From a virus: a DNA stretch of 64,000 bases. This document shows, piece by piece, positions 1 through 64,000 of this stretch (positions within the stretch are counted from its first letter, which is position 1; every line of letters starts with the position of its first letter). The translations under genes were made by a program, and so were the position numbers. Under the pieces are notes generated by a model that saw nothing but the letters and a program-made list of their open reading frames with translations, ran no database searches and had not been told where the DNA came from. The DNA is taken from UHGV virus genome UHGV-0054069. One strand, 5' to 3'.

Positions 1-1349
1 ATGCTGACTTGGTGTTATATGGTGGTGCTGCTGGTGCTGGTAAGACTGCTGCCCTTTTAATGGACTCTTTGAGATTCATTGATGACCCTAACTATAACGC
101 TGTATATTTCCGTCGAAATACTACACAGTTACAAGGTGGTTTATGGCCAGCAGCTAAAAAGCTATTTGGTAAGTTTGGTGGAATCCCACACGAACAGAAA
201 ATGACTATTACGTTCCCTTCAGGAGCGACTATTAAGTTTACTTATTTGGAACTTGAAAAACACTCAGAAGGTCACCAAGGTATCGAATACTCAGCTATTT
301 ACTTCGACGAAGGTACACACTTCTCGGCTTCACAGATTTCATATCTTCAGACACGTTTACGTTCTGGTGCTGAAGGTGACTCATATATGAAGATTTCCAT
401 GAACCCAGATAGAGACCACTTTATTTACGATTGGGTAGAACCATTCCTAGATGAAGAAGGTTATCCAGACCCGTCTAAATGCGGTAGGATTCGTTGGTAT
501 GTTATGAGTGATGGTGTAATGGTTTCTGATTGGGACAAGAATAAGATTCTTGAAATGTTCCCTCTAGAGATTCCTCAAACATATACCTTTATTTCTGGTA
601 CGATTGATGACAACCCAATTCTTGATTTCTTAGAACCTAAGTATCGTGGTAAATTGGAAAACAATACACCAGTTAACGTTGCTCGTCTTCGTTTTGGTAA
701 CTGGAAAGCTCGTGCAGAAGGTTCAAACTATTGGCAAAGACAATGGTGTGAGATTGTTGATAGTGTTCCAGCAGACGTATTTGATGTTCGTGCTTGGGAC
801 TTAGCAGCAACATTACCCTCAGAAGTTAACCCTAATCCTGACTGGACAGCAGGTGTGAAAATGGGTAAATCTAAAAAAGATGGTTGCTATTATGTAATTA
901 ACGTAGTAAGATTTAGAGATAGACCTTCTGGAGTTGAAACACAAATTAATATGACTGCTGAAGGTGATGGTAAACGTACTGGTATTTTTATCCCACAAGA
1001 CCCAGGCGCTGCTGGTAAATCCTACGCAACATCTCTTATTAGAAAACTTGCTGAGAAAGGCTATAGAGCAAGAGCTAAACCTACCAATAAAGATAAAGTT
1101 ACCCGTTTTGCGGGTTTCTCTGCTGCTTCAGAAGCTGGTCTTGTTAAAATTGTTAGAGGCTCTTGGAATGAAGCTTATTTCCAAGAACTAGAAGGTTTTT
1201 GTGGTGATGGTCGTACTAAGGATGACCAAGTGGATGCTACCAGTGATGCTTTCAACAGTCTTAATGAAGTTAAACTATTCAAGCCACCTTCAATGGGTAC
1301 TCATACAGATATTGTAAGAAGTAATCCATACGAAGGGCTGAGATTCTAA
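1..1349 (+). CDS. terminase large subunit (5' partial; frame runs off window start)
   Basis: Walker A-like GGAAGAGKT near visible N-terminus, Walker B-like IYFDEG, acidic C-terminal nuclease-like region; immediately upstream of portal gene. Confidence 0.8.
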   Translation, partial: ADLVLYGGAAGAGKTAALLMDSLRFIDDPNYNAVYFRRNTTQLQGGLWPAAKKLFGKFGGIPHEQKMTITFPSGATIKFTYLELEKHSEGHQGIEYSAIYFDEGTHFSASQISYLQTRLRSGAEGDSYMKISMNPDRDHFIYDWVEPFLDEEGYPDPSKCGRIRWYVMSDGVMVSDWDKNKILEMFPLEIPQTYTFISGTIDDNPILDFLEPKYRGKLENNTPVNVARLRFGNWKARAEGSNYWQRQWCEIVDSVPADVFDVRAWDLAATLPSEVNPNPDWTAGVKMGKSKKDGCYYVINVVRFRDRPSGVETQINMTAEGDGKRTGIFIPQDPGAAGKSYATSLIRKLAEKGYRARAKPTNKDKVTRFAGFSAASEAGLVKIVRGSWNEAYFQELEGFCGDGRTKDDQVDATSDAFNSLNEVKLFKPPSMGTHTDIVRSNPYEGLRF

Positions 1350-1361
1350 TAGGTAGAAAGA

Positions 1362-2828
1362 ATGGCAGATATCACAGAAACACAAGAAAGCCTTCCTCCA
1401 TTCAGAATGGGTGAGGTTGGGAGTCTTGGCCTTAAAGTTCGTTCAGGAAGAATCTATGAAGAACCTAGACAGGCTTTAAGATTCCCAGAAAGTATTAAGA
1501 CTTTCCAACTTATGATGCGAGACCCAGCAGTAGCTGCATCTGTGAACATTATTAAAATGTTTGTCAGAAAGGTTAACTGGAGATTCGTACCACCGAAGGG
1601 TAAAGAGAAAGATGCGAAGCTAATTGAAAGAGCAGAGTTCTTCAACTCATTAATGAATGACATGGAGCATGATTGGGCTGACTTTATTAACTCTGTTATG
1701 TCATTCTGTACTTATGGCTTCTGCGTAAATGAAAAGGTTTATAAGAAACGTCAAGGTAAGAAAGGTAAATATCCTTCCAAGTACAATGATGGTTTAATTG
1801 GTTGGGCTAAGTTACCAATCAGAAATCAGTCAACACTGGATAAGTGGTATTTTGACGCTGACTACAGAAAAGTTACTGGAGTTAGACAGAACCTGAGAAA
1901 TGTCTCTTATATTACTGGTGCAATTAATCTTGCAGAACAACCATTGACAAGAAAACTCCCTAGAAGTAAATTCTTGCTATTCAAGTACGATGATGAATAT
2001 GGAAACCCAGAGGGACGTTCACCACTCCTTAATGCTTATGTACCTTGGAAATATAAGGTTCAGATTGAAGAGTATGAAGCAGTTGGTGTATCAAGAGACT
2101 TAGTGGGTATGCCTAAGATTGGTCTTCCACCAGATTATCTGGATGAGAATGCAGAACCTGAAAAGAAAGCTTTCGTGAAGTATTGCAAAGATATCGTGAA
2201 TGATTTAATTGCAAATGATAGAGCAGGTATTATCTGGCCTAGATTTATCGACCCAGAAACTAAAGAAGATATCTTTGAGTTCTCATTAGTTTCTAGACAG
2301 GGTGCTAAGGCTTATGATACAGGTTCAATCATTGACAGATATTCTAAGCAGATTATGATGGCCTTTATGTCAGATGTTCTTGCTATGGGACAATCAAAAT
2401 ATGGTTCATTCTCTTTGGCAGACTCTAAGACAAGCTTGTTAGCAATGTCTGTAGATATTCTTCTGAAGCAAATCAAGAACGTTATTAACCGTGACCTAGT
2501 AGCACAGACTTACGCTCTGAATATGTGGGATGACGAAGAACACGTTGAGATTGTTTATGATGATATTGAAACTCCAGACCTAGAAGCTATTGGTGCTTAT
2601 ATTCAGAAGACCGTTGCAGTTGGGGCTATGGAAGTTGATAAGCCATTGTCTGATAAGTTAAGAGAACATATTGGTTTACCACCTGCTGATTCATCTAAAC
2701 CTGTATCTGAAGAATTATCTCCTAACACTCAAAGTCGTTCTGGAGATGGTTATAAGACTGCTGGAGAGGGAACTGCTAAGACTCCTTCAGCAAAAGACCC
2801 AAGTACAGCTAACAAGGCAAACAAATAA
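1362..2828 (+). CDS. portal protein
   Basis: 488 aa ORF directly after terminase, size and position typical of portal; no diagnostic motif checked. Confidence 0.6.
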   Translation: MADITETQESLPPFRMGEVGSLGLKVRSGRIYEEPRQALRFPESIKTFQLMMRDPAVAASVNIIKMFVRKVNWRFVPPKGKEKDAKLIERAEFFNSLMNDMEHDWADFINSVMSFCTYGFCVNEKVYKKRQGKKGKYPSKYNDGLIGWAKLPIRNQSTLDKWYFDADYRKVTGVRQNLRNVSYITGAINLAEQPLTRKLPRSKFLLFKYDDEYGNPEGRSPLLNAYVPWKYKVQIEEYEAVGVSRDLVGMPKIGLPPDYLDENAEPEKKAFVKYCKDIVNDLIANDRAGIIWPRFIDPETKEDIFEFSLVSRQGAKAYDTGSIIDRYSKQIMMAFMSDVLAMGQSKYGSFSLADSKTSLLAMSVDILLKQIKNVINRDLVAQTYALNMWDDEEHVEIVYDDIETPDLEAIGAYIQKTVAVGAMEVDKPLSDKLREHIGLPPADSSKPVSEELSPNTQSRSGDGYKTAGEGTAKTPSAKDPSTANKANK

Positions 2829-3328
2829 TGGCAGAAGTTATCTCTATTTCAAATGCTACTAGAGTGCATTCCTATAGAGGTGTCTTAATTATCACTGATG
2901 ATTTAACTATAGAGGCTGGCTCAAGAGTCAGCCTATCAGGGTATATTAGTGGTGGTGGAACCTCTGACGTTTTCACTATTTGCAGGTTACTTGATGCTCC
3001 AATGAACGGAAATCCGTTTATTTCAAACAATTGTAGCGAAATTGTTAAAATTCCATTTGACAGTTCATGCCTTTTGGGTGTAAAGTTATATAACTGTGAG
3101 AATAAACGTGTTAACGTTAATAGTGTTGAAGCTGCTTTCATTACCATTGATACAGCATTTCAATCTCCAATGACAGTAAACAAGTCTACTAACAGACTTG
3201 AATACATTTTTTCACAAAATGATTACAAAGTACTTGTCAAAGGTAAAGTTTATGATATGATTGTAAATGTGGTGGATGAATCTGGTAACCATTCAACAGT
3301 CCTTAAACAAAAAGTAAGGTTTAATTAA
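2828..3328 (+). CDS. hypothetical protein
   Basis: 166 aa ORF, start overlaps portal stop (ATGA-type coupling). Confidence 0.45.
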   Translation: MAEVISISNATRVHSYRGVLIITDDLTIEAGSRVSLSGYISGGGTSDVFTICRLLDAPMNGNPFISNNCSEIVKIPFDSSCLLGVKLYNCENKRVNVNSVEAAFITIDTAFQSPMTVNKSTNRLEYIFSQNDYKVLVKGKVYDMIVNVVDESGNHSTVLKQKVRFN

Positions 3329-3660
3329 TGGGAACATTAACTATTGATGGTAAGAATAAAATCCTAGCCACACTAACCCCGACGACTATTGTATTACACA
3401 ATGTAGACCCAACGGCAGACCCTACAGCAAATAAGGTTACTCAGCCAGTGGCTATCTTCTTTTCGGAACCTGATAACGGTCTAATTGCCTCAGAAGATAC
3501 GGTAAACATTACTGTTCCGGCTTCTGCAACGGTTTCACATTATAGCCTATGGGATGAGAATATCAAGTGCGTGGCAACAGGTGCTTTGAGTAAACCTCAG
3601 TTCTTTGCTGAAGAAGGTATCTATGTTATCTCTTCAGTGTCCGTTGACTTAAACAAATAG
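3328..3660 (+). CDS. hypothetical protein
   Basis: 110 aa ORF, start overlaps upstream stop. Confidence 0.45.
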   Translation: MGTLTIDGKNKILATLTPTTIVLHNVDPTADPTANKVTQPVAIFFSEPDNGLIASEDTVNITVPASATVSHYSLWDENIKCVATGALSKPQFFAEEGIYVISSVSVDLNK

Positions 3661-3671
3661 GGTGAGTAATA

Positions 3672-5012
3672 ATGAGTTCGAATATCTTCAGACTTGCTGA
3701 TAGATTATTCAACCAACCTTTACTAGCCACTGAATCATTAGCTCACTCAGCAGCGACTTATGTAAATAACCGCTTGCTAGGTGAAGTACAAGCAGCAGTA
3801 AACTTCGACAAACCTAAAGGTGAAGCAAGAAGTCTTTTAAAAGTTCAAGACGATATTGCTATCATCCCTATTATGGGTGGCCTAACACATCGTATGACAT
3901 TTATGGATGCTATGTGTACTGGTGGTCTGAGTTCTTATGAAGGTTTACGCAGAGGCTTCGATGAAGCTTTAGCAGATGAATCTATTAAGACTATCGTACT
4001 GCATGTTGATTCAGGTGGTGGTGAAGCGTCAGGTTGCTTTGAGTTGGCACGTCACATCATGGCTTCAAGAGGCCAAAAGAAAATTATCGCTTATGTAGAT
4101 GAGTTCGCTTGTTCCGCTGCATATGCTCTTGCATCTTCTGCTGAAGAAATTATTGCTTCACCAGATGCAGACGTTGGTTCAATCGGTGTAATTATGGTTC
4201 ACCAAGAATTGACAAGGGCTTTTGAAAAGAATGGCGTTACAATTAACGTTATTAAAGCTGGTGAGTTTAAAGGTATGGGTTCTCCCTTCCAAGCACTTTC
4301 AGAAGAAAGCAAAGAAAGACTTCAAAAGAGAATTAATGACACCTATTCAACCTTTACAGGTTTTGTAGCTGAGTCCCGTAGTATCTCTGAAGAAGCTGTA
4401 AAGAATACTGAGGCGAATGTTTATTCTGCTCAGGAAGCTCTTGAACTTGGTTTAATCAATTCAATCATGTCTCAAGATGATTTCTTAAATTACTTACAAG
4501 GTTCTGAAGAGGCTCCTGTAAGTTTAAACGTTAACAATTCAGGTGAAGAAATGACTGAACAAGAAAAGCAAGAACTAGAGGCTTTGCGTCTTCAGGTTGC
4601 TCAAATGAAAGCTAAAGAACAGGAAGCTACTCTGTCAGATTTAACTGGCAAGATTTCTGCTTCTGCTGAAGCTTTTGGGTTTGATGCAAAAGAAGCTGCA
4701 ACAGCTATTTTAGGTGCTGGTCTTGATAACCCTCTGAGTGTTCTGTTTATGAATGCTATGGAAGGTGCTAACCAGAAACTTAATGAAACTATCGCGTCCC
4801 ATGCTTCCGCAATGTCTGAGAAGGACTCAGAAATCACTAAGCTGAAAGAAACTGCTGGTGCTGTTCTGGAACACTCTACCGCAATGGAAGAAATCGGAAA
4901 TGACGGTGAAGCAGATTTGGAAGAAGAAGTAGAAGCTCCAAATGCTGATGCAAACACCGACCAACGCAAACTGGCTCTCCAGAATGCTTTGCAATCTCTT
5001 ATCAAGAAATAA
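3672..5012 (+). CDS. prohead protease / scaffold fusion (S49 SppA-ClpP-like, lambda gpC-like)
   Basis: S49-like core (VDSGGGEASG ... GSIGVIM) followed by long acidic coiled-coil C-terminal half; sits between portal and capsid genes. Confidence 0.7.
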   Translation: MSSNIFRLADRLFNQPLLATESLAHSAATYVNNRLLGEVQAAVNFDKPKGEARSLLKVQDDIAIIPIMGGLTHRMTFMDAMCTGGLSSYEGLRRGFDEALADESIKTIVLHVDSGGGEASGCFELARHIMASRGQKKIIAYVDEFACSAAYALASSAEEIIASPDADVGSIGVIMVHQELTRAFEKNGVTINVIKAGEFKGMGSPFQALSEESKERLQKRINDTYSTFTGFVAESRSISEEAVKNTEANVYSAQEALELGLINSIMSQDDFLNYLQGSEEAPVSLNVNNSGEEMTEQEKQELEALRLQVAQMKAKEQEATLSDLTGKISASAEAFGFDAKEAATAILGAGLDNPLSVLFMNAMEGANQKLNETIASHASAMSEKDSEITKLKETAGAVLEHSTAMEEIGNDGEADLEEEVEAPNADANTDQRKLALQNALQSLIKK

Positions 5013-5024
5013 GGAACACAAATA

Positions 5025-5402
5025 ATGGCATATCCAGGTTTTACTAAATTAGGTGAAAGAGAACCTCTGAATGATATCATTCTATGGGAACAGATTACAC
5101 CAACTGGTCACTCTCGTAAAGAGTACGCTCCAGTAGCCAGCACAGAATACCGTGTAGGTGAAGTTCTGAAAGCTGACGGCTCTAAAGTAGCTGCTGGTCA
5201 AGAAGCTCAGGCTGACTCTGTTTGTATCGTAAACTTCTATGCAGACCTGCAACTGTCTTACCACGGTCAGTTGAAAGTTGTTGGTATCTACCGTGACGCT
5301 GAACTTAAGGACTTACTGACATTAGCAGATGGTGTTGATGCTGCTGCTGTTAAGTCTGCCCTGAAAGCAAAAGGTATTGATTTCGTACCAACTGGCCTGT
5401 AA
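5025..5402 (+). CDS. head decoration protein (lambda gpD-like)
   Basis: 125 aa ORF immediately upstream of major capsid gene; size and position match gpD-like decoration proteins. Confidence 0.5.
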   Translation: MAYPGFTKLGEREPLNDIILWEQITPTGHSRKEYAPVASTEYRVGEVLKADGSKVAAGQEAQADSVCIVNFYADLQLSYHGQLKVVGIYRDAELKDLLTLADGVDAAAVKSALKAKGIDFVPTGL

Positions 5403-5433
5403 TTAATAATAAGACATTCTGGAGAATTTTATA

Positions 5434-6540
5434 ATGGCATTAACTAATTCTGAAAAAAGCAGATTTTTCCTTGCTGACCTGACTGGTGAAGTCCAGTCTA
5501 TCCCAAATACTTACGGTTATATTTCCGGTTTGGGACTGTTCCGTTCTGCTCCACAGACTCAAACTACTTTCCTGATGGACTTGACAGATTGGGATATCAG
5601 CTTGCTTGATGCTGTAGACCGCACTAGTCGTAAAGCTGAAACAAGTGCGCCTGAACGTGTTAAGCAGATTAGCTTCCCAATGATGTACTTCAAGGAAGTT
5701 GAAAGCATCACTCCTGATGAAATTCAGGGTGTACGTCAGCCAGGCACTGCAAATGAACTGACTACTGAAGCAGTTGTACGTGCTAAGAAGCTGATGAAGA
5801 TTCGTACCAAGTTCGATATTACTCGTGAGTTCTTGTTCATGCAAGCCCTGAAGGGTAAAGTAATTGACGCTAACGGTGTTCTGTACGCAGACCTGTACAA
5901 GCAGTTCGATGTAACTAAGAAGACTATCTACTTCGACCTTGACAACCCGAACTCTGATATCGATGCGCACATTGAAGACCTGCGTATGCACATGGAAGAC
6001 GAAGCTAAGACAGGTACTGTAATTAACGGTGAAGAAATTAACATCGTTGTTGACAGAACTTTCTTCAGCAAACTTACCAAGCATCCGAAGATTCGTGACG
6101 CATACCTTGCACAGCAGACTCCTCTGGCTTGGCAGCAGATTACTGGTTCTCTAAGAACTGGTGGTTCTGATGGTGTTCAGGCTCATATGAACACATTCTA
6201 CTACGGTGGTGTTAAGTTTGTCCAGTACAACGGTAAGTTCAAAGACAAGCGTAACAAGACTCACACTCTGGTGAGCATTGACGGTGTGTCTGATGTTAAT
6301 ATTGGTGTAGGTCACGCTTTCCCTAACGTTGCAATGCTGGGTGAAGCAAACAACATCTTTGAAGTGGCTTATGCGCCATGTCCTAAGATGGGTTACGCAA
6401 ATACTCTTGGTCAGGAACTGTACGTATTCGAATATGAAAAAGACCGTGACGAAGGTATTGACTTCGAAGCTCACTCTTACATGCTTCCATACTGCACACG
6501 TCCTCAGTTACTGGTTGACGTTCGTTCAGACGCTGCTTAA
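5434..6540 (+). CDS. major capsid protein (lambda gpE-like)
   Basis: 368 aa ORF after protease and decoration genes; strong codon usage (many highly expressed-type codons); lambda-like head gene order. Confidence 0.65.
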   Translation: MALTNSEKSRFFLADLTGEVQSIPNTYGYISGLGLFRSAPQTQTTFLMDLTDWDISLLDAVDRTSRKAETSAPERVKQISFPMMYFKEVESITPDEIQGVRQPGTANELTTEAVVRAKKLMKIRTKFDITREFLFMQALKGKVIDANGVLYADLYKQFDVTKKTIYFDLDNPNSDIDAHIEDLRMHMEDEAKTGTVINGEEINIVVDRTFFSKLTKHPKIRDAYLAQQTPLAWQQITGSLRTGGSDGVQAHMNTFYYGGVKFVQYNGKFKDKRNKTHTLVSIDGVSDVNIGVGHAFPNVAMLGEANNIFEVAYAPCPKMGYANTLGQELYVFEYEKDRDEGIDFEAHSYMLPYCTRPQLLVDVRSDAA

Positions 6541-6561
6541 TACAGATAAGGAGGGTTATTA

Positions 6562-7011
6562 ATGTGTTACACAGGCGACCCAGCCAATAACCCTCTTGAT
6601 AGAGTTAGAATCCTCTGCACCGATACTGACAATAATGAATTACTTATTGAACAGTCGGTGCTTGAGTGGTTCTACCAAGAATCTGGAAAGGATGAAAAGA
6701 AAGCAGCCATCAAAGCTCTTAAATATTTACTCTTTCAAGTAGCCAAGATGGGAGATGAGAAAGTTGGTGGTGTTTATTTACGTAACTCTTCCAGATTCAA
6801 ATCTCTAAAAGCTGCATATGACGACCTAGTTAAAAGCTCTGTTAATGGTATCCCTTATGCGGGAGGTATTAATCAGTGTGACATTGATATGCGTCGTCAA
6901 AATCCTTGCTCTGTCAAGAAATATACTGAATACGGTGATGCTGCACGTTATGATGGTAGAGATTACTGCGAACGTGTGAATGGTGTATTTGTTATCGAGC
7001 GAGATGAATAA
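6562..7011 (+). CDS. hypothetical head/neck protein
   Basis: 149 aa ORF with RBS (aaggaggg) after capsid gene. Confidence 0.45.
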   Translation: MCYTGDPANNPLDRVRILCTDTDNNELLIEQSVLEWFYQESGKDEKKAAIKALKYLLFQVAKMGDEKVGGVYLRNSSRFKSLKAAYDDLVKSSVNGIPYAGGINQCDIDMRRQNPCSVKKYTEYGDAARYDGRDYCERVNGVFVIERDE

Positions 7012-7493
7012 TGGTTAAAAGGGTTATTCACCCCGCTAGAGCTAAATTAGTCGGGGCTATGAAGAACTTGCATACGGCTAATGCTCAAGTTGGGTATTTT
7101 CAAGAACAAGGTCAACATAGCTCTGGTTTTTCTTATCCTGCTTTAATGTATTTACACGAAGTTATTGGGGTTCCCTCTGCTTCTGGTAAAGTTTATCGTA
7201 GGCTGTTTGAAATTACTATGATGTTATCTCGACAGACCTTGTTAGAGCAGACTAAGAAGAATCTCTATAAGCAATTAAACAGTCTTAATACTGACCCCTC
7301 AGATACTTTAGAAGCATTTGCAAAGAGTGCTCAGAAAGCAATTAAAAGAGGTTTTGGTAATACGGCTATATTACCTCCTAATGCTCCATCTACAGTTAAA
7401 AAGAAAGGCTTTAATGCCCCTCTTGTGGAAACTGGAGATTTACGAGATAACCTTGCTTATAAAATCTCTACAAAGAAAGGTATTAAGAAATGA
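7011..7493 (+). CDS. putative head-tail connector / neck protein
   Basis: 160 aa ORF, start overlaps upstream stop; position between head and tail genes. Confidence 0.4.
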   Translation: MVKRVIHPARAKLVGAMKNLHTANAQVGYFQEQGQHSSGFSYPALMYLHEVIGVPSASGKVYRRLFEITMMLSRQTLLEQTKKNLYKQLNSLNTDPSDTLEAFAKSAQKAIKRGFGNTAILPPNAPSTVKKKGFNAPLVETGDLRDNLAYKISTKKGIKK

Positions 7494-7891
7494 GGCTCTT
7501 GAACAGACACAGCTTTGTAGTTAAACGTAAGGTCTCTGAAGATGGTTATTACAATAACGATGGTGATTGGGTAGCTTCTCAGGATATTATAGCAATTAAC
7601 TGCAAAGGTAATATCCAACCTTATATCAAGGGTTCTGTAAAGAATGGTACTCAGATTGTTTTACCTGAAGGTATCAGATTAACAGATACAAGAATCCTTT
7701 TCACTGTAGCTAAATTAAGGACGTCTGATGACGTTGATTGGACTGAAGCTGATATTGTTATGATTGATGGACACGAATACGAAGTCTTCATGATGATGGA
7801 TTGGTCTGAACAATTAGCTCACACATCCCATTATGAATATATCATCATTAGAAGGGATAAGATGAATGCAGTTAGAAACAGCAGAACTTGA
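7490..7891 (+). CDS. hypothetical neck/tail completion protein
   Basis: 133 aa ORF, overlapping start. Confidence 0.4.
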   Translation: MRLLNRHSFVVKRKVSEDGYYNNDGDWVASQDIIAINCKGNIQPYIKGSVKNGTQIVLPEGIRLTDTRILFTVAKLRTSDDVDWTEADIVMIDGHEYEVFMMMDWSEQLAHTSHYEYIIIRRDKMNAVRNSRT

Positions 7892-8465
7892 AAAGGGGAT
7901 TGTTAGAACTTTGGTAGATGTTATCGGTCACCGTTTAGCAAGAGATAAGAATAACAGACCAAACGTTATTAGGGCTTACCCTTCTGACAATTCTAATGAC
8001 AAAGGTTTAAAACCTGACCAGCCATTTATTACGGTTTATTGTCAAGATGCTACCACTCCTTATGGATGGGTTCTTGATAAGTTTGTGGAAGACGATGTAG
8101 TTTGTTACAGAATTGCTTTTCAGATTCCAGTATTAATTACCGTAAATGGTAAAGGTGCTCACAGTATTATGCTGGAGCTAAAACAAAGATTAGAGATGAG
8201 TACGACAAGAGATTTATTAGCTCAAGAGACAGGTGCTTCAGTACTTGACACAGGGGCTATCCCAAATGACTACACTTATCTCAACACAGACTTTGAAAAT
8301 TCTGCACCTCTTGTTGTAACCCTTGTAAAAAATTCAGTATTAAAAGATGAACATGGGAGTATTATTGAACATGTCATTGTGGATGGTGAATTGGTTTACG
8401 AGGAAGGACAGGAGCCACCAGAATATACTATCCATCTAGATGTAGACTCCAAAGGGGTAAAATAA
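7866..8465 (+). CDS. hypothetical tail completion protein
   Basis: 199 aa ORF preceding putative sheath gene. Confidence 0.4.
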   Translation: MQLETAELEKGIVRTLVDVIGHRLARDKNNRPNVIRAYPSDNSNDKGLKPDQPFITVYCQDATTPYGWVLDKFVEDDVVCYRIAFQIPVLITVNGKGAHSIMLELKQRLEMSTTRDLLAQETGASVLDTGAIPNDYTYLNTDFENSAPLVVTLVKNSVLKDEHGSIIEHVIVDGELVYEEGQEPPEYTIHLDVDSKGVK

Positions 8466-9818
8466 ATGTGGAATCCAATTGTTAATGTAGATATTACATT
8501 GAACACAGCAGGGACTACAAGAGAAGGTTTTGGTTTACCATTATTCCTTGCTTCAACAGATAACTTTGAAGAAAGAATCCGTGGTTATACTTCATTAACA
8601 GAAGTGGCTGAAGACTTTGATGAAAGTACCGCTGCATATAAAGCTGCAAAACAGCTATGGAGCCAAACTCCAAAAGTAACTCAACTGTATATTGGTAGAA
8701 GAACTATGCAATATACCGTTTCTATTCCTGACACAGTTGCTGAAGGAAGTGAATATTCATTAACAGTTGCTATTGGTGGTGGTGTTTCTCAGCCATTCCA
8801 ATACACTGCAAAAGAAAGTGACACAGCACTTATTGTCTTGAGTGAGTTTAAATCACAGATTGAAGCAAGCCCAACAATTAAAGATGGTGTGAATGTTAGT
8901 GTAACAGGTACTGGTGCTTCTGCGACGATGATTATTACTAAAGCTGGTGATAATGATTTCGTAAAAGTAACATCTATCACGGCTACAACATCTATTGCAG
9001 CTACAACTGCTGACACAGCTTCCGCTGCTCTGGCATCCATCGAAACTTATTCAACAGACTGGTACTTCATCTCAGCAGAAGACAGAACTCAACAGTTTGT
9101 CTTGGCAATGGCTTCAGAGATTCAGGCTCGTAAGAAGATTTTCTTTACAGCTAATGCTGACGTTAAAGCTTTGCAAGGAACTGAATTAGCCTCTGCAACC
9201 GATGTTCCGGCACAGTTAGCTAAAAATAAGTACACTCGTACAGTTTGCTTGTGGCATCACACATCTGAGTATGACTACCCAGAAATGGCTTACATCGCAT
9301 ATGGAGCACCTTATGATGCAGGTTCAATTGCTTGGGGTAATGCTCAATTAACTGGTGTTGCAGCATCTCTACAACCTGCTAATCAGAGACCTCTGACAAG
9401 TATTCAGAAGTCAGCTTTAGATGCACGTCACTGTAACTTTATTGACCTTGATGGTGGTGTTCCAGTGGTTCGTAGAGGGATTACTTCTGGTGGGGAATGG
9501 ATTGATATCATCCGTGGTGTTGACTGGTTAGAATCAGACCTGAAAACTTCTCTGAGAGACTTGCTAATTAACCAGAAGGGTGGTAAGATTACTTATGATG
9601 ATACTGGTATTACCCGTATTCGTCAAGTCATTGAAACCTCTCTACAAAGAGCAGTCAACAGAAACTTCCTGTCATCTTACACAGTTAATGTTCCTAAAGC
9701 CTCTCAAGTTGCTTTAGCAGACAAGAAAGCACGTATCCTGAAAGATGTTACCTTCGCAGGTATCTTAGCAGGGGCTATCTTGGATGTTGACTTGAAAGGT
9801 ACAGTGGCTTACGAATAA
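8466..9818 (+). CDS. putative tail sheath protein
   Basis: 450 aa ORF followed by small tube-sized ORF, chaperone pair and tape measure: canonical contractile-tail order; assignment by position only. Confidence 0.5.
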   Translation: MWNPIVNVDITLNTAGTTREGFGLPLFLASTDNFEERIRGYTSLTEVAEDFDESTAAYKAAKQLWSQTPKVTQLYIGRRTMQYTVSIPDTVAEGSEYSLTVAIGGGVSQPFQYTAKESDTALIVLSEFKSQIEASPTIKDGVNVSVTGTGASATMIITKAGDNDFVKVTSITATTSIAATTADTASAALASIETYSTDWYFISAEDRTQQFVLAMASEIQARKKIFFTANADVKALQGTELASATDVPAQLAKNKYTRTVCLWHHTSEYDYPEMAYIAYGAPYDAGSIAWGNAQLTGVAASLQPANQRPLTSIQKSALDARHCNFIDLDGGVPVVRRGITSGGEWIDIIRGVDWLESDLKTSLRDLLINQKGGKITYDDTGITRIRQVIETSLQRAVNRNFLSSYTVNVPKASQVALADKKARILKDVTFAGILAGAILDVDLKGTVAYE

Positions 9819-9833
9819 TAGAGGTAAATTGGA

Positions 9834-10280
9834 ATGGCTATGTATCAGCAATATTCCCCTAAAGACGTTGTATGTAGCTGGAACGGCATTGCTATCGAAG
9901 GCTTTGCCCCAGACTCATTCTTGCGTCTACAGAGAACATCACCACTTGTTACACCAGTTGTAGGTGCAGGTGGTCAAGTAGCTCTGACAAGAAATGCAGA
10001 CAAGACAGGTACGATTGAGATTGAGCTAATGCAGACTTCTCTATCAAACCAGATGCTTTCTGCAATTCAAGCTAAACAAGATGACATGGAACTTGAAGAA
10101 GATATCTCATCTAACTTTGTAATTTACGACCCATCCGGTTCAGTTCTGGCAACAGGTATTAATGCTTGGTTGCAAGAGCTTCCACAGATTGAATTAGGTC
10201 GTGACCAGAACTCGAAAACTTGGATTTTCGGTTGTGAGAAGTTAGATTACACTTCAACAATCCCTGCATCAAGCGTTTAA
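9834..10280 (+). CDS. putative tail tube protein
   Basis: 148 aa ORF between sheath candidate and chaperone; followed by strong terminator. Confidence 0.5.
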   Translation: MAMYQQYSPKDVVCSWNGIAIEGFAPDSFLRLQRTSPLVTPVVGAGGQVALTRNADKTGTIEIELMQTSLSNQMLSAIQAKQDDMELEEDISSNFVIYDPSGSVLATGINAWLQELPQIELGRDQNSKTWIFGCEKLDYTSTIPASSV

Positions 10281-10293
10281 CAAATCCTAATAA

Positions 10294-10330
10294 GGGGGAG
10301 ACTGTAAAAGGTCTTCCCCTTTTGTGTTTT
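10294..10330 (+). terminator. rho-independent terminator
   Basis: GGGGAGAC-loop-GTCTTCCCC stem followed by TTTTGTGTTTT. Confidence 0.6.
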
Positions 10331-10356
10331 TATAGCATAACTTTTAAGGAATCACA

Positions 10357-10764
10357 ATGAAGACTGAAACAAAACATATTAATGGTAAGAAGGTGACAAT
10401 TGTCCTTCTTGGTGCAAGAGATGGTATCAAAATTTCTATGAAGCTTGGTAAGGTCGTTGTACCCACCTTTGCTCAGATGATTACTAGTCTTGCTGGTAAA
10501 GATGGGAATCCAGAAACTCCTAAAGTCCCTTTCAAAGAACTGGTAGAGGCTTGCTTTGACAGAATTGATGAGTTAGATATTGACTCAATGGCAGAATTAC
10601 TATTTCAGGGGGCAACTGTTAATGACTTCCCACTGAAAATTGATAGTTACTTCCAAGCAAACTACGGTGAATTTATTGACTTCTTAGCCTTTGCTTTGGA
10701 GGCAAACTTCGGAAGTTTTTTCGAGGCAAGCATTTTCAAAAGCCTAACTTCTCAGGAAGCTTAA
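10357..10764 (+). CDS. tail assembly chaperone (gpG-like)
   Basis: 135 aa acidic ORF immediately upstream of tape measure; contains in-register slippery heptamer T_TTT_TTC at 10716-10722. Confidence 0.55.
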   Translation: MKTETKHINGKKVTIVLLGARDGIKISMKLGKVVVPTFAQMITSLAGKDGNPETPKVPFKELVEACFDRIDELDIDSMAELLFQGATVNDFPLKIDSYFQANYGEFIDFLAFALEANFGSFFEASIFKSLTSQEA

Positions 10765-10772
10765 AGTATGTT

Positions 10773-11000
10773 ATGCAGACCCCGCTGACTGACGGGGCTG
10801 TAGAATCAACTTATGAAGAAGCAGATGAGATGAAATTTGTGCTTGCCATTTATGGAATGGAAGGGTGTAAAGAAACACTCGACCAACTTTTCTCAATGAC
10901 TTTCGTTGACCTATTATCTCTTCGTCAATATCTGGAAATCCAGAAGTCATATAAAGAAGAAATGGCCTATAACGAACTCAGAAAGGCAGGTAAAATTTAA
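10773..11000 (+). CDS. tail assembly chaperone frameshift extension (gpT-like; probably expressed as fusion 10357..11000 via -1 frameshift)
   Basis: -1 frame is open from 10680 and overlaps 3' end of upstream ORF; slippery site lies inside the overlap. Confidence 0.5.
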   Translation: MQTPLTDGAVESTYEEADEMKFVLAIYGMEGCKETLDQLFSMTFVDLLSLRQYLEIQKSYKEEMAYNELRKAGKI

Positions 11001-13231
11001 TGGCACAGTATACAGTTGATAGTTTTATTGTAGAACTTGGATTCAGTGAAAAGGTTGTAAAAGGTTTACAGAGAGTTGAAAAGATGGCTATGCAATCTGC
11101 TCAACGTATCGAGAAAAACATTAACAAAGCCTTTGACGTGAAGCCTAATAAAAGTTCTCAAGAAGCTCTAAACAGACTTGTTAAAAATGCTCAGACTGCT
11201 TCGGGCAGAATCAATAAATCCCTAAACAAATCTCTCAATTTAGATTCCCAAGGTGTTAAGTCTCTTCGTAAATTAGAGACACAGGGGAAGAAGACAGCCA
11301 AAGAAATTAATAAGGCTCTAAGACAGGCTATGAATGTTGATGGTAAAGTCAAGATTCGTGGTGTTGGTAGAGGCCGTGGTAATTCTAATCCTCCAATTGG
11401 TGGAGGTTCACCAAGAGTTAGACCTGATATTGCTCAGAGACAAATGGAAAGGATGTTTAATAACAACTTCTACTCTGGCCTTACTCGTCGTCTTGAAACT
11501 ATTGGTGGACAGGGTAACCAAATGGCTGCTTCTTTCAGAGGCAACTTGCAAGGAATCTATAACAAGTATAAAGGGAGTGGTAAGGTTGGTGAATATGAGA
11601 TGGAAGTTAAAAAACTCATTGACACAACCAAACGTTGGGTTATTGCAGAAAATGCTAGACTTAAGGCAGTCAGGGAGTCAGCTTGGCTACAGGATAGAGC
11701 AAACTCTTCACTAAGACAGTTAATTGGTGGTTTTGTTTCTGCCTATGCTTTGTTAGAATTAGCTCAGAAGACAATTGATGCAGGTGTTAAAAGACAGTCT
11801 GCACAGTTAGCCTCAACAGCTATCTTTGGAGCAGATACACAACAAGCTAGAATGTTCGCTGCTACGTTCGCTCACCAGATTGGTCAGAACTATACAGACA
11901 CTATGAAGCAGTACTCAAACTTCGCTGCTGGTGCTCAACCTGCACTTGGTTTTGAAGGTACTCAGGAGTTTTATAAGAATGCTGCAATGTTCTCTCGTAT
12001 TAGAGGGGCATCTGATGAAGACTTGAAAGGTATCATGGTTGCTTTCCAGCAAATGGCATCTAAGGGTAAAGTTCAGGCTGAAGAACTTCGTGGTCAGTTA
12101 GGTGACCGTTTGGCAGGTGCTGTTCAGTTGTTCTCTGATGCTATTGGTAAGACTCCACAAGAACTTGATAAATTGATGCAGGATGGTAAGCTACTTGCTA
12201 AAGACGTTCTTCCAAAAGTCTCTGAGAAGATGAGAGAATTGGTTGACGCAGCAGGTGGTATGAATGCTGTATCTAAGCAGACTGCTACATCAATGGGCCA
12301 AGCAAAAGCTATGTGGGATAACACCTTAGTGGCTCTCTTCAACAGCTCTAGTGAGGGTATCTCACAGTTGTCTAACTCCGTTGCAATGTTCTTGCAAGGT
12401 TCCCTTGGGGCTACTGAAGCTCTTGGGACTGGTATTGACTACCTGTTAAAAGGTGCTAGTAACCTTCTGGACTTCATCACAGATATTATGTATCGAATCT
12501 CTGGACTGTACTACCTAGCAATGGGATACTACAGTGATTTAGGTGCAAGTCAACAGAAACTTATCAAGGAATCTGCTGAGTTAGTTGCAACGTTTACTGC
12601 TATCGGTGTTGCAATTGCAGCTATCACGAAAGTTGCTAAAATCTTCGGTGGTACTGTAGCATTTGTCAAGAGTATTTTTGAAGAAGGTATTTTGGCTAAG
12701 ATTGCTCAAAAGCTTGGTCTGACAACCGCAGCAGAGACAGTAGCTACAACGGCTGGTGTAACAGGAACTAGAATGGCTCTTGGTGTAGGTGGTTCTGCAC
12801 TTATGATTTCAAGTTCGGCTGACCCAAATGCTGGGAAGAGATTTAGTGATGTTAATACACCAAACCCTTTCAACGAAGCTATTGCTGGGGTTACCAATGC
12901 TAAACGTCCGATGTTCTTTGACCAAAATGGACAGTTGAGGTTCGCACAATATACCACTGACACTTCTGGAAATATTCAGAGAGTGGATAATGGATTGTCA
13001 AATTGGGATATCATCATGAACAACCTGTCTGAGTCTTTAAACAACTTTGCAACTAAGTTTAACCAGACACCAATGATGATGAGTCCATCTGGATTCCCAT
13101 TACAAACTAAGCAGACGCTTAATGTTTCCTTTAATCTGGATGGTAAGCAGATTGCTAATAAAATGGTGGATATCACTAATAAGAGTCAGGAAGATATTCT
13201 GTTAAGTTCTAGCTACCCAGAGGATGAATAA
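11000..13231 (+). CDS. tail tape measure protein
   Basis: 743 aa, long alpha-helical/coiled-coil-type sequence, Gly-rich and hydrophobic C-terminal segments; follows chaperone pair. Confidence 0.75.
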
Positions 13232-14036
13232 TGTTATGGGATAACAACATGCAAATCAAGTATTCTGGAAAGGATGGTATTTATTTCCATCTGAGGGATA
13301 ATGTAGATGCTTTCCTTACACTATCTGCAACAGAAAACATGGAGTATGACTCACCTATGTTGGTGACAACTCAATCGGTTCAAAGTGGTCAAACAGTCAC
13401 AGATAACGTACAGCGTTCTCCAAAGACTATTTCCATTAGTGGTGTTGTTGTAGTGGGCTACGAAGGTAGCCTTCTATTAACTCGTCAAGGTCAACTTGTA
13501 GAGAACTTCATTAGCACAGTTGAAACGTGGAGAGACCAGAAACAGATTATTTCAATTGTCTGTAAAGATGGTATCAAGATTGATGATTCTATTATTACAC
13601 AGTTTAAAGCTTCGAAGGAACATACAATTGCTAATGGTCTTCGTATTCAGATGACCTTTCAAGAAATTAACTTTAAAGCTGTAGTTGGGACAACTGATGT
13701 TTCTGCTGCAACTGGTAAAACATCGACGACAAAAGATGATGGAGTTACTTCTAAGAAGAATACAGGTAACACTACAACATCTATTGGAAATGGTAAACTG
13801 AACTGTCAACTATTATATGACTTGCGAGCTAACGGAGTAAGACCACTTTCTAGTGCAGAACAGAAAGCTTTAGGTAATTGCGGTCTTTCTGCAAACACTA
13901 GTAAAGGTGTTACATCATTTAGTGATAAAGCTAACGCTGATGCTGCAAGTGCAATTAGGCAGTCTCAACTTACTGCTGGTGAAGGTAATGCACTTAAGAC
14001 TCATTCTGTAAACCCTAACAAAAAAGGAACTTACTA

Positions 14037-14037
<1 letters not shown>
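13231..14037 (+). CDS. tail/baseplate hub protein (hypothetical)
   Basis: 268 aa ORF coupled to tape measure stop. Confidence 0.45.
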
Positions 14038-15992
<1,955 letters not shown>

Positions 15993-15993
<1 letters not shown>

Positions 15994-16409
15994 TGAAGAC
16001 AGATTTTGCAATTAATCTTGGTGGAGACTACGTAGCGAAAATGGGTAATGACTCTGTATACGTAGCCCACGGAGATTTAAAAATTACGGGTAATCAAATT
16101 AGAATTATCCCAGAAGATGATAAAGCTACACAGGTAGCACAGAGATTACATATTAGGTGTCTTCTAAGGGCTGGAGAAGTGTTCTTTAATACCTCTGCTG
16201 GGTTCCCTTATTTGCAGCTTGCTAAGTTTAAACAGAAGACCTCTATTTTTGATAATTATATGAAAGGTTACCTTGTTGAAACGAGAGATGTAACAAACAT
16301 CTACAACTACTCTTCAACAATGGACAATGCAATGAGAAAAGTGTCAGTCAGATTTAATGCAACGACAACTGCTGACAATGTTGAAATTAATACAGAGGTA
16401 AACATTTAA
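15993..16409 (+). CDS. putative baseplate wedge protein (gpW/gp25-like)
   Basis: 138 aa ORF upstream of large J-like ORF; size and order typical. Confidence 0.4.
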
Positions 16410-17878
16410 TGGCTGGATTAACAAATACAGGTTTACAAACAAAAAGATATCAAGAAATCTTGGATGATGTTAAAGCAAGTCTGTATAGAGATATCTCACC
16501 AAACCTTGATGTTTCTGAAGATAGCGAACTTGGGTTATTCTTAGCTTCTGTTTGCCGAGGTCTTGCAGACGTTCATGAAATCTTGTCAGAAATCTATGAT
16601 GGTGGTACTATTGACAAAGCTGAAGGATTCAGTTTAGATGATGTAACAGCTTTGAATGCTGTATACAGATATGTGGCACAGGCTACAAGAGGTCAAGCTG
16701 AGTTCACTGGTAATTCTGGTGCTCCTGTACCAGCCACTACAAGATTAAGAAGCACAGCAGGTAACATCTTTTACCCTGTGTCAACTTTCACACTGACTCC
16801 ATCTTATTGTGTAGAGGCAAACTTAGAAGTTAACTCTTTACGAACAGATGCAAACTATGTCATTATCATTGACAACATTGAGTATTCATATCAGCCGACT
16901 AGCTCTGACACCATTACAACATTGCTACAGAAACTTGCAGACTCTATCAATGGTGGTATTGTTGCAAAGGCTGAAGTTATTAATGATGGTTCAGTGCTAA
17001 GAATTTATAAAGACACTGGAGATATCATTGCCAGAACTAACCCTATGGTTGTGACTGCAACGACATTCTTAACATTTACAAAGATTACCTCAATCAGTGA
17101 CGTTGTAGCAGATGAAACTGGAGCTATCCAGACTCTGGCAGGAACCTTGATTGAGATTGAAACAACTGTAGATGGTCTTGACAGTGTTTTCAACAGATAT
17201 GACTTGACAACTGGTCGTGATGAGGAAACTGACACAGAACTGAGACAACGTTACTTAGAATCTTTGGCTGTTACTGGTGTGGGTACTCTGGATGCTATTG
17301 TAGCTGCTGTAAAGAGAGTTCAAGGTGTGTCTGACGCTTCTGGTGTAGAGAATGACACTGAGACAACAAACTCTGATGGTCTTCCTCCGAAGTCTTTTAA
17401 GATTGTTGTAGTTGGTGGTCAGAATGATAATATTGCACAGGCAATCTGGGACACGAAACCTGCTGGTATTCGCCCATTTGGTTCAATCTTTGGGACTGCA
17501 TATGACTTAGGTTCTCTCCCTCATGATGTTTACTTTAGCAGACCAATGCCTAAATATGTTTTTGTCAAGGTTGCTTACTCTCTTTACGATGAAGAAACTC
17601 TTAACATCCCTGAACAGGATATTCACGACAGGATTGTTCAAGGCATTAATGCCTATGGTAGAACATTGAAAGTGGGTAATGATGTAATCCCTAATAGAAT
17701 CTATGGACATATCTATGATGTGATTCAAGGTATTGAAATTAATGAGATTAAGGTTGCACTCTCAAATAACCAAGCAATCCCACCTGCTGAGGGCCAGTAC
17801 ACTACTTCAAGAATCACTATTGATGGTGACCAGTACACTGTTTGGGAAAGCTCACAGTATACAATTGCCAAGGAGTAA
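16409..17878 (+). CDS. putative baseplate J-like protein
   Basis: 489 aa ORF in baseplate block. Confidence 0.45.
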
Positions 17879-17880
17879 CA

Positions 17881-18738
17881 ATGTTTAAAAAGATTGAAAA
17901 CTTTTATGAGAAAACATTGGACGAAAGAACTGTAACTCAATTCAAAGACAAGTTTATCTACACAAGCCTATTGAAATCTATCACAGATGAGTTACAATTA
18001 TTAGAGGATATTAGTAATCAGTTATATACTGAAAGGAATATTCGTGTAGGTGTTGGCACACAACTTGATAACATCGGGGCTTTAATTAAAGTCCCTAGAC
18101 CTATTGGTGCTGATGATGACACTTACAGAGCTATCCTCTACATTCAAATTTTCTTAAGACGTTCTGACACTACACCAAGCTTTTTACAAAAAGCTGTCAT
18201 GACTCTTTACGATGCCTCATTCAGCCAGATTTTTGAGCATATTACGCCAAATACTGGTGGGATTGTTGTCCGTGTAAACACTCGTAATAATGTGTTAGAT
18301 ACAGCATACACGCTTTCTAAGATTGCTGCAACAACTATTGGTTCAGCAGTTATCCTTAGAGATGTTACCTTAAATGGTACTGCTTGGACTCCTGTAGAGG
18401 TTGCTGATTCATCTCTGGCAATCACTGATGAGAGCAACAACTGGTTCGTAACCAACACTAACAAGGGTCTAATTACGAACAACACAGGTGGCTCCCTAGA
18501 AGCAAATAAATTAGGTAGTTTTGCAGATGCAGGTGTAAGAGATGGTTATGTCAGAGTTGATAAAACTGGTGGCAGTGCCAGTAAAGATTATTTAAAAGTC
18601 AGCAAAACAAACAATAGCAACGACTATTTTATTGCTGGTAAAGAAACAGTAGCGGGTGGTGATTATGGGGTTATGGCAGAAGTCGCCCAAATCGTCAAAG
18701 GCAGAAAAGATAAATCTCAACAAGAAGGAAGTTCATAA
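17881..18738 (+). CDS. putative baseplate/tail-fiber-associated protein
   Basis: ATG at 17881 (MFKKIEN) abuts upstream stop; track start 17842 overlaps upstream gene and is less likely. Confidence 0.4.
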
Positions 18739-19037
18739 TGTCTCTTTCATGGTCTACAGACACAGTGGATGCTGATGGTAACCAGCTTAAAGTTTTACCA
18801 CCTCCAGAAATTCAAGCCACTGGCCTATTAAGGGGTGAGCCTATGGGTCGTCAGTGGTTCAACTATATTATCAACTATTTGCTTAATAAAGTAAATGGTA
18901 CGGTTGGAGAGGTTCGTTCATTTGCTACGGAGCAACCTGATTTAGTTGCCAATGGTTGGGAATTAATTGACACAGTAACAGGGACTGCACACACCAGCAC
19001 TACTAACCTTTACACATATGAATATAAAGGGAGCTAA
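18738..19037 (+). CDS. hypothetical tail protein
   Basis: 99 aa ORF between baseplate and fiber genes. Confidence 0.4.
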
Positions 19038-19039
19038 TA

Positions 19040-20215
19040 ATGGCAGTCGGTGAAATTCAAATTAGTGCATTACCTCAAGCCTCATTACCTATTGATTTAA
19101 GTGATATCTTTCACCTTAAGCAAGGTATTGAGGATAGGCGATGCACACTTGAGCAATTACTTGCTCCACACGCATCTTTGAGAAATAACCCACACGGTGT
19201 TACAAAGGTTCACGTAGACCTTGGGAATGTTGTTAATGCACTCCAATTAGTGGCTGCTAATAACTTGTCAGATGTGGTCAGTGTTGAAGAGGCTAGACAG
19301 AATCTTAATATTCTATCAAGTGATGAAGTCAATACTCTTATCCAGAACCACATTAATGACAAGAATAATCCTCACAACACCAACAAGATTCAAGTAGGTT
19401 TGTCTAATATCCAAAACTGGACATATTCAAACTCTTATTCTGAAGATGCTGATAAGTATGCTACTGCAAAAGCTGTGAATGCTTTATATAGAGCTATTCA
19501 GGATAGCTATCCAATTGGTACTATTCATTTATCAGTTAACCCTGCGAACCCAACTACATATTTACTTTGTGGTGGTACTTGGGAGTTAGTTTCTAAAGGA
19601 AGGTCTCTTGTTGGTTATGACACAGATACAAGACCTGTAGAATCAGTATTTGGTTCTGCTACTGCAACACTTACACAAAATAACATTCCAAGTCACACAC
19701 ACTCTGTGTTGCTAACTGGTGGTGGGCACTCTCATAATGCAACAGTAGTAATTTCTAGCTTTGACTATGGGATTAAGAACACATCAAGTTTTGATTATGA
19801 TTCTAAGGCCACAAATGACTCTGGAAGCCACGCTCATAACGTTAATGGTTCTGTAAGCAGTGCTGGTAGCCACAGCCACAGGATTCCATTGAGGGGTTCT
19901 GACAGGGGTGGTGTGAACGCTATCACAGCATCGGCTGATGCAGGTATTGGTAATGCGTCATATACAGACTTTGATGGGGTTCATACACATACATTCAACG
20001 TTAACTCTTCAGTTGGTGGTAACCACTCTCACAGTGTGTATATTGGAGCACATGGACACAGTGTTGTAATTGGTTCGCATGGACACTCTGGTACTGTGAC
20101 AGTTCAATCTTCTGAACACACTCACTCAGGAACAACTGGTGCATTTGGTGCTGGACAAGCATTTAATATTGAGCAACCTTCTTATGTTGTATATGTTTGG
20201 AAGAGAACTGCGTAA
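19040..20215 (+). CDS. tail fiber protein (short) with His-rich C-terminal tip
   Basis: Repeated HxH motifs (HTHS, HSHN, HAHN, HSHR, HTHT, HSHS, HGHS) and C-terminus YVWKRTA shared with the downstream long fiber. Confidence 0.6.
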   Translation: MAVGEIQISALPQASLPIDLSDIFHLKQGIEDRRCTLEQLLAPHASLRNNPHGVTKVHVDLGNVVNALQLVAANNLSDVVSVEEARQNLNILSSDEVNTLIQNHINDKNNPHNTNKIQVGLSNIQNWTYSNSYSEDADKYATAKAVNALYRAIQDSYPIGTIHLSVNPANPTTYLLCGGTWELVSKGRSLVGYDTDTRPVESVFGSATATLTQNNIPSHTHSVLLTGGGHSHNATVVISSFDYGIKNTSSFDYDSKATNDSGSHAHNVNGSVSSAGSHSHRIPLRGSDRGGVNAITASADAGIGNASYTDFDGVHTHTFNVNSSVGGNHSHSVYIGAHGHSVVIGSHGHSGTVTVQSSEHTHSGTTGAFGAGQAFNIEQPSYVVYVWKRTA

Positions 20216-20260
20216 TTATTTTATAAGGGGCTACACAGCCCCTAGAAAGAGGATTTATAA

Positions 20261-22636
20261 ATGGCTGAATATAAGCTAAGTGAGCTAAACAGTATTGACA
20301 CAGTTCGCTCAGAAGATTTACTTCACCTAAGAATTATCAAAAGGTCTGATATGCTAGGTGATGAAGACCGTAAAATGACCTATGCAAATTTCCTTGCCTC
20401 TTTCAAACTAGAAAGATTCTTACAACTAACTGGTGGGGATATGACAGGGAATCTTGGCATCGTCAAATTAAGATACGGTGGAAAAGACTTATTAGACCCA
20501 ACAGGTTCTTCTGAGGTTATTCTCGGTGACACTGCCAAGACCTTTAGAATTAATGCGAGTGCTTTAAGATTAACTGTAAACGATGCCACAAGGTCTGCAA
20601 CAGTTTATCACACACTTAATAAACCATCTCCTAATGAATTAGGTATGAGAACTAATACTGAAAATGATGCAAGATATGCTATGAAGGAAACTGAAAATAC
20701 TTTCTTGGCAAGACAAATCATTAATATCAACGGTGTTGGTCTAACACTTAAAAGTATCTTACCAGATGGTGGAGCATATATTGAAGCAAGGGACTCAAAT
20801 AATGCTTTGAGATTCACAGTTGGTAACTTGACTTCTGGTACTGATGTTACATTAGTTAATAGTAAGGGTGCTACGTTGACTCTTGGCACAAACTCTGTTA
20901 GTGTTGATAAGAATTTTGAAATCAATGGACAGGTTCAGCCTAATAACTGGAATAACCTTGATGCAAGATTCTTTACACAAACTGCTGCTGACCAGAGATT
21001 TGCAAAACTTAATGCAAGTAATAACTTTGTTGGGGTTAACAACTTCAATGGTAAGACTTATGTTATTGCAGATAGTAATGCACTTAACTTAAGAGCGGTT
21101 ACAGAGAATGCTGCATTATTTATGCGTGGTTATAACAGTGCTGGGACAGGAACTTGGTATGTAGGTCAACCAGATGGTACGCAGTCTGAGATTGTTTTAG
21201 CAAACCAGATGACAAATGTTAACTTGAAAATTGCTACAGAGTTTTCATTTAACAAAGCTATCAATGTAGCTGGTCAGGTAAAACCAAGTGACTTTTCTAA
21301 CTTTGATACAAGATATGTTCCAAGCTCTTTGACGAACGTTCTTGCAAGAACTAATGCTGCAAACGTTTTTACTAGTCCACAGACTATCAATACTGACAGC
21401 GACAATCCTTTTAGACTACAGGCAACAGTACAAGACTCTGGAATCTACATGTCTGCACATAATGCTAATGGGGGCAGGAGATGGTGGTTGGGTATTGGTG
21501 ATGCTGGTCAAAACAATGTGGTACTTAACAATGATGTAACAGGAAAGGCAATCAATATTGGTACTGATTTAGATGTGAATACACATGTGAATATTGTTGG
21601 ACAAGTAAGACCAAGCGATTGGTCAAACTTTGACTCAAGATACTACACACAATCTGCTTCAAACTCAAGATATATGTTGTCTGGTGTATCTGGAACGGGA
21701 ACAGAAGTTGGTGATACAACAGGTATTGCTTGGAATTCAAAAACAGGTTTGTACAGTGTTACAAATTCAACTGGTGGGTCTACTCACTTAGTTTACCAAA
21801 TGTACCTTGGAGTTGGTGCATCTACACCGACTGCACAGTTTAAATTTAACTACAAGAATACTGGAATCTATTATAGAACAGCAAGGGATGGATTTGGTTT
21901 TGAAGAGGTTTGGGCTAAAATCTACACAGACCAAGACAAACCTACACCCTCTGAACTTGGTGCTTACACCAAGGCTGAAGTAGACCAACGTATTGCTTCC
22001 GCTGTAACTGATGCTACAGACCTTAAGAAAGTGTATCCAGTTGGTATTGTGACGTTCTTTGCTTCTAATGTCAACCCAAATACAGCTTTCCCAGGCACTA
22101 CTTGGACTTACTTAACTGAGGGTGCAAACAGAACTATTAGGATTGGTTCTGAAAATGGCTCTGATGTGAAAGGTCTTGGTGGTGCTGATACGGTTGCATT
22201 AAGTGTTGGTCACATCCCTGCACACACTCACGGCTTCTCTGGGACAACTTCTTGGTTTGACTATGGAACTAAGTACACAGATGGTCAGGGTGCTCACGAC
22301 CATGACAGAGGTAATATGGAAATCTCTGGTAACTTTGGATGGTTTAGAAGTGATAATAACTCGTTCTACGTTGCAGACGGTGCTTTTGCAATGAGTGGTA
22401 GCCAAGGTGGGCATAGCTGGACAGGTTCTAACTTCACTTATGGTGCGCCAGTTAACTTCTATGCTTCCAGAACTTGGACAGGTAGAACAAGTTGGGGAGG
22501 TGCTCATGCTCACGGTGTAGGCATTGGTGGACACAACCACACATTCAGTGGTGACACTGGTGCAACTGGTTCTGGTGCAGCATTCAGTGTTCTTAACACT
22601 TACATTAAACTAATGGCTTGGGTAAGAACTGCATAA
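20261..22636 (+). CDS. tail fiber protein (long)
   Basis: 791 aa, repetitive N/T/G-rich beta-type sequence, C-terminal HxH module (HTHG, HDHD, HAHG, HNHT) and terminal MAWVRTA. Confidence 0.65.
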   Translation: MAEYKLSELNSIDTVRSEDLLHLRIIKRSDMLGDEDRKMTYANFLASFKLERFLQLTGGDMTGNLGIVKLRYGGKDLLDPTGSSEVILGDTAKTFRINASALRLTVNDATRSATVYHTLNKPSPNELGMRTNTENDARYAMKETENTFLARQIININGVGLTLKSILPDGGAYIEARDSNNALRFTVGNLTSGTDVTLVNSKGATLTLGTNSVSVDKNFEINGQVQPNNWNNLDARFFTQTAADQRFAKLNASNNFVGVNNFNGKTYVIADSNALNLRAVTENAALFMRGYNSAGTGTWYVGQPDGTQSEIVLANQMTNVNLKIATEFSFNKAINVAGQVKPSDFSNFDTRYVPSSLTNVLARTNAANVFTSPQTINTDSDNPFRLQATVQDSGIYMSAHNANGGRRWWLGIGDAGQNNVVLNNDVTGKAINIGTDLDVNTHVNIVGQVRPSDWSNFDSRYYTQSASNSRYMLSGVSGTGTEVGDTTGIAWNSKTGLYSVTNSTGGSTHLVYQMYLGVGASTPTAQFKFNYKNTGIYYRTARDGFGFEEVWAKIYTDQDKPTPSELGAYTKAEVDQRIASAVTDATDLKKVYPVGIVTFFASNVNPNTAFPGTTWTYLTEGANRTIRIGSENGSDVKGLGGADTVALSVGHIPAHTHGFSGTTSWFDYGTKYTDGQGAHDHDRGNMEISGNFGWFRSDNNSFYVADGAFAMSGSQGGHSWTGSNFTYGAPVNFYASRTWTGRTSWGGAHAHGVGIGGHNHTFSGDTGATGSGAAFSVLNTYIKLMAWVRTA

Positions 22637-22644
22637 TTACCTTG

Positions 22645-22672
22645 TTGACTAACTGTCAAGATGGTGTTAATA
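22645..22672 (+). promoter_or_regulatory. candidate sigma70-type promoter with flanking 10-bp inverted repeat (22657-22666 / 22691-22700)
   Basis: TTGACT-N16-TTAATA; CAAGATGGTG ... CACCATCTTG perfect inverted repeat. Confidence 0.3.
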
Positions 22673-22722
22673 TTTCTTAGTAGGTATTCTCACCATCTTG
22701 GCTCAAGAAGTAAGGTGATTAA

Positions 22723-22917
22723 ATGCCAACCATTCTAGCAATCCTCTTGAAAAATCTTGGGGCATTCTTCTGGAAGCTTCTACTTTCTCTTCTTAGCGAA
22801 TACATGATTGAAAAAGTGTTCTTCAAGCTTGCAAGATACCTTGCGAGTAAAACAGACACACCTATTGATGATGAATTTGTAGATACCTTGGAAAAGGCTT
22901 TTAAGGGTGAAAAATAA
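22723..22917 (+). CDS. small membrane protein (holin candidate)
   Basis: 64 aa, single N-terminal hydrophobic segment, charged C-terminus. Confidence 0.35.
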   Translation: MPTILAILLKNLGAFFWKLLLSLLSEYMIEKVFFKLARYLASKTDTPIDDEFVDTLEKAFKGEK

Positions 22918-23291
22918 TGAAGTGGATTGAAGAGGCTTTTAAGAACAACATTGGTGCAATTGTTGTAGGTATTTTCAGTGTAATTGGTATGTACACTACG
23001 ATGCAGGTCTCTGATGGAAAGCAAGAAGTTTCTATCAACACAAAGTTACAACAGTTGGATGGTTACTCAAAAGGTAACTATTCAGCTATTCGTGATTTAC
23101 AGTCTGATATGAAACTCCTTCAGTTAGGGATGGAAAACCAGAAAGTGCAGTTAGAGAACGTTAAAGGTGAAAACGCTAAGTTGACCAAAACCCTTGATAA
23201 ATTCTCAGATAGTGTGAACAACTTAGCACAGTCTGTATCAGCTTTACAAGCAATTACCGAACAAAATACACAGAATGCTAAAAAGAAATAA
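22917..23291 (+). CDS. membrane-anchored coiled-coil protein
   Basis: 124 aa, N-terminal TM-like segment (IGAIVVGIFSVIGMY) then coiled-coil; followed by terminator. Confidence 0.35.
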   Translation: MKWIEEAFKNNIGAIVVGIFSVIGMYTTMQVSDGKQEVSINTKLQQLDGYSKGNYSAIRDLQSDMKLLQLGMENQKVQLENVKGENAKLTKTLDKFSDSVNNLAQSVSALQAITEQNTQNAKKK

Positions 23292-23295
23292 TGCT

Positions 23296-23324
23296 AAGGC
23301 TCCCGTAAAAAGGAGCCTTTTTTG
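23296..23324. terminator. bidirectional rho-independent terminator between convergent gene blocks
   Basis: GGCTCC-loop-GGAGCC stem followed by TTTTTTG on + strand, A-run upstream; separates + structural block from - thyA block. Confidence 0.55.
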
Positions 23325-23327
23325 TAT

Positions 23328-24227
23328 CTACTTACCTACTGACAAGGGAGCTTCAATCTTACCAGCATGTCGGTAATCTTTCAAGCCACCTATAAAGTCA
23401 CTTGCTGTTAAGTGTTTCAGGTCATCAATACTGTTTAACTCAACATCAATCTCAAATTTAGGTGCTGGGTAATCTTCGTTACCTAACAACTGATAAACTT
23501 GCTGCATATGGTTCAGGTAAATCTGGGTATCACCAAAAGTACCAACAAGATAACGTGGAGTTAAACCTGTCATCTTACAAAGCACATGTAGGATAAACCC
23601 ATAAGATGCAATGTTAAAGGGCAAACCTAAAAATGTGTCGCATGAACGCTGATACCATTTCAAGTCAACCTCTCCAGTATTCGAGATATAAATCTGGAAA
23701 AGTACATGACAAGGGGCTAATGCCATAGAGTTGCTTGAGATATCTGCTGCATTCCATGCGTTAACCAGCATGTAACGGTCTGTAGGAGACTTTTTCATCT
23801 TATCCACAAGATTACTCAACTGGTCAACGACAACCCCACCATGCCCCTCAAAAGCCCTCCATTGGACACCATAGATTCGTCCACCTGCATCTTCCAACCA
23901 ATCATTTTCAGTTGCATAGGTTGTCTTTAACCAACGTTCAAAATCATCTGTCCAGATAGTCCAACGCTCTCCATCGTTCTCTCCCCAAGTTCTGTAACGT
24001 AAATCACCCAACTTGTTTTCACCATTCAAAAACCACAATGCTTCACCGATAACTTGACGCATAAAGGTTTGCTTTGAAGTGATTAACGGGAAACCACTAC
24101 GCATATCAAAACGAAATTCTGGAGGTGCAAACGTTGTAACAACCTTTCCAGTTCTTGTTTTACGTTCTTCCCCAACAGAAAGAACATGGTTGAGAATCCC
24201 TTTGTAACTTATATCTGCTTGTGACAT
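23328..24227 (-). CDS. thyA: thymidylate synthase
   Basis: Active-site region LAPCHVLFQ, conserved folate-binding segments; 299 aa. Confidence 0.85.
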   Translation of the reverse strand: MSQADISYKGILNHVLSVGEERKTRTGKVVTTFAPPEFRFDMRSGFPLITSKQTFMRQVIGEALWFLNGENKLGDLRYRTWGENDGERWTIWTDDFERWLKTTYATENDWLEDAGGRIYGVQWRAFEGHGGVVVDQLSNLVDKMKKSPTDRYMLVNAWNAADISSNSMALAPCHVLFQIYISNTGEVDLKWYQRSCDTFLGLPFNIASYGFILHVLCKMTGLTPRYLVGTFGDTQIYLNHMQQVYQLLGNEDYPAPKFEIDVELNSIDDLKHLTASDFIGGLKDYRHAGKIEAPLSVGK

Positions 24228-24228
24228 A

Positions 24229-24774
24229 TTAGAAACGTCCTCTTACTTGTGGAACATAAATGTTGAATACAACGCTGTCATCTTTCGATGGTTTTGACTG
24301 TATTCTAGCAAAAGTTGACTCATCATACAAGTACTCAAAGAAACCCTTATAAGGCAGCTTCACAGTTGCTTCTTCAGTCACTTCACGGATATATGTTTGA
24401 CAAATTGCATCTGCATATGGTAAAGCTTTGATAAGAATACCTGCTCCACCAATTATACAAACATCTTGCTCAATACTACTATCCAGATGTTTTAAGAATG
24501 CCCCAAAAGCGTCTGGGTGAACCTTAGCAAACATTACATCTTCTCTACCAAAATCTATACCTTCATACGGTAATGAGTTTGTCAGAACAAGATTATCACG
24601 GTCTGGTAAAGGTTTACTTCCAAGACTCTTGAAAGTGTCATTACCCATAACTACCAATTGACCTGTAGTAATCTTCTTGAACTCTTGCATATCTTGCTTA
24701 TTACGAGGCCAAGGCATACCAGAGGGGCAACCAAACTCCCCGTTAAGACCGTTTGCAAAAACCAATTTAATCAT
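24229..24774 (-). CDS. dihydrofolate reductase
   Basis: N-terminal DHFR-like motif (KLVFANGLNGEFG...MPW), 181 aa, adjacent to thyA. Confidence 0.75.
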   Translation of the reverse strand: MIKLVFANGLNGEFGCPSGMPWPRNKQDMQEFKKITTGQLVVMGNDTFKSLGSKPLPDRDNLVLTNSLPYEGIDFGREDVMFAKVHPDAFGAFLKHLDSSIEQDVCIIGGAGILIKALPYADAICQTYIREVTEEATVKLPYKGFFEYLYDESTFARIQSKPSKDDSVVFNIYVPQVRGRF

Positions 24775-25043
24775 TGTGTGAACCCTTTTACAATAAACCA
24801 GTTAGCAATATTCTTCACAGTTTTTACTGGATGGAATACTAAGCGTGGTTGTGGTTGATAACTGCCATAAGCCCAGAAAGAGATGATGTTGTCACAATCA
24901 GTGCAACGTGTGTACTCTTCTGCTACGTTCCCTGCCACAATCTCTGTAATCTCACCTTGGAAATTTGTACCCCCACAATGGGGGCATTTTAGAGGTTCAC
25001 CATCTTGGTTGTAGCATTGCTCAAACTTCTCAAAAAGTTTCAT
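24771..25043 (-). CDS. zinc-ribbon protein (hypothetical)
   Basis: CPHCGG ... CTDCDN four-Cys arrangement; 90 aa. Confidence 0.45.
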   Translation of the reverse strand: MKLFEKFEQCYNQDGEPLKCPHCGGTNFQGEITEIVAGNVAEEYTRCTDCDNIISFWAYGSYQPQPRLVFHPVKTVKNIANWFIVKGFTQ

Positions 25044-25561
25044 TTTTTGTTTACCTTAAAAGTTTGCTGGATATCAACTACGAAGTCTAAATCATCACAC
25101 TCACTTGATAGGAAATCTTCAAAGTGTTTTGGTATAAAACTTAGGAAATCCATAGAACCCAAATCACCTACTAAGCGAATGTAATAATCGTTCTCGCAAG
25201 TTGCATTAACTACATGTCGGCCTATGTATGGCTTCACAACCTCTCTGATATCATCTATGAAGATGTTCAAAATAGCTTTGAAGGATTTAGGGTATTGAGT
25301 ACCTTCATACAAGTCAATGCTGGCTTCAGTCTTTACAGAGATTGATTTAGCATCTCTGAACTCGGTTGAGAAAAGATGAGTGGGGAGAATACAAAGTGAA
25401 TCTCCAGTATCTTCATCGACCAACTCAATAGTCCCTGCATCATAGCTAGTTTCAATCAGTATTTCACCCTCTTGTGACTTTTTGGTTTCAAGGTGAGTGG
25501 TGATAATACCTCTCAACATTGATGCTTCTGGGAGCAGTAAGTTGATTCCAATCTTTTGCAT
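25040..25561 (-). CDS. hypothetical protein
   Basis: 173 aa ORF, translationally coupled in - strand operon. Confidence 0.45.
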   Translation of the reverse strand: MQKIGINLLLPEASMLRGIITTHLETKKSQEGEILIETSYDAGTIELVDEDTGDSLCILPTHLFSTEFRDAKSISVKTEASIDLYEGTQYPKSFKAILNIFIDDIREVVKPYIGRHVVNATCENDYYIRLVGDLGSMDFLSFIPKHFEDFLSSECDDLDFVVDIQQTFKVNKK

Positions 25562-25562
25562 G

Positions 25563-26066
25563 TCATACCTCTACAAATGTTTGCTTCACGTTATCGTATG
25601 AGTAGAATTTTATACACTTTTGAGTATTCCAGTCAACCTTTTCTTTGTAAGAGATACCTTTTGAGATTCTCTTACCAAGAGTTTGATAGATGATATCTCG
25701 CAGCTTTCTGTACTCAGGTGCATCATCTAAAACTTTTGCATCTGTAGTTGCCTTGTAACCGTCTATGGAACGTTGATTCCAATCCTGCTGAGTTGGTGAC
25801 ATTGGCTTGTAAAGCTGTGGTAGATGATTGTAAAGCATGTTACCTTCTTCTAAAGCAAGCTTCAGTTGGTGAAGGTACTCATTCAAACGACCATCCTCTT
25901 CAAGCCACTCATACAGAGACTGTAAAGCCCCTAGATTGTTGTTGTAATGGGCAGCACGTTTTACAGAACCCTTGTCAGTACGATAAGGTGACTTTGGAAG
26001 ACTCAGTATCTGACCTTTCAAAACGTTGAATCCAAAGACCAAATCTATTTTCATGGGAAGAGACAT
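25563..26066 (-). CDS. hypothetical protein
   Basis: 167 aa ORF in - strand operon. Confidence 0.45.
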   Translation of the reverse strand: MSLPMKIDLVFGFNVLKGQILSLPKSPYRTDKGSVKRAAHYNNNLGALQSLYEWLEEDGRLNEYLHQLKLALEEGNMLYNHLPQLYKPMSPTQQDWNQRSIDGYKATTDAKVLDDAPEYRKLRDIIYQTLGKRISKGISYKEKVDWNTQKCIKFYSYDNVKQTFVEV

Positions 26067-26416
26067 TTGATATCCTCATTTTTAAAAGTGAATGTTGTGT
26101 AGTTAGTACCATCAACATTTAACCAGATAGCTTTCACAGAAACACCATCAAGGTTGTTGTACAGTTCTTTAACAAACGTATTTCGAACATCATGAGCACA
26201 GGTTGTCTCAAGTTTAATGTTAGAAATGGCTGAACCAATAGTCATGTAGCCAGCTACACGACTCTTCTCAGTATGCTTGATTCTTCCTTCTTGATACATC
26301 TGCTTCAGGACTCCCAAGAGTTCTTCACCAAATGACTTCTCAGCACTCGTCGGTTTCCCGTAGAAACCAAGTGCAAAGTTGTCGTTGAAAATTGCATTCT
26401 TACGTTTCATAATCAA
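26051..26416 (-). CDS. hypothetical protein
   Basis: 121 aa ORF in - strand operon. Confidence 0.45.
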   Translation of the reverse strand: MIMKRKNAIFNDNFALGFYGKPTSAEKSFGEELLGVLKQMYQEGRIKHTEKSRVAGYMTIGSAISNIKLETTCAHDVRNTFVKELYNNLDGVSVKAIWLNVDGTNYTTFTFKNEDIKCLFP

Positions 26417-26712
26417 TCTGCCTTACTTAAGTTGAAGTTTAAACCAAGTTTATCACAAACACTAATCATGTAGTCAAGAGAAACTTTACCGCTACCGTTT
26501 AAGATGTTTGAAACTCTTGCTTGAGAAATCTCACAAATCTTTGCTACCTGAACTTGTGATAGATTGTTTCTTTTCATGTGAATGTGTAGTTTCTCAGAGA
26601 TATAGAACTTCATCTCATCCACATCCATTCCAGCTATGTATGCTTCCATTTCAGACTCTCTATCAGCTTCCCAATCATCTTGGGGTGCATAAGGGTCGAA
26701 GACTTTATTCAT
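26413..26712 (-). CDS. XRE-family helix-turn-helix DNA-binding protein
   Basis: C-terminal HTH signature (LSQVQVAKICEISQARVSNILNG). Confidence 0.55.
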   Translation of the reverse strand: MNKVFDPYAPQDDWEADRESEMEAYIAGMDVDEMKFYISEKLHIHMKRNNLSQVQVAKICEISQARVSNILNGSGKVSLDYMISVCDKLGLNFNLSKAD

Positions 26713-26908
26713 CCTTCTTCCTCCGTTTACGCGAAGTGTCTATTAAGGAATCTATACTGGTTGCTCTTACATTCTCACGAGTCCCGTTGACGAAGTGGTC
26801 TAGAGCCTCTACAACTGTATTAAAATCCTTAGCCCAAACTCTGTAAATAACTACTCCATCGTCGTCAACAACTTCACCATAGTCGATTCTACAGATGTTC
26901 TTTTTCAT
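26705..26908 (-). CDS. hypothetical protein
   Basis: 67 aa ORF overlapping both neighbours. Confidence 0.4.
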   Translation of the reverse strand: MKKNICRIDYGEVVDDDGVVIYRVWAKDFNTVVEALDHFVNGTRENVRATSIDSLIDTSRKRRKKDE

Positions 26909-27285
26909 TGTGGCAGACCCATGCAGTGACGGTTGATGATAAAGTACTCAAACCCATCTAAAACAGACTGTGTAACACGTTCTTCTACAGCTTTAGTTTC
27001 AGAAATCTGTTCAGAACTTAGCACATCAATATTCTCAGAAACCATCATATCAGCCACATCGTTGTAGTAACCACCCATAGTGTGGTAGATGAGGTCAGTT
27101 GTACGGTCTGTCATTTCCTGAAAAGTTTCTTGAGTGATTGGTTTAGTTAACTCTCCAGACTTAGAAACAATCTTTTGAGAAAGCTCACAAGACTCCAGTT
27201 TAACTTTACCGTAGTCCACATTTGGCATTACTGCATAAGCATTGAAGCTTAGTGCTGCAAAGAGACATAGTGCAATCTTTTTCAT
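26905..27285 (-). CDS. secreted/periplasmic protein (signal peptide)
   Basis: Likely start MKKIALCLFAALSFNAYA (signal peptide, AYA cleavage-type site) with GGAGGT RBS; track start 27360 is probably too far upstream. Confidence 0.5.
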   Translation of the reverse strand: MKKIALCLFAALSFNAYAVMPNVDYGKVKLESCELSQKIVSKSGELTKPITQETFQEMTDRTTDLIYHTMGGYYNDVADMMVSENIDVLSSEQISETKAVEERVTQSVLDGFEYFIINRHCMGLPQ

Positions 27286-27337
27286 AATTACCTCCAAACT
27301 AACTAGTGGGTTCCTATATAATATCTTGTATATTGCT

Positions 27338-27365
27338 AGTATACCCACTAAGAATCTCATGTCAA
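27338..27365 (-). promoter_or_regulatory. sigma70-type promoter (minus strand) with overlapping 8-bp inverted repeat (27304-27311 / 27341-27348)
   Basis: Minus-strand TTGACA-N16-TATACT; inverted repeat TAGTGGGT/ACCCACTA spans the -10 and +1 region. Confidence 0.45.
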
Positions 27366-27442
27366 CAACTTTCTACATGTATAACCAAGAGAAAAATAAG
27401 ATACCGATAATCACTACTGCAATTGCAATCCCCATAGTGTAA

Positions 27443-28543
27443 TCACTCATAATCTCTAATAACAAGCCCAACAGGGAACTGTAAAGACCCCTTACGAGTC
27501 ATCTTCTGGAACTGAACCGTCAGAGGTTTACCGATAAACTCTTCAGGATGTTCAGCAAGATACTTCTTCTTCTCATGGGTAGTTTTCCATGAAACATCTA
27601 CAAAGATGTTAGGAAGAGTCTCTACAACGAACTTACCATGCCCCCGCTTATCAGTCTTCACACCAGTAACTTTAAACTCCTCTGTGTGCATCTTCTTGTG
27701 TTTAATCAGGAAGTATGAACGGTGACCACACTCATAGAAGGATTCTGGGGAGATTGAACGGTACATTGCCCCTTCAAACTTCAGCTTAACCCAATTATCA
27801 TGTGCTTTGTCGAACTCTTCCCAAGAATTAACACGGATAGTCTGTACAGGAACAACCCTGCAAGCTTCACCAAGTTCAACAAGAGGTGAATTGTCAATAA
27901 CTTCACGACGCTCAGGCCAAGACTTGGTATTATCACAGATATCATACCAGTAGAACTTAAGAAGGTGACGGTCTGGATTGTCAGTATTCTTAATCATGGA
28001 TACAATATCCTCTAAGTCCCAACCATGAGCGTAAATCTCACCATCAAAATCTTCAACTTGTGGGTGACACTTCAGCATTAGTAACAAATCTGGGATTAGC
28101 TCTGCTGGTACATTATAAACAGTGTTTTCACGAGAATAAGCCGTGAAGCTTACTGTATCAACATCTCTTGAAATCCTGCAACGAACACCATCAAGTTTAG
28201 GTTGAGCGTCAGCAGGGAAATTCAGGTATTTTGCGTGACTAATCTTTACAGCATCGTGAGCAAGCTGTACACCAACCTTTTCAACGTTCTCTGCTTCAGA
28301 CTTTGTGTAAGCATAACCTTTACGGTCTACTTGCTTCTTGTACTTTGCAGAAACTTCAAAGAGAGCTTGCTGTTCAGCGTTACGCTCATTCTTTTTACCG
28401 ATGTTCTTCGGTTCTGCTGTGTACTCTTCAAACATCATTTTGCCGTTCTCTTTACCGTAAGTGGTAACCACCTTGTCACCTACAGCAACACACGACCAAA
28501 CGTTAAAGGAACCATCTTTGTTTTGTTTGTACAGAATTGTCAT
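27443..28543 (-). CDS. ATP-dependent DNA ligase
   Basis: Adenylation motif KLDG (PKLDGVRC), 366 aa, T7-ligase-like size. Confidence 0.75.
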   Translation of the reverse strand: MTILYKQNKDGSFNVWSCVAVGDKVVTTYGKENGKMMFEEYTAEPKNIGKKNERNAEQQALFEVSAKYKKQVDRKGYAYTKSEAENVEKVGVQLAHDAVKISHAKYLNFPADAQPKLDGVRCRISRDVDTVSFTAYSRENTVYNVPAELIPDLLLMLKCHPQVEDFDGEIYAHGWDLEDIVSMIKNTDNPDRHLLKFYWYDICDNTKSWPERREVIDNSPLVELGEACRVVPVQTIRVNSWEEFDKAHDNWVKLKFEGAMYRSISPESFYECGHRSYFLIKHKKMHTEEFKVTGVKTDKRGHGKFVVETLPNIFVDVSWKTTHEKKKYLAEHPEEFIGKPLTVQFQKMTRKGSLQFPVGLVIRDYE

Positions 28544-29078
28544 TTGTCTTTCTCTCCCACACCTTTTTTAATTTTTCAACAGAAACAATGTTTCCAGATT
28601 GAGTCATCGCATTTCCAGACAAAGAGAAGAAACTCTCTGGGAATGGTAATTCTAACTTAGAATAAAAATCATAGTAAGAACCACCTGACTCTCTGTATGC
28701 AATCTTCAGACTACCATTATGTCTATACGAAAATAAGACAAGAGAACCGTCTGGGTATTTTAAGCATTTTCCAAATTGTTTCTTGTACAAGTAGTCAGCA
28801 AAATCAATGTATAAATCCTTTAAATACTCAGAGACATTCTCAACTTGTCTTACACCGAGATTTTTGCAAATATGTTCGTATTTTAGATAATCAAACCTAT
28901 ATGGTGTTGCTCCAGTTTCATGTAAGAATTTTAGTACAGCGAGTTTTACAGGTTGATACATTAATGGGTTTGAGTATTGCCTTTTCTTCTCTTGATACCA
29001 AGGTATTGAGTAGCTTTGATAGGCCATTCTCAGGTTACTGTAAGACTCTCTAAATCTATCCTCTTCACTCATTTTCAT
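28503..29078 (-). CDS. hypothetical protein
   Basis: 191 aa, Tyr-rich; RBS aaaggg upstream. Confidence 0.45.
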   Translation of the reverse strand: MKMSEEDRFRESYSNLRMAYQSYSIPWYQEKKRQYSNPLMYQPVKLAVLKFLHETGATPYRFDYLKYEHICKNLGVRQVENVSEYLKDLYIDFADYLYKKQFGKCLKYPDGSLVLFSYRHNGSLKIAYRESGGSYYDFYSKLELPFPESFFSLSGNAMTQSGNIVSVEKLKKVWERKTNDNSVQTKQRWFL

Positions 29079-29277
29079 TACCCTTTTAAGTAAACGCGTA
29101 CAACTTGTTTGTCGTTGTCAGTCTCAAACTTATGTGTGACTCTTTCGACTTCATAGCACCACCCATCAACCTCAACAGTCTCCTCCCTTTCGTGGGATAA
29201 CTGGATTACGTTGTGCTACGGTCTCATTTTGAAGGATGATTATGTGGTTGTGAATGAAATTTACCAGTACTCTTATT

Positions 29278-29523
29278 TCAATACCCTTCATCAATAACTG
29301 TTACACTTTGAGTGCTACTTCTACCAACTTTAGAGGTAGTTGTAGTTTGTGAATTTGGACAACGAACAACTACCAAGTCTCTATTAATCATGGAACCATT
29401 CAGACGATAGATTGAGCAATCCTTCATCTCTGGAGGAAGTGTGTAACTCCCTTCTTTGTTATCGTAGCTTGGGTTACAGCCAGTTATAAAGAGCACTCCA
29501 AGTGCAATGATTGTTTTCCACAT
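29278..29523 (-). CDS. lipoprotein (signal peptide + lipobox ITGC)
   Basis: MWKTIIALGVLFITGC: n-region, hydrophobic core, lipobox with Cys; Asn at +2; short mature domain with 2 further Cys. Confidence 0.55.
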   Translation of the reverse strand: MWKTIIALGVLFITGCNPSYDNKEGSYTLPPEMKDCSIYRLNGSMINRDLVVVRCPNSQTTTTSKVGRSSTQSVTVIDEGY

Positions 29524-29741
29524 AGTTGTTTTCCTTTTTCACAGTTTTCTTCGTAACCTTCTTGGACGGTCTTGTAAAGTTCATTGAAAGTTTCTTCTTT
29601 CACTGGCTTTACAGATTTTGTTTTACATAAGTCCAAGTACCATTGATAATCTAATCCACGACACCACGCTTCAGACACAAAAGAAATCTGAGGGTTTATG
29701 TGTCGGATTATTGATAAACCAGCCTCTTCTTTACTGCTCAT
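29484..29741 (-). CDS. hypothetical protein
   Basis: Start chosen at MSSKEE with GGAG RBS; Cys-rich. Confidence 0.4.
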   Translation of the reverse strand: MSSKEEAGLSIIRHINPQISFVSEAWCRGLDYQWYLDLCKTKSVKPVKEETFNELYKTVQEGYEENCEKGKQLCGKQSLHLECSL

Positions 29742-29946
29742 TTTGATTTCTCCAAAACTCAATGTCAATAAGTTCCTGTGCAATGCTTCTCATGTTACCT
29801 TTCAAGAAAACCTTTTCAGAGTTAGGTAGGCTTGCATTATCAATGAGTCTATTCATTCTGTCAAAAAGAGTTTTCTTCCGATTCTTGATAGTCTCTTTTG
29901 AAGCCCCTTGCATCATGGCGAGATGGGTTCTTCCACGGTGACTCAT
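29731..29946 (-). CDS. hypothetical protein
   Basis: 71 aa basic ORF. Confidence 0.4.
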   Translation of the reverse strand: MSHRGRTHLAMMQGASKETIKNRKKTLFDRMNRLIDNASLPNSEKVFLKGNMRSIAQELIDIEFWRNQNEQ

Positions 29947-30143
29947 AGATGCTCCCCTTTAAGGTAACCTGTTTTATCCTTGATAATCTTGCCTCCAGCA
30001 ATAAAAATATCAACCTTGTAAAGATTTTCATTAGAAATCTTGAGGTGTTTATGGCTACTACAAATAATGATGCACATGGACTCAATCTCACTTTGCGAGT
30101 ATCCAGCACATTGCAGTTGAACTTCAATTTCTGAAATAGTCAT
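29943..30143 (-). CDS. hypothetical protein
   Basis: 66 aa ORF with RBS (ggagac) and upstream promoter-like element. Confidence 0.4.
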   Translation of the reverse strand: MTISEIEVQLQCAGYSQSEIESMCIIICSSHKHLKISNENLYKVDIFIAGGKIIKDKTGYLKGEHL

Positions 30144-30170
30144 ATAAGTCTCCTATACAATATATAGTAT

Positions 30171-30199
30171 ATGGTACTCTTCCATGAGCACCTTGTCAA
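30171..30199 (-). promoter_or_regulatory. candidate sigma70-type promoter (minus strand)
   Basis: Minus-strand TTGACA-N17-TACCAT just downstream of DNA polymerase stop. Confidence 0.3.
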
Positions 30200-30204
30200 C
30201 ACTA

Positions 30205-32904
30205 TTAGTGGACTTCAAGCCACGATTTACCAACCTTACCAGTACCCGTTACCAAAGTATCCTTCTTCAGTCCCAAGTTTTTAGAAGCTTGACCATAATA
30301 CCAGTCAGTTACTGCCTTAACTTCTGCTGTCATGCTTTCTGGACATTCCCAGCTTGTTTCGTCGTGGTAAGCACAAAGTAAACGAGCACCGATAGCTGGC
30401 TTACGACCATTTAGTTTCATCAAACCTTCATCAATCATACGACGACAAGCAAGGTTTATTGCTTCATTCTGAACTTGTGCTTCTGAACCCATCAACAGAT
30501 AGTTCAAGAGTTTGTGTGGAGATTTACACCACAACCACGCCCCAGCAACCTGAACAAATCCACCTTTAGCAATTGCAGCAGTTTTACCAAAGACCTCTTC
30601 AAGAGCTTTCTTAGTTGCTTTAAAGTCAGCTTCTAAGTTATCAATCAGTTTCTTAATCTTCGGCAAACGAACAAAGTAAGTCTGCTTAGTCAATGCACCT
30701 TCTTGAGTAGTTGAAGCTTTGATGGTCTTAGCAAACTTCTCATCACCCGCACCGAACAGCAGTGCATAGATACCGTTTTTAGCTTTTTTACGACCCTTAC
30801 TAATCTCGTGAAGAAGATTCTCATCCTGAGTCATACGACAAGTCAAGATATCCTGCTCATCATTCAAGCTGAAGTAAATACTGTTCAGTGTGTGAGCATC
30901 AGTGCCTGAATAGACTACGTACAAGTCGTTTTCAGAGTCATAACGCAGATACTTGTCAACTTCTGGGTTAAGGTATTCGTCGAAGTGTTTGCAGTAATAA
31001 CGACCATCTTCTTGACGAATAAACTCAATTTCTTCCTTACCTTCTGTTACTGCTTTGGTGAACTCTTTATCACCCATAAAGTTACACAGTAACACAAGCT
31101 GTGCAGAGTTCATATCAACGGATACTACGTTGGTTCCTTCTTCACAAATCCAGACTGCCCTCATTGGTTCCCCGTAAACAGCAGCCCCAGAAGGTACGTT
31201 CACAATACCATACTGTGTCATACGACCAGTTGAAGTACCAAACACCATTGCACCAGCACTCAAGCGACCATCTGGACGAATCTGGTTTAACCAACCTTTC
31301 TCGTCATCTTTTGAGTTCTCAATAGTTCTACGTCGGTGCATCAAAGTATAGTACTTCGCAATCTTTTGTCCAAGTTCACCTTCAATGGTGTCATAAGAAG
31401 ATTCAGTAAGTTTAGGTGAAGTACGAATCAAGCAAGGCTCAAGCAAATCTGTGTACTTCCTAACAGACCAGTTATGCTCAATGTAATGAACCCCTTCATG
31501 CTCAATGTAGTTCAATCCACAACGTTCAACCATCTCATCCCACTTAGGATGTTTACGAATCATCTTCTTATTATCTTTGAAGCGACATACCTTGATTGGA
31601 CGGTTATCAGAATCCTTTTTGTAGTTCCAATCATCAGGAATCCAGCCAACAGATTTCAAGTATTCCTTCACCACTGCAACCTGAGTCATACGTGAAACTT
31701 CAAACTCAATTGGTGTATAAGGTGCATCAACAAGACCTGTGTAACGGCTTGACTCCATTTCAAAGTGATTTACTACGTGGTTATTGTAGTACTTCACAGT
31801 TTTAACTGTCTTAACTGGCTTCCAATCCTTACACTTCTTGCCAGCCTTAGCATTCAACTCATTGCAGATTGCACGAGCATCTTTCATTGCTACAAAACCT
31901 TCCCTGTACTCTTCACCAGTGACAGTGTTAGTTGGAGTGTAGCAATTACGTTTCTCAATGTTGAAAATCTTTGTAGTTGGTTTCCCATATGGCTTGATAG
32001 GGTACGTCTTCAGTTCCCCTTCACGCATCTGCTCACGATACTTTGTCTTTGGATACTTTGTGATACGTTTCAAACCATCTACATGACCAAATGTTTCAAC
32101 ATACTCATTCCATGCCTTGGCAAACTCTTCACCAGTTACTTTACCTTTCGTCTTAATAGTCGGAGGTAAGAACGGTTCAACTTCAGAGGCTAACTCAGAA
32201 GTCATCTTATCCAGTTCTTCTACACAGGACTTCATAAGGTCAATGTTAGCTTTCCAACCATTAATAGCTTGTTGACTCATCCAGAAAGAAGTCTCTTTAG
32301 CTCGCATGTAGGTTTCGTAAGTATCTACACCACACTTCTTAAGCTTAAGGTATTCATTATCCATAGCACGTTTTGCTTTGGCGTTGATTCGAATATCCTC
32401 AACAACACGGTTAAGAATATCAGCGTTCCACACACCCCACTCTTCAATCTCTGGTTTACGAACACCAACACGAGCACCCCATGCAGCCAAGCCATGAGCA
32501 CCTTTGTAACCTTTTGGTGTAGGTCTATCCATCCACTGCACACGAGATTGTATAAGTGAATCCTGAAAGAAGTCACTCCAAGGTTTACACTTAGGATTAT
32601 CAAAGTTCCACAGGTCAGGTGCAATATGGTTGAACACCCACCAGTCATAACCAAGACCATTGTGGATACAAAGGCGTTTGGCTTTCAATGCAAACTCCAC
32701 ACCTTCACGCAAACCACCTTTGATGTATTTTGTATACTTGTGACCAAGGATAGGCTCATCAGTGAAAACCCACACAGCAGGTTCATCACTATCATCTTTG
32801 TAATCTGCGAATGCCATAACGTGAGCTTTTGTAAACTCAAGCAGCAACCCGTCAGTTTCTGTATCACCAACCAAATGTAAGTTTTCAAAATCTACATTGT
32901 TCAT
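30205..32904 (-). CDS. DNA polymerase, family A, with 3'-5' exonuclease domain
   Basis: Exo I motif DTETDGL near N-terminus; pol motif B-like K..IYALLFGAG and motif C-like YHDE near C-terminus; 899 aa. Confidence 0.85.
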   Translation of the reverse strand: MNNVDFENLHLVGDTETDGLLLEFTKAHVMAFADYKDDSDEPAVWVFTDEPILGHKYTKYIKGGLREGVEFALKAKRLCIHNGLGYDWWVFNHIAPDLWNFDNPKCKPWSDFFQDSLIQSRVQWMDRPTPKGYKGAHGLAAWGARVGVRKPEIEEWGVWNADILNRVVEDIRINAKAKRAMDNEYLKLKKCGVDTYETYMRAKETSFWMSQQAINGWKANIDLMKSCVEELDKMTSELASEVEPFLPPTIKTKGKVTGEEFAKAWNEYVETFGHVDGLKRITKYPKTKYREQMREGELKTYPIKPYGKPTTKIFNIEKRNCYTPTNTVTGEEYREGFVAMKDARAICNELNAKAGKKCKDWKPVKTVKTVKYYNNHVVNHFEMESSRYTGLVDAPYTPIEFEVSRMTQVAVVKEYLKSVGWIPDDWNYKKDSDNRPIKVCRFKDNKKMIRKHPKWDEMVERCGLNYIEHEGVHYIEHNWSVRKYTDLLEPCLIRTSPKLTESSYDTIEGELGQKIAKYYTLMHRRRTIENSKDDEKGWLNQIRPDGRLSAGAMVFGTSTGRMTQYGIVNVPSGAAVYGEPMRAVWICEEGTNVVSVDMNSAQLVLLCNFMGDKEFTKAVTEGKEEIEFIRQEDGRYYCKHFDEYLNPEVDKYLRYDSENDLYVVYSGTDAHTLNSIYFSLNDEQDILTCRMTQDENLLHEISKGRKKAKNGIYALLFGAGDEKFAKTIKASTTQEGALTKQTYFVRLPKIKKLIDNLEADFKATKKALEEVFGKTAAIAKGGFVQVAGAWLWCKSPHKLLNYLLMGSEAQVQNEAINLACRRMIDEGLMKLNGRKPAIGARLLCAYHDETSWECPESMTAEVKAVTDWYYGQASKNLGLKKDTLVTGTGKVGKSWLEVH

Positions 32905-32965
32905 TTTAACTCCCTCTCAAATCATACTGCTTAACACCCTACTCCAATTTTTATGAAAAAGCAAG

Positions 32966-32994
32966 TTGACAAAGCACTTGACAAGGTGTTAATC
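32966..32994 (+). promoter_or_regulatory. candidate promoter in divergent control region (tandem TTGACA elements at 32966 and 32978)
   Basis: TTGACA-N17-TTAATC; second TTGACA 12 bp downstream; region lies between divergent pol gene and + strand early genes. Confidence 0.3.
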
Positions 32995-33163
32995 TTTGCG
33001 GAGTGGGTTTTATCTTAATAGACTCTCTTTACAGGTTAACTATACAGATTCTTTAAAACCCTTAAAAGATTTTTAATAGCCTTTTAAAAGCTTTAAAGTT
33101 ATACGTATAGAATACGTAAAGATAAGAGATTAAAATCTTTATAGAAACTTAGTAGAGGCAATT

Positions 33164-33586
33164 ATGCAGAGGATGTACATTCACCCAGATATACAAAACT
33201 TCATTGATGCTTTAGAGAAACTTGAAAGGCTTGACTTAGAAGCACAGAAGGAATATGCTTTCCATCATCGACGTATGGTTGATGTGCAGCATGAGATAGA
33301 GTTGTCAGAAGGGTACGACGATAAGATGAAGTGTTCAGTCTTTGAGCACATGAAAGAGATATCTTCAGAAAGACGTAAAGCAAAAGATACTATCTTTTTG
33401 ATAGATACCTTAAAAAATAAGTTGCAAAATGGAACGGATTTAGATAGTCTATCACAACTGCTTCAGGATGCAGAGAATACATGGGACAGGAATTACTTCC
33501 CAAGGTCTGAAAAAGGACTTGACTTCTCTTCACAAGAAAGCTTAAGATTATCACGACTAACTATTAACAAAATGAGAGAGAATTAA
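33164..33586 (+). CDS. hypothetical protein
   Basis: 140 aa ORF, first + strand gene after divergent region. Confidence 0.45.
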   Translation: MQRMYIHPDIQNFIDALEKLERLDLEAQKEYAFHHRRMVDVQHEIELSEGYDDKMKCSVFEHMKEISSERRKAKDTIFLIDTLKNKLQNGTDLDSLSQLLQDAENTWDRNYFPRSEKGLDFSSQESLRLSRLTINKMREN

Positions 33587-33587
33587 T

Positions 33588-34391
33588 ATGACTACTGTAA
33601 ATGAAATGCTGTCCTCAAAAGGTATTGATAGTAACTTTATGCTCAATACAATTGAAAGTCTTGCTATTGTAATGCGTAGCAACACATTCAGTTCCAAGGT
33701 AATGCCTGAATCATATCAGGTTAATGGAGATATCTCTGATGAGTCAGCGTTTCGCTCACAAGTTAAACTCCTTCTAAGTGACCGTAAACTCGCTCTGGCA
33801 TCTGTAGCGGTTGGTGTAGATGCCTTTGCTGGTTATATCTTTGATAACATGCAGACTGGTGACTTTAAAGTTCTTTCTGAGGAAGAGAAAGAAGGAATCC
33901 TTAACTTCTCTGAAGATGCTACCTTTGAGCTGATTATCAACTCAATTGCAAGTGTTATGGCTGTTCTTGAGAAGCGTGTTCAAGATAAACTTCCACGCTA
34001 TGAACAACTTGATTGGGGATTCGTAGATATCTTTGAACGAGTGCAGGAGATGGTGACCCTTACTAGTGAGCAACTTAAAGAGGTTGTTGAGCGTGAAGCT
34101 GAACATGGCATTGATGAGATTCAGGTTAAACTTACTGCATTGGTTCCATCAATCATCACTGTAATGGGTATCCACGCTCTGTTTGAAGTCGCTCAACTGA
34201 TTGATGCACCTATTGAGTTTGTTGAACAGATTGCTGGTGATGTAAGTGGTGAAGCACTACGTGAAGTCATTATGCAGACTGGTGCAGCAGTACTCCAAGA
34301 GAAAATTGCTATCCACTTCGGTGATGAGTTTGTTGAGACTCTTCAGGCTATCTCTGAAAAAGAAAAACTGGACTCTAACCAGATTCACTAA
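33588..34391 (+). CDS. hypothetical protein
   Basis: 267 aa acidic ORF. Confidence 0.45.
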   Translation: MTTVNEMLSSKGIDSNFMLNTIESLAIVMRSNTFSSKVMPESYQVNGDISDESAFRSQVKLLLSDRKLALASVAVGVDAFAGYIFDNMQTGDFKVLSEEEKEGILNFSEDATFELIINSIASVMAVLEKRVQDKLPRYEQLDWGFVDIFERVQEMVTLTSEQLKEVVEREAEHGIDEIQVKLTALVPSIITVMGIHALFEVAQLIDAPIEFVEQIAGDVSGEALREVIMQTGAAVLQEKIAIHFGDEFVETLQAISEKEKLDSNQIH

Positions 34392-34402
34392 TACAATTGT
34401 TT

Positions 34403-34434
34403 CCCCAAAGCCTCCTTAATTGGGGGCTTTTTAT
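34403..34434 (+). terminator. candidate rho-independent terminator
   Basis: CCCCAA ... TTGGGG stem followed by GCTTTTTATT. Confidence 0.35.
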
Positions 34435-34449
34435 TATGAGAGGTATATT

Positions 34450-35187
34450 ATGAAGAGTATTATTGCATTCACTGGTAAGGCACGTTCTGGTAAAGACACT
34501 TCCTGCACCATCGTTAAGAACCACTTGATTGAAGAAGGCTACGCTGTTAAAGTCTTTGCGTTCGCAGATAATCTTAAAGCAACTGCTGGAGATATCTTTG
34601 ACTTAGATTGGCAAGACTTGTATGGTGACACCAAAGAGAAACCTCAGAAATTTGACTTAACTTTCTCAAATGTGCATAGTAACGTTAAATATTCTTTCTT
34701 CAGACACTTGAAAGATAAAGGTATACATAATGATGAGAAACTTTGTGGTGAAATCACAGACAGACTTATCAAAGAACTGAAGAAGGTTGCTAAACCGACT
34801 CTCTTAACAAGGATGGGTTTCAGGAATGAATACATCTTCTCTTCACGACAAATCCAACAAGTTTGGGGTAGTGAGGTTATTCGTAAAATCCTTGGGGAGC
34901 GTTTCTGGATTATTGACCTTGCAGAAAGAATGGAAAAGTTTTATGGTGAAATAGAAAGAAAAGGCCACATTCCAGTAATCCTAATTTGTGATTTGAGGTT
35001 TGATATTGAAGCGGAATTTCTCAAGAGCTATAATAGTCAAATCATCGAAGTGACCAGAAATGGTATTGAGCAGGTTGCTTCACATCATTCTGAAAAAGGT
35101 ATCTCTCCACGATTCGAAAGAGATTTTATTCAGAATAACGGAACAATAGATGAGCTTGCAGATAAATTGAAAGTCATCATAAAATAG
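34450..35187 (+). CDS. deoxynucleoside monophosphate kinase (P-loop)
   Basis: N-terminal P-loop IAFTGKARSGKDT resembling phage dNMP kinases; start at MKSIIA with GAGAGG RBS. Confidence 0.6.
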   Translation: MKSIIAFTGKARSGKDTSCTIVKNHLIEEGYAVKVFAFADNLKATAGDIFDLDWQDLYGDTKEKPQKFDLTFSNVHSNVKYSFFRHLKDKGIHNDEKLCGEITDRLIKELKKVAKPTLLTRMGFRNEYIFSSRQIQQVWGSEVIRKILGERFWIIDLAERMEKFYGEIERKGHIPVILICDLRFDIEAEFLKSYNSQIIEVTRNGIEQVASHHSEKGISPRFERDFIQNNGTIDELADKLKVIIK

Positions 35188-35194
35188 AGAGATA

Positions 35195-35392
35195 TTGAAG
35201 ATGAGAGATAATAACTTGAAAGTTGTTGACCACCGTAGTGTAGCACTCTCATCTCTTTCTAAAGAAGTAATGATGGAGCGACTTGAAAGGGTCGCTTCTC
35301 GTCGGAAAGAGATTGCAGAAGAGATTCATGAATTAGATAAGATTGAAAACGGTCTTAAAGAAGAATTGCGTCGTAGAGGTGTCAATGGCTAA
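35195..35392 (+). CDS. hypothetical coiled-coil protein
   Basis: 65 aa ORF overlapping primase start. Confidence 0.4.
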   Translation: MKMRDNNLKVVDHRSVALSSLSKEVMMERLERVASRRKEIAEEIHELDKIENGLKEELRRRGVNG

Positions 35393-37373
35393 ACCAAGAA
35401 AATTAAAAGAAGCTGGTCAGTTTGTAGGTCACTGTGCTTGTCCAAAATGTGGTTCTTCAGATGCAGGTTCGATTTATCATCATGACGATGATTCATATTC
35501 AATGACTTGCTTTAGTTGTGGCAAGGGATTTCCAGAGTGGGATTTTGATAAAGGTCAAATTGTGAGCACTATGTCTACAGGTTCTGATAGTAAAAATCGT
35601 AAGTTTCGTGGTATGGATTTAGATGATGTTAAAGAAAACCTCGAAGCAATGGATTTAAAAGACAGGAAGATTCCTGCAAAGGTTTTAGAACGTCTTGGTA
35701 TTAAAGTTGACGTAGATGAGAATGGAGATATTGACGCTCATTTCTATCCAACTTATAAGAAAGATGAAGATGGGAAATTGAAGCATGTTGGTTATCGAGT
35801 TCGTCACAAATACCCTGATGACCACCCCAAAGAACAGCTTCGTGGTAAGTTAAAAGACTTCTCAGGTGGTGTAGGTGATATTAAAGGTGAACTGGCGATG
35901 TTCGGTTCATGGATTGCACCTGAAGGTGGTAATCGCTTATTCATCTGGGAAGGTGAGATGGAATGTGCTACAGCAGTCTATATGACTTCTTTGGCAATTA
36001 AGGATAAGTCACGTAGAAAGAACTACTGTCACGTATCTGTCCCATCTGGTGCAAACGTTAAGTCTATCAAGGAGAACTATCAGTACATCACATCCTTTGA
36101 TGAGATTTACCTTTGCTTCGACAACGATGAAGCAGGTGCCAAGGTAACTAAGGAAGCTGCTGGTATCCTTCCTATTGAAAAGGTTCGACTGTTCCAGTAC
36201 CCTGAAGGTGTCAAAGACCTTAGCGAGTGGTGGACTAAATTCTTTAAAGACAAAGATACAGTCTTAGAAGGGTTTAAGCAGAGAATCTATAATGCACCTC
36301 GTTACTGCCCTGCTGGTATTAAGAACTTTGCAGACGGTTTCGAAGCAATGAAGAATCGTGGTCAGATTCCTTTGATTCCTTTTCCAGAATCTTTCGGGGA
36401 TTTGAACAAGTTAACTTATGGTGGTTATGGGTTAGGCGAAATCACTACACTGGCTGCACCGTCATCTGTTGGTAAATCTGCCTATACTCGTGAAATGATT
36501 TATACAGCATGGAAAGATACTGAGTACAACATTGGTGTAATTCCAGTGGAGGACACTTATGAAGAACTTATGGAGATGCTCTGTGCAATCCACCTTAGTA
36601 AGCAGATTTCAGAGATTCCTTACGATGAACGTAATTGGGATGAATTGAAGGTAGCACACGCAGAACTGTCTAAAGGTCGCCGTATCCACATCGTAGACCA
36701 CCAAGGGGCAATTGACCAAGATAACCTGCTGGAGTTTGTTGACTACCTTGTTAACAGTTTAGACTGTAAGATTATTATTCTTGACCCTATTACGTTGGCT
36801 CTGTCACGTTCTGATACGGATGAAGAGGAAGTATTGTCTGAACTATTGCGTCGTTGCAAACGCTACCAGTATGCACAGGTAAACGTCTGTCACGTTCGTA
36901 AAAGTGCAGGTGGTCAGAAGGCTAACTCTGAAGGTGGTGATATCTCCGAAGAGGATATCAAAGGTTCTGGTGCATACTTCCAGATTTCCATGAACAATAT
37001 TTTGTTAATGCGTAACAAGGTTGACCCAGACCCTGTTAAGAAAAACTTAACAAAAATCAAGTTAACTAAATGTCGTCGTCATGGTAAATCCACTGGTATT
37101 GCTGGTCACACTTGGTATAACCCAGAGACAGGCCGTCTTATCAAGGCTGCTGGTTGTGGTGTTGATATTGATGGTGCAGCAGAGAATATCCGTCAGCAGT
37201 TTGGTATTGGTAATGCCGAAGACCATTATGATGACACTATGCCACACTATGAAGATGAAGTATTTGACCGTGACACTGGAGAGTTGTATACTCAAGAACA
37301 ACGTCAGAGTTCTACAATCCCTCCTGTAATCAATGAGGATGGTGATGATGACTGCCCGTTTGAAACTGACTGA
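35385..37373 (+). CDS. DNA primase-helicase (T7 gp4-like)
   Basis: N-terminal Cys4 zinc-binding motif (CPKCGSSD...CFSCGKGF), central primase region, DnaB-type Walker A AAPSSVGKSAYT; start at MAKPRK. Confidence 0.75.
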   Translation: MAKPRKLKEAGQFVGHCACPKCGSSDAGSIYHHDDDSYSMTCFSCGKGFPEWDFDKGQIVSTMSTGSDSKNRKFRGMDLDDVKENLEAMDLKDRKIPAKVLERLGIKVDVDENGDIDAHFYPTYKKDEDGKLKHVGYRVRHKYPDDHPKEQLRGKLKDFSGGVGDIKGELAMFGSWIAPEGGNRLFIWEGEMECATAVYMTSLAIKDKSRRKNYCHVSVPSGANVKSIKENYQYITSFDEIYLCFDNDEAGAKVTKEAAGILPIEKVRLFQYPEGVKDLSEWWTKFFKDKDTVLEGFKQRIYNAPRYCPAGIKNFADGFEAMKNRGQIPLIPFPESFGDLNKLTYGGYGLGEITTLAAPSSVGKSAYTREMIYTAWKDTEYNIGVIPVEDTYEELMEMLCAIHLSKQISEIPYDERNWDELKVAHAELSKGRRIHIVDHQGAIDQDNLLEFVDYLVNSLDCKIIILDPITLALSRSDTDEEEVLSELLRRCKRYQYAQVNVCHVRKSAGGQKANSEGGDISEEDIKGSGAYFQISMNNILLMRNKVDPDPVKKNLTKIKLTKCRRHGKSTGIAGHTWYNPETGRLIKAAGCGVDIDGAAENIRQQFGIGNAEDHYDDTMPHYEDEVFDRDTGELYTQEQRQSSTIPPVINEDGDDDCPFETD

Positions 37374-37626
37374 TAGTTATATTAAGGAGGGCTTCACGCC
37401 CTTCTATTCAGAGAGTAGTACTAAACATTTTGCAAAAGAATGCTTGACGAAGATTGAAGATTTCGCTAAAGTACTAATCAACAAGGGGCATGATGTTAAT
37501 TTTGAGCATCAAAGCCGTAAAGATAAAGATTTGTTTGCACTGTCAATTGACCATGCCGATACAATTTATCTTTTCACCTTGACTTTAAAAACATTTGAAT
37601 ATGAAATATATCGGAGCACAAAATGA
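37333..37626 (+). CDS. hypothetical protein
   Basis: 97 aa ORF overlapping primase-helicase 3' end. Confidence 0.4.
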   Translation: MRMVMMTARLKLTDSYIKEGFTPFYSESSTKHFAKECLTKIEDFAKVLINKGHDVNFEHQSRKDKDLFALSIDHADTIYLFTLTLKTFEYEIYRSTK

Positions 37627-37760
37627 AACACTCTAAAGCATTTGAAGCAGTATTTGGCGATTCCATGAAAGCAACTGCTGGTAAGTCTGCTGCACATTAC
37701 CAAATGAAGCGAGTTCGCAATGGTAAGACTGCTCGCAAAGCTGCTAAGAAAGCTGCTTAA
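37623..37760 (+). CDS. small basic protein (45 aa, hypothetical)
   Basis: ATGA overlap with upstream stop; Lys/Ala-rich; below ORF-track size cutoff. Confidence 0.3.
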   Translation: MKHSKAFEAVFGDSMKATAGKSAAHYQMKRVRNGKTARKAAKKAA

Positions 37761-37765
37761 AATGT

Positions 37766-37794
37766 TTGACAGGGGAGTATGAAGCATGTAATAT
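37766..37794 (+). promoter_or_regulatory. sigma70-type promoter with hairpin spanning spacer
   Basis: TTGACA-N17-TAATAT; inverted repeat GGGAGTA ... TACTCCC bracketing the -10. Confidence 0.45.
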
Positions 37795-37847
37795 TGTACT
37801 CCCAATAAGATTTGAATTGATAGTTAATTTGAGAAAGAGGTATTAAA

Positions 37848-38702
37848 ATGTCTAAAGTTGTTAAAATGAAATCTCCGGTAGAAAAATACAACGGTAAAGA
37901 ACTGGAAACTTATCGTTATCTGCTGAAAGATGTTTGGTTCTACTACCTAAATACTATTCCACGTCCTCAGAAGGGTAAGTCTGTAGACAAGCATTTCCCA
38001 GGCAAAGATTGCAACTACAGTGTTTCTATTCTTGCAAAAGACGGTAACAAACTCTTTAAAGAGTTCACCAAGTCTAAAAAGAATCCTGATGGTTGGGATA
38101 AGGTCACTACAGAGACTGTTGATGCAGATGACTTTGAAGAGAAGTTTGGTTGTGAGCCTCCATTCGAAGCTGACACTTATTACATTCTGAAGGTTAGCCG
38201 TTCAGCAGCTTATAAAGATGGTGCTGTATGGTCAGCAAAACAGAGTTTCCCTGTAATGCTTGTTGAAGAACTGAATGGTAAACGTGTTGCGGTTAAGCAG
38301 CCTATGAAGAAAATTAAGGCAGCAAAATCTGACAAGCATGACGATGACAAGACCTACGATGTAGTTTGTCCAGATATTGCAGTTGGTAACGGTTCTTTTG
38401 GTAGTGTGATTCTTTCGACTCACTTCTACACCTTTGAAGGTAACGTTCTGACTAAGCCAATTCAGGAGCAGTTTATCATTGATACTCTGGTTCCATACAC
38501 TGGTGGTACTGGTGGTGCAACCGAGACTGAACTTGATGAAGACGAACTGGCACTGCTTGGTCTCGCAGGTGTTGAAGATAACGGTGAAATCTCTGAAGAA
38601 GATGCAAAAGATTCTGATGAAGATAAAGGTAGCGATGACGATGATGACGATGACCTGCCAACACCGGATGATGACGAAGACGACTTTGATACTGAAGATT
38701 AA
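37848..38702 (+). CDS. single-stranded DNA-binding protein (putative)
   Basis: Extremely acidic C-terminal tail (DDDDDDDLPTPDDDEDDFDTED) with aromatic residue, located between primase-helicase and exonuclease. Confidence 0.45.
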   Translation: MSKVVKMKSPVEKYNGKELETYRYLLKDVWFYYLNTIPRPQKGKSVDKHFPGKDCNYSVSILAKDGNKLFKEFTKSKKNPDGWDKVTTETVDADDFEEKFGCEPPFEADTYYILKVSRSAAYKDGAVWSAKQSFPVMLVEELNGKRVAVKQPMKKIKAAKSDKHDDDKTYDVVCPDIAVGNGSFGSVILSTHFYTFEGNVLTKPIQEQFIIDTLVPYTGGTGGATETELDEDELALLGLAGVEDNGEISEEDAKDSDEDKGSDDDDDDDLPTPDDDEDDFDTED

Positions 38703-38720
38703 TTATCAGTAGTTACTACA

Positions 38721-38752
38721 AAGCCCTGTACAGAACGTATGGGGCTTTTTCG
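38721..38752 (+). terminator. candidate rho-independent terminator
   Basis: AAGCCCT ... GGGGCTT stem followed by TTTTT. Confidence 0.35.
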
Positions 38753-38765
38753 TATGGAGGGTACA

Positions 38766-39806
38766 ATGAATCAATATACACTTACAAAGCTCCCAGAAAG
38801 CGTTACACACGTCTTTATTGACGCAGACAGCATTGCTTACAAGGGTGCTTGTGTAGTTGAAAAAGCAAAGTACAAGTATGTGAATAGACTTACCGCTGAA
38901 GAGTCTGATGACTTTGATAGTGCTAAGTTAGCTTCACAATGGTTAGCTGACCAGAGAGTTCTTACAGAGGAACTTGGACTTGACTTTGATGAAGATGAAT
39001 GGGAAAGACAGACTTGGAAGGAAGCCAAGAGCGAAAAAGAAGCTATTATGGCGACTCAGCAGGTTCTTCAAGAATGGCTTAAAGTTGTCGGTAAAGAGCG
39101 TCAATGGATGGGTTACCTGACTGAGAAGGGTGTTCACAAACACAAAGACATTAAAGGTCTTGAACATCAATATCAAGGTAACAGGAAAGATGCGGTGACA
39201 CCTACGCACCTAGTTGCTTGTCGTGAGTATCTTCTGTCACGAACTGAGTTTAAGCTTCTCAAAGGTGGCTTTGAAGCTGACTCAATCGTTATTGCAAAAG
39301 CTGAAAAGATGGGTAAAAAAGCTGCTCTTATGAGTATTGATAAAGACCTTCGTCAAGCTGAAGGGACATATTGTATTGATATGACTTATGAGAAAGCACC
39401 ACTTATCTTTATTGCTGATAATAACGTTGGAGAGATTTGGGATTGCCCTATCAAATCCAAACCAAAAGCTAAGAAGACAGTCGGAGTAGGCTTCAAATTC
39501 CTCTGCTATCAAGCTGTAGCAGGTGATAATGCAGATAACTACTTTGGCCTTAAGGGTGCTGGTAAAGTTGCTGTAATGAACGCTCTGGAAGGTAAAACAA
39601 CCTACAGAGAATGTTTAGATGCTGTTTATGAGTTGTATGCAAAGAAAGACTCTTACACCTATGTGTCGTGGGACGGTCAAACAATTACCAGAACACCTTT
39701 AGAGTTAATGCACCAGCACTTCTGGATTGCATACCAAGAGCGAAATCCAAAGGATGATTTCACGTTTGAAAAATATGGATGGGAGCCTACTATGAATGAA
39801 GATTAA
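38766..39806 (+). CDS. 5'-3' exonuclease / flap endonuclease (FEN family)
   Basis: N-terminal acidic cluster FIDADSIAYKG and H3TH-like motif AGDNADNYFGLKGAGKVAV; start at MNQYTL with GGAGGG RBS. Confidence 0.6.
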   Translation: MNQYTLTKLPESVTHVFIDADSIAYKGACVVEKAKYKYVNRLTAEESDDFDSAKLASQWLADQRVLTEELGLDFDEDEWERQTWKEAKSEKEAIMATQQVLQEWLKVVGKERQWMGYLTEKGVHKHKDIKGLEHQYQGNRKDAVTPTHLVACREYLLSRTEFKLLKGGFEADSIVIAKAEKMGKKAALMSIDKDLRQAEGTYCIDMTYEKAPLIFIADNNVGEIWDCPIKSKPKAKKTVGVGFKFLCYQAVAGDNADNYFGLKGAGKVAVMNALEGKTTYRECLDAVYELYAKKDSYTYVSWDGQTITRTPLELMHQHFWIAYQERNPKDDFTFEKYGWEPTMNED

Positions 39807-40296
39807 AGGTTTCGGTAATTGCCCTGTTTATGGTCATTGGGTATCTTTATGCGGGGAAGTTGACCCAGCTAAACTGTTCGGGTTTGTCTACCTAGTCTAT
39901 TGTAAGAAAACTGGACAGTATTACATTGGTAAAAAGCAGTTCAATAGTATCACTAAGAAGAAGGTTGCTGGAAAGACCAGACGTAAGGTTGTCACCAAAG
40001 AGAGTGACTGGATGGTTTACCAGACTTCTTCTGAGTACATTAAGAAAGATATTGAAGCTTTTGGTATGAAAGAGTTTGACTTCTACATTGTGCAAACCTA
40101 TTATACACGAGGTGGGTTAGTCTATGGAGAAGCAAATCTCCAACATAAGTTCGATGTTATGACAAAAAGGATTGACTCGAAACTCAGACTCTTCTACAAT
40201 GCCAATATTGCAGCTATCAAGTTCCTTACAAAAGAAACTTATGAAGAAGCTGAGAAACGTATTAACAAAATCATGAAACTTAATGAGAGAGAATAA
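39796..40296 (+). CDS. GIY-YIG nuclease family protein (homing endonuclease-like)
   Basis: VYLVY ... YYIGKK motif pair with correct spacing; overlaps exonuclease stop. Confidence 0.5.
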   Translation: MKIKGFGNCPVYGHWVSLCGEVDPAKLFGFVYLVYCKKTGQYYIGKKQFNSITKKKVAGKTRRKVVTKESDWMVYQTSSEYIKKDIEAFGMKEFDFYIVQTYYTRGGLVYGEANLQHKFDVMTKRIDSKLRLFYNANIAAIKFLTKETYEEAEKRINKIMKLNERE

Positions 40297-40510
40297 GATT
40301 ATGTTTAACAAACTTAAGAATGACCACGTAGCTAAAATTGACAGCCATATTGCAGCACTGAAAGATGCAATCGTCAAAGCTAAAGCAGCTACGGAGTCCG
40401 AAATGGAGGCTCTTGAGTCCCAGATTCAGCAACTGATTAACAAACGTGTTGAACTGAAAGGCCGACTGGATTATATTGAGTCTCAGCAGAAACTATTTCA
40501 GGAGGTTTAA
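40283..40510 (+). CDS. hypothetical coiled-coil protein
   Basis: 75 aa ORF. Confidence 0.4.
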   Translation: MRENKIMFNKLKNDHVAKIDSHIAALKDAIVKAKAATESEMEALESQIQQLINKRVELKGRLDYIESQQKLFQEV

Positions 40511-41265
40511 TGTTTAATTCCAGAGAATCCGTTTTAACTTGGAATCAGCGTTGTGGTAATACCCCGTTGACTCCTTATACACATGATTACTGGTCTTCAA
40601 TGCGTAGTCAAGCACTTTGCATGTTAGAAGAAGCCAAAGAGCTTTTGAAAGCGGTTGATGAAAAAGACCCTATTGAGGCTCTTGATGCTCAGGCAGATTT
40701 ACAGTATGTTCTTGATGGACTGATTTACCTTTCACAGCATGACCATGACGGAGCTATGAAAGCAGTCTGTGAGAATAACAACCTGAAGTATACTGATAAC
40801 TACGAAGAAGCTTTGAAGCGTCTTGCAGATATCGAGAAACGTACTGGTGATGAATGTCGTGTACGTGCTTCAATGATTGACGGAAAAGAATGGTACGCCA
40901 TTGTCCGTGAATCTGATAAGAAGATTATGAAGCAGTCTAATCTTCCTAAAGTACAGCTTGCAGAGTTCATCGCGGAACTTGAAAGCAAAGAATTGTTCGT
41001 GGTAACATCTGACACATGCGTTATCTGTAAAGGTCTTGTAGGAAGCTTAAAAGACCTTGGATTGAGTGACTTCACTGAAGTTCGACCAATCAGTTCAAAA
41101 GCAGACAAAGACTTCTGCAAAGAAAACGGATTATGGCTTGCAGATATTGTTTACTATGACGGTGAGAAGTTCCATGTGACCTCATACCCGAAACTGAACT
41201 ATGATGCAAATAACCTGAAGAATTGGTTAAAAGGGGTTGGTTATAATGGATTCACAGAACATTAA
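40510..41265 (+). CDS. hypothetical protein; N-terminal MazG-like all-alpha NTP pyrophosphohydrolase-like region (tentative)
   Basis: N-terminal helical segment with EE..E..D / EALDAQADLQYVLDGL pattern; C-terminal half unknown with CVIC motif. Confidence 0.35.
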   Translation: MFNSRESVLTWNQRCGNTPLTPYTHDYWSSMRSQALCMLEEAKELLKAVDEKDPIEALDAQADLQYVLDGLIYLSQHDHDGAMKAVCENNNLKYTDNYEEALKRLADIEKRTGDECRVRASMIDGKEWYAIVRESDKKIMKQSNLPKVQLAEFIAELESKELFVVTSDTCVICKGLVGSLKDLGLSDFTEVRPISSKADKDFCKENGLWLADIVYYDGEKFHVTSYPKLNYDANNLKNWLKGVGYNGFTEH

Positions 41266-41569
41266 TATTGAAGAGGTGGCTCCAAAGAGCCATTTCTCAA
41301 ACTACAATCTCTCTATGACAGTGTTTATGAAGGATTCACTGTTAGCAAAATATGGAGAGACACCAGAAACTTTACTGGATAATGAGCAAGTTTTAAAGGC
41401 TGTACTTTTTAAGTTTGGGTTGAACATCGACAAACCATATTCTTATGAGATTTGTCAGCACCGTAATACATTCGGTAAAGTTGTGACTGCTCCACTGTTC
41501 ATGGGTGTTGAACGCACTGATGATGGTTGGATTTACCTAAAACGAAACTTGGATAAATACCATGTCTAA
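41237..41569 (+). CDS. hypothetical protein
   Basis: 110 aa ORF. Confidence 0.4.
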   Translation: MVIMDSQNINIEEVAPKSHFSNYNLSMTVFMKDSLLAKYGETPETLLDNEQVLKAVLFKFGLNIDKPYSYEICQHRNTFGKVVTAPLFMGVERTDDGWIYLKRNLDKYHV

Positions 41570-41897
41570 AGCAAAGAAGCTTACAATTGAAGATGTAAAA
41601 GCTGGCGTTGAACTTGGAGTTGATAAGTTTGACAAACCTTTACGATTCGGTGACATAGTGATGTACACAGAAGATTGTAAAGGGCGAAGTGATATAAAGT
41701 TTGGTCGTGTTACTGGTAAGAAGCGTGGTAACTTTGTTATTTCACGAATGGAAGACAACCTGCACGAAAACCTTGAAAAACTGTTCGATGAAACTAAACG
41801 TTGGTGGTACTGCAACGCAATGTCGAAAGCTTCACTGACTAAGGTTTCTAACAAGTTCTATGAACTTTGGCAAAATAAACAAATATTTAGCATTTAA
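41562..41897 (+). CDS. hypothetical protein
   Basis: 111 aa ORF followed by terminator. Confidence 0.4.
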   Translation: MSKAKKLTIEDVKAGVELGVDKFDKPLRFGDIVMYTEDCKGRSDIKFGRVTGKKRGNFVISRMEDNLHENLEKLFDETKRWWYCNAMSKASLTKVSNKFYELWQNKQIFSI

Positions 41898-41904
41898 TCT
41901 CTAA

Positions 41905-41929
41905 GGGGTCTCTTCGGAGACCCTTTTTC
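41905..41929 (+). terminator. rho-independent terminator
   Basis: GGGGTCTC-TTCG-GAGACCC followed by TTTTT. Confidence 0.65.
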
Positions 41930-41947
41930 ACCTGTAGGATTCAAACA

Positions 41948-44182
41948 ATGATTAAAACTATTCGCAAATCTAACGGAAACGTTGTAACATTCGAACCTGA
42001 ACGTTTGAATAAGTGGGCTTCATGGGCTGATAAACGAGGTATTATCTGGTCAGAAGTTACAATGGAAGCTATGAAACGTGTCTATGAAGGTTGCACCACT
42101 AAAGAGATGCACCAAGCTATGATTGACGTTTGTATTGATAAGCAAAGTCAAGAATACTCTGACATGGCTGGACGACTTCTGTTAGGTATTATCTATAAAG
42201 AAGCTTTTGGTGGATTCACTAAAGTTCCAAATCTTTACGTATTTGTTAAGAATATGGAAGAGTCAGGTTTATGGGAGAAGATGGATTACTCACGAGAAGA
42301 GTTAGAATACCTTCAAGGCTTCATCGTTCACTCAAAAGATATCTCATACGGTTATGCAGTGCTGAAACAGTTCCGTGACAAGTATGGAATCCGTGATATT
42401 AAAACTGGTCAACTCTTTGAGTCACCTCAGTTTATGTTTATGGGTATGGCTATGAAAGCCTTTGAGAGACAGCCTAAGCACCGTCGCTTAGAGGATGTTA
42501 TCAAGCTGTATACTTATCTGTCAGACTTGAAAATTAATGCTCCAACTCCTTACCTGAATGGTTTGAGAGCTACTAAGTCAGGTTATGCTTCATGCTGCTT
42601 GATTAAAGCTAACGATACCGCTGAATCACTTGGTATTGCTACAAAGGTAGCTTATGATATGACTACAAAGCAAGCTGGTATTGGTATGCTTATGGAGACC
42701 AGAACGATTGGTGACGGGATTCGTCAGAATACTATTGAGCATATGGGGAAACTCCCTTATTATAAGCTTGTACGTGCTGCTGTAGAGGCTAATAAACAAA
42801 AGAGTCGAGGTGGTTCAGCGAACAACTTCTACACTGCTCTTGACCCTCAGATTGAAGATTTACTTCGTCTGAAGCACCCTACAACGGTTACTTCAAAGCG
42901 TATTAATGAGATGGATTACTCATTTGGAACAAACGATTACTTCTGGCAATGTGTGCAGTACGATACAGATTGGCTACTGTTCTCTTACAAGGACGCTCCA
43001 AAACTGTATGATATGTTTTACACGGCAAGTTCAGACGAGTTTGCTATGGCTGTTGGACATGCGGTTCACACTGGTGTTAAACATAAGCGAGTAAAAGCTC
43101 GTGAGATTGCTAAGTTGTTTATCCAGCAACGTTATGCAACTGGTCGTGTTTATCCGTTCTTTACGAACAACGCAAACACACATACGCCGTTCAAAGAACC
43201 GTTGAAAATGTCTAACCTGTGTATGGAGATTGTATTACCAGTTTATGGATTTGAGAAAGAGACAGACCTTTACAGCTACAATGCTGCTAAAGAAGACGGT
43301 GAAGTAGCTCTTTGTTTCCTAGCTAGTCTGGTTGCAGGGAGAATCGAAGAGGATGAATACGCTGACGTTGCTTATTATGCTCTTGCAATGGTTGACTCCG
43401 TTATTGACCTTATGGATTATCCGTATCCGTCAATGCGTAACCATGTTCAGAAACGTCGCTCTGTTGGGATTGGCCTTACAAATGTGGCTCATTACCTTGC
43501 AAAGAACTACGTGAACTACTCTTCAAGGGCTGGTAAAACGAAGCTACATGAACTTGCTGAAATGCACTCTTACTACTTACACGAAGCTTCTTTAAGACTT
43601 GCTAAAGAACGTGGTGTACCTGAGTATATGCAGTTCACTAAATACCCTGAAGGTTGGGTTCCTCCGAAGACAGCTAACAGGAAGATTGATGATAAGCATG
43701 ATGCAAAACTTCGTTATGATTGGGATGACTTAGCACAACGTATTAAAGAGAATGGTGGAATCCGTAACTCTGTATTAGAAGCTTACATGCCTAATGAGAG
43801 TTCTTCACTGGCAACTAATACGACAAATGGCTTGTACCCAATCCGTGACTTTATTTTAACTAAAAAGTCTGCAACTGGTAACGTACTGTTTATCGTACCA
43901 GACTACGAAGAGTTGAAGTATGTCTATGAAATTGCTTGGGATATTGACACATTTGATATGATTGATTGCTATGCAATTGTTCAAAAATTCACTGGTCAAG
44001 CTATCTCTTCAGATTTCTATGTTGACTACTCGAAGTCTAAGAAGGTATCATTAGAGCAAGCTCTGAAGTACATGATTTATGCTAACTCAGTTGGTATGAA
44101 AACCATGTATTATCTGAACAGTCGTATTGGTGTTGGTAAGTCAGCACTACAAGATGCTTACTGTGAAGGTTGCGGTGTTTAG
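41948..44182 (+). CDS. nrdA: ribonucleotide reductase class Ia large subunit
   Basis: N-terminal ATP-cone, active-site SNLCMEI, C-terminal Cys pair (CEGCG); 744 aa. Confidence 0.85.
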   Translation: MIKTIRKSNGNVVTFEPERLNKWASWADKRGIIWSEVTMEAMKRVYEGCTTKEMHQAMIDVCIDKQSQEYSDMAGRLLLGIIYKEAFGGFTKVPNLYVFVKNMEESGLWEKMDYSREELEYLQGFIVHSKDISYGYAVLKQFRDKYGIRDIKTGQLFESPQFMFMGMAMKAFERQPKHRRLEDVIKLYTYLSDLKINAPTPYLNGLRATKSGYASCCLIKANDTAESLGIATKVAYDMTTKQAGIGMLMETRTIGDGIRQNTIEHMGKLPYYKLVRAAVEANKQKSRGGSANNFYTALDPQIEDLLRLKHPTTVTSKRINEMDYSFGTNDYFWQCVQYDTDWLLFSYKDAPKLYDMFYTASSDEFAMAVGHAVHTGVKHKRVKAREIAKLFIQQRYATGRVYPFFTNNANTHTPFKEPLKMSNLCMEIVLPVYGFEKETDLYSYNAAKEDGEVALCFLASLVAGRIEEDEYADVAYYALAMVDSVIDLMDYPYPSMRNHVQKRRSVGIGLTNVAHYLAKNYVNYSSRAGKTKLHELAEMHSYYLHEASLRLAKERGVPEYMQFTKYPEGWVPPKTANRKIDDKHDAKLRYDWDDLAQRIKENGGIRNSVLEAYMPNESSSLATNTTNGLYPIRDFILTKKSATGNVLFIVPDYEELKYVYEIAWDIDTFDMIDCYAIVQKFTGQAISSDFYVDYSKSKKVSLEQALKYMIYANSVGMKTMYYLNSRIGVGKSALQDAYCEGCGV

Positions 44183-44237
44183 TTTTAATAACTATGAGGG
44201 TCATAAAAGACCCTCTAAAAATAACTTTGGAGAGTAT

Positions 44238-44513
44238 ATGCTAGAACTTATTAAATCTGCAAGGCTGAGAAGTAAAGACAGCTCATTGTATTTGTATTAT
44301 GCCCCAAGGAAGTCACTGTACTATATTGCAGAGTTAGACTTGAAAGTGAAGATGCCAGATGGTTCTTGGAAAGAGCATGTACGCTACACTGACTGCTTCA
44401 ATCCTAAACAAACATATGCAAGGCCACTTGACATGTTTAAAACAGAACGTTGGGTTGTAATGACAACACCTGAAGCCAGAGAATTTCTTAATACAGGAAA
44501 ATTACCAGAATGA
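44238..44513 (+). CDS. hypothetical protein
   Basis: Start at MLELIK with GGAGAG RBS; lies between nrdA and nrdB. Confidence 0.4.
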   Translation: MLELIKSARLRSKDSSLYLYYAPRKSLYYIAELDLKVKMPDGSWKEHVRYTDCFNPKQTYARPLDMFKTERWVVMTTPEAREFLNTGKLPE

Positions 44514-45583
44514 TTAATCCACATCCAATATTCTTAGGTGAAGAACGTAAGACTTTTGATTCACTTAATAAACACTATCCAAAAATCTTTGAACTGTATA
44601 AGCAGCAGAAAGCTCAAGACTGGTCTGAAGAGGAATTTCCATTTGAGCAATCACGCTTAGACTTTGAGAGTGTCCCTCAGTCAATGTCTGGGGTTATGCT
44701 TGAAATTCTTAAATGGCAATGGGAAGCAGATACCCAAGTTGCCAAGAGTTTAGCATTTGCTTTTGCACCGTTCATCTCTGATGACATTTATGCAACTGCA
44801 ATCATGAAGCAATCTGAAATTGAGAACCTTCATGCTTTAACTTATTCTGAGATTGTTCGTCAGTGTATCAAGAATCCTGAAACAATCCTTGATGAGATTA
44901 ACAATAACGTTGCTGTTCAAGACCGTCTGAAGACAGTGAACAGAACTTTACAAGAACTACTTGACGAAGGTATCAACTATCGTTTAAGTTACGTTCGTCA
45001 GGAACTAACAGATAAAGACCCTTTGCATTTCCATAAGGCAATCTTAAAGGCTCTCTTTGCAGTGACTGCTTTGGAAGGTATTTCCTTCATGGCATCTTTT
45101 GCATGTACTTTTGCACTGGATGCACAAGATAAGTTCCAAGGTATTGCACAAGCTGTTCAAAAGATTATGCTTGATGAAATTATTCACACCAAAATTGATA
45201 TTGAAGCATTGAAAGAAACTCTGAAGGATGAAGACTGGCAGGAAGCATTCAGACAGATTCTACCAGAGATTAAAGTTATTCTGGATGAGGTTGTTGAGTG
45301 TGAAGAGAAGTGGTCTTACTATATCTTCTCTGAAGGTCGAGCAGTTGTAGGTTTAAACACAAAACTTCTTCACGAATGGGTTTACTATAACGCTGCACCG
45401 CTGTATGATATGTTTGGAATCCCAAGAGATTTCGTAGCTCCTAAAGAAGCTCCACTTGCTTACATGATTAAGAAGATGGAAATCGACAAAGAGCAGAACG
45501 CAAACCAAGAACAGCAAAACGGTGCATACCTTCTGAACACGGTTGTAGATGATTTAAACTCAGGATTTTTAGAGGTTCCTTAA
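44510..45583 (+). CDS. nrdB: ribonucleotide reductase class Ia small subunit
   Basis: Di-iron ligand motif DEIIHT, 357 aa, downstream of nrdA. Confidence 0.8.
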   Translation: MINPHPIFLGEERKTFDSLNKHYPKIFELYKQQKAQDWSEEEFPFEQSRLDFESVPQSMSGVMLEILKWQWEADTQVAKSLAFAFAPFISDDIYATAIMKQSEIENLHALTYSEIVRQCIKNPETILDEINNNVAVQDRLKTVNRTLQELLDEGINYRLSYVRQELTDKDPLHFHKAILKALFAVTALEGISFMASFACTFALDAQDKFQGIAQAVQKIMLDEIIHTKIDIEALKETLKDEDWQEAFRQILPEIKVILDEVVECEEKWSYYIFSEGRAVVGLNTKLLHEWVYYNAAPLYDMFGIPRDFVAPKEAPLAYMIKKMEIDKEQNANQEQQNGAYLLNTVVDDLNSGFLEVP

Positions 45584-45828
45584 TGACTTATGTAATTTAC
45601 TCAAAAGATGGTTGCCCTCAGTGTGTAACCGCAAAGAATTTTGCTCAAGCTCGTGGGATTGACCACATTGTAAGAATGCTTGGCAAAGACTATGAACTCC
45701 AAGATTTGATGGACATTGCAAAAATGCCAGTTCGTCAAATGCCGTTCATCATGAAAACGGAAGATACAGTTTTAACTCCTGTAGGTACTTTACAAAACTT
45801 CATGGCAGAGGTGAATAATGCTGGATAA
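45583..45828 (+). CDS. glutaredoxin-like protein (NrdH-like)
   Basis: CPQC active-site motif near N-terminus; 81 aa; coupled to nrdB. Confidence 0.6.
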   Translation: MTYVIYSKDGCPQCVTAKNFAQARGIDHIVRMLGKDYELQDLMDIAKMPVRQMPFIMKTEDTVLTPVGTLQNFMAEVNNAG

Positions 45829-46024
45829 AATCTTTAAAGGCTTCAAAGAAGATGCTCCTATGCTTCTCTGGGTAATTTTCTTGCTGAACATGTTCATTGA
45901 CTTTAAACAAGGTTTAATGTTCGGGTTTATGCTAGTATGGCTAATCATTGAGATTCTAGACATTCAGTTTGGATGGAGTACCAAGGTTAAAAACTTCCTT
46001 GATAATCTCTTAAACAAAAATTAA
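45818..46024 (+). CDS. small membrane protein
   Basis: 68 aa with two hydrophobic segments. Confidence 0.4.
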   Translation: MLDKIFKGFKEDAPMLLWVIFLLNMFIDFKQGLMFGFMLVWLIIEILDIQFGWSTKVKNFLDNLLNKN

Positions 46025-46027
46025 AAT

Positions 46028-46052
46028 AAGGGTCTCTTCGGAGACCTTTTTC
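46028..46052 (+). terminator. rho-independent terminator
   Basis: GGGTCTC-TTCG-GAGACC followed by TTTTT; near-identical to terminator at 41905. Confidence 0.65.
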
Positions 46053-46067
46053 ATATCAGGAGTTAGA

Positions 46068-48212
46068 ATGGTTAAAGTACAAATTATCAAAAAGAACGGC
46101 TCACTTGAAAAACCAGATATTAACAAAATCTTGACAGCCGTTGAGAAGTCAGCTAATCGTGTTGGCTACAAAGAACTTCCACTAGAAGTTATCCATGCTT
46201 TAGAAGCAGCTTTCAAGAGGATTCTTGCAAAGGCATCTAATCAGAATGCTTTACTAATCTCTGTAGATGACATTCACAGTATTGTAGAAGGTGCTCTGGC
46301 TGTCACTAACCATGAGATTTATGAGTCATACTCAACGTATCGTAACTACCGTAAAGAGGTGGCACAGAATTGGGATTATCTGTATCAGAAGACTAAAGAC
46401 ACTCTCTTCTTAGGTGACCGTGAGAATGCTAACTTTGACAGTAGCTTAATCTCTACAAAGGGTTCTATTATTCGTGGATACCTGACAAAAGAAATCTTTA
46501 AACAGTATCACTTAACACCAGAAGAAATAAGAGCTATTGAAGATGGATTTATCTACATTCACGACCTAAGAGACTTGGTATTTGGTGGAATCAACTGTTG
46601 CTTATTTGATATTGGCAAAGTCTTGGAAGGTGGCTTTGAAATGTCTGGTATTGAATACTGTGAACCAAAGTCTGTTCTGTCAGCTTTACAGGTTATCGGT
46701 GACGTTGTTCTATCAGCAACTGCACAGCAATTTGGTGGATTCACTATCCCAGAGATTGATAAGATTTTAGTACCATATGCTAAGAAGTCTCAGAAGTATC
46801 ATGAGGAAATGGCTATTGCTTATGGAATCCCTCAAGACAAGATTTACCACTATGTCAAGAACCAGTTACAAATTGAGTTAACTCAGGGCTTTCAATCCCT
46901 TGAGATGAAACTTAACACTGTCCCTTGCAGTCGTGGTGACTTTGCTTTTACAACTTTAACATTTGGATTACTTGAACCAGATATGTCAAACCGTGATAAC
47001 CGTCTGCAATACATGATTGCTAAGACTATCTTGGATGTTCGTATGAATGGTCAAGGTAAAGCCAAGAAACCAGTAGTATTCCCTAAACTGGTATATATCT
47101 ATGATGAGAAAAGACACTCTCTGGATATCTGGCAAGGTCAACTTTATGGAAAAGCTATTGAGTGTTGCTCTAAAGCAATGTACCCAGACTTCCTGAGTGT
47201 ATCTGGTCATGGTGCTGTAGCAGATGCTTTTAAACGCTCGGGTAAAGTGATTTCACCGATGGGTTGCAGGGCTTATCTGTCACCATACCTTGATGAAGAT
47301 GGTGAAGAGTTCTATGTAGGACGTGCTAACATTGGTGCTGTCTCACTGAACTTGCCAATGATTTATCAGTATGCTAAGGAGAATCAACTTGGCTTCTTTG
47401 AAGAGATTGACAAGTACCTTGAAATGATTCGAGCATTCCACCAGAAGCGTTATGAAATGATTGCTAACATGCCAGCAAGTTCTAACCCTCTGGCGTTTAC
47501 TCAAGGTGGACTGTACAAAGGTCATAAGAAACCAACTGACAAGATTGGTTGGGATACTGTGAAATCCTTCACAGCTTCTTTTGGTGTTACCGCACTAGAT
47601 GAGCTTTCTGTTTTGGCTGGAGAAGGTAGACTTCATGAGTCATCTTCAGAAGGTATTGCACATCAAGTTATGGAGCACCTAAACGCCAAGCTGGAGCAGT
47701 TTAAGCAAGAAGATGGATTCTTATATGCCCTTTATGGTACACCTGCTGAGAGCCTTTGTGGTACGCAATTGAAGCAGTTTCGTCACATGTTTGGAGTTAT
47801 TAAAGGTGTCTCCGATAAAGAGTACTTTACAAATAGCTTCCACATGAACGTAGCAGCAGATATTACACCATTTGAGAAGCAAGACTTAGAAGAACCTTTC
47901 TTCCATTCCTGCAATGGAGGGCATATTCAATATGTTCGTATTGCTAACCCAGAGAATCATAAAGCTATTGAAGCATGTGTTACAAGGGGTATGGGTAAGG
48001 GCTTCTATCAAGGTGTTAACTTTGACTTAGCAATCTGTGAAAATTGTGGTCACCGTCCAAGTGCAGATGTTGAAGAATGTCCTAAGTGTCACTCACATGA
48101 TATCTCTGTTATTAACCGTGTTTGTGGATATCTTGGTTGGACTAAAATCAAGGGAACCTCAAGAATGAACGATGCAAAAATTGCAGAGATTAAAGACAGA
48201 AAATCTATGTAA
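46068..48212 (+). CDS. nrdD: anaerobic ribonucleoside-triphosphate reductase (class III)
   Basis: C-terminal glycyl-radical motif RVCGYLG and Cys4 zinc site (CENCGH...CPKCH); 714 aa. Confidence 0.85.
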   Translation: MVKVQIIKKNGSLEKPDINKILTAVEKSANRVGYKELPLEVIHALEAAFKRILAKASNQNALLISVDDIHSIVEGALAVTNHEIYESYSTYRNYRKEVAQNWDYLYQKTKDTLFLGDRENANFDSSLISTKGSIIRGYLTKEIFKQYHLTPEEIRAIEDGFIYIHDLRDLVFGGINCCLFDIGKVLEGGFEMSGIEYCEPKSVLSALQVIGDVVLSATAQQFGGFTIPEIDKILVPYAKKSQKYHEEMAIAYGIPQDKIYHYVKNQLQIELTQGFQSLEMKLNTVPCSRGDFAFTTLTFGLLEPDMSNRDNRLQYMIAKTILDVRMNGQGKAKKPVVFPKLVYIYDEKRHSLDIWQGQLYGKAIECCSKAMYPDFLSVSGHGAVADAFKRSGKVISPMGCRAYLSPYLDEDGEEFYVGRANIGAVSLNLPMIYQYAKENQLGFFEEIDKYLEMIRAFHQKRYEMIANMPASSNPLAFTQGGLYKGHKKPTDKIGWDTVKSFTASFGVTALDELSVLAGEGRLHESSSEGIAHQVMEHLNAKLEQFKQEDGFLYALYGTPAESLCGTQLKQFRHMFGVIKGVSDKEYFTNSFHMNVAADITPFEKQDLEEPFFHSCNGGHIQYVRIANPENHKAIEACVTRGMGKGFYQGVNFDLAICENCGHRPSADVEECPKCHSHDISVINRVCGYLGWTKIKGTSRMNDAKIAEIKDRKSM

Positions 48213-48221
48213 GTAATTGAC

Positions 48222-48262
48222 AAGGTAGTGTAGGTCTTGATAGGCTTGCACTACCTTTTTTA
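48222..48262 (+). terminator. rho-independent terminator
   Basis: AAGGTAGTG ... CACTACCTT stem followed by TTTTTT. Confidence 0.5.
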
Positions 48263-48276
48263 TTGGAGAGAATAAA

Positions 48277-48459
48277 ATGTTGGAAGTTGGGAAAGTCTAC
48301 CTGTTTGTTGGTAAAGTTGGTGGCACAACTCTTGAAGCAAAACTGAAATACATTCTTGACAATGGCTATGTAGTCTCTTGGCAGACTTCAAATGGCACTT
48401 GGTACGATGAGAAGTTAACAGGTGAGTTCTGGAAAGTCTATCAAGAGGTAACACCATGA
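48277..48459 (+). CDS. hypothetical protein
   Basis: 60 aa ORF with GGAGAG RBS. Confidence 0.4.
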   Translation: MLEVGKVYLFVGKVGGTTLEAKLKYILDNGYVVSWQTSNGTWYDEKLTGEFWKVYQEVTP

Positions 48460-48713
48460 GTTATGACTTCTGGCCTAACTTTTGGATGTGGGTTATTGGC
48501 ATTCTCTTAGCAGCTATGATAGGTTATGCTGCATATTATGCTTATCACACTTCTATCTGGATGGAGGCAAACCACTGTCAACAAACTTCACAGAGTAGAG
48601 AGTACACTTATTATGTGTCAGTTCAGGCAGGGAATACAACAATCCTAGTCCCACAAACTGGTACAGAGTACTTGTATACTTGTGATAACAATCAGTCAAT
48701 ATGGTGGTACTAA
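48456..48713 (+). CDS. small membrane protein
   Basis: 85 aa, N-terminal TM segment (WMWVIGILLAAMIGYAAYYAY). Confidence 0.4.
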   Translation: MSYDFWPNFWMWVIGILLAAMIGYAAYYAYHTSIWMEANHCQQTSQSREYTYYVSVQAGNTTILVPQTGTEYLYTCDNNQSIWWY

Positions 48714-48807
48714 ATGATAAAAGAATTTTTATTGATAACACTAATAGGTTCGACTACACTAGGATTCTGTTTAGGATTACTTTACACACACTTTGCAGGA
48801 AATAAAA

Positions 48808-49200
48808 ATGATAAAACTAACTAAAGATATGAAAGAGTTCTTAGTAGAGTATGCTCTTGAGTTTGGGAGTTCTTCTAAAGAACATCGTCGTGGAAGCACT
48901 TTCTACATCTCAGCAGAATGCTTGATTACTTCAGAGGTCTTTGCAGATGCTATTGATTCCAATCTACAACTTCCTCAAGAACTTGACGGGCTAGTTGTAG
49001 TCCTTCACGGTACTTGGTCTGATGACGATGGTACAGATGTAGGTTGTTTCGAGATTCACAGCCACCAGCAAATCATGAATCCCAAATACGTAGCTTTGAT
49101 GACAAGAGCACAGGAAGATGAGTTACTCACAGGCTTCATCAAAAAGCACTGTGAAGAATATGTTGTTAAATCTGAGAAGGCAGTCTTTGAGGTGATTTAA
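48808..49200 (+). CDS. hypothetical protein
   Basis: ATG at 48808 (MIKLTKD); track start 48793 is TTG. Confidence 0.4.
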   Translation: MIKLTKDMKEFLVEYALEFGSSSKEHRRGSTFYISAECLITSEVFADAIDSNLQLPQELDGLVVVLHGTWSDDDGTDVGCFEIHSHQQIMNPKYVALMTRAQEDELLTGFIKKHCEEYVVKSEKAVFEVI

Positions 49201-49685
49201 TGAATTACATGGAAATACGAAAATTTGATACAGCGAACGGTGAAGGTGCTCGTGTCAGTCTTTTTGTAGCTGGCTGTCGTCACCATTGTGAAGGTTGCTT
49301 TAACAGGGAATCTTGGAAGTTTAATGCAGGAAAAGAGTTTACTTACGCAAACCTTTATGGCATTATGCAGCTAATGAATGATAATGCTATTAGTGGGCTG
49401 TCAATACTTGGTGGAGAACCTCTGGATGATAGAAACATTCAAGAAGTCACCAACATATGCAAACGTATTAAAACTGTTTACCCAGAAAAGTCTATATGGC
49501 TTTGGACAGGATTTCAGCTTCATGAAAAAATTAATAAAGAAGTGATGAAATATGTTGACGTGGTAATTGATGGTAAGTATGATGCTTCTAAACCAACGAA
49601 CAAGCCGTATCGTGGTTCAGACAACCAAAACTTGTGGAGAAAAGAATATGGCTGGCAAGGCGACTGTCAATGGAGAGCAGAGTAG
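49200..49685 (+). CDS. nrdG: anaerobic ribonucleotide reductase activating protein (radical SAM)
   Basis: CxxxCxxC radical-SAM motif (CRHHCEGC); 161 aa. Confidence 0.75.
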   Translation: MNYMEIRKFDTANGEGARVSLFVAGCRHHCEGCFNRESWKFNAGKEFTYANLYGIMQLMNDNAISGLSILGGEPLDDRNIQEVTNICKRIKTVYPEKSIWLWTGFQLHEKINKEVMKYVDVVIDGKYDASKPTNKPYRGSDNQNLWRKEYGWQGDCQWRAE

Positions 49686-49926
49686 CTACTCCGGTAAGTG
49701 GACTTATAACATTAACTCACTCGATGAGTGGATTGTAAAGACCAATGAGAAGTTTGGGGAAAGAGGGTTAGTAGCTCTAGCAGAGATTGTTAAATGTGTT
49801 ACTTTCCACGTTGATTCAGAAAGCACATTTAATGATGGACAGATGCTTTTTACTGATGTAAGATACGGGCTTGTTCGAGTTGGTATCGAAAAAGAAGAAC
49901 TAGACCAGTTCTGTATTAAACTTTAA
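49648..49926 (+). CDS. hypothetical protein
   Basis: Start at MAGKAT overlapping nrdG 3' end; track start 49567 lies deep inside nrdG. Confidence 0.35.
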   Translation: MAGKATVNGEQSSYSGKWTYNINSLDEWIVKTNEKFGERGLVALAEIVKCVTFHVDSESTFNDGQMLFTDVRYGLVRVGIEKEELDQFCIKL

Positions 49927-50199
49927 ATGAGAGAGATTAAAATGGGAATTTTTGGTGATATGAAAGCTAGTTTCTTAGCGGCACTTGCAAAAGCAGCAGC
50001 AATTGTCTCTATGACAGGTAAGCAGGTTGGTGTAGATGCTTCAGCAGTTGCACAGGTTCTTGCAAGCCAGATTGAACAGCAACCTTACATTCACGTTGGA
50101 CGTGGTAAAGGTGGTAAGAAACAAGCTCACCGTCAGTCTGGTGCAGCAGCAATTAAACGTGCAGCTAAAAAAGCCCGTAACCGTAAACGTAGCAAATAA
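49927..50199 (+). CDS. hypothetical basic protein
   Basis: 90 aa, Lys/Arg-rich C-terminus. Confidence 0.4.
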   Translation: MREIKMGIFGDMKASFLAALAKAAAIVSMTGKQVGVDASAVAQVLASQIEQQPYIHVGRGKGGKKQAHRQSGAAAIKRAAKKARNRKRSK

Positions 50200-50211
50200 G
50201 GGATAGCCAAC

Positions 50212-50523
50212 ATGGAAAAGATTTATAACACTCGTAAGATTCAGATTGCAGTTCTGTGTCAGTTTATGGTTGAGCAACATAACGCACATTATTGTGGTAC
50301 GGGATTTCTAGCTTTTGGTGGTGAATACATCCCATTTAAGAAAGCTGTAAAGATGTACAATGAGTCACTTGCTAGTGACAAAGAGATAAAACAACTTAAG
50401 CTGACTTATGACAAGAAAGCTAAGAAGATTGTATGTCTGAACTATTCAATCAAACCTACAGATTACGTTACAAGCAACATCGGTGAAGAAGGCTTCTTCA
50501 AAGTGTTGAAAGTTACACAGTAA
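50212..50523 (+). CDS. hypothetical protein
   Basis: 103 aa ORF followed by terminator. Confidence 0.4.
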   Translation: MEKIYNTRKIQIAVLCQFMVEQHNAHYCGTGFLAFGGEYIPFKKAVKMYNESLASDKEIKQLKLTYDKKAKKIVCLNYSIKPTDYVTSNIGEEGFFKVLKVTQ

Positions 50524-50535
50524 GAGTGTATGATT

Positions 50536-50565
50536 AGGGAACTGTAAAAGGTTCCCTTTTTATTT
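50536..50565 (+). terminator. rho-independent terminator
   Basis: GGGAAC-loop-GTTCCC stem followed by TTTTTATTTT. Confidence 0.55.
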
Positions 50566-50575
50566 TGGAGAAATC

Positions 50576-51091
50576 ATGTACTACGCAAACCTTAAGCGTG
50601 CTGCTGCAATGTCTGTTTTACGTCTTGATTTTGATGAACGTCAAGAGTTCATTGAATCTCACCAATATGACCCTTCAAACTCTAATCACATGGTTCTTTG
50701 GAATCGTGGAAAGTACCGTGATAGCTCCCTCTTTGCATATTATCCTCACTACACTATTGATAACCTTTATGAGTACTGTGTTGTAAAGAACACTATAACA
50801 ACTCTTAACAAGCTTTGCCGTTACTCTGGTAAGCAATCTTTCACATTAGGCCACCATAAGCCCGTTACAAAGGGTGGGGAGCACCATTGCTCTAACTGGT
50901 TTATCCAGACTCAACTTGATAACCAGAAGCAAGGAGAGAAGCTTCTAGAAGCCCCTAAGATGACCTATGCAGAACAAAAAGAATATATTAAAAATAATAT
51001 GCCACCAATGCTTGACAAGGAATATGCAGTTCTGGCAATATCTCTCTTGTTGAAGTTCGAGACTGTTTATGAGGCGACTTATAATGGCTAG
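50576..51091 (+). CDS. HNH endonuclease-like protein
   Basis: HNH-type core LGHHKPVTKGGEHHCSNWFIQTQLDNQKQGEK (HH...GG...N...N). Confidence 0.5.
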   Translation: MYYANLKRAAAMSVLRLDFDERQEFIESHQYDPSNSNHMVLWNRGKYRDSSLFAYYPHYTIDNLYEYCVVKNTITTLNKLCRYSGKQSFTLGHHKPVTKGGEHHCSNWFIQTQLDNQKQGEKLLEAPKMTYAEQKEYIKNNMPPMLDKEYAVLAISLLLKFETVYEATYNG

Positions 51092-51362
51092 AGAACAATG
51101 GGAAATCAAAGAACTTATTAGTGAAGGTGGTAACGGTTGTGAAATGTACATGATACGTGGTCACGTTCCAGATGCCCTTGCACTTGAGATGGTAGACCAT
51201 CAATCTAATGGCTACTACAAAGAGTTTGGAGAGCCAAACATTGAACGCACTTGGACAAAACCAGTTCCAGACGGTACAGGTAACTGTTTAGTGATTTATC
51301 ATACTGTAGACCCAAAGAAATGCAAAACAGCTATGGCTGTAACCTTCGTAACTTTTGATTGA
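51069..51362 (+). CDS. hypothetical protein
   Basis: 97 aa ORF; alternative start at 51084. Confidence 0.4.
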   Translation: MRRLIMAREQWEIKELISEGGNGCEMYMIRGHVPDALALEMVDHQSNGYYKEFGEPNIERTWTKPVPDGTGNCLVIYHTVDPKKCKTAMAVTFVTFD

Positions 51363-51372
51363 GAGAAATATT

Positions 51373-52254
51373 ATGAAAACTATTATTAGTGTACTATTAC
51401 ACTCACGTAAAAAAGGTGCTCACCAAGAAGAGTTCAACATTATCCAGTTTCCGTCTGGAGAAATTGGTGGTAACTTCTCAGAAGACCTAGTAGCCTATGC
51501 TGAACAGAATGCTTCCCAGATTGAGAATGTAATCCTCACTGTACAGGGTTACGACAAAGATACTCTGTTTGCTTTAGCTCTGGCGAAAGAAGCTATTGAC
51601 AAACTAATTCCTCAGAAATCAACTATGAAGACTGCTGTATTTGGCTTCTTACCAAATGCTCGTTATGACCGTCACATGTTTAAAGGTGATGCAGCAGCAT
51701 TGAAAGTCTTTGCAAATCTGGTAAATGCTATGGAGTTTGATGCAGTATGTGCTTTAGATACCCACAGCAACGTAGCAGAGAACTTGTTTAAGTGCTTCCA
51801 TAACCTGCCTCAGAAAGAAGCAGCAGTACACTTTGCAAGTGACCCACGTATTGATTTCTTAGTGGCTCCAGATGCAGGTGCAGCCAAGAAGACTGAAGAG
51901 GCTGCTAAAGAGGTTGATAAGCCATATATCACAATGGCTAAGATTCGTAATCTGAAAACTGGTGAAATCACTGGTATGCGAATCCTTGATGATGTAGACT
52001 TAACTGGTAAAGCTGTCATGATTCTCGATGATATCTGTGATGGTGGTCGTACCTTTGTAGAAGCTGCAAAACATCTTCGTGAAGCTGGTGCAAGCCGTGT
52101 AGAACTTTATGTAACTCATGGGATTTTCTCAAAAGGTGTTGAAAATCTTCTTGACAATGGCATTGACCATATCTACACTACAAACTCGCTAGGGGATGCT
52201 GAAGACCGTGGTCTGAATCAGTTCTCACAAGTAACTGTAGCAAACATTGAGTAA
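51373..52254 (+). CDS. prs: ribose-phosphate pyrophosphokinase (PRPP synthetase)
   Basis: PRPP-binding PRTase motif ILDDICDGGRT; about 294 aa; start at MKTIIS. Confidence 0.7.
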   Translation: MKTIISVLLHSRKKGAHQEEFNIIQFPSGEIGGNFSEDLVAYAEQNASQIENVILTVQGYDKDTLFALALAKEAIDKLIPQKSTMKTAVFGFLPNARYDRHMFKGDAAALKVFANLVNAMEFDAVCALDTHSNVAENLFKCFHNLPQKEAAVHFASDPRIDFLVAPDAGAAKKTEEAAKEVDKPYITMAKIRNLKTGEITGMRILDDVDLTGKAVMILDDICDGGRTFVEAAKHLREAGASRVELYVTHGIFSKGVENLLDNGIDHIYTTNSLGDAEDRGLNQFSQVTVANIE

Positions 52255-52302
52255 TAAACTTTGAAGGGGCTGAAAAGCCCCACTATTGAGAGAGATAAAA
52301 TT

Positions 52303-54129
52303 ATGTCTAAATCAGTTTATGCAGTACCAGCAGGTCTTAATGCGGATGCTTACAAAGCTGGCCATATCTACCAGTACCCAAGTGCTACACAGTATCTGAT
52401 GCTAAATCTTACACCTCGTGGTGATAAGTGGTTTAACACTCCACTTGATATTGACGGTGTAGTTGCTTTTGGTATTCAACGTTTCGTTAAAGATTACTTA
52501 GTAGACCACTGGAATGCTACCTTCTTTGAACGAGATAAGAAAGAAGTTGTTGACGAAATCTTAGAAATCATGAACGGTGTTCTCGGTGCAGATGCGATTG
52601 GTCGTGAGCATTGGGAAGAACTTCACGATTTAGGCTATCTGCCAGTCGAAGTCTACTCTGTAGAAGAGGGTACAGTGGTTCCAATGCGTGTTCCAATGAT
52701 TATCTTCAAGAATACTGTAGAGGGCTTCCATTGGGTAGCTGGATATCTGGAAGATGCTTTCTCTGCTGAAATTTGGAAAGCTTCTACGATTGCCACTATT
52801 GCATTACACTACAAACGTATCTGTAAGCAATGGGCTGATGTAACCTGTGATAATGACTTCCATTTACCTTGGCAGTGTCATGATTTTGCAATGCGTGGTA
52901 TGTCAGGCTTTACAGATGATGCTTTTAACGCTGTAGGTCACCTGACAAGCTTTAAAGGTACTGACAGCTTCCCTGCTGTCTACACTGCTAAACGTGCTTA
53001 TGGTCAGTTTATGGAAGTAAGTGATATCGGCAACTCTGTACCAGCTACTGAACACTCTGTGATGTGCGCAAACATTTCATGGAATATGAAAGACTTGTCA
53101 GAGGAAGATATTCATTCACAGTACATCATGCAGTCTGATAGCTTGCTGGATGCAAAACGTTGGCGTGGTGAGGTTAAAACCTTTGAGCATTTACTGGTAG
53201 ACGTATATCCAACTGGTATTGCAAGTGTTGTTTCAGATACTTACAACTTCTGGCGTACTATTACAGAGATTCTCCCAGAACTCCGTGAAGTTATCCTGAA
53301 GCGTGAAGGTAAACTGGTAATACGTCCAGACTCTGGAGACCCCATTCACATTGTTGCTGGTTATCGTGCTGTTGAGTGGGAAAATGCCAAGAGTATGTTC
53401 TACAAACATATGAAAGAAATTGCACCGAACAATGATAAACTCCTGAATCTTATTCAGTATTGTGAGTTGCAGGATATGGGTTATGGGTTTGCTGCATGGC
53501 TTATCTCTGAAGGTTATGAGTTAGTTGTTGATAAAGAAGATTTTGAAACTGCTGAAACAGTTAACTTGAAAGATTTTAATAAGACCGGAAATATTGTTGT
53601 TAAGCGTATGCTGACAGCAGAGATTGATGGGGCTATCCCAACTCTCTACAACATCTTTGGTGGTCGTGTGAACAGTAAAGGTTACAAAGTACTGGATGAG
53701 CACATCGGTTTAATCTATGGTGATTCTATCACCCTTGAGCGAGCTAATGAGATTCTTGGTCGTCTTGCTGACAAAGGTTTTGCAAGCTCTAACGTGGTCT
53801 TTGGTGTTGGCTCATACACTTACCAGTACCTGACTCGTGATACCTTTGCATTTGCTGTCAAGGCTACTCTTGCTCAGATGGACGGTGAAGAAATCATGCT
53901 GGCAAAAGACCCTAAAACTGACAGTGGTCTTAAGAAGTCTGCTTTTGGTGGTGTAGTTCCTATGTGTGACGGTGATAAACTGGAAGCTGTAGACGGCTTT
54001 GGCTTTGCAGAGTTTGAAGGTGTACTGGATAATCCAGAATGTGCTTTGAAGTTGGTGTTTAGCAACTCTCAACCATATGGTTATGTAAACCTTTGTGATG
54101 TTCGAAATAACATTGACAAACAACTCTAA
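52303..54129 (+). CDS. nadV: nicotinamide phosphoribosyltransferase (NadV/NAMPT-like)
   Basis: NAMPT-type motifs IRPDSGDP and LIYGDSI; start at MSKSVYA (track start 52261 is TTG inside a hairpin). Confidence 0.8.
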   Translation: MSKSVYAVPAGLNADAYKAGHIYQYPSATQYLMLNLTPRGDKWFNTPLDIDGVVAFGIQRFVKDYLVDHWNATFFERDKKEVVDEILEIMNGVLGADAIGREHWEELHDLGYLPVEVYSVEEGTVVPMRVPMIIFKNTVEGFHWVAGYLEDAFSAEIWKASTIATIALHYKRICKQWADVTCDNDFHLPWQCHDFAMRGMSGFTDDAFNAVGHLTSFKGTDSFPAVYTAKRAYGQFMEVSDIGNSVPATEHSVMCANISWNMKDLSEEDIHSQYIMQSDSLLDAKRWRGEVKTFEHLLVDVYPTGIASVVSDTYNFWRTITEILPELREVILKREGKLVIRPDSGDPIHIVAGYRAVEWENAKSMFYKHMKEIAPNNDKLLNLIQYCELQDMGYGFAAWLISEGYELVVDKEDFETAETVNLKDFNKTGNIVVKRMLTAEIDGAIPTLYNIFGGRVNSKGYKVLDEHIGLIYGDSITLERANEILGRLADKGFASSNVVFGVGSYTYQYLTRDTFAFAVKATLAQMDGEEIMLAKDPKTDSGLKKSAFGGVVPMCDGDKLEAVDGFGFAEFEGVLDNPECALKLVFSNSQPYGYVNLCDVRNNIDKQL

Positions 54130-54141
54130 CTGAGTATTATA

Positions 54142-54166
54142 AGAGGCTCCTACGGGAGCCTTTTTA
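54142..54166 (+). terminator. rho-independent terminator
   Basis: GAGGCTCC-TACG-GGAGCC followed by TTTTT. Confidence 0.65.
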
Positions 54167-54182
54167 ATTTCTGGAGAATGCT

Positions 54183-54518
54183 ATGAAAATTAAGCAGATG
54201 AATATCAACCTTATCTTAGAAGAACGTTGGGAAAACATCAAATGTACTGAAGATGGTTATAAGTTTGTTAACAAGATTATGCAGGAAGCTCAGACTCAAC
54301 TTGCTTCTGAGATTCATACAACGATTACTTTGAAGGTTTACATCAAAGGTCTTCCACAAAATCACCAAGAAGCCCTTGACCTGTTCTGTGAACACTTCTA
54401 TAATCCGAACAAAAGAATCCTTGAAGATAATTTTGCAGTCTCTTCAAGCATCGTTCATGACAGAAGCTTTATCCTGTTCAAAACTGTAGGAGAGAATGTA
54501 TGCAAGGTTATTGGTTAG
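54183..54518 (+). CDS. hypothetical protein
   Basis: 111 aa ORF. Confidence 0.4.
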   Translation: MKIKQMNINLILEERWENIKCTEDGYKFVNKIMQEAQTQLASEIHTTITLKVYIKGLPQNHQEALDLFCEHFYNPNKRILEDNFAVSSSIVHDRSFILFKTVGENVCKVIG

Positions 54519-54679
54519 AGATTATCTTATCACTTGGTTGTATTGTTGCTATTGCAGTATTGCTTTGCAAGTACTTTGCAGAGACTGAACCATGTAATGA
54601 GTGTGAAGGTTCTGGAATAGCTGGTATTGGGCATTGTTGCCCTTACTGTAACGGAACTGGAAAGAAATTTAAAAAGTAA
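54500..54679 (+). CDS. small membrane protein with Cys-rich zinc-ribbon-like tail (59 aa)
   Basis: N-terminal hydrophobic segment then CNECEGSG...CCPYCNGTG; GGAGAGAA RBS; below track size cutoff. Confidence 0.3.
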   Translation: MQGYWLEIILSLGCIVAIAVLLCKYFAETEPCNECEGSGIAGIGHCCPYCNGTGKKFKK

Positions 54680-54680
54680 C

Positions 54681-54710
54681 TTGACAGAGGTATCTATAAA
54701 AGAATATAGT
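54681..54710 (+). promoter_or_regulatory. sigma70-type promoter
   Basis: TTGACA-N18-TATAGT upstream of rIIA-like gene. Confidence 0.4.
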
Positions 54711-54742
54711 TACCTCACCAAACAACAAAGAGGAATCCTGTT

Positions 54743-57112
54743 ATGCGTATGGTAAATGACCACGCAGAGATTATCAAAAGTTCAGACACTTTAGAAACTT
54801 CTCAAGCTCAGATTAAGATGACACCTGAAATGTTTAGTCTTCTGAGTTCTGGTGTATACACCTACAAAGAACGTGCTGTAATTCGTGAGTTATCCTGTAA
54901 CGCAGTAGATGCTCACATTGATTCAGGTAATAGTGATAAACCTTTCTTGGTTCACTTACCAACTCGTTTTGAGCCGTACTTTGAAGTTCGAGACTTTGGT
55001 ACTGGATTGACCCATGATAAAGTAATGAAACTTTACATGACCTACGGAGAGTCAACAAAGAATGACTCAAATGACTACATCGGTGCTATGGGTATCGGTT
55101 CAAAGTCACCGTTTGCAATTGCTCAATCATTCACTGTATCAAGCTACGTTGATGGTATTGTTAACAAGTACTCTGTATATCTTGAGAATGGTATTCCTCA
55201 AGTTACTAAACTGACTACTAACCCAACAACTGAACCAAATGGTTTAGCAGTTCGAGTAGCAGTCTCTGAGAGTCGCATTTCTAAGTTCCAAGAAGAAGCA
55301 AGTAATGTGTTCTCATACTTTAAAGTTAAACCAGATTGCAACATTGAGTTCTTCGATATTCTTGCAGCAATGACTTCAATCTCTCGTGAAGATGGTGTTT
55401 ATGATGCAATGAAATACAAAGAGGGTTGGCGCTCAAACAATAACAGTGTTCACTTCAACGTTGTAATGGGGAATATTGCATACCCTGTTGAAATGGGTGA
55501 ATTACTTGGTTCAGAATTTACAACGGTTCTGCCTCAGTTCTTCCGTAGTTCTGTAGACCTTGTAAACATCTACATGCCGATTGGTTCAGTGGCTATTGCT
55601 GCATCTCGTGAAGCATTGCAGATGAACGACACTACCAAAAACAAAATTGTTGAAGCAGTTAAAAAGATTACTTCGACTATTGTTGAGGATGTTATTAAAG
55701 AGGTTGCAGACAAACCCACGTTGATTGACGCTGCACAAGCTTATGATGATATGAGGAAGAATGCTCGTGAAATATTCTATCACGTTAATGATAAGTTAGA
55801 GTGGCAAGGTCAGAACTTAGCAGACCTTGAACGTAAACTTTTGGGTATTCGCCGTGGTCAATTGACTGAGGCTGATGGTTCACCATCCTTCTTAAAAGAT
55901 GAGAATGGTAACTTCCGTCTTGACAAAGATGGTAATCAGGTTCCTAATATCGGTAACTTGTATGAACCTGTTGCATACTACAAATACAGCAGTCTTGAGA
56001 ATCGTATTCGTGCAACTTCAGCCACGCATACACAAGACTCTGCAATGTTCAGTATCTTTGGTGCAATGAGTAAAGATAAGTTGAGTAATTACCTGTTCCT
56101 TATCAATGACCGTCGAAACAAGAATGGTACTGAAAAGACAACTGGCAAGAATCAGATTATCCGTGGTGCTTGCCGTGACCGCGAGCAGGAAGACTCAAAC
56201 TTCCGTCGCTACAATGGTATTGCATTCCTATTTAATAGTCAGGAACAATTTGATGAATTTGTAACGCTACACATGCTTGACAAGAGCCTGTTAAGTGTTC
56301 ACAACATGTCATCTAAAGAACACCACTACGAGAAACGTACAATTACTCGTGGAGTTGTTAAGCTCTACAAAGCTTTTGTCTTCAACGATGACCGAGTAGG
56401 TTACTCAGAAGTCAAAGAGAACTTTGATGAGATTGAGGAACCACAACTTTACATCAAAGCACAAAGTGATGAGGTAATTGGTGGACTGTTCTCATGTTCT
56501 CCAGAGACTGCTGCTAAACTCGTGACAGAGTTAACTGGACAGTCTGTGTATGTCTTCCGTAAAGCAAACTGGAAGAAAGTACCGGAAGACTGGATTGAAG
56601 TAACTGAACAAGTCTTCAAAGACTATGTTGACAGTTCTCATTGGGTAGATTATCATCGTCACATGATTTATCAATGGACTGCAAACAAGTGTGACCTGAC
56701 TGATAAACATATTATTTCTCGTGAATTTACGTTTAATAATAAGAAGAAGTCTAAAGGTTATGTTTACTCCAAGGATATCAAATTTACGATGTTCTTAGAG
56801 GGTAACGAAGACGCTGTAGAAGCAATGTTTGGACGTTTGGCTTACTCTGCTGGGACTATTGCTTATGAGGGTACTGTCAGTGTTCTGGAGTCATTACGTA
56901 AAGCAATGCGACCTAAGACTAAGATGAGACAGTCTCTTGATAAAGCTAAGAGCCGTCTTAAAAGGAAAATTGAGAAGTATTTTGAGCATCGTCGCAAAGA
57001 AAACTTCTTGCTTTCTAACTTAGATTGGAATAAAGTATCACCTGTTGAGGTTGGTAAGTTCTTAGGGTTTGATGTTAAGCACATCCCAGAAGATACTAAT
57101 TCTTGGTCTTAA
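54743..57112 (+). CDS. rIIA: rIIA-like protein (GHKL ATPase N-terminal domain)
   Basis: GHKL N-box ELSCNAVDA, G1 box DFGTGL, G2 box GAMGIGSKS; 789 aa; followed by rIIB-sized gene. Confidence 0.6.
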   Translation: MRMVNDHAEIIKSSDTLETSQAQIKMTPEMFSLLSSGVYTYKERAVIRELSCNAVDAHIDSGNSDKPFLVHLPTRFEPYFEVRDFGTGLTHDKVMKLYMTYGESTKNDSNDYIGAMGIGSKSPFAIAQSFTVSSYVDGIVNKYSVYLENGIPQVTKLTTNPTTEPNGLAVRVAVSESRISKFQEEASNVFSYFKVKPDCNIEFFDILAAMTSISREDGVYDAMKYKEGWRSNNNSVHFNVVMGNIAYPVEMGELLGSEFTTVLPQFFRSSVDLVNIYMPIGSVAIAASREALQMNDTTKNKIVEAVKKITSTIVEDVIKEVADKPTLIDAAQAYDDMRKNAREIFYHVNDKLEWQGQNLADLERKLLGIRRGQLTEADGSPSFLKDENGNFRLDKDGNQVPNIGNLYEPVAYYKYSSLENRIRATSATHTQDSAMFSIFGAMSKDKLSNYLFLINDRRNKNGTEKTTGKNQIIRGACRDREQEDSNFRRYNGIAFLFNSQEQFDEFVTLHMLDKSLLSVHNMSSKEHHYEKRTITRGVVKLYKAFVFNDDRVGYSEVKENFDEIEEPQLYIKAQSDEVIGGLFSCSPETAAKLVTELTGQSVYVFRKANWKKVPEDWIEVTEQVFKDYVDSSHWVDYHRHMIYQWTANKCDLTDKHIISREFTFNNKKKSKGYVYSKDIKFTMFLEGNEDAVEAMFGRLAYSAGTIAYEGTVSVLESLRKAMRPKTKMRQSLDKAKSRLKRKIEKYFEHRRKENFLLSNLDWNKVSPVEVGKFLGFDVKHIPEDTNSWS

Positions 57113-57118
57113 AAGAGT

Positions 57119-57147
57119 TTGACAGGGGCTGAAAAGCCCCTTAAAAT
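57119..57147 (+). promoter_or_regulatory. sigma70-type promoter with perfect hairpin in spacer
   Basis: TTGACA-N17-TAAAAT; spacer is GGGGCTGAAAAGCCCC hairpin (same 16-mer also at 52266-52281). Confidence 0.45.
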
Positions 57148-57182
57148 ACGAAACTGTTAATTAACTAAAGAGAGATATTAAG

Positions 57183-58304
57183 ATGACTACTAAAACTAAA
57201 GCACAAATCGACGCAGAAATCTATGCACTGGTAATGGAAGGTAAACTGACCAAGACTGCCATTGCAAATCGTTACAATACTTCAACACGCTCTGTTGGTC
57301 GTGCTGTAGAACGTCACCAAGCAACTCTGGTTAAGGCTCCAGCTAAACCAGCCAAAACTCTGAAGTCTATTGCAAAAGCTGCTAAGACTTCTAAGAAAGC
57401 AACTACTAAGACTACAGTTGCAAAAGCTGTTAAGAAAGCTGTTAAGAAAGAAGAAGCCAAAGCCGAACCAGTAAATGCTCTACATGATGCAATGCAAAGT
57501 AACAGCAAGATTGAGTACATGATTACTGGTGATTCTGTTATCATGACTTTCGGTGCAGAGTCTGAGATTGTTGAGTCAACTCATGTAAACTTTGAAGAGA
57601 TTAAACTCGCAGTCGCAGCAGGTCAGTACAAGAAAGCATTTGACCTGATGAATATCCGTAAGTCTATTGAGAACTTCACTCAGGGAGCTATCACTATCAA
57701 GGGTGATAACCTGTACTACGGTGCTGTTCAGATGCGTTCAACTCTGGTAGACCGTATCCTGACCATGATGAAGAATGGTGATGAAGGATTTACCCATCTA
57801 TTAGCGTTCTTCGAGAAGCTGATGGAAAACCCATCCAAAGATTCTGTAGAACAACTTTGGGGATTCGTATCACATCTTGACGTTGAGATTGACGAAGAAG
57901 GTTACATTATTGGTTGGAAGAAAGTAACTAGCCGTGGTGGTAAACTGTTTGACTCTCGTACTTGCAAGGTTCCTAATGATTTGGGTAACATTGTAGAGAT
58001 GCCACGTTGGATGGTTGATAATAACCGTAACGTAACTTGCTCTCAGGGTCTTCATGTTGGTGCTTGGGATTATGTAACAAGCTTCTCTGGAGATACCATC
58101 CTGAAAGTTCGTGTACACCCACGAGATGTTGTATCAGTACCAACTGATTACCAAGATATGAAAATGCGAGCTTCCCGTTATGAAGTAGCAGCAATCGTGA
58201 ATGGCCGTCGTGAAGTTGTTAAAGAGTGGGATGGTTCAGAAGCACTACACGTAGTTGTAGGTACTGCTGGTGAACTGATTTCTCAGCGTAAACGTGAAGT
58301 TTAA
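57183..58304 (+). CDS. rIIB: rIIB-like protein (tentative)
   Basis: 373 aa ORF directly downstream of rIIA-like gene; assignment by synteny and size only. Confidence 0.4.
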   Translation: MTTKTKAQIDAEIYALVMEGKLTKTAIANRYNTSTRSVGRAVERHQATLVKAPAKPAKTLKSIAKAAKTSKKATTKTTVAKAVKKAVKKEEAKAEPVNALHDAMQSNSKIEYMITGDSVIMTFGAESEIVESTHVNFEEIKLAVAAGQYKKAFDLMNIRKSIENFTQGAITIKGDNLYYGAVQMRSTLVDRILTMMKNGDEGFTHLLAFFEKLMENPSKDSVEQLWGFVSHLDVEIDEEGYIIGWKKVTSRGGKLFDSRTCKVPNDLGNIVEMPRWMVDNNRNVTCSQGLHVGAWDYVTSFSGDTILKVRVHPRDVVSVPTDYQDMKMRASRYEVAAIVNGRREVVKEWDGSEALHVVVGTAGELISQRKREV

Positions 58305-58319
58305 TTAGTAAGAATCCTA

Positions 58320-58346
58320 AAGGGCTGCTTCGGCAGCCTTTTTTAT
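58320..58346 (+). terminator. rho-independent terminator
   Basis: GGGCTGC-TTCG-GCAGCC followed by TTTTTTATTT. Confidence 0.65.
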
Positions 58347-58374
58347 TTGAAAAATGTGTAGGATGGTGTATAAT
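58347..58374 (+). promoter_or_regulatory. sigma70-type promoter
   Basis: TTGAAA-N16-TATAAT immediately after terminator. Confidence 0.5.
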
Positions 58375-58405
58375 TGTCTGCATGTTTAACAAAATAGGAG
58401 ACCCA

Positions 58406-58954
58406 ATGAAGAAATTCATTTTAGGTTTGTGCTTATTATTAACAGCACAGGTTGCTACAGCGTCAGATTGTCCAGAACTAACAATTAGCCAGAAAGTTAA
58501 CATGTTAAAGGCTTACAATTATGGCGAGAAAGAGATGGGACAAGGTTGGGGAATCCCATTAGCAGCTATAGCCTTACAAGAGTCACAATTAGGTGTCAAG
58601 GTTGTTAATAAAAAGACTCACGATTATGGAGTGTTCCAGAATCATTTGAAGACTGTTGTAAAGCGTAACAAGATTTCACCTAACGTTGCAAAGAGAAAGC
58701 TTATCAGTGATTTCCATTACTCAGCTAAAGAGGCTCACAAGGAACTTCTTTTCTGGGCTAAGGTTCATGGTCACCCAAATGGAAAGTATTCTATGAAGCG
58801 TGTCTTAGCATCTTATAATGCTGGTTACAAATATAAGATTCCAAAGGCTAGACAATACTCTCAAGACGTGTACAATAACATGCAACTGCTTGCTCAATGT
58901 GAGTTTGCAACAAACATTAAAAAGGTAAAATATGAGCGAATCAAAACAATTTGA
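58406..58954 (+). CDS. lytic transglycosylase (SLT domain) with signal peptide; endolysin candidate
   Basis: Signal peptide MKKFILGLCLLLTAQVATA; SLT catalytic ALQESQLG and AGY-type motif ASYNAGYKY. Confidence 0.6.
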   Translation: MKKFILGLCLLLTAQVATASDCPELTISQKVNMLKAYNYGEKEMGQGWGIPLAAIALQESQLGVKVVNKKTHDYGVFQNHLKTVVKRNKISPNVAKRKLISDFHYSAKEAHKELLFWAKVHGHPNGKYSMKRVLASYNAGYKYKIPKARQYSQDVYNNMQLLAQCEFATNIKKVKYERIKTI

Positions 58955-59627
58955 TAAGGTTCTGTGTCATGCTTATGATATCAAACCTTTGGATTTAGAT
59001 ATCAGTTCTGCAAGTTGGTCAGAAACTGCTAAAGCTGACTTTGCAGATACAGCAAGATATGTTGTGTGTTGCTTTGAAGACTTTCACTCAACGATGACAA
59101 AGATTCCTTGTCAAGATTTGCTAACTGGTAAGACTGTGTATGTAAATCGTAATAGCCTCATCTTAGTTGCAAAAGACTTAGAAGCAAAACGTAAAATGGT
59201 TCTGGCAGATATTGACGGAGTTCTTACAAGCTTTGACAAAAGTCTTAATGCAACCTTGTTAGATGATGGTACTTACTCACAGTACACAAACTTGGTAGAC
59301 TCTCACAGGGCTAAACCAACTTATGTTTTTAACATCCTATGTGGAATCTCACAGAATGCTGATATAGGATTCTTGACTGCTCGTGGTGAATCACAAAGAG
59401 TGGTTACACATCTCTTCCTGAATGAGAACACAGACAGTGACTTCTTACTATTTATGCGTGGATTCGGTGACAATGAGATTAGTGCAGAAAGTTTGAAAGT
59501 TCGTATGCTTCAGTCTTGCATTCTACCTTACTATGATGTAGTATGTTTTATAGAAGATACAGTAAAGAACGTGGCAAAGGTTGAAAGAATCCTCCCACAC
59601 ATTAAAACAATGTTAGTTAAAAACTGA
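58932..59627 (+). CDS. HAD-superfamily hydrolase-like protein
   Basis: HAD motif I LADIDGVLT; 231 aa. Confidence 0.45.
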   Translation: MSESKQFDKVLCHAYDIKPLDLDISSASWSETAKADFADTARYVVCCFEDFHSTMTKIPCQDLLTGKTVYVNRNSLILVAKDLEAKRKMVLADIDGVLTSFDKSLNATLLDDGTYSQYTNLVDSHRAKPTYVFNILCGISQNADIGFLTARGESQRVVTHLFLNENTDSDFLLFMRGFGDNEISAESLKVRMLQSCILPYYDVVCFIEDTVKNVAKVERILPHIKTMLVKN

Positions 59628-59638
59628 GAGAGAAAACC

Positions 59639-60103
59639 ATGCAAAATATTATCACAGTAGCTATCGATGCAACCGGAAACAAATCTGAAGTTGTTCGTAA
59701 TATCATCAAAGACAAATTTGAAGGTAAAATCTTCCGAGCAGTAAACGTTAAAGCTGACGGAGAGATTCGTGAGTATCGTGCTCTACTGAATGTTTCTAAA
59801 CACGTTAAAGGTGTTGGTTCTACAACTGCTCACAAAGAAAACCTGATGACTATCTATGATATGGGTATGGCTTCAGAACTTGGTTCAGCAGGGATTGTAA
59901 AACAGGGAGCACCATACCGTTCCTTCAATCTGGAAACTACTCTTATGCTTTCCTTCACAAGTGGTGAAAAGACTACCACTTATCTGTTTACTGATGCTGC
60001 AACGGTATCAGCTATCAAGGACAGCACCATTAAAGCTGGGGTTAACGCTGCTGCTAAAGCCTCAACAATGGCTGCAAATGTGCTTGCTAAAGTTCTAGGT
60101 TAA
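59639..60103 (+). CDS. hypothetical protein
   Basis: 154 aa ORF followed by terminator. Confidence 0.45.
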   Translation: MQNIITVAIDATGNKSEVVRNIIKDKFEGKIFRAVNVKADGEIREYRALLNVSKHVKGVGSTTAHKENLMTIYDMGMASELGSAGIVKQGAPYRSFNLETTLMLSFTSGEKTTTYLFTDAATVSAIKDSTIKAGVNAAAKASTMAANVLAKVLG

Positions 60104-60111
60104 GGTTAATA

Positions 60112-60137
60112 TAGAGGCTCCTTCGGGAGCCTTTTTC
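60112..60137 (+). terminator. rho-independent terminator
   Basis: GAGGCTCC-TTCG-GGAGCC followed by TTTTTC. Confidence 0.65.
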
Positions 60138-60155
60138 ATTTCTAGGAGAAGTTAA

Positions 60156-60503
60156 ATGACATTTAAAGAATTTTGTCAAGCTGCTTTTGTAATCATGTTT
60201 CTGTTAGGTGTTGGTGCTTGGGGAGGTTATACTTACAAGACCAGCCAAGTTAACGAGAAAGAGTTGACTAATCAGAGATTGGTTAGTGTTGCTAAGGATG
60301 CTTACCAAGAAGGTTTAGCAAACCTTAGCGCTAATTACAAAAACGATTTGAAAGATGTGCTTGCTAAAAACAAACACACAAAAGAGGTATTAACTTATGA
60401 AAAAACTAAGACAGAGTTTCTTAATATTTGTGCTACTGAGTCTTATGTCAGGGTGTTCAATGAACAAGGTGAACAGTACCTTCAAAAACTCCCAAGTAAG
60501 TGA
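60156..60503 (+). CDS. i-spanin candidate (Rz-like)
   Basis: N-terminal TM segment then coiled-coil periplasmic domain; 3' end overlaps lipoprotein gene in another frame. Confidence 0.45.
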   Translation: MTFKEFCQAAFVIMFLLGVGAWGGYTYKTSQVNEKELTNQRLVSVAKDAYQEGLANLSANYKNDLKDVLAKNKHTKEVLTYEKTKTEFLNICATESYVRVFNEQGEQYLQKLPSK

Positions 60504-60666
60504 GAGTGACAAGTACACTCAGGAAGAAACTAGGTACACTGTCAAAGGTACTAAGGGTGAAGACCTTGCTAGTGCTATGGAGTTTTATCGTGATGGATTC
60601 TATGAATGTGCTATCAAGGCAAACAATTTGATTGATATGATTTTGTTAGGGAATAAGCAGCAATGA
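60397..60666 (+). CDS. o-spanin candidate (Rz1-like outer-membrane lipoprotein)
   Basis: Signal peptide with lipobox-like LMSGC; gene starts inside 3' part of i-spanin candidate (overlapped architecture). Confidence 0.45.
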   Translation: MKKLRQSFLIFVLLSLMSGCSMNKVNSTFKNSQVSESDKYTQEETRYTVKGTKGEDLASAMEFYRDGFYECAIKANNLIDMILLGNKQQ

Positions 60667-60932
60667 CAGAGAAGAATGAAACGTTCTATGTAGAAGGTTA
60701 TCTACTACTCCCAAGACCAAGCAACACTTACATGAGAATTGACTTCTTACCAACAATCATGGATGATATCATGTGTCACCTATTCATACAGGGAATCACG
60801 GCACAGTTAAAACATGTTGGAAGAGAATGTAAGATTCGTGTTGACAACCATCCTGAAATCAAAGAGAATCACTATATCTGGTTCGGTGAAGATTCCAAAG
60901 AAATCTACGCAACGTTAAAAACGAGGGAATGA
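60663..60932 (+). CDS. hypothetical protein
   Basis: 89 aa ORF, overlapping start. Confidence 0.4.
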   Translation: MTEKNETFYVEGYLLLPRPSNTYMRIDFLPTIMDDIMCHLFIQGITAQLKHVGRECKIRVDNHPEIKENHYIWFGEDSKEIYATLKTRE

Positions 60933-61099
60933 TTGTGGACAAACAGAAGCTTCTTAACTTGATTGAAGAGTATGGTGATACCCGTTTTAATATTGGTATT
61001 GCACAGGTTAAAGATTCAATTGAAAACTCTACCTTATGGGAAGAAGCTTCAGAAGCAATCTTACAACAAATTAAAGAGGTAATCTCTAATGGAACTTAA
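60929..61099 (+). CDS. small hypothetical protein (56 aa)
   Basis: ATGA overlap with upstream stop, fills gap between ORFs; below track size cutoff. Confidence 0.3.
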   Translation: MIVDKQKLLNLIEEYGDTRFNIGIAQVKDSIENSTLWEEASEAILQQIKEVISNGT

Positions 61100-61415
61100 T
61101 GGTAAAACCATTGTAGCCGTATTCTCAGATAATGAGAAAGATATTGGTGTAGCCCAAGTGACATATGGCAATGGTGAGTTTCTATATGGTGTAATCGCCA
61201 TGATTGGTACAAGAGGTGATACCCCAACATTCCAAGATTGTGTACATAAGCTTGAAGAGTCTGTTAGAAATCATTGGTGTCTCGTTTGGATGAACGATAA
61301 TGATATCAAAGAGCGTTACGCTAAAATTGGTATTGACATTGTTGGAATTGAACATGTAGACTTGTATCAACTAACTGAAAAGGTGATGTATGAAAGTTCT
61401 AATCGTCAGAAATAA
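61089..61415 (+). CDS. hypothetical protein
   Basis: 108 aa ORF. Confidence 0.4.
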   Translation: MELNGKTIVAVFSDNEKDIGVAQVTYGNGEFLYGVIAMIGTRGDTPTFQDCVHKLEESVRNHWCLVWMNDNDIKERYAKIGIDIVGIEHVDLYQLTEKVMYESSNRQK

Positions 61416-61611
61416 AAAGACACGACAAATTATAGCATCTGGTATCTATGTAGGGAGAAGTGAAGTAATCCCGTTTACAGAGGTTTTCTCACATAAAGAA
61501 ACCTTCAAATATTATTTGGATGAATGCTTCTTACGTTCAAACGTTGAAAGTTTTAAACGGACTTTCACCAGTAATCGTACAGTCACTCAAGAGGTAATCT
61601 TAAATGGCTGA
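61390..61611 (+). CDS. hypothetical protein
   Basis: 73 aa ORF. Confidence 0.4.
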   Translation: MKVLIVRNKKTRQIIASGIYVGRSEVIPFTEVFSHKETFKYYLDECFLRSNVESFKRTFTSNRTVTQEVILNG

Positions 61612-61804
61612 TTTCTGCAAGAGTTGTTCTATTGAAATGTTTGGACGTGATACAGGAGACTTGAAAGGTCTTATCACTGAAGATGATTTCAAAGCTGGTT
61701 ATGCTATGCCAACACTCTGTGAAGGTTGTGGTGGAATCTGGGTAGACCATGAAGGGCAACGTGTAAAACCTTCTGAAGATAAAGAATCATGGGAGAAATG
61801 GTAA
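61604..61804 (+). CDS. zinc-ribbon protein
   Basis: CKSC ... CEGCGG Cys4 arrangement; 66 aa; stop abuts macrodomain gene start. Confidence 0.45.
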   Translation: MADFCKSCSIEMFGRDTGDLKGLITEDDFKAGYAMPTLCEGCGGIWVDHEGQRVKPSEDKESWEKW

Positions 61805-61805
61805 C

Positions 61806-62600
61806 ATGGGCATTGTAAAAATCATTAAAGGTGATATCTTTGAAGCCTTTGATAACCAGAAGTTTGATATCATTGGTCACGGATGCAACTGCATGAACTT
61901 GATGGGTGCAGGGATTGCAGCGACGATTGCAAAACGTTATCCAAAAGCTTATGAGACTGACGCTGAAGTTTATGAGACAGTTGGTGGTGAGAACCATAAA
62001 CCTGTACATCTTATGCTTGGCAATATCTCTGTAGCACGTTTCAAGCAGGGTCGAATTGCTAACCTATACACTCAGGTTATCACTGGTAAAGATGCACGTT
62101 ACAATGCCTTAGAAGCAGCTTTGCAGCGTCTTAATAACTACTGCAAAGTAAACCAGCTTAAGAAGGTTGGTCTTCCAATGATTTGTGCAGGGATTGGTGG
62201 TTTGGATATCTTTGCAGTTACTTCAATCATTAACCAGACAATGAAAGATGTAGACGTTTACCTTTATGTCTATGAAGAAACAATGCACAGACGACTAACC
62301 AATAACATAGTTGGTTGGAACAACTACAGTGAACCTCAACACTTTGATGGTGTCGCAGTTGTGAAGGATAATCAAGTTACACTACGGGTAAAACGGAAGG
62401 GTAAGGTGCATAAAAGTAACCCTCCGGTTGAGAAGTACTCTCTGAGTAACGCTCAAGTTACCCACCCGTTACACGACCACTGCTTGAGAGCAGTAACATT
62501 TGGGGACAATGCAAGTGTTTACCTTCTTGCACAAGACCATGAAGAAGCTGATAAGATTATCTCTGATAAACGTTTTAGCTTTGTTGAAGCACGTAACTAA
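61806..62600 (+). CDS. macrodomain protein (TARG1/DarG-like ADP-ribose hydrolase fold) with unknown C-terminal domain
   Basis: KGDIF, HGCNCMNLMGAGIA, catalytic-position Lys (RFKQG) and Asp in PMICAGIGGLD align with the TARG1 macrodomain pattern; 264 aa. Confidence 0.7.
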   Translation: MGIVKIIKGDIFEAFDNQKFDIIGHGCNCMNLMGAGIAATIAKRYPKAYETDAEVYETVGGENHKPVHLMLGNISVARFKQGRIANLYTQVITGKDARYNALEAALQRLNNYCKVNQLKKVGLPMICAGIGGLDIFAVTSIINQTMKDVDVYLYVYEETMHRRLTNNIVGWNNYSEPQHFDGVAVVKDNQVTLRVKRKGKVHKSNPPVEKYSLSNAQVTHPLHDHCLRAVTFGDNASVYLLAQDHEEADKIISDKRFSFVEARN

Positions 62601-62666
62601 GTAACTTTGTAAAGTATTCACAATAGAGTAAGCCTTTCTTGTTCTTGCAAACACAAGGTAAGGAGG

Positions 62667-62854
62667 GCTTTTTCATTTCAAAATCGTGCAGATAAAGGTC
62701 TATAAAGAAATCTGTAGAGTGAAATCAAAGTCAACTCCAAAGGGAAAATTCATTTTCAATTTGTGCAGGTGAACTCCAAAGAGCTTTTTCATTTCAAAAT
62801 TGTGCAGAGAAAAATCAGGTCGGGCAAGAAAATTCATTTTCAATTTGTGCAGGT
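62667..62854. repeat. array of four direct repeats of two alternating types in noncoding DNA
   Basis: Type A 26-mers at 62667-62692 and 62783-62808 (1 mismatch); type B identical 27-mers at 62744-62770 and 62828-62854; AACTCCAAAG at 62733 and 62772. Confidence 0.7.
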
Positions 62855-62870
62855 AGCCAGATATAGCCAG

Positions 62871-62906
62871 CCATCCCCACCACCCCCTCTTACTCCCCTT
62901 CCTCCC
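62871..62906 (+). repeat. G-free polypyrimidine (C-rich) tract
   Basis: 36 nt with no G on + strand, about two-thirds C, in an AT-rich genome. Confidence 0.6.
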
Positions 62907-63027
62907 AAAAGTCAAGAGAAAAATTTGTAGCGGATTAAAAAATAATTCTTGACTAGTTTTCTGTTTAGTGCTATGTGTACGCGCCCGTTTCATTCACAAC
63001 ATGCCAAAAATATTTTTAAAAATTTGC

Positions 63028-63056
63028 TTGACTCTAAAAAACCAGTCTTATAGTAT
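63028..63056 (+). promoter_or_regulatory. sigma70-type promoter
   Basis: TTGACT-N17-TAGTAT upstream of small-ORF cassette. Confidence 0.4.
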
Positions 63057-63080
63057 TTGCATCAACGGGAAGCAATCCCA

Positions 63081-63101
63081 ACAATCCTAAACTGGAGATT
63101 C
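63081..63101 (+). repeat. repeated 21-bp translation-initiation leader (second copy 63552-63572)
   Basis: ACAATCCTAAACTGGAGATTC identical at both sites, each just upstream of an ATG (63107, 63577). Confidence 0.6.
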
Positions 63102-63106
63102 AAAAA

Positions 63107-63313
63107 ATGTTATATCAACGGGAATTAATGATTGTCGATAATAACAAAACTAAAAAACGTCGCTTCTTTATGTTAATCTGTGACGTGTGGCAAAGAATAT
63201 CTGAAAAGGATTATGACAAGTATGTTGATACATCAATCAGGTCGGATTGTTATTTGACAAATCACACAAGACAGTTTACAAGACATACAGCAGTTTACTA
63301 CTATGACGTTTAA
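63107..63313 (+). CDS. hypothetical protein
   Basis: 68 aa ORF downstream of repeated leader. Confidence 0.4.
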   Translation: MLYQRELMIVDNNKTKKRRFFMLICDVWQRISEKDYDKYVDTSIRSDCYLTNHTRQFTRHTAVYYYDV

Positions 63314-63325
63314 AAGGGCTTGACA

Positions 63326-63487
63326 ATGATTAAAGAAGGCAATGTAATAAGCTACAAAGATTTAGACGGATACCCAAAAATTGGGAAAGTTTTCTACCTT
63401 TACAAGTCAGTGATGGATAATGACTGCATAGCCCTAACAAATGGCGACAAGATAACCATGAAAGATTTTATAAAAATTATTTCATAA
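63326..63487 (+). CDS. small hypothetical protein (53 aa)
   Basis: ATG at 63326 with upstream AAGGG; ends at repeated 3' element; below track size cutoff. Confidence 0.3.
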   Translation: MIKEGNVISYKDLDGYPKIGKVFYLYKSVMDNDCIALTNGDKITMKDFIKIIS

Positions 63488-63507
63488 AGTGCTTTACATG
63501 GGGTTTA
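63485..63507 (+). repeat. repeated 23-bp 3' element (second copy 63961-63983)
   Basis: TAAAGTGCTTTACATGGGGTTTA identical at both sites, each overlapping or abutting a stop codon. Confidence 0.6.
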
Positions 63508-63576
63508 AAAAGGTAGTATCTTAAGCCCCAGATAAAGAGCTTTACCACTAAACAATCCTAAACTGGAGATTCTAAA

Positions 63577-63960
63577 ATGAAAAAATATTATATGCCAAAA
63601 TTCATCAAGAAAGAAAACTTTCGTGATGCTCTGGAAAAATACATGAATGAGCAGTTCAAAGGTAAATTAATTGTTGTCCACGCATACAATTTTAAGTATG
63701 ATGTAAATGGAAACAAGACAAATCACTATACCGCTACGATGCTGGATGGTACACTCTCAGGTGAAAAAGCCATTATCAATGCACTGGCTGGACGTGGTAA
63801 AACGTTGATACGTTGTGATAAACGCCGATATCAGGGCAGTTCTTATGGTTATGAGGATGCAGTCTATCACCTTGATAACATGGGTTACAATGTCGAAAAA
63901 GCTGGCGTGTCTCAAATGATTGGTAGTGATGGATATGTGACAATTTTTAAAATTAACTAA
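63577..63960 (+). CDS. hypothetical protein
   Basis: 127 aa ORF flanked by repeated leader and repeated 3' element. Confidence 0.45.
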   Translation: MKKYYMPKFIKKENFRDALEKYMNEQFKGKLIVVHAYNFKYDVNGNKTNHYTATMLDGTLSGEKAIINALAGRGKTLIRCDKRRYQGSSYGYEDAVYHLDNMGYNVEKAGVSQMIGSDGYVTIFKIN

Positions 63961-64000
63961 TAAAGTGCTTTACATGGGGTTTATAGTTCAATAAGATAAG

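Follow-up and report, generated by a model that had tools for sequence, protein, structure and literature searches.

A conserved array of iteron-like direct repeats at the inner border of the early genes of Ounavirinae phages

Introduction

Iteron-type origins of replication include the origin of phage lambda, with its four O-protein sites of 18-19 bp, and those of the plasmids F, P1, R6K, and pPS10. Other origins are primed by transcription, such as the primary origin of T7, where the promoters 1.1A and 1.1B are associated with an AT-rich region, oriF and oriG of T4, and the origin of ColE1. Arrays of sites for regulators make up a third group of systems. They include the p4 sites of phi29, the operators and enhancer of Mu, and the arrays bound by ribbon-helix-helix proteins of the ParR and omega types.

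Few phages are used as widely as Felix O1 and its relatives in diagnostics, biocontrol, and therapy for Salmonella and E. coli, and two phages, Bas63 (from the BASEL collection) and SUSP1, are now models in functional genomics. The temporal regulation of Felix O1 was stated to be unknown in its genome paper (PMC3185647). Here, we analyze a stretch of 64,000 nucleotides (the window) from the virus genome UHGV-0054069, which is a Mooglevirus genome (Ounavirinae) with 99.8% identity to Shigella phage ESh21. An earlier note on this DNA had pointed out direct repeats near its right end. We find that the window, like five lineages of these phages, has at a unique locus at least three direct repeats of about 17-22 bp in a single orientation, as iteron origins do. 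This array is real and previously undescribed. We found nothing on this intergenic region in the Felix O1 genome paper, in the PhageMaP work on Bas63 (its supplementary tables aside), or in the CRISPRi-ART work on SUSP1. It is a short, sharply defined, and subfamily-wide cis element, which gives a handle on the start of replication and the timing of transcription in these phages.

Results

The array and its repeats

The array lies in a noncoding island of 506 bp (62601-63106), in line with the length of about 500 bp given in the earlier note. It consists of four copies of TTCATTTYMAAWTYGTGCAG, all on the plus strand and starting at 62672, 62749, 62788, and 62833. The core unit has 20 nt and the unit with its flanks 27 nt, and we describe the repeats as direct repeats of 20-27 bp. 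Two copies have a T-run, R1 (62666-62692, core 62672-62691) and R3 (62782-62808, core 62788-62807), and two have an A-run, R2 (62743-62769, core 62749-62768) and R4 (62827-62853, core 62833-62852). From R1 to R4, their PWM scores are 37.2, 38.7, 37.3, and 38.4, and their between-genus identities 89%, 86%, 85%, and 82%. The earlier note had grouped the repeats into two pairs. The members of the first (62667-62692 and 62783-62808) indeed differ by a single C/T mismatch, and those of the second (62744-62770 and 62828-62854) are identical. The kinship it saw between the pairs also stands and extends to one gapless core shared by all copies, which makes the optional extra T of its consensus unnecessary.

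The gaps between the 27-nt units measure 50, 12, and 18 nt and are partly repeated themselves. These non-uniform gaps and the existence of two repeat subtypes do not fit a CRISPR-like array. The motif AACTCCAAAG recurs, as previously noticed, directly 5' of R2 (62733-62742) and of R3 (62772-62781), with no third site in the 64 kb, and two matches were reached in 3 of 100 shuffles. A second short motif, read from the sequence, is present as two tandem TCTRTARAGNRAAA-like copies in spacer 1 (62698-62724, plus strand). This pair also occurs in spacer 1 of Felix O1 and, in Hafnia phage Zyzzx, after the last repeat. R2 contains a short palindrome, GAAAATTCATTTTC.

With up to 3 mismatches, the core occurs in the 64-kb window only at these four places, for a chance expectation of 0.19, and none of 100 shuffles reached four matches. 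A PWM built from 53 repeat instances gave scores of 37-39 to the four copies, whereas the rest of the whole genome scored at most 18.5 and shuffled sequences at most 17. There is no second array elsewhere in the genome, the apparent second places in each record being off-diagonal matches within the array. We discarded as a relative of the array an orphan site at 58336, in which an ordinary strong promoter follows a terminator tail and whose score (15.8) is within the range of the shuffles.

Each site reads as R-G, a 5-bp A-run or T-run, TCATTT, 6-7 variable bases, GTGC, and a lineage-specific flank of 2-4 nt. The conservation is bipartite, with TCATTT followed by GTGC about one helical turn further on. 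The three conserved blocks of each site are all spaced by about one turn, so a protein could read the site from one face of the helix. On the left side of the site, A5 and T5 runs swap for each other between copies.

Genomic context

The array is found once per genome, always between the terminator of a macro-domain gene and the first strong host-type early promoter. In the window, the macro-domain ("phosphatase") gene spans 61806-62600 on the plus strand (Pfam Macro, E = 3.9e-7; phrog_335), and this gene precedes the array in all the lineages inspected (Felix O1, Moogle, Erwinia M7, Hafnia Zyzzx, and the loci L173 and L085). Its intrinsic terminator (62632-62673, plus strand) has a stem at 62632-62668 and a T-tract from 62669 that doubles as the left end of R1. 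The 3' arm of this terminator is 98% identical between genera, against 48% for the 5' arm and loop, and its counterpart in Felix O1 is t13 (PMC3185647). The island ends where the cluster of small early genes at the right terminus begins, with a first gene (63107-63313, plus strand) that encodes 68 aa of unknown function (phrog_5293). This first downstream gene varies by lineage and is thus not tied to the array. Nine flanking proteins, all in PHROG families of unknown function, revealed no DNA-binding or Rep domain.

The small early genes are equipped with strong host-type promoters of their own and point toward the right end of the genome, with the array at the inner edge of the cluster, 6.5-7.2 kb (about 8%) from that end. 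Published work shows exact terminal repeats of 581-608 bp (PMC4837284; PMC11737134), and the genome ends of UAB_Phi87 were mapped experimentally (PMC4837284). In phage D4, 6.6 kb separate the array from the exact 581-bp terminal repeat on its right, and the homologue of this repeat in ESh21 is found 6.5 kb to the right. This distance of about 6.5-7 kb rules out that the array is a packaging (pac/terminal) site. The replisome genes are T7-like and encode a primase-helicase with Toprim and DnaB_C domains (35343-37373) and a family A polymerase (30205-32904). The G+C content of 62950-63150 is 0.30-0.36 for about 0.39 in the genome, a modest gap in a stretch that also corresponds to upstream promoter elements. 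The GC skew of the genome tracks the direction of transcription and gave no origin signal.

Conservation across Ounavirinae

We found the array with 3-4 copies in Felixounavirus, Mooglevirus, Kolesnikvirus, Hafnia phage Zyzzx, and a divergent metagenomic lineage. Its position and orientation are constant in all five deep lineages sampled, and the spot is noncoding. The refutation foreseen in the earlier note, a lack of conservation in relatives, thus fails. The repeats are 82-89% identical between genera, whereas three of the four spacer or flank segments have only 37-65% identity, the exception being the 12-nt spacer 2 (84%). The adjacent coding sequence, at the 3' end of the macro-domain gene, has about 50% between-genus identity, and the array is one of the few stretches in 5 kb that can be aligned with Kolesnikvirus and the Hafnia phage (E = 1e-13). 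Hence, the array is more conserved than most of the surrounding coding DNA, which is strong evidence of function.

The start-to-start spacings of the repeats vary, with 77/39/45 nt in the window, 73/39/45 in Felix O1, 37/37/39 in Kolesnikvirus, 43/53 in Hafnia, and 36/148/38 in L173. In none of these five are the repeats phased on the helix by multiples of about 10.5-11 bp. The 3' flank is of the same type in all copies within each lineage and differs between lineages: GTGCAGGT in the Felix and Moogle phages, GTGCATAG in Kolesnikvirus and L173, and GTGCTTAT in Hafnia. Two loci (L085 and L208) lost R2 through a fusion of R2 and R3, and the segments flanking the array are mosaic.

Beyond these phages, a two-copy pattern scan of the viral collection retrieved mostly coding repeats of tail fibres, along with true Ounavirinae loci, and a loose single-copy scan retrieved only chance matches. 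A scan of metagenomes returned only further Felix-like copies. One look-alike locus (L217) proved to be a eukaryotic satellite beside a GPCR gene. The E. coli genomes and plasmids that we searched contain nothing similar to the array.

Coding capacity, RNA structure, and promoters within the repeats

Annotations of relatives place genes over the array ("gp14", gene 13, Moogle115), on differing strands and in differing frames. The spacings of the repeats break the reading frame in Moogle, Kolesnikvirus, Hafnia, and L173. Furthermore, the cores are invariant at would-be third codon or synonymous positions, while two whole "codons" vary freely. No reading frame is kept across lineages at the array. 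The open reading frame that crosses it in the window (62700-62993, minus strand) is not conserved either, which supports its earlier dismissal as an artefact of the repeats. The spurious "hypothetical protein" ORFs drawn across the array in several database records should be removed.

A search of the window against Rfam gave no match. The folding of the array RNA shows no excess of structure (z-scores of 0.01 and 0.72), no compensatory change was seen in any of 35 predicted pairs, and RNAalifold supports the terminator helix alone. The region is transcribed in Felix O1: an RT-PCR product of "ORF14", from an assay that is not strand-specific, was maximal at 25 min, and the RNA of the flanking ORFs 13 and 16 peaked at 5 min. 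We found no pair of hexamers conserved at a promoter-like spacing within the repeats.

The inverted repeats I1 and I3 show that the repeats mildly resemble the reverse complement of the conserved GGAGATTC-AAAATG start regions. This likeness is absent in Kolesnikvirus and Hafnia. An antisense regulator of early translation starts was rejected, as a genome scan of duplex energies gave scattered coding hits with no enrichment in start regions.

The downstream half of the island

The earlier note had paired the array with a polypyrimidine tract. The tract at 62871-62906 is C-rich and interrupted by A's, and is therefore not a pure pyrimidine run. Nor is it a conserved partner of the array, since its cross-genus identity is 51% and, among 30 Felix-like loci, 12 have a different, G-rich filler in its place. 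The sole canonical G-quadruplex motif of the 64-kb window lies within it on the minus strand (62875-62906; 17 of 200 shuffles have any) and is missing in many relatives.

Two promoter-like sites were read from the sequence in this half of the island. The first is a candidate leftward promoter (62887-62915, minus strand), TTGACT (62915-62910)-17-TAAGAG (62892-62887), whose transcript would cross the array in the opposite sense to the flanking genes and whose -10 is too weak to pass our promoter scan. At the homologous position, Kolesnikvirus has a good promoter, TTGACG-18-TATACT (10 of 12 matches), and the Felix "variant 2" loci have TTGACT-17-TAGCCT. No -10 element was found there in Hafnia. 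The second is a weak rightward site, TTGACT-17-TATGTG (62949-62977, plus strand), whose -35 is conserved and whose -10 is poor in all Felix and Moogle sequences. The -35 elements of the two sites stand back to back (minus strand 62915-62910 and plus strand 62949-62954) in an AT-rich block (62907-62954) with 89% between-genus identity, against 75% for the region of the strong early promoter. The latter, with its AT-rich upstream element, occupies 63004-63056 on the plus strand (TTGACT at 63028-63033, TAGTAT ending at 63056). It is host-type, passes the promoter scan, and is conserved in the alignment.

Discussion

A probable binding array for a phage protein

The repeats are most likely iteron-like sites in duplex DNA for a sequence-specific protein encoded by the phage. 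The array would most likely serve as a docking platform in an origin or in the control of early genes. The earlier note had left the choice between an origin, a regulator-binding array, and a cluster of phage-specific promoters. A cis-acting binding array, which covers the first two and within which the data do not separate them, is supported by the unique locus, by repeats that are more conserved than their spacers and the neighbouring coding sequences, and by the lack of a conserved ORF or RNA structure. Three observations favour a phage-encoded binder of duplex DNA over an RNA, a class of promoters, or a host factor: the bipartite conservation, the exchange of A5 and T5, and the joint change of the 3' flanks. 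The exchanged runs are the same A-tract seen from opposite strands and would be wholly different in RNA, which points to duplex DNA. The lineage-specific flanks, in phages whose hosts are all Enterobacterales, and the lack of anything similar in E. coli suggest a phage rather than a host factor. As for host factors, the likeness to a DnaA box is good in some genera only, and likenesses by eye to sites for IHF, Fis, ArgR, and Fur lie in the variable middle or in one repeat subtype only; the lineage-specific changes of the flanks argue against any host factor. Gene conversion among the copies could by itself also make the flanks alike within a lineage.

We infer here the binding of a protein, its identity, and the role in an origin. 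As to the latter, an iteron-like element of a replication origin is our leading, though tentative, candidate. Once bound, the four copies would assemble into a nucleoprotein complex where the right-terminal early-gene module has its inner border, between the terminator of the macro operon and the conserved back-to-back pair of promoter-like elements. This complex might mark or activate an origin of phage replication. Transcription from the adjacent promoters, of which the leftward one would run directly into the array, may open AT-rich or G/C-asymmetric DNA, and the opened DNA could be the point of entry of the T7-like primase-helicase and the family A polymerase. The surroundings resemble those of an origin, being a unique noncoding locus with adjoining AT-rich DNA, divergent promoter-like sites, and the sole G-quadruplex motif of the window. 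The replisome is T7-like, and the T7 primary origin is also at a boundary between early and middle genes and is primed by transcription. However, T7-type replisomes need no iterons, which counts against an origin of this kind, as do the irregular spacing, the small AT-richness, the patchy C-rich tract and G-quadruplex motif, and a GC skew that gives no origin signal. We found no replication mapping in the literature for any member of Ounavirinae.

Alternative explanations

A role of the binding array in the control of transcription, where it would help to time the switch from early to middle genes, is nearly as likely as an origin, although still doubtful when taken alone. In one form, the array would be a roadblock or insulator, and its bound copies would reinforce the terminator of the macro operon and stop leftward transcripts. 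In another, it would be a UAS-type site that activates or represses the two conserved promoter-like elements, which have a good -35 and a poor -10. All the evidence for an array bound in duplex DNA by a phage factor applies equally here. It is complemented by the fusion of R1 to the T-tract of a terminator with a 98% conserved 3' arm, by the position of the array, which precedes TTGACT-17-TATGTG by 95-285 bp and stands immediately downstream of the candidate leftward promoter, and by the block of back-to-back -35 elements, which within the island is second only to the repeats in conservation. The peak of the "ORF14" RNA at 25 min, against 5 min for ORFs 13 and 16, fits with such a switch, but the RT-PCR had no strand specificity. 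Moreover, other early promoters, such as the repeated TTTACA-N18-TATCTT cassettes, lack such sites. Phage operators are mostly palindromic and overlap promoters, whereas the repeats of the array are direct and distant.

It is less likely that the functional entity is a noncoding RNA, transcribed leftward from the TTGACT promoter and exposing four single-stranded CUGCAC-N6-AAAUGA motifs, which would act as a regulator or would titrate an RNA-binding protein as a decoy or sponge. The leftward promoter is strong in Kolesnikvirus and plausible elsewhere, but Hafnia lacks its -10. The region of the array is transcribed, the orientation of the repeats relative to the flanking genes never changes, and unstructured sequence is compatible with single-stranded motifs for protein binding. 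Yet, the exchange of A5 and T5 would alter the RNA completely, there is neither an Rfam family nor covariation, and the genome scan of duplexes found no preferred class of complementary targets, early start regions included.

The repeats might lack a function altogether, either as duplicated relics of terminator tails kept alike by gene conversion or as linkers for the recombination of mosaic modules. We consider this improbable. It is true that CTTTTTCATTT is a recurrent terminator tail, found in t5 and t13 of Felix, at 60130-60142 of the window, and at the weak orphan site 58336, that recombination between repeats did occur (the loss of R2 in L085 and L208), and that the flanking segments are mosaic. 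However, four copies persist where the neighbouring genes no longer align as DNA, the spacers diverge while the cores do not, and gene conversion alone would not be expected to produce a bipartite conservation with a free middle.

It is similarly improbable that the array and a co-evolving phage protein make up a boundary element of a novel kind, distinct from classical origins and from operators, that splits off the terminal segment of about 8% of the genome. Such an element might act by pausing the entry of the genome, as a myovirus counterpart of the T5 system, or as a joint barrier to transcription and replication. The more specific idea of a T5-like pause or stop, with the boundary between a first-entering terminal "host-takeover" segment and the rest, is slightly less credible still. 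Some 8% of the genome separates the array from the right end, and the early cluster whose inner edge it occupies is read toward that end; the first-step segment of T5 is 7.9% of its genome and ends in repeat-rich noncoding DNA with DnaA boxes (10.1101/866236). In our own reading, the Kolesnikvirus GTGC box and its flank agree with a DnaA box in 8 of 9 positions, but the fit drops to 5-7 of 9 in the Felix and Moogle phages, and an 8/9 match within a 27-nt unit has a chance probability roughly estimated at 10%. In addition, two-step entry was never reported for the subfamily, and the array is outside the terminal repeat, unlike in T5.

Finally, a cluster of phage-specific middle or late promoters is the least credible reading: the "ORF14" RNA appears at middle time, TA often follows GTGC(A/T), and single copies resemble weak host-type promoters (e.g., TTTTCA-17-TATATT in R1 of locus L186), but the repeats have no -35/-10 hexamer pair conserved at a promoter-like spacing, the motif is confined to one locus where it heads no gene and is absent upstream of genes elsewhere, and neither an RNA polymerase nor a known sigma factor is encoded by the phage (PMC3185647).

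In the engineering of these phages, it would be advisable to leave the array intact for now.

Comparison with known systems

Arrays of regulator sites, as this one may, place several close sites for one small protein beside divergent promoters, and A/T-run subsites are possible there in either polarity. They differ from it in that their proteins and sites are known, whereas the binder of the array and any effect of it on transcription are putative.

The stop signal for the injection of T5 DNA is also repeat-rich noncoding DNA, conserved in its family and located at the inner border of an early block of about 8% whose genes are read toward the genome end. Yet, the T5 signal is inside a terminal repeat of 10 kb, is much more complex, and has inverted repeats, palindromes, and 8 DnaA boxes (10.1101/866236), whereas the array has four simple direct repeats outside a terminal repeat of 0.6 kb. 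Neither a location inside a long terminal repeat nor fixed DnaA boxes were found for the array.

As with the T7-type origin, the phage has short exact terminal repeats, a T7-like primase-helicase, and a family A polymerase, and the locus is located where the early genes give way to the next block, with promoter-like sites directed toward AT-rich or strand-asymmetric DNA; the non-template DNA downstream of the candidate leftward promoter is G-rich in this genus. On the other hand, the origins of T7, T4, and ColE1 lack iterons, the promoters here would be host-type, with a leftward one that is weak in the window, and the G-rich tract is not conserved.

The array differs from iteron origins in that no initiator of the Rep or O type was found among the nine flanking proteins, in its irregular and unphased spacing, in the fusion of its first repeat to a terminator tail, in an A/T run of either polarity within the site, and in a T7-like replisome. 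It resembles them in having direct repeats of about 20 bp (3-7 in such origins) in one orientation at a unique noncoding or control locus, in the adjoining promoters and AT-rich DNA, the latter modestly so here, in repeat sequences that co-vary with the lineage of the replicon, and in a bipartite conservation of the repeats that is compatible with a two-headed binder.

A unique array of direct repeats

The non-coding island at 62601-63106 contains four direct repeats on the plus strand, R1 (62666-62692), R2 (62743-62769), R3 (62782-62808) and R4 (62827-62853). An earlier note had described them as two interleaved pairs, and both pairs can be read from the sequence: the 26-mers at 62667-62692 and 62783-62808 differ by one base, and the 27-mers at 62744-62770 and 62828-62854 are identical. 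The short sequence AACTCCAAAG, also reported there, occurs at 62733 and 62772 and nowhere else in the 64-kb window. Both repeat types contain one ungapped 20-nt core, TTCATTTYMAAWTYGTGCAG, starting at 62672, 62749, 62788 and 62833. Allowing three mismatches at most, a search of the 64 kb found the core at these four places only (chance expectation 0.19); in 100 dinucleotide-preserving shuffles of the window, four matches were never reached. A PWM made from 53 repeat instances gave the four copies scores of 36-39, relative to a maximum of 17 in shuffled sequence. Outside the array, no score exceeded about 23 in the window, the rest of Shigella phage ESh21 or the whole of Moogle. The array is unique within the genome.

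One orphan site at 58336 (window 58320-58380, plus strand), 3' of rIIB, is faintly repeat-like (PWM score of 15.8 in the window and 23.3 in Moogle). It consists of a terminator (GGGCTGCTTCGGCAGCC-T6) followed by a strong host-type promoter, TTGAAA-16-TATAAT.

Conservation across the Ounavirinae

The island is 99.8% identical to that of ESh21 (Mooglevirus, Ounavirinae) and 75-81% identical to those of more than 200 Felix-O1-like phages. The succession of macro gene, terminator, three to four same-orientation repeats and early promoter is kept in all lineages sampled, which answers the earlier proposal to look for conservation in related genomes. These lineages are Felix O1, wV8, Moogle, the Kolesnikvirus members Erwinia phage M7 and Salmonella phage SB18, Hafnia phage Zyzzx, the divergent 88-kb metagenomic contig L173, and the L085-type phages, in which the C-terminal half of the macro gene differs. 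Between Moogle-like and Felix-like sequences, identity is 82-89% in R1-R4, 98% in the terminator 3' arm, 89% in the back-to-back TTGACT block and 84% in spacer 2 (12 nt, containing AACTCCAAAG). It is 37-65% in spacer 1, spacer 3 and the segment after R4, and 50% in the final 46 nt of the macro gene. Relative to Kolesnikvirus and the Hafnia phage, the array is among the few segments in 5 kb that can be aligned as DNA (E = 1e-13).

A Felix-O1-like island with 80% identity also occurs in the GenBank record of Staphylococcus phage SA1 (GU169904.1, 128681-129196), probably through contamination or mis-assembly.

Layout of the island and its neighbourhood

The leftmost element is the macro-domain "phosphatase" gene (61806-62600, plus strand), followed by its intrinsic terminator (62632-62673, plus strand), the equivalent of Felix O1 t13 (PMC3185647). 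The T-tract of this terminator forms the left edge of R1. To the right of R4, a C-rich tract (62871-62906) is followed by a very AT-rich block (62907-62954) that holds two back-to-back TTGACT hexamers, then by a weak promoter-like site and a strong host-type promoter identified by promoter scan (63028-63056, plus strand). Small genes follow in a run, and every one has a promoter and ribosome-binding cassette of its own; the first gene 3' of the array varies by lineage.

Inside the AT-rich block, a candidate leftward promoter on the minus strand is aimed into the array (TTGACT at 62915-62910, 17 nt, TAAGAG). Its Kolesnikvirus homologue is good (TTGACG-18-TATACT, 10/12 matches), a second Felixounavirus group has TTGACT-17-TAGCCT, and in the Hafnia phage the -10 element is absent. 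The minus strand of the C-rich tract (62875-62906) holds the sole canonical G-quadruplex motif of the window (GGGAGGAAGGGGAGTAAGAGGGGGTGGTGGGG), overlapping the spacer and -10 element of this candidate promoter. The motif is present in the Felix O1 and Moogle types and missing from other Felixounaviruses. Since the tract is replaced by unrelated sequence at 12 of 30 Felix-like loci, it is not essential to the conserved function.

The macro domain itself covers residues 25-141 of its protein. The C-terminal ~110 residues have no Pfam match; this half is unrelated sequence in L085-type phages (L085 3561-4340) and is missing in L173. Directly 5', and overlapping by translational coupling, is the gene of a 66-aa protein (61604-61804, plus strand) with CxxC...CxxC spacing and a weak, sub-cut-off Pfam match to a TFIIB-type zinc ribbon (E = 0.015). 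Felix-like phages retain it ("ORF12, phage conserved protein"), and it could be a binder of nucleic acid or RNA polymerase.

Near-identical cassettes of promoter (GTGCTTTACATGGGGTTTA...), hairpin and ribosome-binding region (AACAATCCTAAACTGGAGATTC-AAAATG) stand before each of the small early genes. The cassettes span 63004-64000 (e.g. 63468-63507 / 63944-63983 and 63080-63106 / 63551-63577) and continue into 1-5500 of L212, a segment of ESh21. Gene content of the cluster varies among close relatives, and the cassettes are reminiscent of the mobile promoter/stem-loop units by which early genes are shuffled in T4-type phages.

Genome ends

Felixounavirus genomes have exact terminal repeats of ~0.6 kb, shown experimentally in UAB_Phi87 (PMC4837284) and by PhageTerm in phage D4 (PMC11737134). 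We confirmed a perfect 581-bp repeat in D4, whose right-hand copy begins 6.6 kb right of the array; the ESh21 homologue lies 6.5 kb right of it. These distances rule out the array as the packaging site. In ESh21 and Moogle, conservation of the D4 repeat is 76-79%. Terminal-repeat sequences are found at L212 5905-6494 (ESh21 31904-32493), L215 1-581, L216 8860-9440 and L214 31645-32214. The repeat begins with GCCCCCTTAACATTT and is dense in short TTGTTA(A/G) / TTAACA and CTATA(G/A)AG motifs, and the physical ends fall in a large non-coding gap past the right edge of the window.

In L173 (reverse complement, ~5600-5780), four repeats divided 2+2 precede an AT-rich run of TTAACA-type heptamers resembling those of the Felixounavirus terminal-repeat region. 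This suggests that array and terminal non-coding region may adjoin in that lineage.

Anatomy of the unit and its putative binder

In all lineages the unit reads R-G, a 5-base A-run or T-run, TCATTT, 6-7 free bases, GTGC and a short flank. The most informative positions are 2, 8-13 and 21-24. These three patches follow one another at intervals of about one helical turn, the spacing expected of a protein that contacts duplex DNA on a single face. The A/T run is AAAA(A/T) or TTTTT depending on the copy, and differs among lineages. On duplex DNA these are one narrow-groove A-tract seen from opposite strands, and as RNA they are unrelated. The flank after GTGC is uniform among the copies of each lineage: CAGGT in Felix and Moogle, CATAG in Kolesnikvirus and L173, CTTAT in the Hafnia phage. 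Because it changes in concert while the hosts, Enterobacterales throughout, have DnaA, IHF and Fis in common, the flank points to a phage-encoded partner that co-evolves with its sites. Gene conversion among copies is the alternative explanation; recombination among copies does occur, as R2 and R3 are fused in L085-type phages. As the best-supported reading, we favour with some confidence a cis-acting set of duplex-DNA binding sites for a phage-encoded protein.

Possible roles of the array

The earlier note had considered a replication origin, and for the purpose of these putative sites an origin-type element is our tentative choice, because of base rate and a parallel with T7. Where a genome has a single array of about four 20-bp direct repeats, next to AT-rich DNA and divergent promoters, that array is usually an origin. 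The T7 primary origin lies at the early-gene boundary and is fired by transcription, in a phage with replisome and genome ends of the same kind; the replisome here is T7-like (Toprim-DnaB primase-helicase and family A polymerase). However, no initiator was found among the nine proteins flanking the array, in which neither an initiator-like nor a DNA-binding domain was detected. Repeat spacing is unphased, AT-richness is modest and the G/C tract is not conserved.

GC skew switches sign at 33000-35300, where the minus-strand polymerase block and the plus-strand primase-helicase block diverge; this junction is a candidate alternative origin location. According to a guess by the Felix O1 authors, early transcription begins in this intergenic region (PMC3185647).

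Only slightly less likely than an origin is an array for transcription control or insulation. Such a role would agree with R1 being fused to the terminator and with the pair of conserved promoter-like sites whose -10 elements are poor. RNA timing also differs: the RT-PCR product of Felix O1 "ORF14" (8042-8254, spanning R2-R4) is maximal at 25 min, and those of ORFs 13 and 16 at 5 min (PMC3185647). The "ORF14" product implies that the array region is transcribed on at least one strand. A leftward non-coding RNA carrying four single-stranded motifs is unlikely. We give little credence to the repeats being functionless relics, and marginally less to a T5-like entry-stop or boundary element. The phage-specific promoter cluster of the earlier note fares worst and is very improbable: there is no conserved hexamer pair at promoter spacing, and the motif lies upstream of no other gene.

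Several other candidates were rejected. A gene across the array is contradicted by records annotating differing ORFs on differing strands, by repeat spacings that break every frame in some lineage, and by the cores: would-be synonymous positions in them never change, yet two whole mid-repeat "codons" are free to vary. The conflicting "hypothetical protein" ORFs, on either strand, in ON528731 (25140-25655), NC_027293 (CPT_Moogle115), EU877232 (gene 13), JF461087 (gp14) and MK759884 (QHI00560) are almost certainly spurious. A known or structured RNA is excluded: the array region has no Rfam match, its folding energy is indistinguishable from that of shuffles on both strands (z-scores 0.01 and 0.72), and in a 15-sequence alignment compensatory changes were seen at none of the 35 predicted pairs, the terminator helix alone being supported. 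Searches of E. coli genomes and plasmids ruled out that the array was copied from a host or plasmid, and a genome-wide duplex-energy scan ruled out that it regulates the start regions of early genes in antisense.

Relation to known systems

The array is not described in the Felix O1 genome paper (PMC3185647) nor in the Bas63 PhageMaP or SUSP1 CRISPRi-ART studies, and we found nothing relevant in the literature on origins or iterons in Ounavirinae. For a phage group in wide use, it offers a precise, testable way into how replication and timing are controlled. In its presumed working the array is most iteron-like. However, its repeats lack regular phasing, a defining feature of iterons, and we therefore do not assign the array to that family. 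We rate it instead as belonging with multi-site protein-binding arrays, its own binding being putative.

What the first reader, a model, noticed from the sequence alone, without database searches (positions are those of the whole stretch)
63028..64000. Repeat-flanked small-ORF cassettes suggesting modular shuffling
An identical 21-bp leader (63081-63101 and 63552-63572) precedes two unrelated ORF units, and an identical 23-bp element (63485-63507 and 63961-63983) follows each unit, at a spacing of about 471-476 bp. Conserved flanks around non-homologous ORFs are the signature of cassette exchange by recombination between regulatory repeats, as described for hyperplastic regions of T4-like phages. 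The ORFs inside are candidate host-takeover or anti-defense cargo.
Basis: seen in the sequence. Interest (0 to 1): 0.5.

Follow-up and report, generated by a model that had tools for sequence, protein, structure and literature searches.

The report
Repeated promoter–hairpin–RBS modules between early genes
The two repeats are the two ends of one ~90-bp control module (host-type promoter inside a hairpin, then a fixed ribosome-binding leader) that sits before almost every small early gene in a block of a Felix O1-like phage; it closely parallels the 'PeSL' cassettes of T4-like phages, and both halves had already been noted separately in the literature.

Summary
Observation confirmed: both repeats are exact, at the stated coordinates and spacing, with 0 copies expected by chance. 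The anatomy was misparsed. The "3' element" and the "5' leader" are the two ends of a single intergenic module. Its parts, in order, are the upstream stop codon, a −35 TTTACA, a GGGG…CCCC stem enclosing a −10 TAnnnT, and a conserved leader with GGAG before the ATG.

The window is a Felix O1-like (Ounavirinae, Mooglevirus-like) phage, cut at the start of a ~6-kb early-gene block. In relatives this block carries about 10–20 such modules.

Across 51 distinct copies, a 21-bp imperfect hairpin around the promoter is supported by compensatory changes. Sense-strand-only U·G pairs indicate it forms in read-through RNA.

Relatives show single-ORF gain, loss, replacement and one tandem duplication. The unit of change is one ORF plus one module, and modules evolve in concert. 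However, an unbiased triplet scan found recombination breakpoints no more often in modules than chance (20/81 vs 20.7 expected). Modules are therefore not shown to be crossover hot spots.

Cargo function is unknown.

Both repeats were already published (Felix O1 2010; Mordin 2015), though not joined or read as PeSL-like. Verdict: an ordinary-to-moderately interesting new member of a known kind.

The parts
63005..63106 (+). Module 1 (type B): AT-rich stretch 63005-63027; -35 TTGACT 63028-63033; 17-nt spacer; -10 TAGTAT 63051-63056; predicted start about 63063; 5'-UTR hairpin GGGAAGCAATCCC 63067-63079; conserved leader 63080-63101 with Shine-Dalgarno GGAG 63094-63097; ATG at 63107
   Evidence: Promoter scan. 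Sequence reading. Leader repeat. The same class of module (TTGACA-17-TAAAGT, then a GGGG..CCCC hairpin, then the leader) recurs in relatives. The small hairpin appears in the RNA fold.
63107..63313 (+). 68-aa ORF (cassette gene, PHROG 5293, function unknown)
   Evidence: ORF list. PHROG hit 9.8e-39, no Pfam. tblastn finds it in 170 phage records. 100% identical to ESh21 and 99% to SFPB.
63309..63328 (+). Junction TTTAAAAGGGCTTGACAATG: a degenerate copy of the module's 5' part (compare TAAAGTGCTTTACATG at 63485-63501). Together the two copies form a partial direct repeat flanking the 53-aa ORF.
   Evidence: Alignment with the intact module and with Michonne, which lacks the 53-aa ORF and reads ...TTTAAAGTACTTTACATGGGG directly after the 68-aa ORF. 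The window stops being identical to ESh21 between 63313 and 63338.
63326..63487 (+). 53-aa ORF (PHROG 14219, function unknown); has no module of its own; rare accessory gene
   Evidence: ORF list (the ATG at 63326 matches the 162-bp CDS annotated in relatives). PHROG hit. Present in only 37 phage records. Absent from Michonne and Felix O1.
63485..63576 (+). Module 2 (type A, PeSL-like). The stop codon TAA 63485-63487 lies inside TAAAGT. -35 TTTACA 63493-63498; 18-nt spacer (17 in most copies); -10 TATCTT 63517-63522; predicted start about 63529-63531; leader 63551-63572 with GGAG 63565-63568; ATG at 63577.
   Evidence: In 51 distinct copies CTT(T)ACA and the T, A and final T of the -10 box are invariant while the spacer varies. 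100% identical to the SFPB module.
63485..63544 (+). Imperfect 21-bp hairpin enclosing the promoter. Lower stem TAAAGT.GCTTTA (63485-63496) pairs with TAAAG.AGCTTTA (63533-63544). A 2x2 internal loop follows. Upper stem T-GGGGTTTAA (63499-63508) pairs with TTAAGCCCC-A (63521-63530). The apical loop carries most of the -10 box.
   Evidence: RNA fold -25.6 kcal/mol, z -3.2. Pair counts on 51 copies: 96.4% paired vs 88.0% shuffled (0/500), slid controls <=56.5%, 7 pairs with two-sided changes; U.G dominant at two pairs, so only the + strand pairs fully.
63577..63960 (+). 127-aa ORF (PHROG 4495, function unknown), confined to Felix O1-like phages
63961..64000 (+). Module 3 (type A), cut by the window end: TAAAGT 63961-63966; -35 TTTACA 63969-63974; GGGG 63976-63979; -10 TAAGAT 63992-63997
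   Evidence: The 40 nt are identical to the SFPB module that precedes an 85-aa gene, and differ from the ESh21 module that precedes a 170-aa gene.

Best explanation
The finding is the first ~1 kb of an early-gene block of a Felix O1-like myovirus. In this block nearly every small gene is preceded by the same ~60-90-bp intergenic control module.

The 5' end holds the previous gene's stop codon, a host sigma-70 promoter (-35 TTTACA, 17-18 nt spacer, -10 TAnnnT), and the arms of an imperfect ~21-bp hairpin that encloses the promoter. The 3' end is a conserved ~25-nt leader carrying the Shine-Dalgarno GGAG, 8-9 nt before the ATG.

Inferred mechanism: host RNA polymerase starts at each module within the first minutes of infection, so each gene is an independent unit with the same strong translation start. 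RNA reading through from the gene upstream folds the hairpin. The hairpin then attenuates the read-through RNA, gives it a protected 3' end, or provides an RNase III-type cut site, insulating neighbouring units from one another.

Because every unit carries the same module, single ORFs can be added, lost, duplicated or swapped without disturbing their neighbours. Homology between modules is the likely, but unproven, route for these changes.

Shown: the repeats, the module architecture, structure-preserving covariation, cassette polymorphism, mosaicism, and concerted evolution of modules.
Inferred: promoter activity, the role of the hairpin, and the role of the modules in recombination.
For: Identity and scale:
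- The window is 95.7% identical to Shigella phage ESh21 (Ounavirinae, Mooglevirus).
- CTAAACTGGAG occurs 12 times in 6 kb of ESh21, always on the + strand just before an ATG, and only twice in the 64-kb window, both at its end.
- The type A module hits 288 phage records at 1544 places, nearly all Felix O1-like.

Promoter:
- Consensus matches at 63028-63056, 63493-63522 and 63969-63997.
- The -35 box and the T, A and final T of the -10 box are invariant in 51 distinct copies, while the spacer sequence varies.
- The -35 to -10 spacing stays at 17 nt even in the variant whose stem is 1 bp shorter (read).
- Felix O1 RT-PCR puts block genes ORF16, 20, 21 and 22 in the 5-min class (PMC3185647).

Hairpin:
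- Fold -25.6 kcal/mol, z -3.2.
- 96.4% of cells paired vs 88.0% in shuffles (0/500) and <=56.5% in slid controls.
- 7 of 21 pairs have two-sided changes, including GGGG/CCCC to GGTG/CACC in Erwinia phages and G-C to U-A in the lower stem.
- U.G wobbles are dominant at two pairs, so pairing is complete only on the sense strand.

Cassette behaviour:
- In six genomes every variable slot has leaders = extra genes + 1.
- One slot has five alternative contents. Another holds F30, F40, both or neither.
- Michonne has a 430-bp tandem duplication of one ORF plus module, 99.8% identical.
- The 53-aa ORF is flanked by a partial direct repeat of the module's 5' part.
- The window is a mosaic. It equals ESh21 up to 63337 and equals SFPB from about 63106 onward apart from three isolated differences at 63136, 63139 and 63312.
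- 24 of 56 modules are closest to a paralog in the same genome, not to their ortholog.

Architecture equals that published for PeSLs.
Against: - No transcript mapping exists for this phage group that I could find. Promoter and hairpin functions are inferred from sequence only.
- The hairpin has no U-tract and was not called terminator-like, so the terminator role shown for RB49 PeSLs cannot simply be transferred.
- The unbiased triplet scan gives breakpoints overlapping intergenic DNA in 20 of 81 cases against 20.7 expected (p 0.61), 68 of 283 against 71.5, and 4 of 15 against 4.2. With a +-30 nt tolerance there is only a weak trend: 40 vs 32.9, p 0.07. Homologous exchange therefore happens all over the block, and my four breakpoints at modules are anecdotal.
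- The Michonne duplication junction joins a module end to a module start (…AAAATG|CTTTACATGGGG). That is not the in-register product expected from module-to-module crossover.
- Small genes also vary in the upstream, module-free operon.
- Covariation counts come from related copies, so they are not independent events.
Confidence: 0.72

Rival explanations
1. Pure regulatory repeats. The modules are conserved only because each early gene needs the same strong promoter and translation start. They play no special part in recombination. Cassette gain and loss come from ordinary homologous exchange between co-infecting relatives plus occasional illegitimate events. They look module-bounded only because selection keeps intact genes and intact control regions.
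For: Breakpoints are not enriched in modules. The Michonne duplication junction is a microhomology-type join, not an in-register crossover. Gene order is collinear among close relatives. Small-gene variation also occurs in the module-free operon upstream.
Against: Empty sites carry exactly one intact, normal-length module in all five variable slots of six genomes. Modules evolve in concert within genomes (24/56 closest to a paralog; pairs 98.9% identical within SflM004 vs ~88% to orthologs), which requires exchange between modules. A partial module repeat flanks the 53-aa ORF. Degenerate modules with internal deletions occur beside variable genes, as reported for PeSLs.
Confidence: 0.25
2. The leader, and perhaps the inverted repeats, is a binding target for a regulator, not just a promoter and RBS. 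This would be a start-associated sequence (SAS/ESAS-like) through which a phage or host factor switches the whole early gene set on or off together. Candidates are a translational repressor, an endoribonuclease cutting at GGAG, or a DNA-binding repressor on the TAAAGNGCTTTA palindromes.
For: About 22 nt are conserved, far more than a Shine-Dalgarno sequence needs. They sit before unrelated genes and also behind promoters of different types. The Mordin authors made the SAS comparison (PMC4611695). TAAAG(T/A)GCTTTA is itself a near-palindrome and occurs on both sides of the promoter.
Against: The two palindromes co-vary with each other (G-C to U-A at pair 5-54, 9 copies), and U.G wobbles make pairing sense-strand specific. 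This favours an RNA stem over two independent double-stranded DNA sites. No candidate regulator was identified. This reading is compatible with the main explanation and is not exclusive of it.
Confidence: 0.2
3. The hairpin is a plain transcription terminator for the upstream gene that happens to overlap the next promoter. This is the composite terminator/promoter role demonstrated for RB49 PeSLs.
For: PeSL stem-loops of the same GGGG…CCCC kind terminated transcription in reporter assays (PMC2839356). The hairpin begins at the stop codon of the upstream gene. The window has a true terminator-plus-promoter overlap elsewhere, at 48217: a 16-bp stem followed by a U-tract.
Against: No U-run follows either the upper stem (AGAUAAAG) or the full stem (ACCACUAAAC). 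The terminator scan called none of the modules. By contrast, the block ends in a canonical hairpin plus U-tract after its last gene (last fold; annotated terminator in Michonne).
Confidence: 0.2
4. Recent tandem duplication of a gene unit, or a chance repeat.
For: The near-equal spacing (471 and 476 nt) could suggest a duplicated unit.
Against: The ORFs between the repeats share no similarity. 0 copies are expected by chance. The same modules flank many different genes in 288 genomes.
Confidence: 0.01

Closest known systems
PeSL (promoter-early stem-loop) cassettes of T4-type phages RB49/phi1, PST/T4, nt-1/KVP40 (Arbiol et al. 2010, PMC2839356; Comeau et al. 2014, PMC4122927)
   Same: Same order of parts: upstream stop codon, sigma-70 -35/-10 at ~17 nt, a GGGG…CCCC stem-loop between the boxes or over the -10, then Shine-Dalgarno and ATG. 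The -35 form TTTACA and -10 form TAnnAT match the PST/T4 consensus TTTACW…TAYWAT. Both are densely repeated between small genes of unknown function in a variable early region. Both are associated with single-ORF insertions, deletions and replacements. Degraded copies occur next to variable genes in both.
   Different: Unrelated phage lineage (Ounavirinae, ~87 kb) and unrelated sequence. Here the stem extends into a 21-bp imperfect hairpin that also pairs the -35 region with the first ~15 transcribed nucleotides, and it is backed by covariation. No U-tract follows it. There is a second module class whose hairpin lies downstream of the start site. The 3' leader is much more conserved (22+ nt). 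Promoter and terminator activity and mini-circles are not demonstrated here. My breakpoint scan found no excess of crossovers in the modules.
Start-associated sequences (SAS) and extended SAS of cluster K mycobacteriophages (Pope et al. 2011, PMC3203893). This comparison was already made for the 26-bp repeat of Citrobacter phage Mordin (PMC4611695).
   Same: A short asymmetric repeat containing the Shine-Dalgarno core, a few nt before the start codon, in one orientation, only before non-structural genes of differing families. About half of the copies have imperfect inverted repeats just upstream.
   Different: Different consensus (GGGATAGGAGCCC vs AACAATCCTAAACTGGAGA). ESAS arms do not support RNA pairing according to the authors, whereas these arms do. 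Here a clear sigma-70 promoter lies within the inverted repeat.
Direct repeats listed in the Felix O1 genome paper (Whichard et al. 2010, PMC3185647): a 57-bp CTTTACATGGGGCTTAAAAG…CCCCAGATAAAGAGCTTTACCACT and a 39-bp TTGACACTGG…CATCAAC
   Same: These are the same elements (my type A and type B modules) in the type species of the subfamily, at the same genome position.
   Different: They were reported only as direct repeats. They were not listed among the promoters, not linked to the leader or to a hairpin, and not compared across phages.
RNase III processing sites between the early genes of phage T7 (established knowledge; not tested here)
   Same: Intergenic hairpins of about two helical turns with an internal loop, in host-polymerase early transcripts. 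There, cutting separates the messages and leaves stabilising 3' hairpins.
   Different: No cleavage data here. T7 sites do not contain promoters. The resemblance is by shape only.
Intergenic repeats carrying promoters in halovirus HF2 (PMC8707807)
   Same: Repeated intergenic elements shown to be promoters before many genes of a virus.
   Different: Archaeal virus with a different promoter type. No hairpin or leader architecture is known to match. Seen only as a title and abstract in a search.

Membership tests
PeSL (promoter-early stem-loop regulatory cassette) | Intergenic sigma-70-like promoter: -35 and -10 boxes about 17 nt apart | tested here: met
   63028-63056 TTGACT-17-TAGTAT; 63493-63522 TTTACA-18-TATCTT; 63969-63997 TTTACA-17-TAAGAT. 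The -35 box and TAnnnT are invariant in 51 copies.
PeSL (promoter-early stem-loop regulatory cassette) | Stable stem-loop, often GGGG…CCCC, between the -35 and -10 boxes or overlapping the -10 | tested here: met
   GGGGTTTAA/TTAAGCCCC at 63500-63508/63521-63529 encloses the spacer and the -10 box. Covariation supports it.
PeSL (promoter-early stem-loop regulatory cassette) | Upstream gene's stop codon at the 5' end; Shine-Dalgarno and start codon of the next gene at the 3' end | tested here: met
   TAA 63485-63487 lies inside the module. GGAG 63565-63568 and ATG 63577. The same holds in relatives.
PeSL (promoter-early stem-loop regulatory cassette) | Many copies clustered among small, variable genes of unknown function | tested here: met
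   12 leaders in 6 kb of ESh21. 288 records, 1544 places. ORFs are in PHROGs of unknown function.
PeSL (promoter-early stem-loop regulatory cassette) | Insertions, deletions and replacements between close relatives lie at the elements | tested here: met
   Leaders = extra genes + 1 in all five variable slots of six genomes, with alternative contents in two slots.
PeSL (promoter-early stem-loop regulatory cassette) | Recombination takes place within the elements (chimeric elements, crossover points mapped inside them) | tested here: inconclusive
   Supporting: crossovers map to the leader or junction in the window/ESh21/SFPB trio, and modules evolve in concert. Against: the unbiased scan shows no enrichment, 20/81 vs 20.7 expected, and the Michonne junction is not in register.
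PeSL (promoter-early stem-loop regulatory cassette) | Promoter and terminator/attenuator activity shown in reporters; mini-circles detected by inverse PCR | not testable with these tools
   Needs wet-lab assays. The absence of a U-tract argues against a canonical terminator.
PeSL (promoter-early stem-loop regulatory cassette) | Described so far only in T4-like phages | tested here: not met
   The host genome is Ounavirinae/Mooglevirus-like. This concerns where the family has been described, not how it works.
SAS/ESAS (cluster K mycobacteriophages) | Asymmetric repeat with the SD core, 3-7 bp before the start codon, one orientation, before non-structural genes | tested here: met
   The leader ends 5 nt (63101 to ATG 63107) and 4 nt (63572 to ATG 63577) before the start. 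All copies are on the + strand. None occurs in the other 63 kb of the window.
SAS/ESAS (cluster K mycobacteriophages) | 13-bp consensus GGGATAGGAGCCC | tested here: not met
   The consensus here is AACAATCCTAAACTGGAGA. Only GGAG is shared.
SAS/ESAS (cluster K mycobacteriophages) | ESAS: 17-bp imperfect inverted repeats upstream whose variation does not support RNA pairing (taken to be protein sites) | tested here: not met
   Inverted repeats are present, but their variation does preserve pairing.
Intrinsic (Rho-independent) terminator | G+C-rich hairpin followed directly by a run of U | tested here: not met
   None of the three terminator-like sites in 59000-64000 lies in a module. The sequence after the stems is AGATAAAG / ACCACTAAAC.
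RNase III processing site (T7 early type) | About 20 bp of imperfect double-stranded RNA with an internal loop in an intergenic early transcript | tested here: met
   21 pairs, 2x2 and 1x1 internal loops, sense-strand specific.
RNase III processing site (T7 early type) | Cleavage by host RNase III | not testable with these tools
   Needs RNA end mapping in rnc+ and rnc- hosts. No Rfam family matches.

The most novel reading that the evidence does not exclude
Felix O1-like phages have independently evolved the same 'plug-and-play' gene cassette design as T4-like phages. A host promoter is buried inside a ~21-bp RNA hairpin that acts on read-through transcripts as an RNase III-type processing or insulating site, not as a terminator. 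It is coupled to a fixed translation leader. Under this reading each accessory early gene is a self-contained, exchangeable unit, and the module doubles as the homology that moves non-homologous genes in and out. If correct, PeSL-like modules would be a convergent, general solution for accessory-gene turnover in large lytic phages, and the hairpin-in-promoter arrangement would be a defined RNA-level insulator.
Probability: 0.3. Interest if true: 0.55.

Novelty: new member of a known kind. Interest (0 to 1): 0.35.

Why it matters
The module explains how the earliest genes of a widely used group of therapeutic and typing phages (Felix O1 and relatives) are probably switched on. The Felix O1 genome paper stated that the temporal control of transcription was unknown and did not list these promoters.

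It also supplies a ready-made, portable promoter plus leader unit for phage engineering.

It extends the PeSL idea beyond T4-like phages, which bears on how lytic phages turn over small accessory genes.

The negative result is useful too. Recombination in this block is pervasive and is not visibly focused on the repeats. This cautions against reading 'conserved flanks' as proof of repeat-mediated exchange.

Tried and rejected
1. Simple tandem duplication or chance repeat: rejected.

2. It is the -35 box plus hairpin arms of the next module, and no U-tract follows it.

3. MAFFT alignment of the raw hairpins (A1) put the two arms out of register for the GGGGTTAT/ATAGCCCC variant. I replaced it with register-anchored constructs in which the loop is trimmed to its first 5 and last 5 nt, and one extra loop G was removed from one ESh21 copy (A2).

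4. First breakpoint test using near-identical tracts: too strict, only one tract end qualified. The per-triplet alignment version timed out. I replaced it with one multiple alignment and triplet run analysis, which gave the negative enrichment result.

5. Rfam scan of 62500-64000: only chance-level snoRNA hits, E about 0.9.

7. Integron-like cassette array (single ORFs separated by imperfect inverted repeats): considered only. The modules contain promoters and RBSs, and no GTTRRRY/RYYYAAC cores are evident on reading them. I did not search the genome for an integrase, so this is set aside, not formally tested.

8. Literature searches for PeSL together with Felix O1, for transcript mapping in Felix O1-like phages, and for the motif strings found only the Felix O1 and Mordin papers. 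The library lacks most subscription journals, so prior description elsewhere cannot be excluded.
Full report
**1. The observation**

Both repeats are real and exact. AACAATCCTAAACTGGAGATTC lies at 63080-63101 and 63551-63572. AAAGTGCTTTACATGGGGTTTA lies at 63486-63507 and 63962-63983. Neither has another copy with up to 3 mismatches in the 64-kb window, and none is expected in shuffled sequence. The spacings are 471 and 476 nt.

Between the repeats lie a 68-aa ORF (63107-63313) followed closely by a 53-aa ORF (63326-63487), and then a 127-aa ORF (63577-63960). These proteins fall into separate families in an all-against-all BLASTP, so the pattern is not a tandem duplication.

**2. What genome this is, and the true extent of the pattern**

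The region is 95.7% identical to Shigella phage ESh21 and 93.8% to SFPB. It matches 254 phage records, essentially all Felix O1-like myoviruses of the Ounavirinae. ESh21 is classified in Mooglevirus.

The window is cut at 64000, just as a block of small + strand genes begins. In ESh21 that block runs for about 6 kb. It contains the core CTAAACTGGAG 12 times, always directly upstream of an ATG, and the second repeat 5 times. In the remaining 63 kb of the window the core does not occur on the + strand.

**3. Anatomy**

Type A (~87 nt) reads:
TAA-AGTGC-TTTACA-T-GGGGTTTAT-(loop)-ATAAGCCCC-AGATAAAGAGCTTTACC-AACAATC-CTAAACTGGAG-AATCTAAA-ATG

- TTTACA is a -35 box.
- A TAnnnT hexamer 17 nt downstream (18 nt in the window's copy) is the -10 box. 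It sits in the loop and 3' arm of the GGGG/CCCC stem.
- The promoter scan finds 63493-63522 and 63969-63997.
- In an alignment of 51 distinct copies from ten phages, CTT(T)ACA and the T, A and final T of the -10 box are invariant, while the spacer between them varies.

Type B (the window's first module, 63005-63106) has TTGACT-17-TAGTAT. A small 5'-UTR hairpin follows (GGGAAGCAATCCC, 63067-63079), then the same leader.

The leader places GGAG 8-9 nt before the ATG.

**4. The hairpin**

Folding 63482-63579 as RNA gives an imperfect hairpin of 21 pairs at -25.6 kcal/mol, z = -3.2.

- TAAAGT.GCTTTA upstream pairs with TAAAG.AGCTTTA downstream.
- A 2x2 internal loop follows.
- The stem T-GGGGTTTAA / TTAAGCCCC-A closes over the promoter spacer and the -10 box.

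On 51 distinct copies placed in true register (A2):

- 96.4% of cells form standard pairs, against 88.0% in shuffles (0 of 500 reach the observed value) and at most 56.5% when partners are slid.
- 70 cells carry changes on both sides, against 18.9 expected.
- Seven pairs show compensatory changes. These include GGGG/CCCC to GGTG/CACC in an Erwinia phage, U-A/A-U swaps, four Watson-Crick types at pair 24-35, and G-C to U-A in the lower stem.
- Two pairs are predominantly U·G (41/51 and 43/51). These would be C·A on the other strand, so the structure is specific to the sense strand. This favours an RNA made by read-through from the upstream gene over a double-stranded DNA palindrome.

The copies are related to one another, so these counts are not independent events.

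No U-run follows the hairpin, and the terminator scan did not call it. A canonical terminator does close the block after its last gene (last fold). The shape of the hairpin, about two helical turns with internal loops, resembles RNase III sites between T7 early genes. That is my inference from established knowledge and is untested. Rfam has no match.

**5. Expression timing**

The Felix O1 paper's RT-PCR table puts ORFs 13, 16, 20, 21 and 22 in the class maximal at 5 min, and ORFs 17, 19 and 23 at 25 min (PMC3185647). ORFs 16, 20, 21 and 22 are block genes. Early expression fits host sigma-70 promoters. I found no transcript-end mapping for this phage group.

**6. Cassette variation**

Among eight enterobacterial relatives the gene order is collinear, but single genes come and go.

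- In six Mooglevirus/Suspvirus genomes, every variable slot obeys "leaders = extra genes + 1" (0 genes/1 leader, 1/2, 2/3). The unit of change is therefore one ORF plus one intact module.
- One slot (between the ~77-aa and 113-aa genes) has five alternative contents. Another holds F30, F40, both or neither.
- Felix O1 itself has only about nine genes in the block.
- In the distant Erwinia phage Coenus the shared families are in a different order.
- Across all phage records, the backbone macro-domain gene is found in 265, the type A module in 288, the 127-aa ORF in 223, the 68-aa ORF in 170 and the 53-aa ORF in only 37. Short-protein tblastn may undercount.
- Michonne carries a 430-bp tandem duplication of one ORF plus module, 99.8% identical. 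Its junction (…GGAGAATCTAAAATG|CTTTACATGGGG…) joins a module end to a module start and is not an in-register crossover.
- The 53-aa ORF has no module of its own. It is flanked by TTTAAAAGGGCTTGACAATG (63309-63328) and TAAAGTGCTTTACATG (63485-63501). Michonne, which lacks the ORF, has a single intact copy at that point.

**7. Mosaicism, and the test of repeat-mediated recombination**

The window is itself a mosaic.

- It has no mismatch to ESh21 from at least 62900 to 63337, then about 8% divergence.
- It is 10-30% divergent from SFPB upstream. The last cluster of differences is at 63099-63105, the end of the leader. After that only three isolated differences remain (63136, 63139 and 63312), and from 63313 to 63990 there are none.
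- ESh21 and SFPB are nearly identical from the ATG of the 170-aa gene for about 2 kb. That tract is bounded by modules on both sides.

These four hand-picked breakpoints sit at modules or ORF junctions.

In addition, 24 of 56 type A modules are most similar to a paralog in the same genome and not to the orthologous module elsewhere. For example, two modules in SflM004 are 98.9% identical to each other but about 88% to their orthologs. This indicates exchange between modules.

However, the unbiased test does not single out the modules. It used triplets of seven genomes and located switches between long runs of informative sites.

| Minimum run | Breakpoints overlapping intergenic DNA | Expected | p |
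|---|---|---|---|
| >=12 sites | 20 of 81 | 20.7 | 0.61 |
| >=8 sites | 68 of 283 | 71.5 | 0.70 |
| >=20 sites | 4 of 15 | 4.2 | 0.64 |
| >=12 sites, +-30 nt tolerance | 40 of 81 | 32.9 | 0.07 |

Homologous exchange is therefore pervasive over the whole block. A special role for the modules is supported only for the gain and loss of non-homologous ORFs, and there only indirectly. The indirect evidence is intact single modules at empty sites, flanking partial repeats, concerted evolution, and degenerate modules beside variable genes.

**8. Cargo**

The three ORFs match PHROGs of unknown function and have no Pfam or PADLOC hits.

Being early, small, accessory genes is consistent with host-takeover or anti-defence roles, but nothing here tests that idea.

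**9. Comparison with what is known**

The differences are:
- the phage lineage;
- the extended covarying stem;
- the lack of a U-tract;
- a second module type;
- a much longer conserved leader;
- the absence of functional or mini-circle data;
- my negative enrichment result.

The leader was already reported in Citrobacter phage Mordin as a 26-bp repeat "reminiscent of start-associated sequences" before 8 genes (PMC4611695). The promoter/hairpin part and the type B part were listed in the Felix O1 paper as 57-bp and 39-bp direct repeats, without interpretation and not among its promoters (PMC3185647). I found no paper that joins them or links them to PeSLs, but the searchable library is incomplete.

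**10. Verdict**

- The element is a PeSL-like promoter-hairpin-leader module of Felix O1-like phages, a new member of a known kind whose pieces were already noted in print.
- Interest is modest (0.35). The covariation-backed hairpin around a promoter, and the apparent convergence with T4-like phages, are worth a transcript-mapping experiment. Repeated early promoters between small accessory genes are otherwise ordinary in large lytic phages.

Noticed in passing
window 62660-62860: Four copies of a ~27-33-nt repeat (…CTTTTTCATTTCAAAATYGTGCAGRT…; two copies at 62744-62770 and 62828-62854 are identical) lie in the ~500-bp non-coding gap between the macro-domain gene and the first module. The first copy overlaps the U-tract of the terminator-like hairpin after the macro-domain gene, which is homologous to Felix O1 terminator t13. 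The repeats are conserved in all relatives examined. Function unknown; possibly a regulator binding array.
   Followed up: partly
window 62866-62912: A C-rich, polypyrimidine tract (CCATCCCCACCACCCCCTCTTACTCCCCTTCCTCCC) in a ~39% G+C genome. It is shared with ESh21 and SUSP2, but SFPB-type phages have different sequence at this position.
   Followed up: no
window 57119-57160 (rIIA/rIIB gap); also 37766, 48217 and 30199 (- strand): Other promoter-plus-stem-loop composites outside the block. At 57119, TTGACA-GGGGCTGAAAAGCCCCT-TAAAAT has the hairpin exactly in the 17-nt spacer. At 48217, TTGACA-18-TAGGCT overlaps a 16-bp stem followed by a U-tract. The 'stem-loop inside a promoter' design is therefore general in this genome, not confined to the repeated block.
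   Followed up: partly
window 63107-63313: The 68-aa ORF has a 40%-identical tblastn match (E 3e-8) in the 349-kb Xanthomonas jumbo phage XaC1. This hints that the small gene is shared with an unrelated phage group.
   Followed up: no
window 61806-63340 compared with L001 and L002: The window genome is a recombinant relative to sequenced phages. Its backbone (rIIA to the macro-domain gene) is 97-100% identical to ESh21 and only 73-89% to SFPB. Its 53-aa and 127-aa genes are 100% identical to SFPB and 90-92% to ESh21.
   Followed up: yes
L004 (Citrobacter phage Michonne) 7009-7868: A tandem duplication of a 430-bp unit (85-aa gene plus module) at 99.8% identity. The junction joins the ATG after one module directly to CTTTACATGGGG of the next, leaving a complete leader with no gene behind it.
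   Followed up: yes
L001 18340-19900; L002 15180-17000; L007 15325-15894: After its terminator, the block is followed by 1-2 kb of non-coding DNA packed with short repeats (TTGTTAAG/TTGTTAGA-like, CTATA(A/T)AGAG-like). In phage HP1 an annotated terminal repeat_region lies at the record end of this non-coding stretch. It is probably the genome terminus, packaging region or origin region. It lies outside the window.
   Followed up: no
L008 (Shigella phage vB_SflM_004) 13700-13770 and L007 11814-11878: Degenerate modules with internal deletions, for example TAAAGTGCTTTACATGGGG|TAAACTGGAG and a type B module lacking its hairpin. They lie next to variable genes and resemble the 'degraded PeSLs' described in T4-like phages.
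   Followed up: partly
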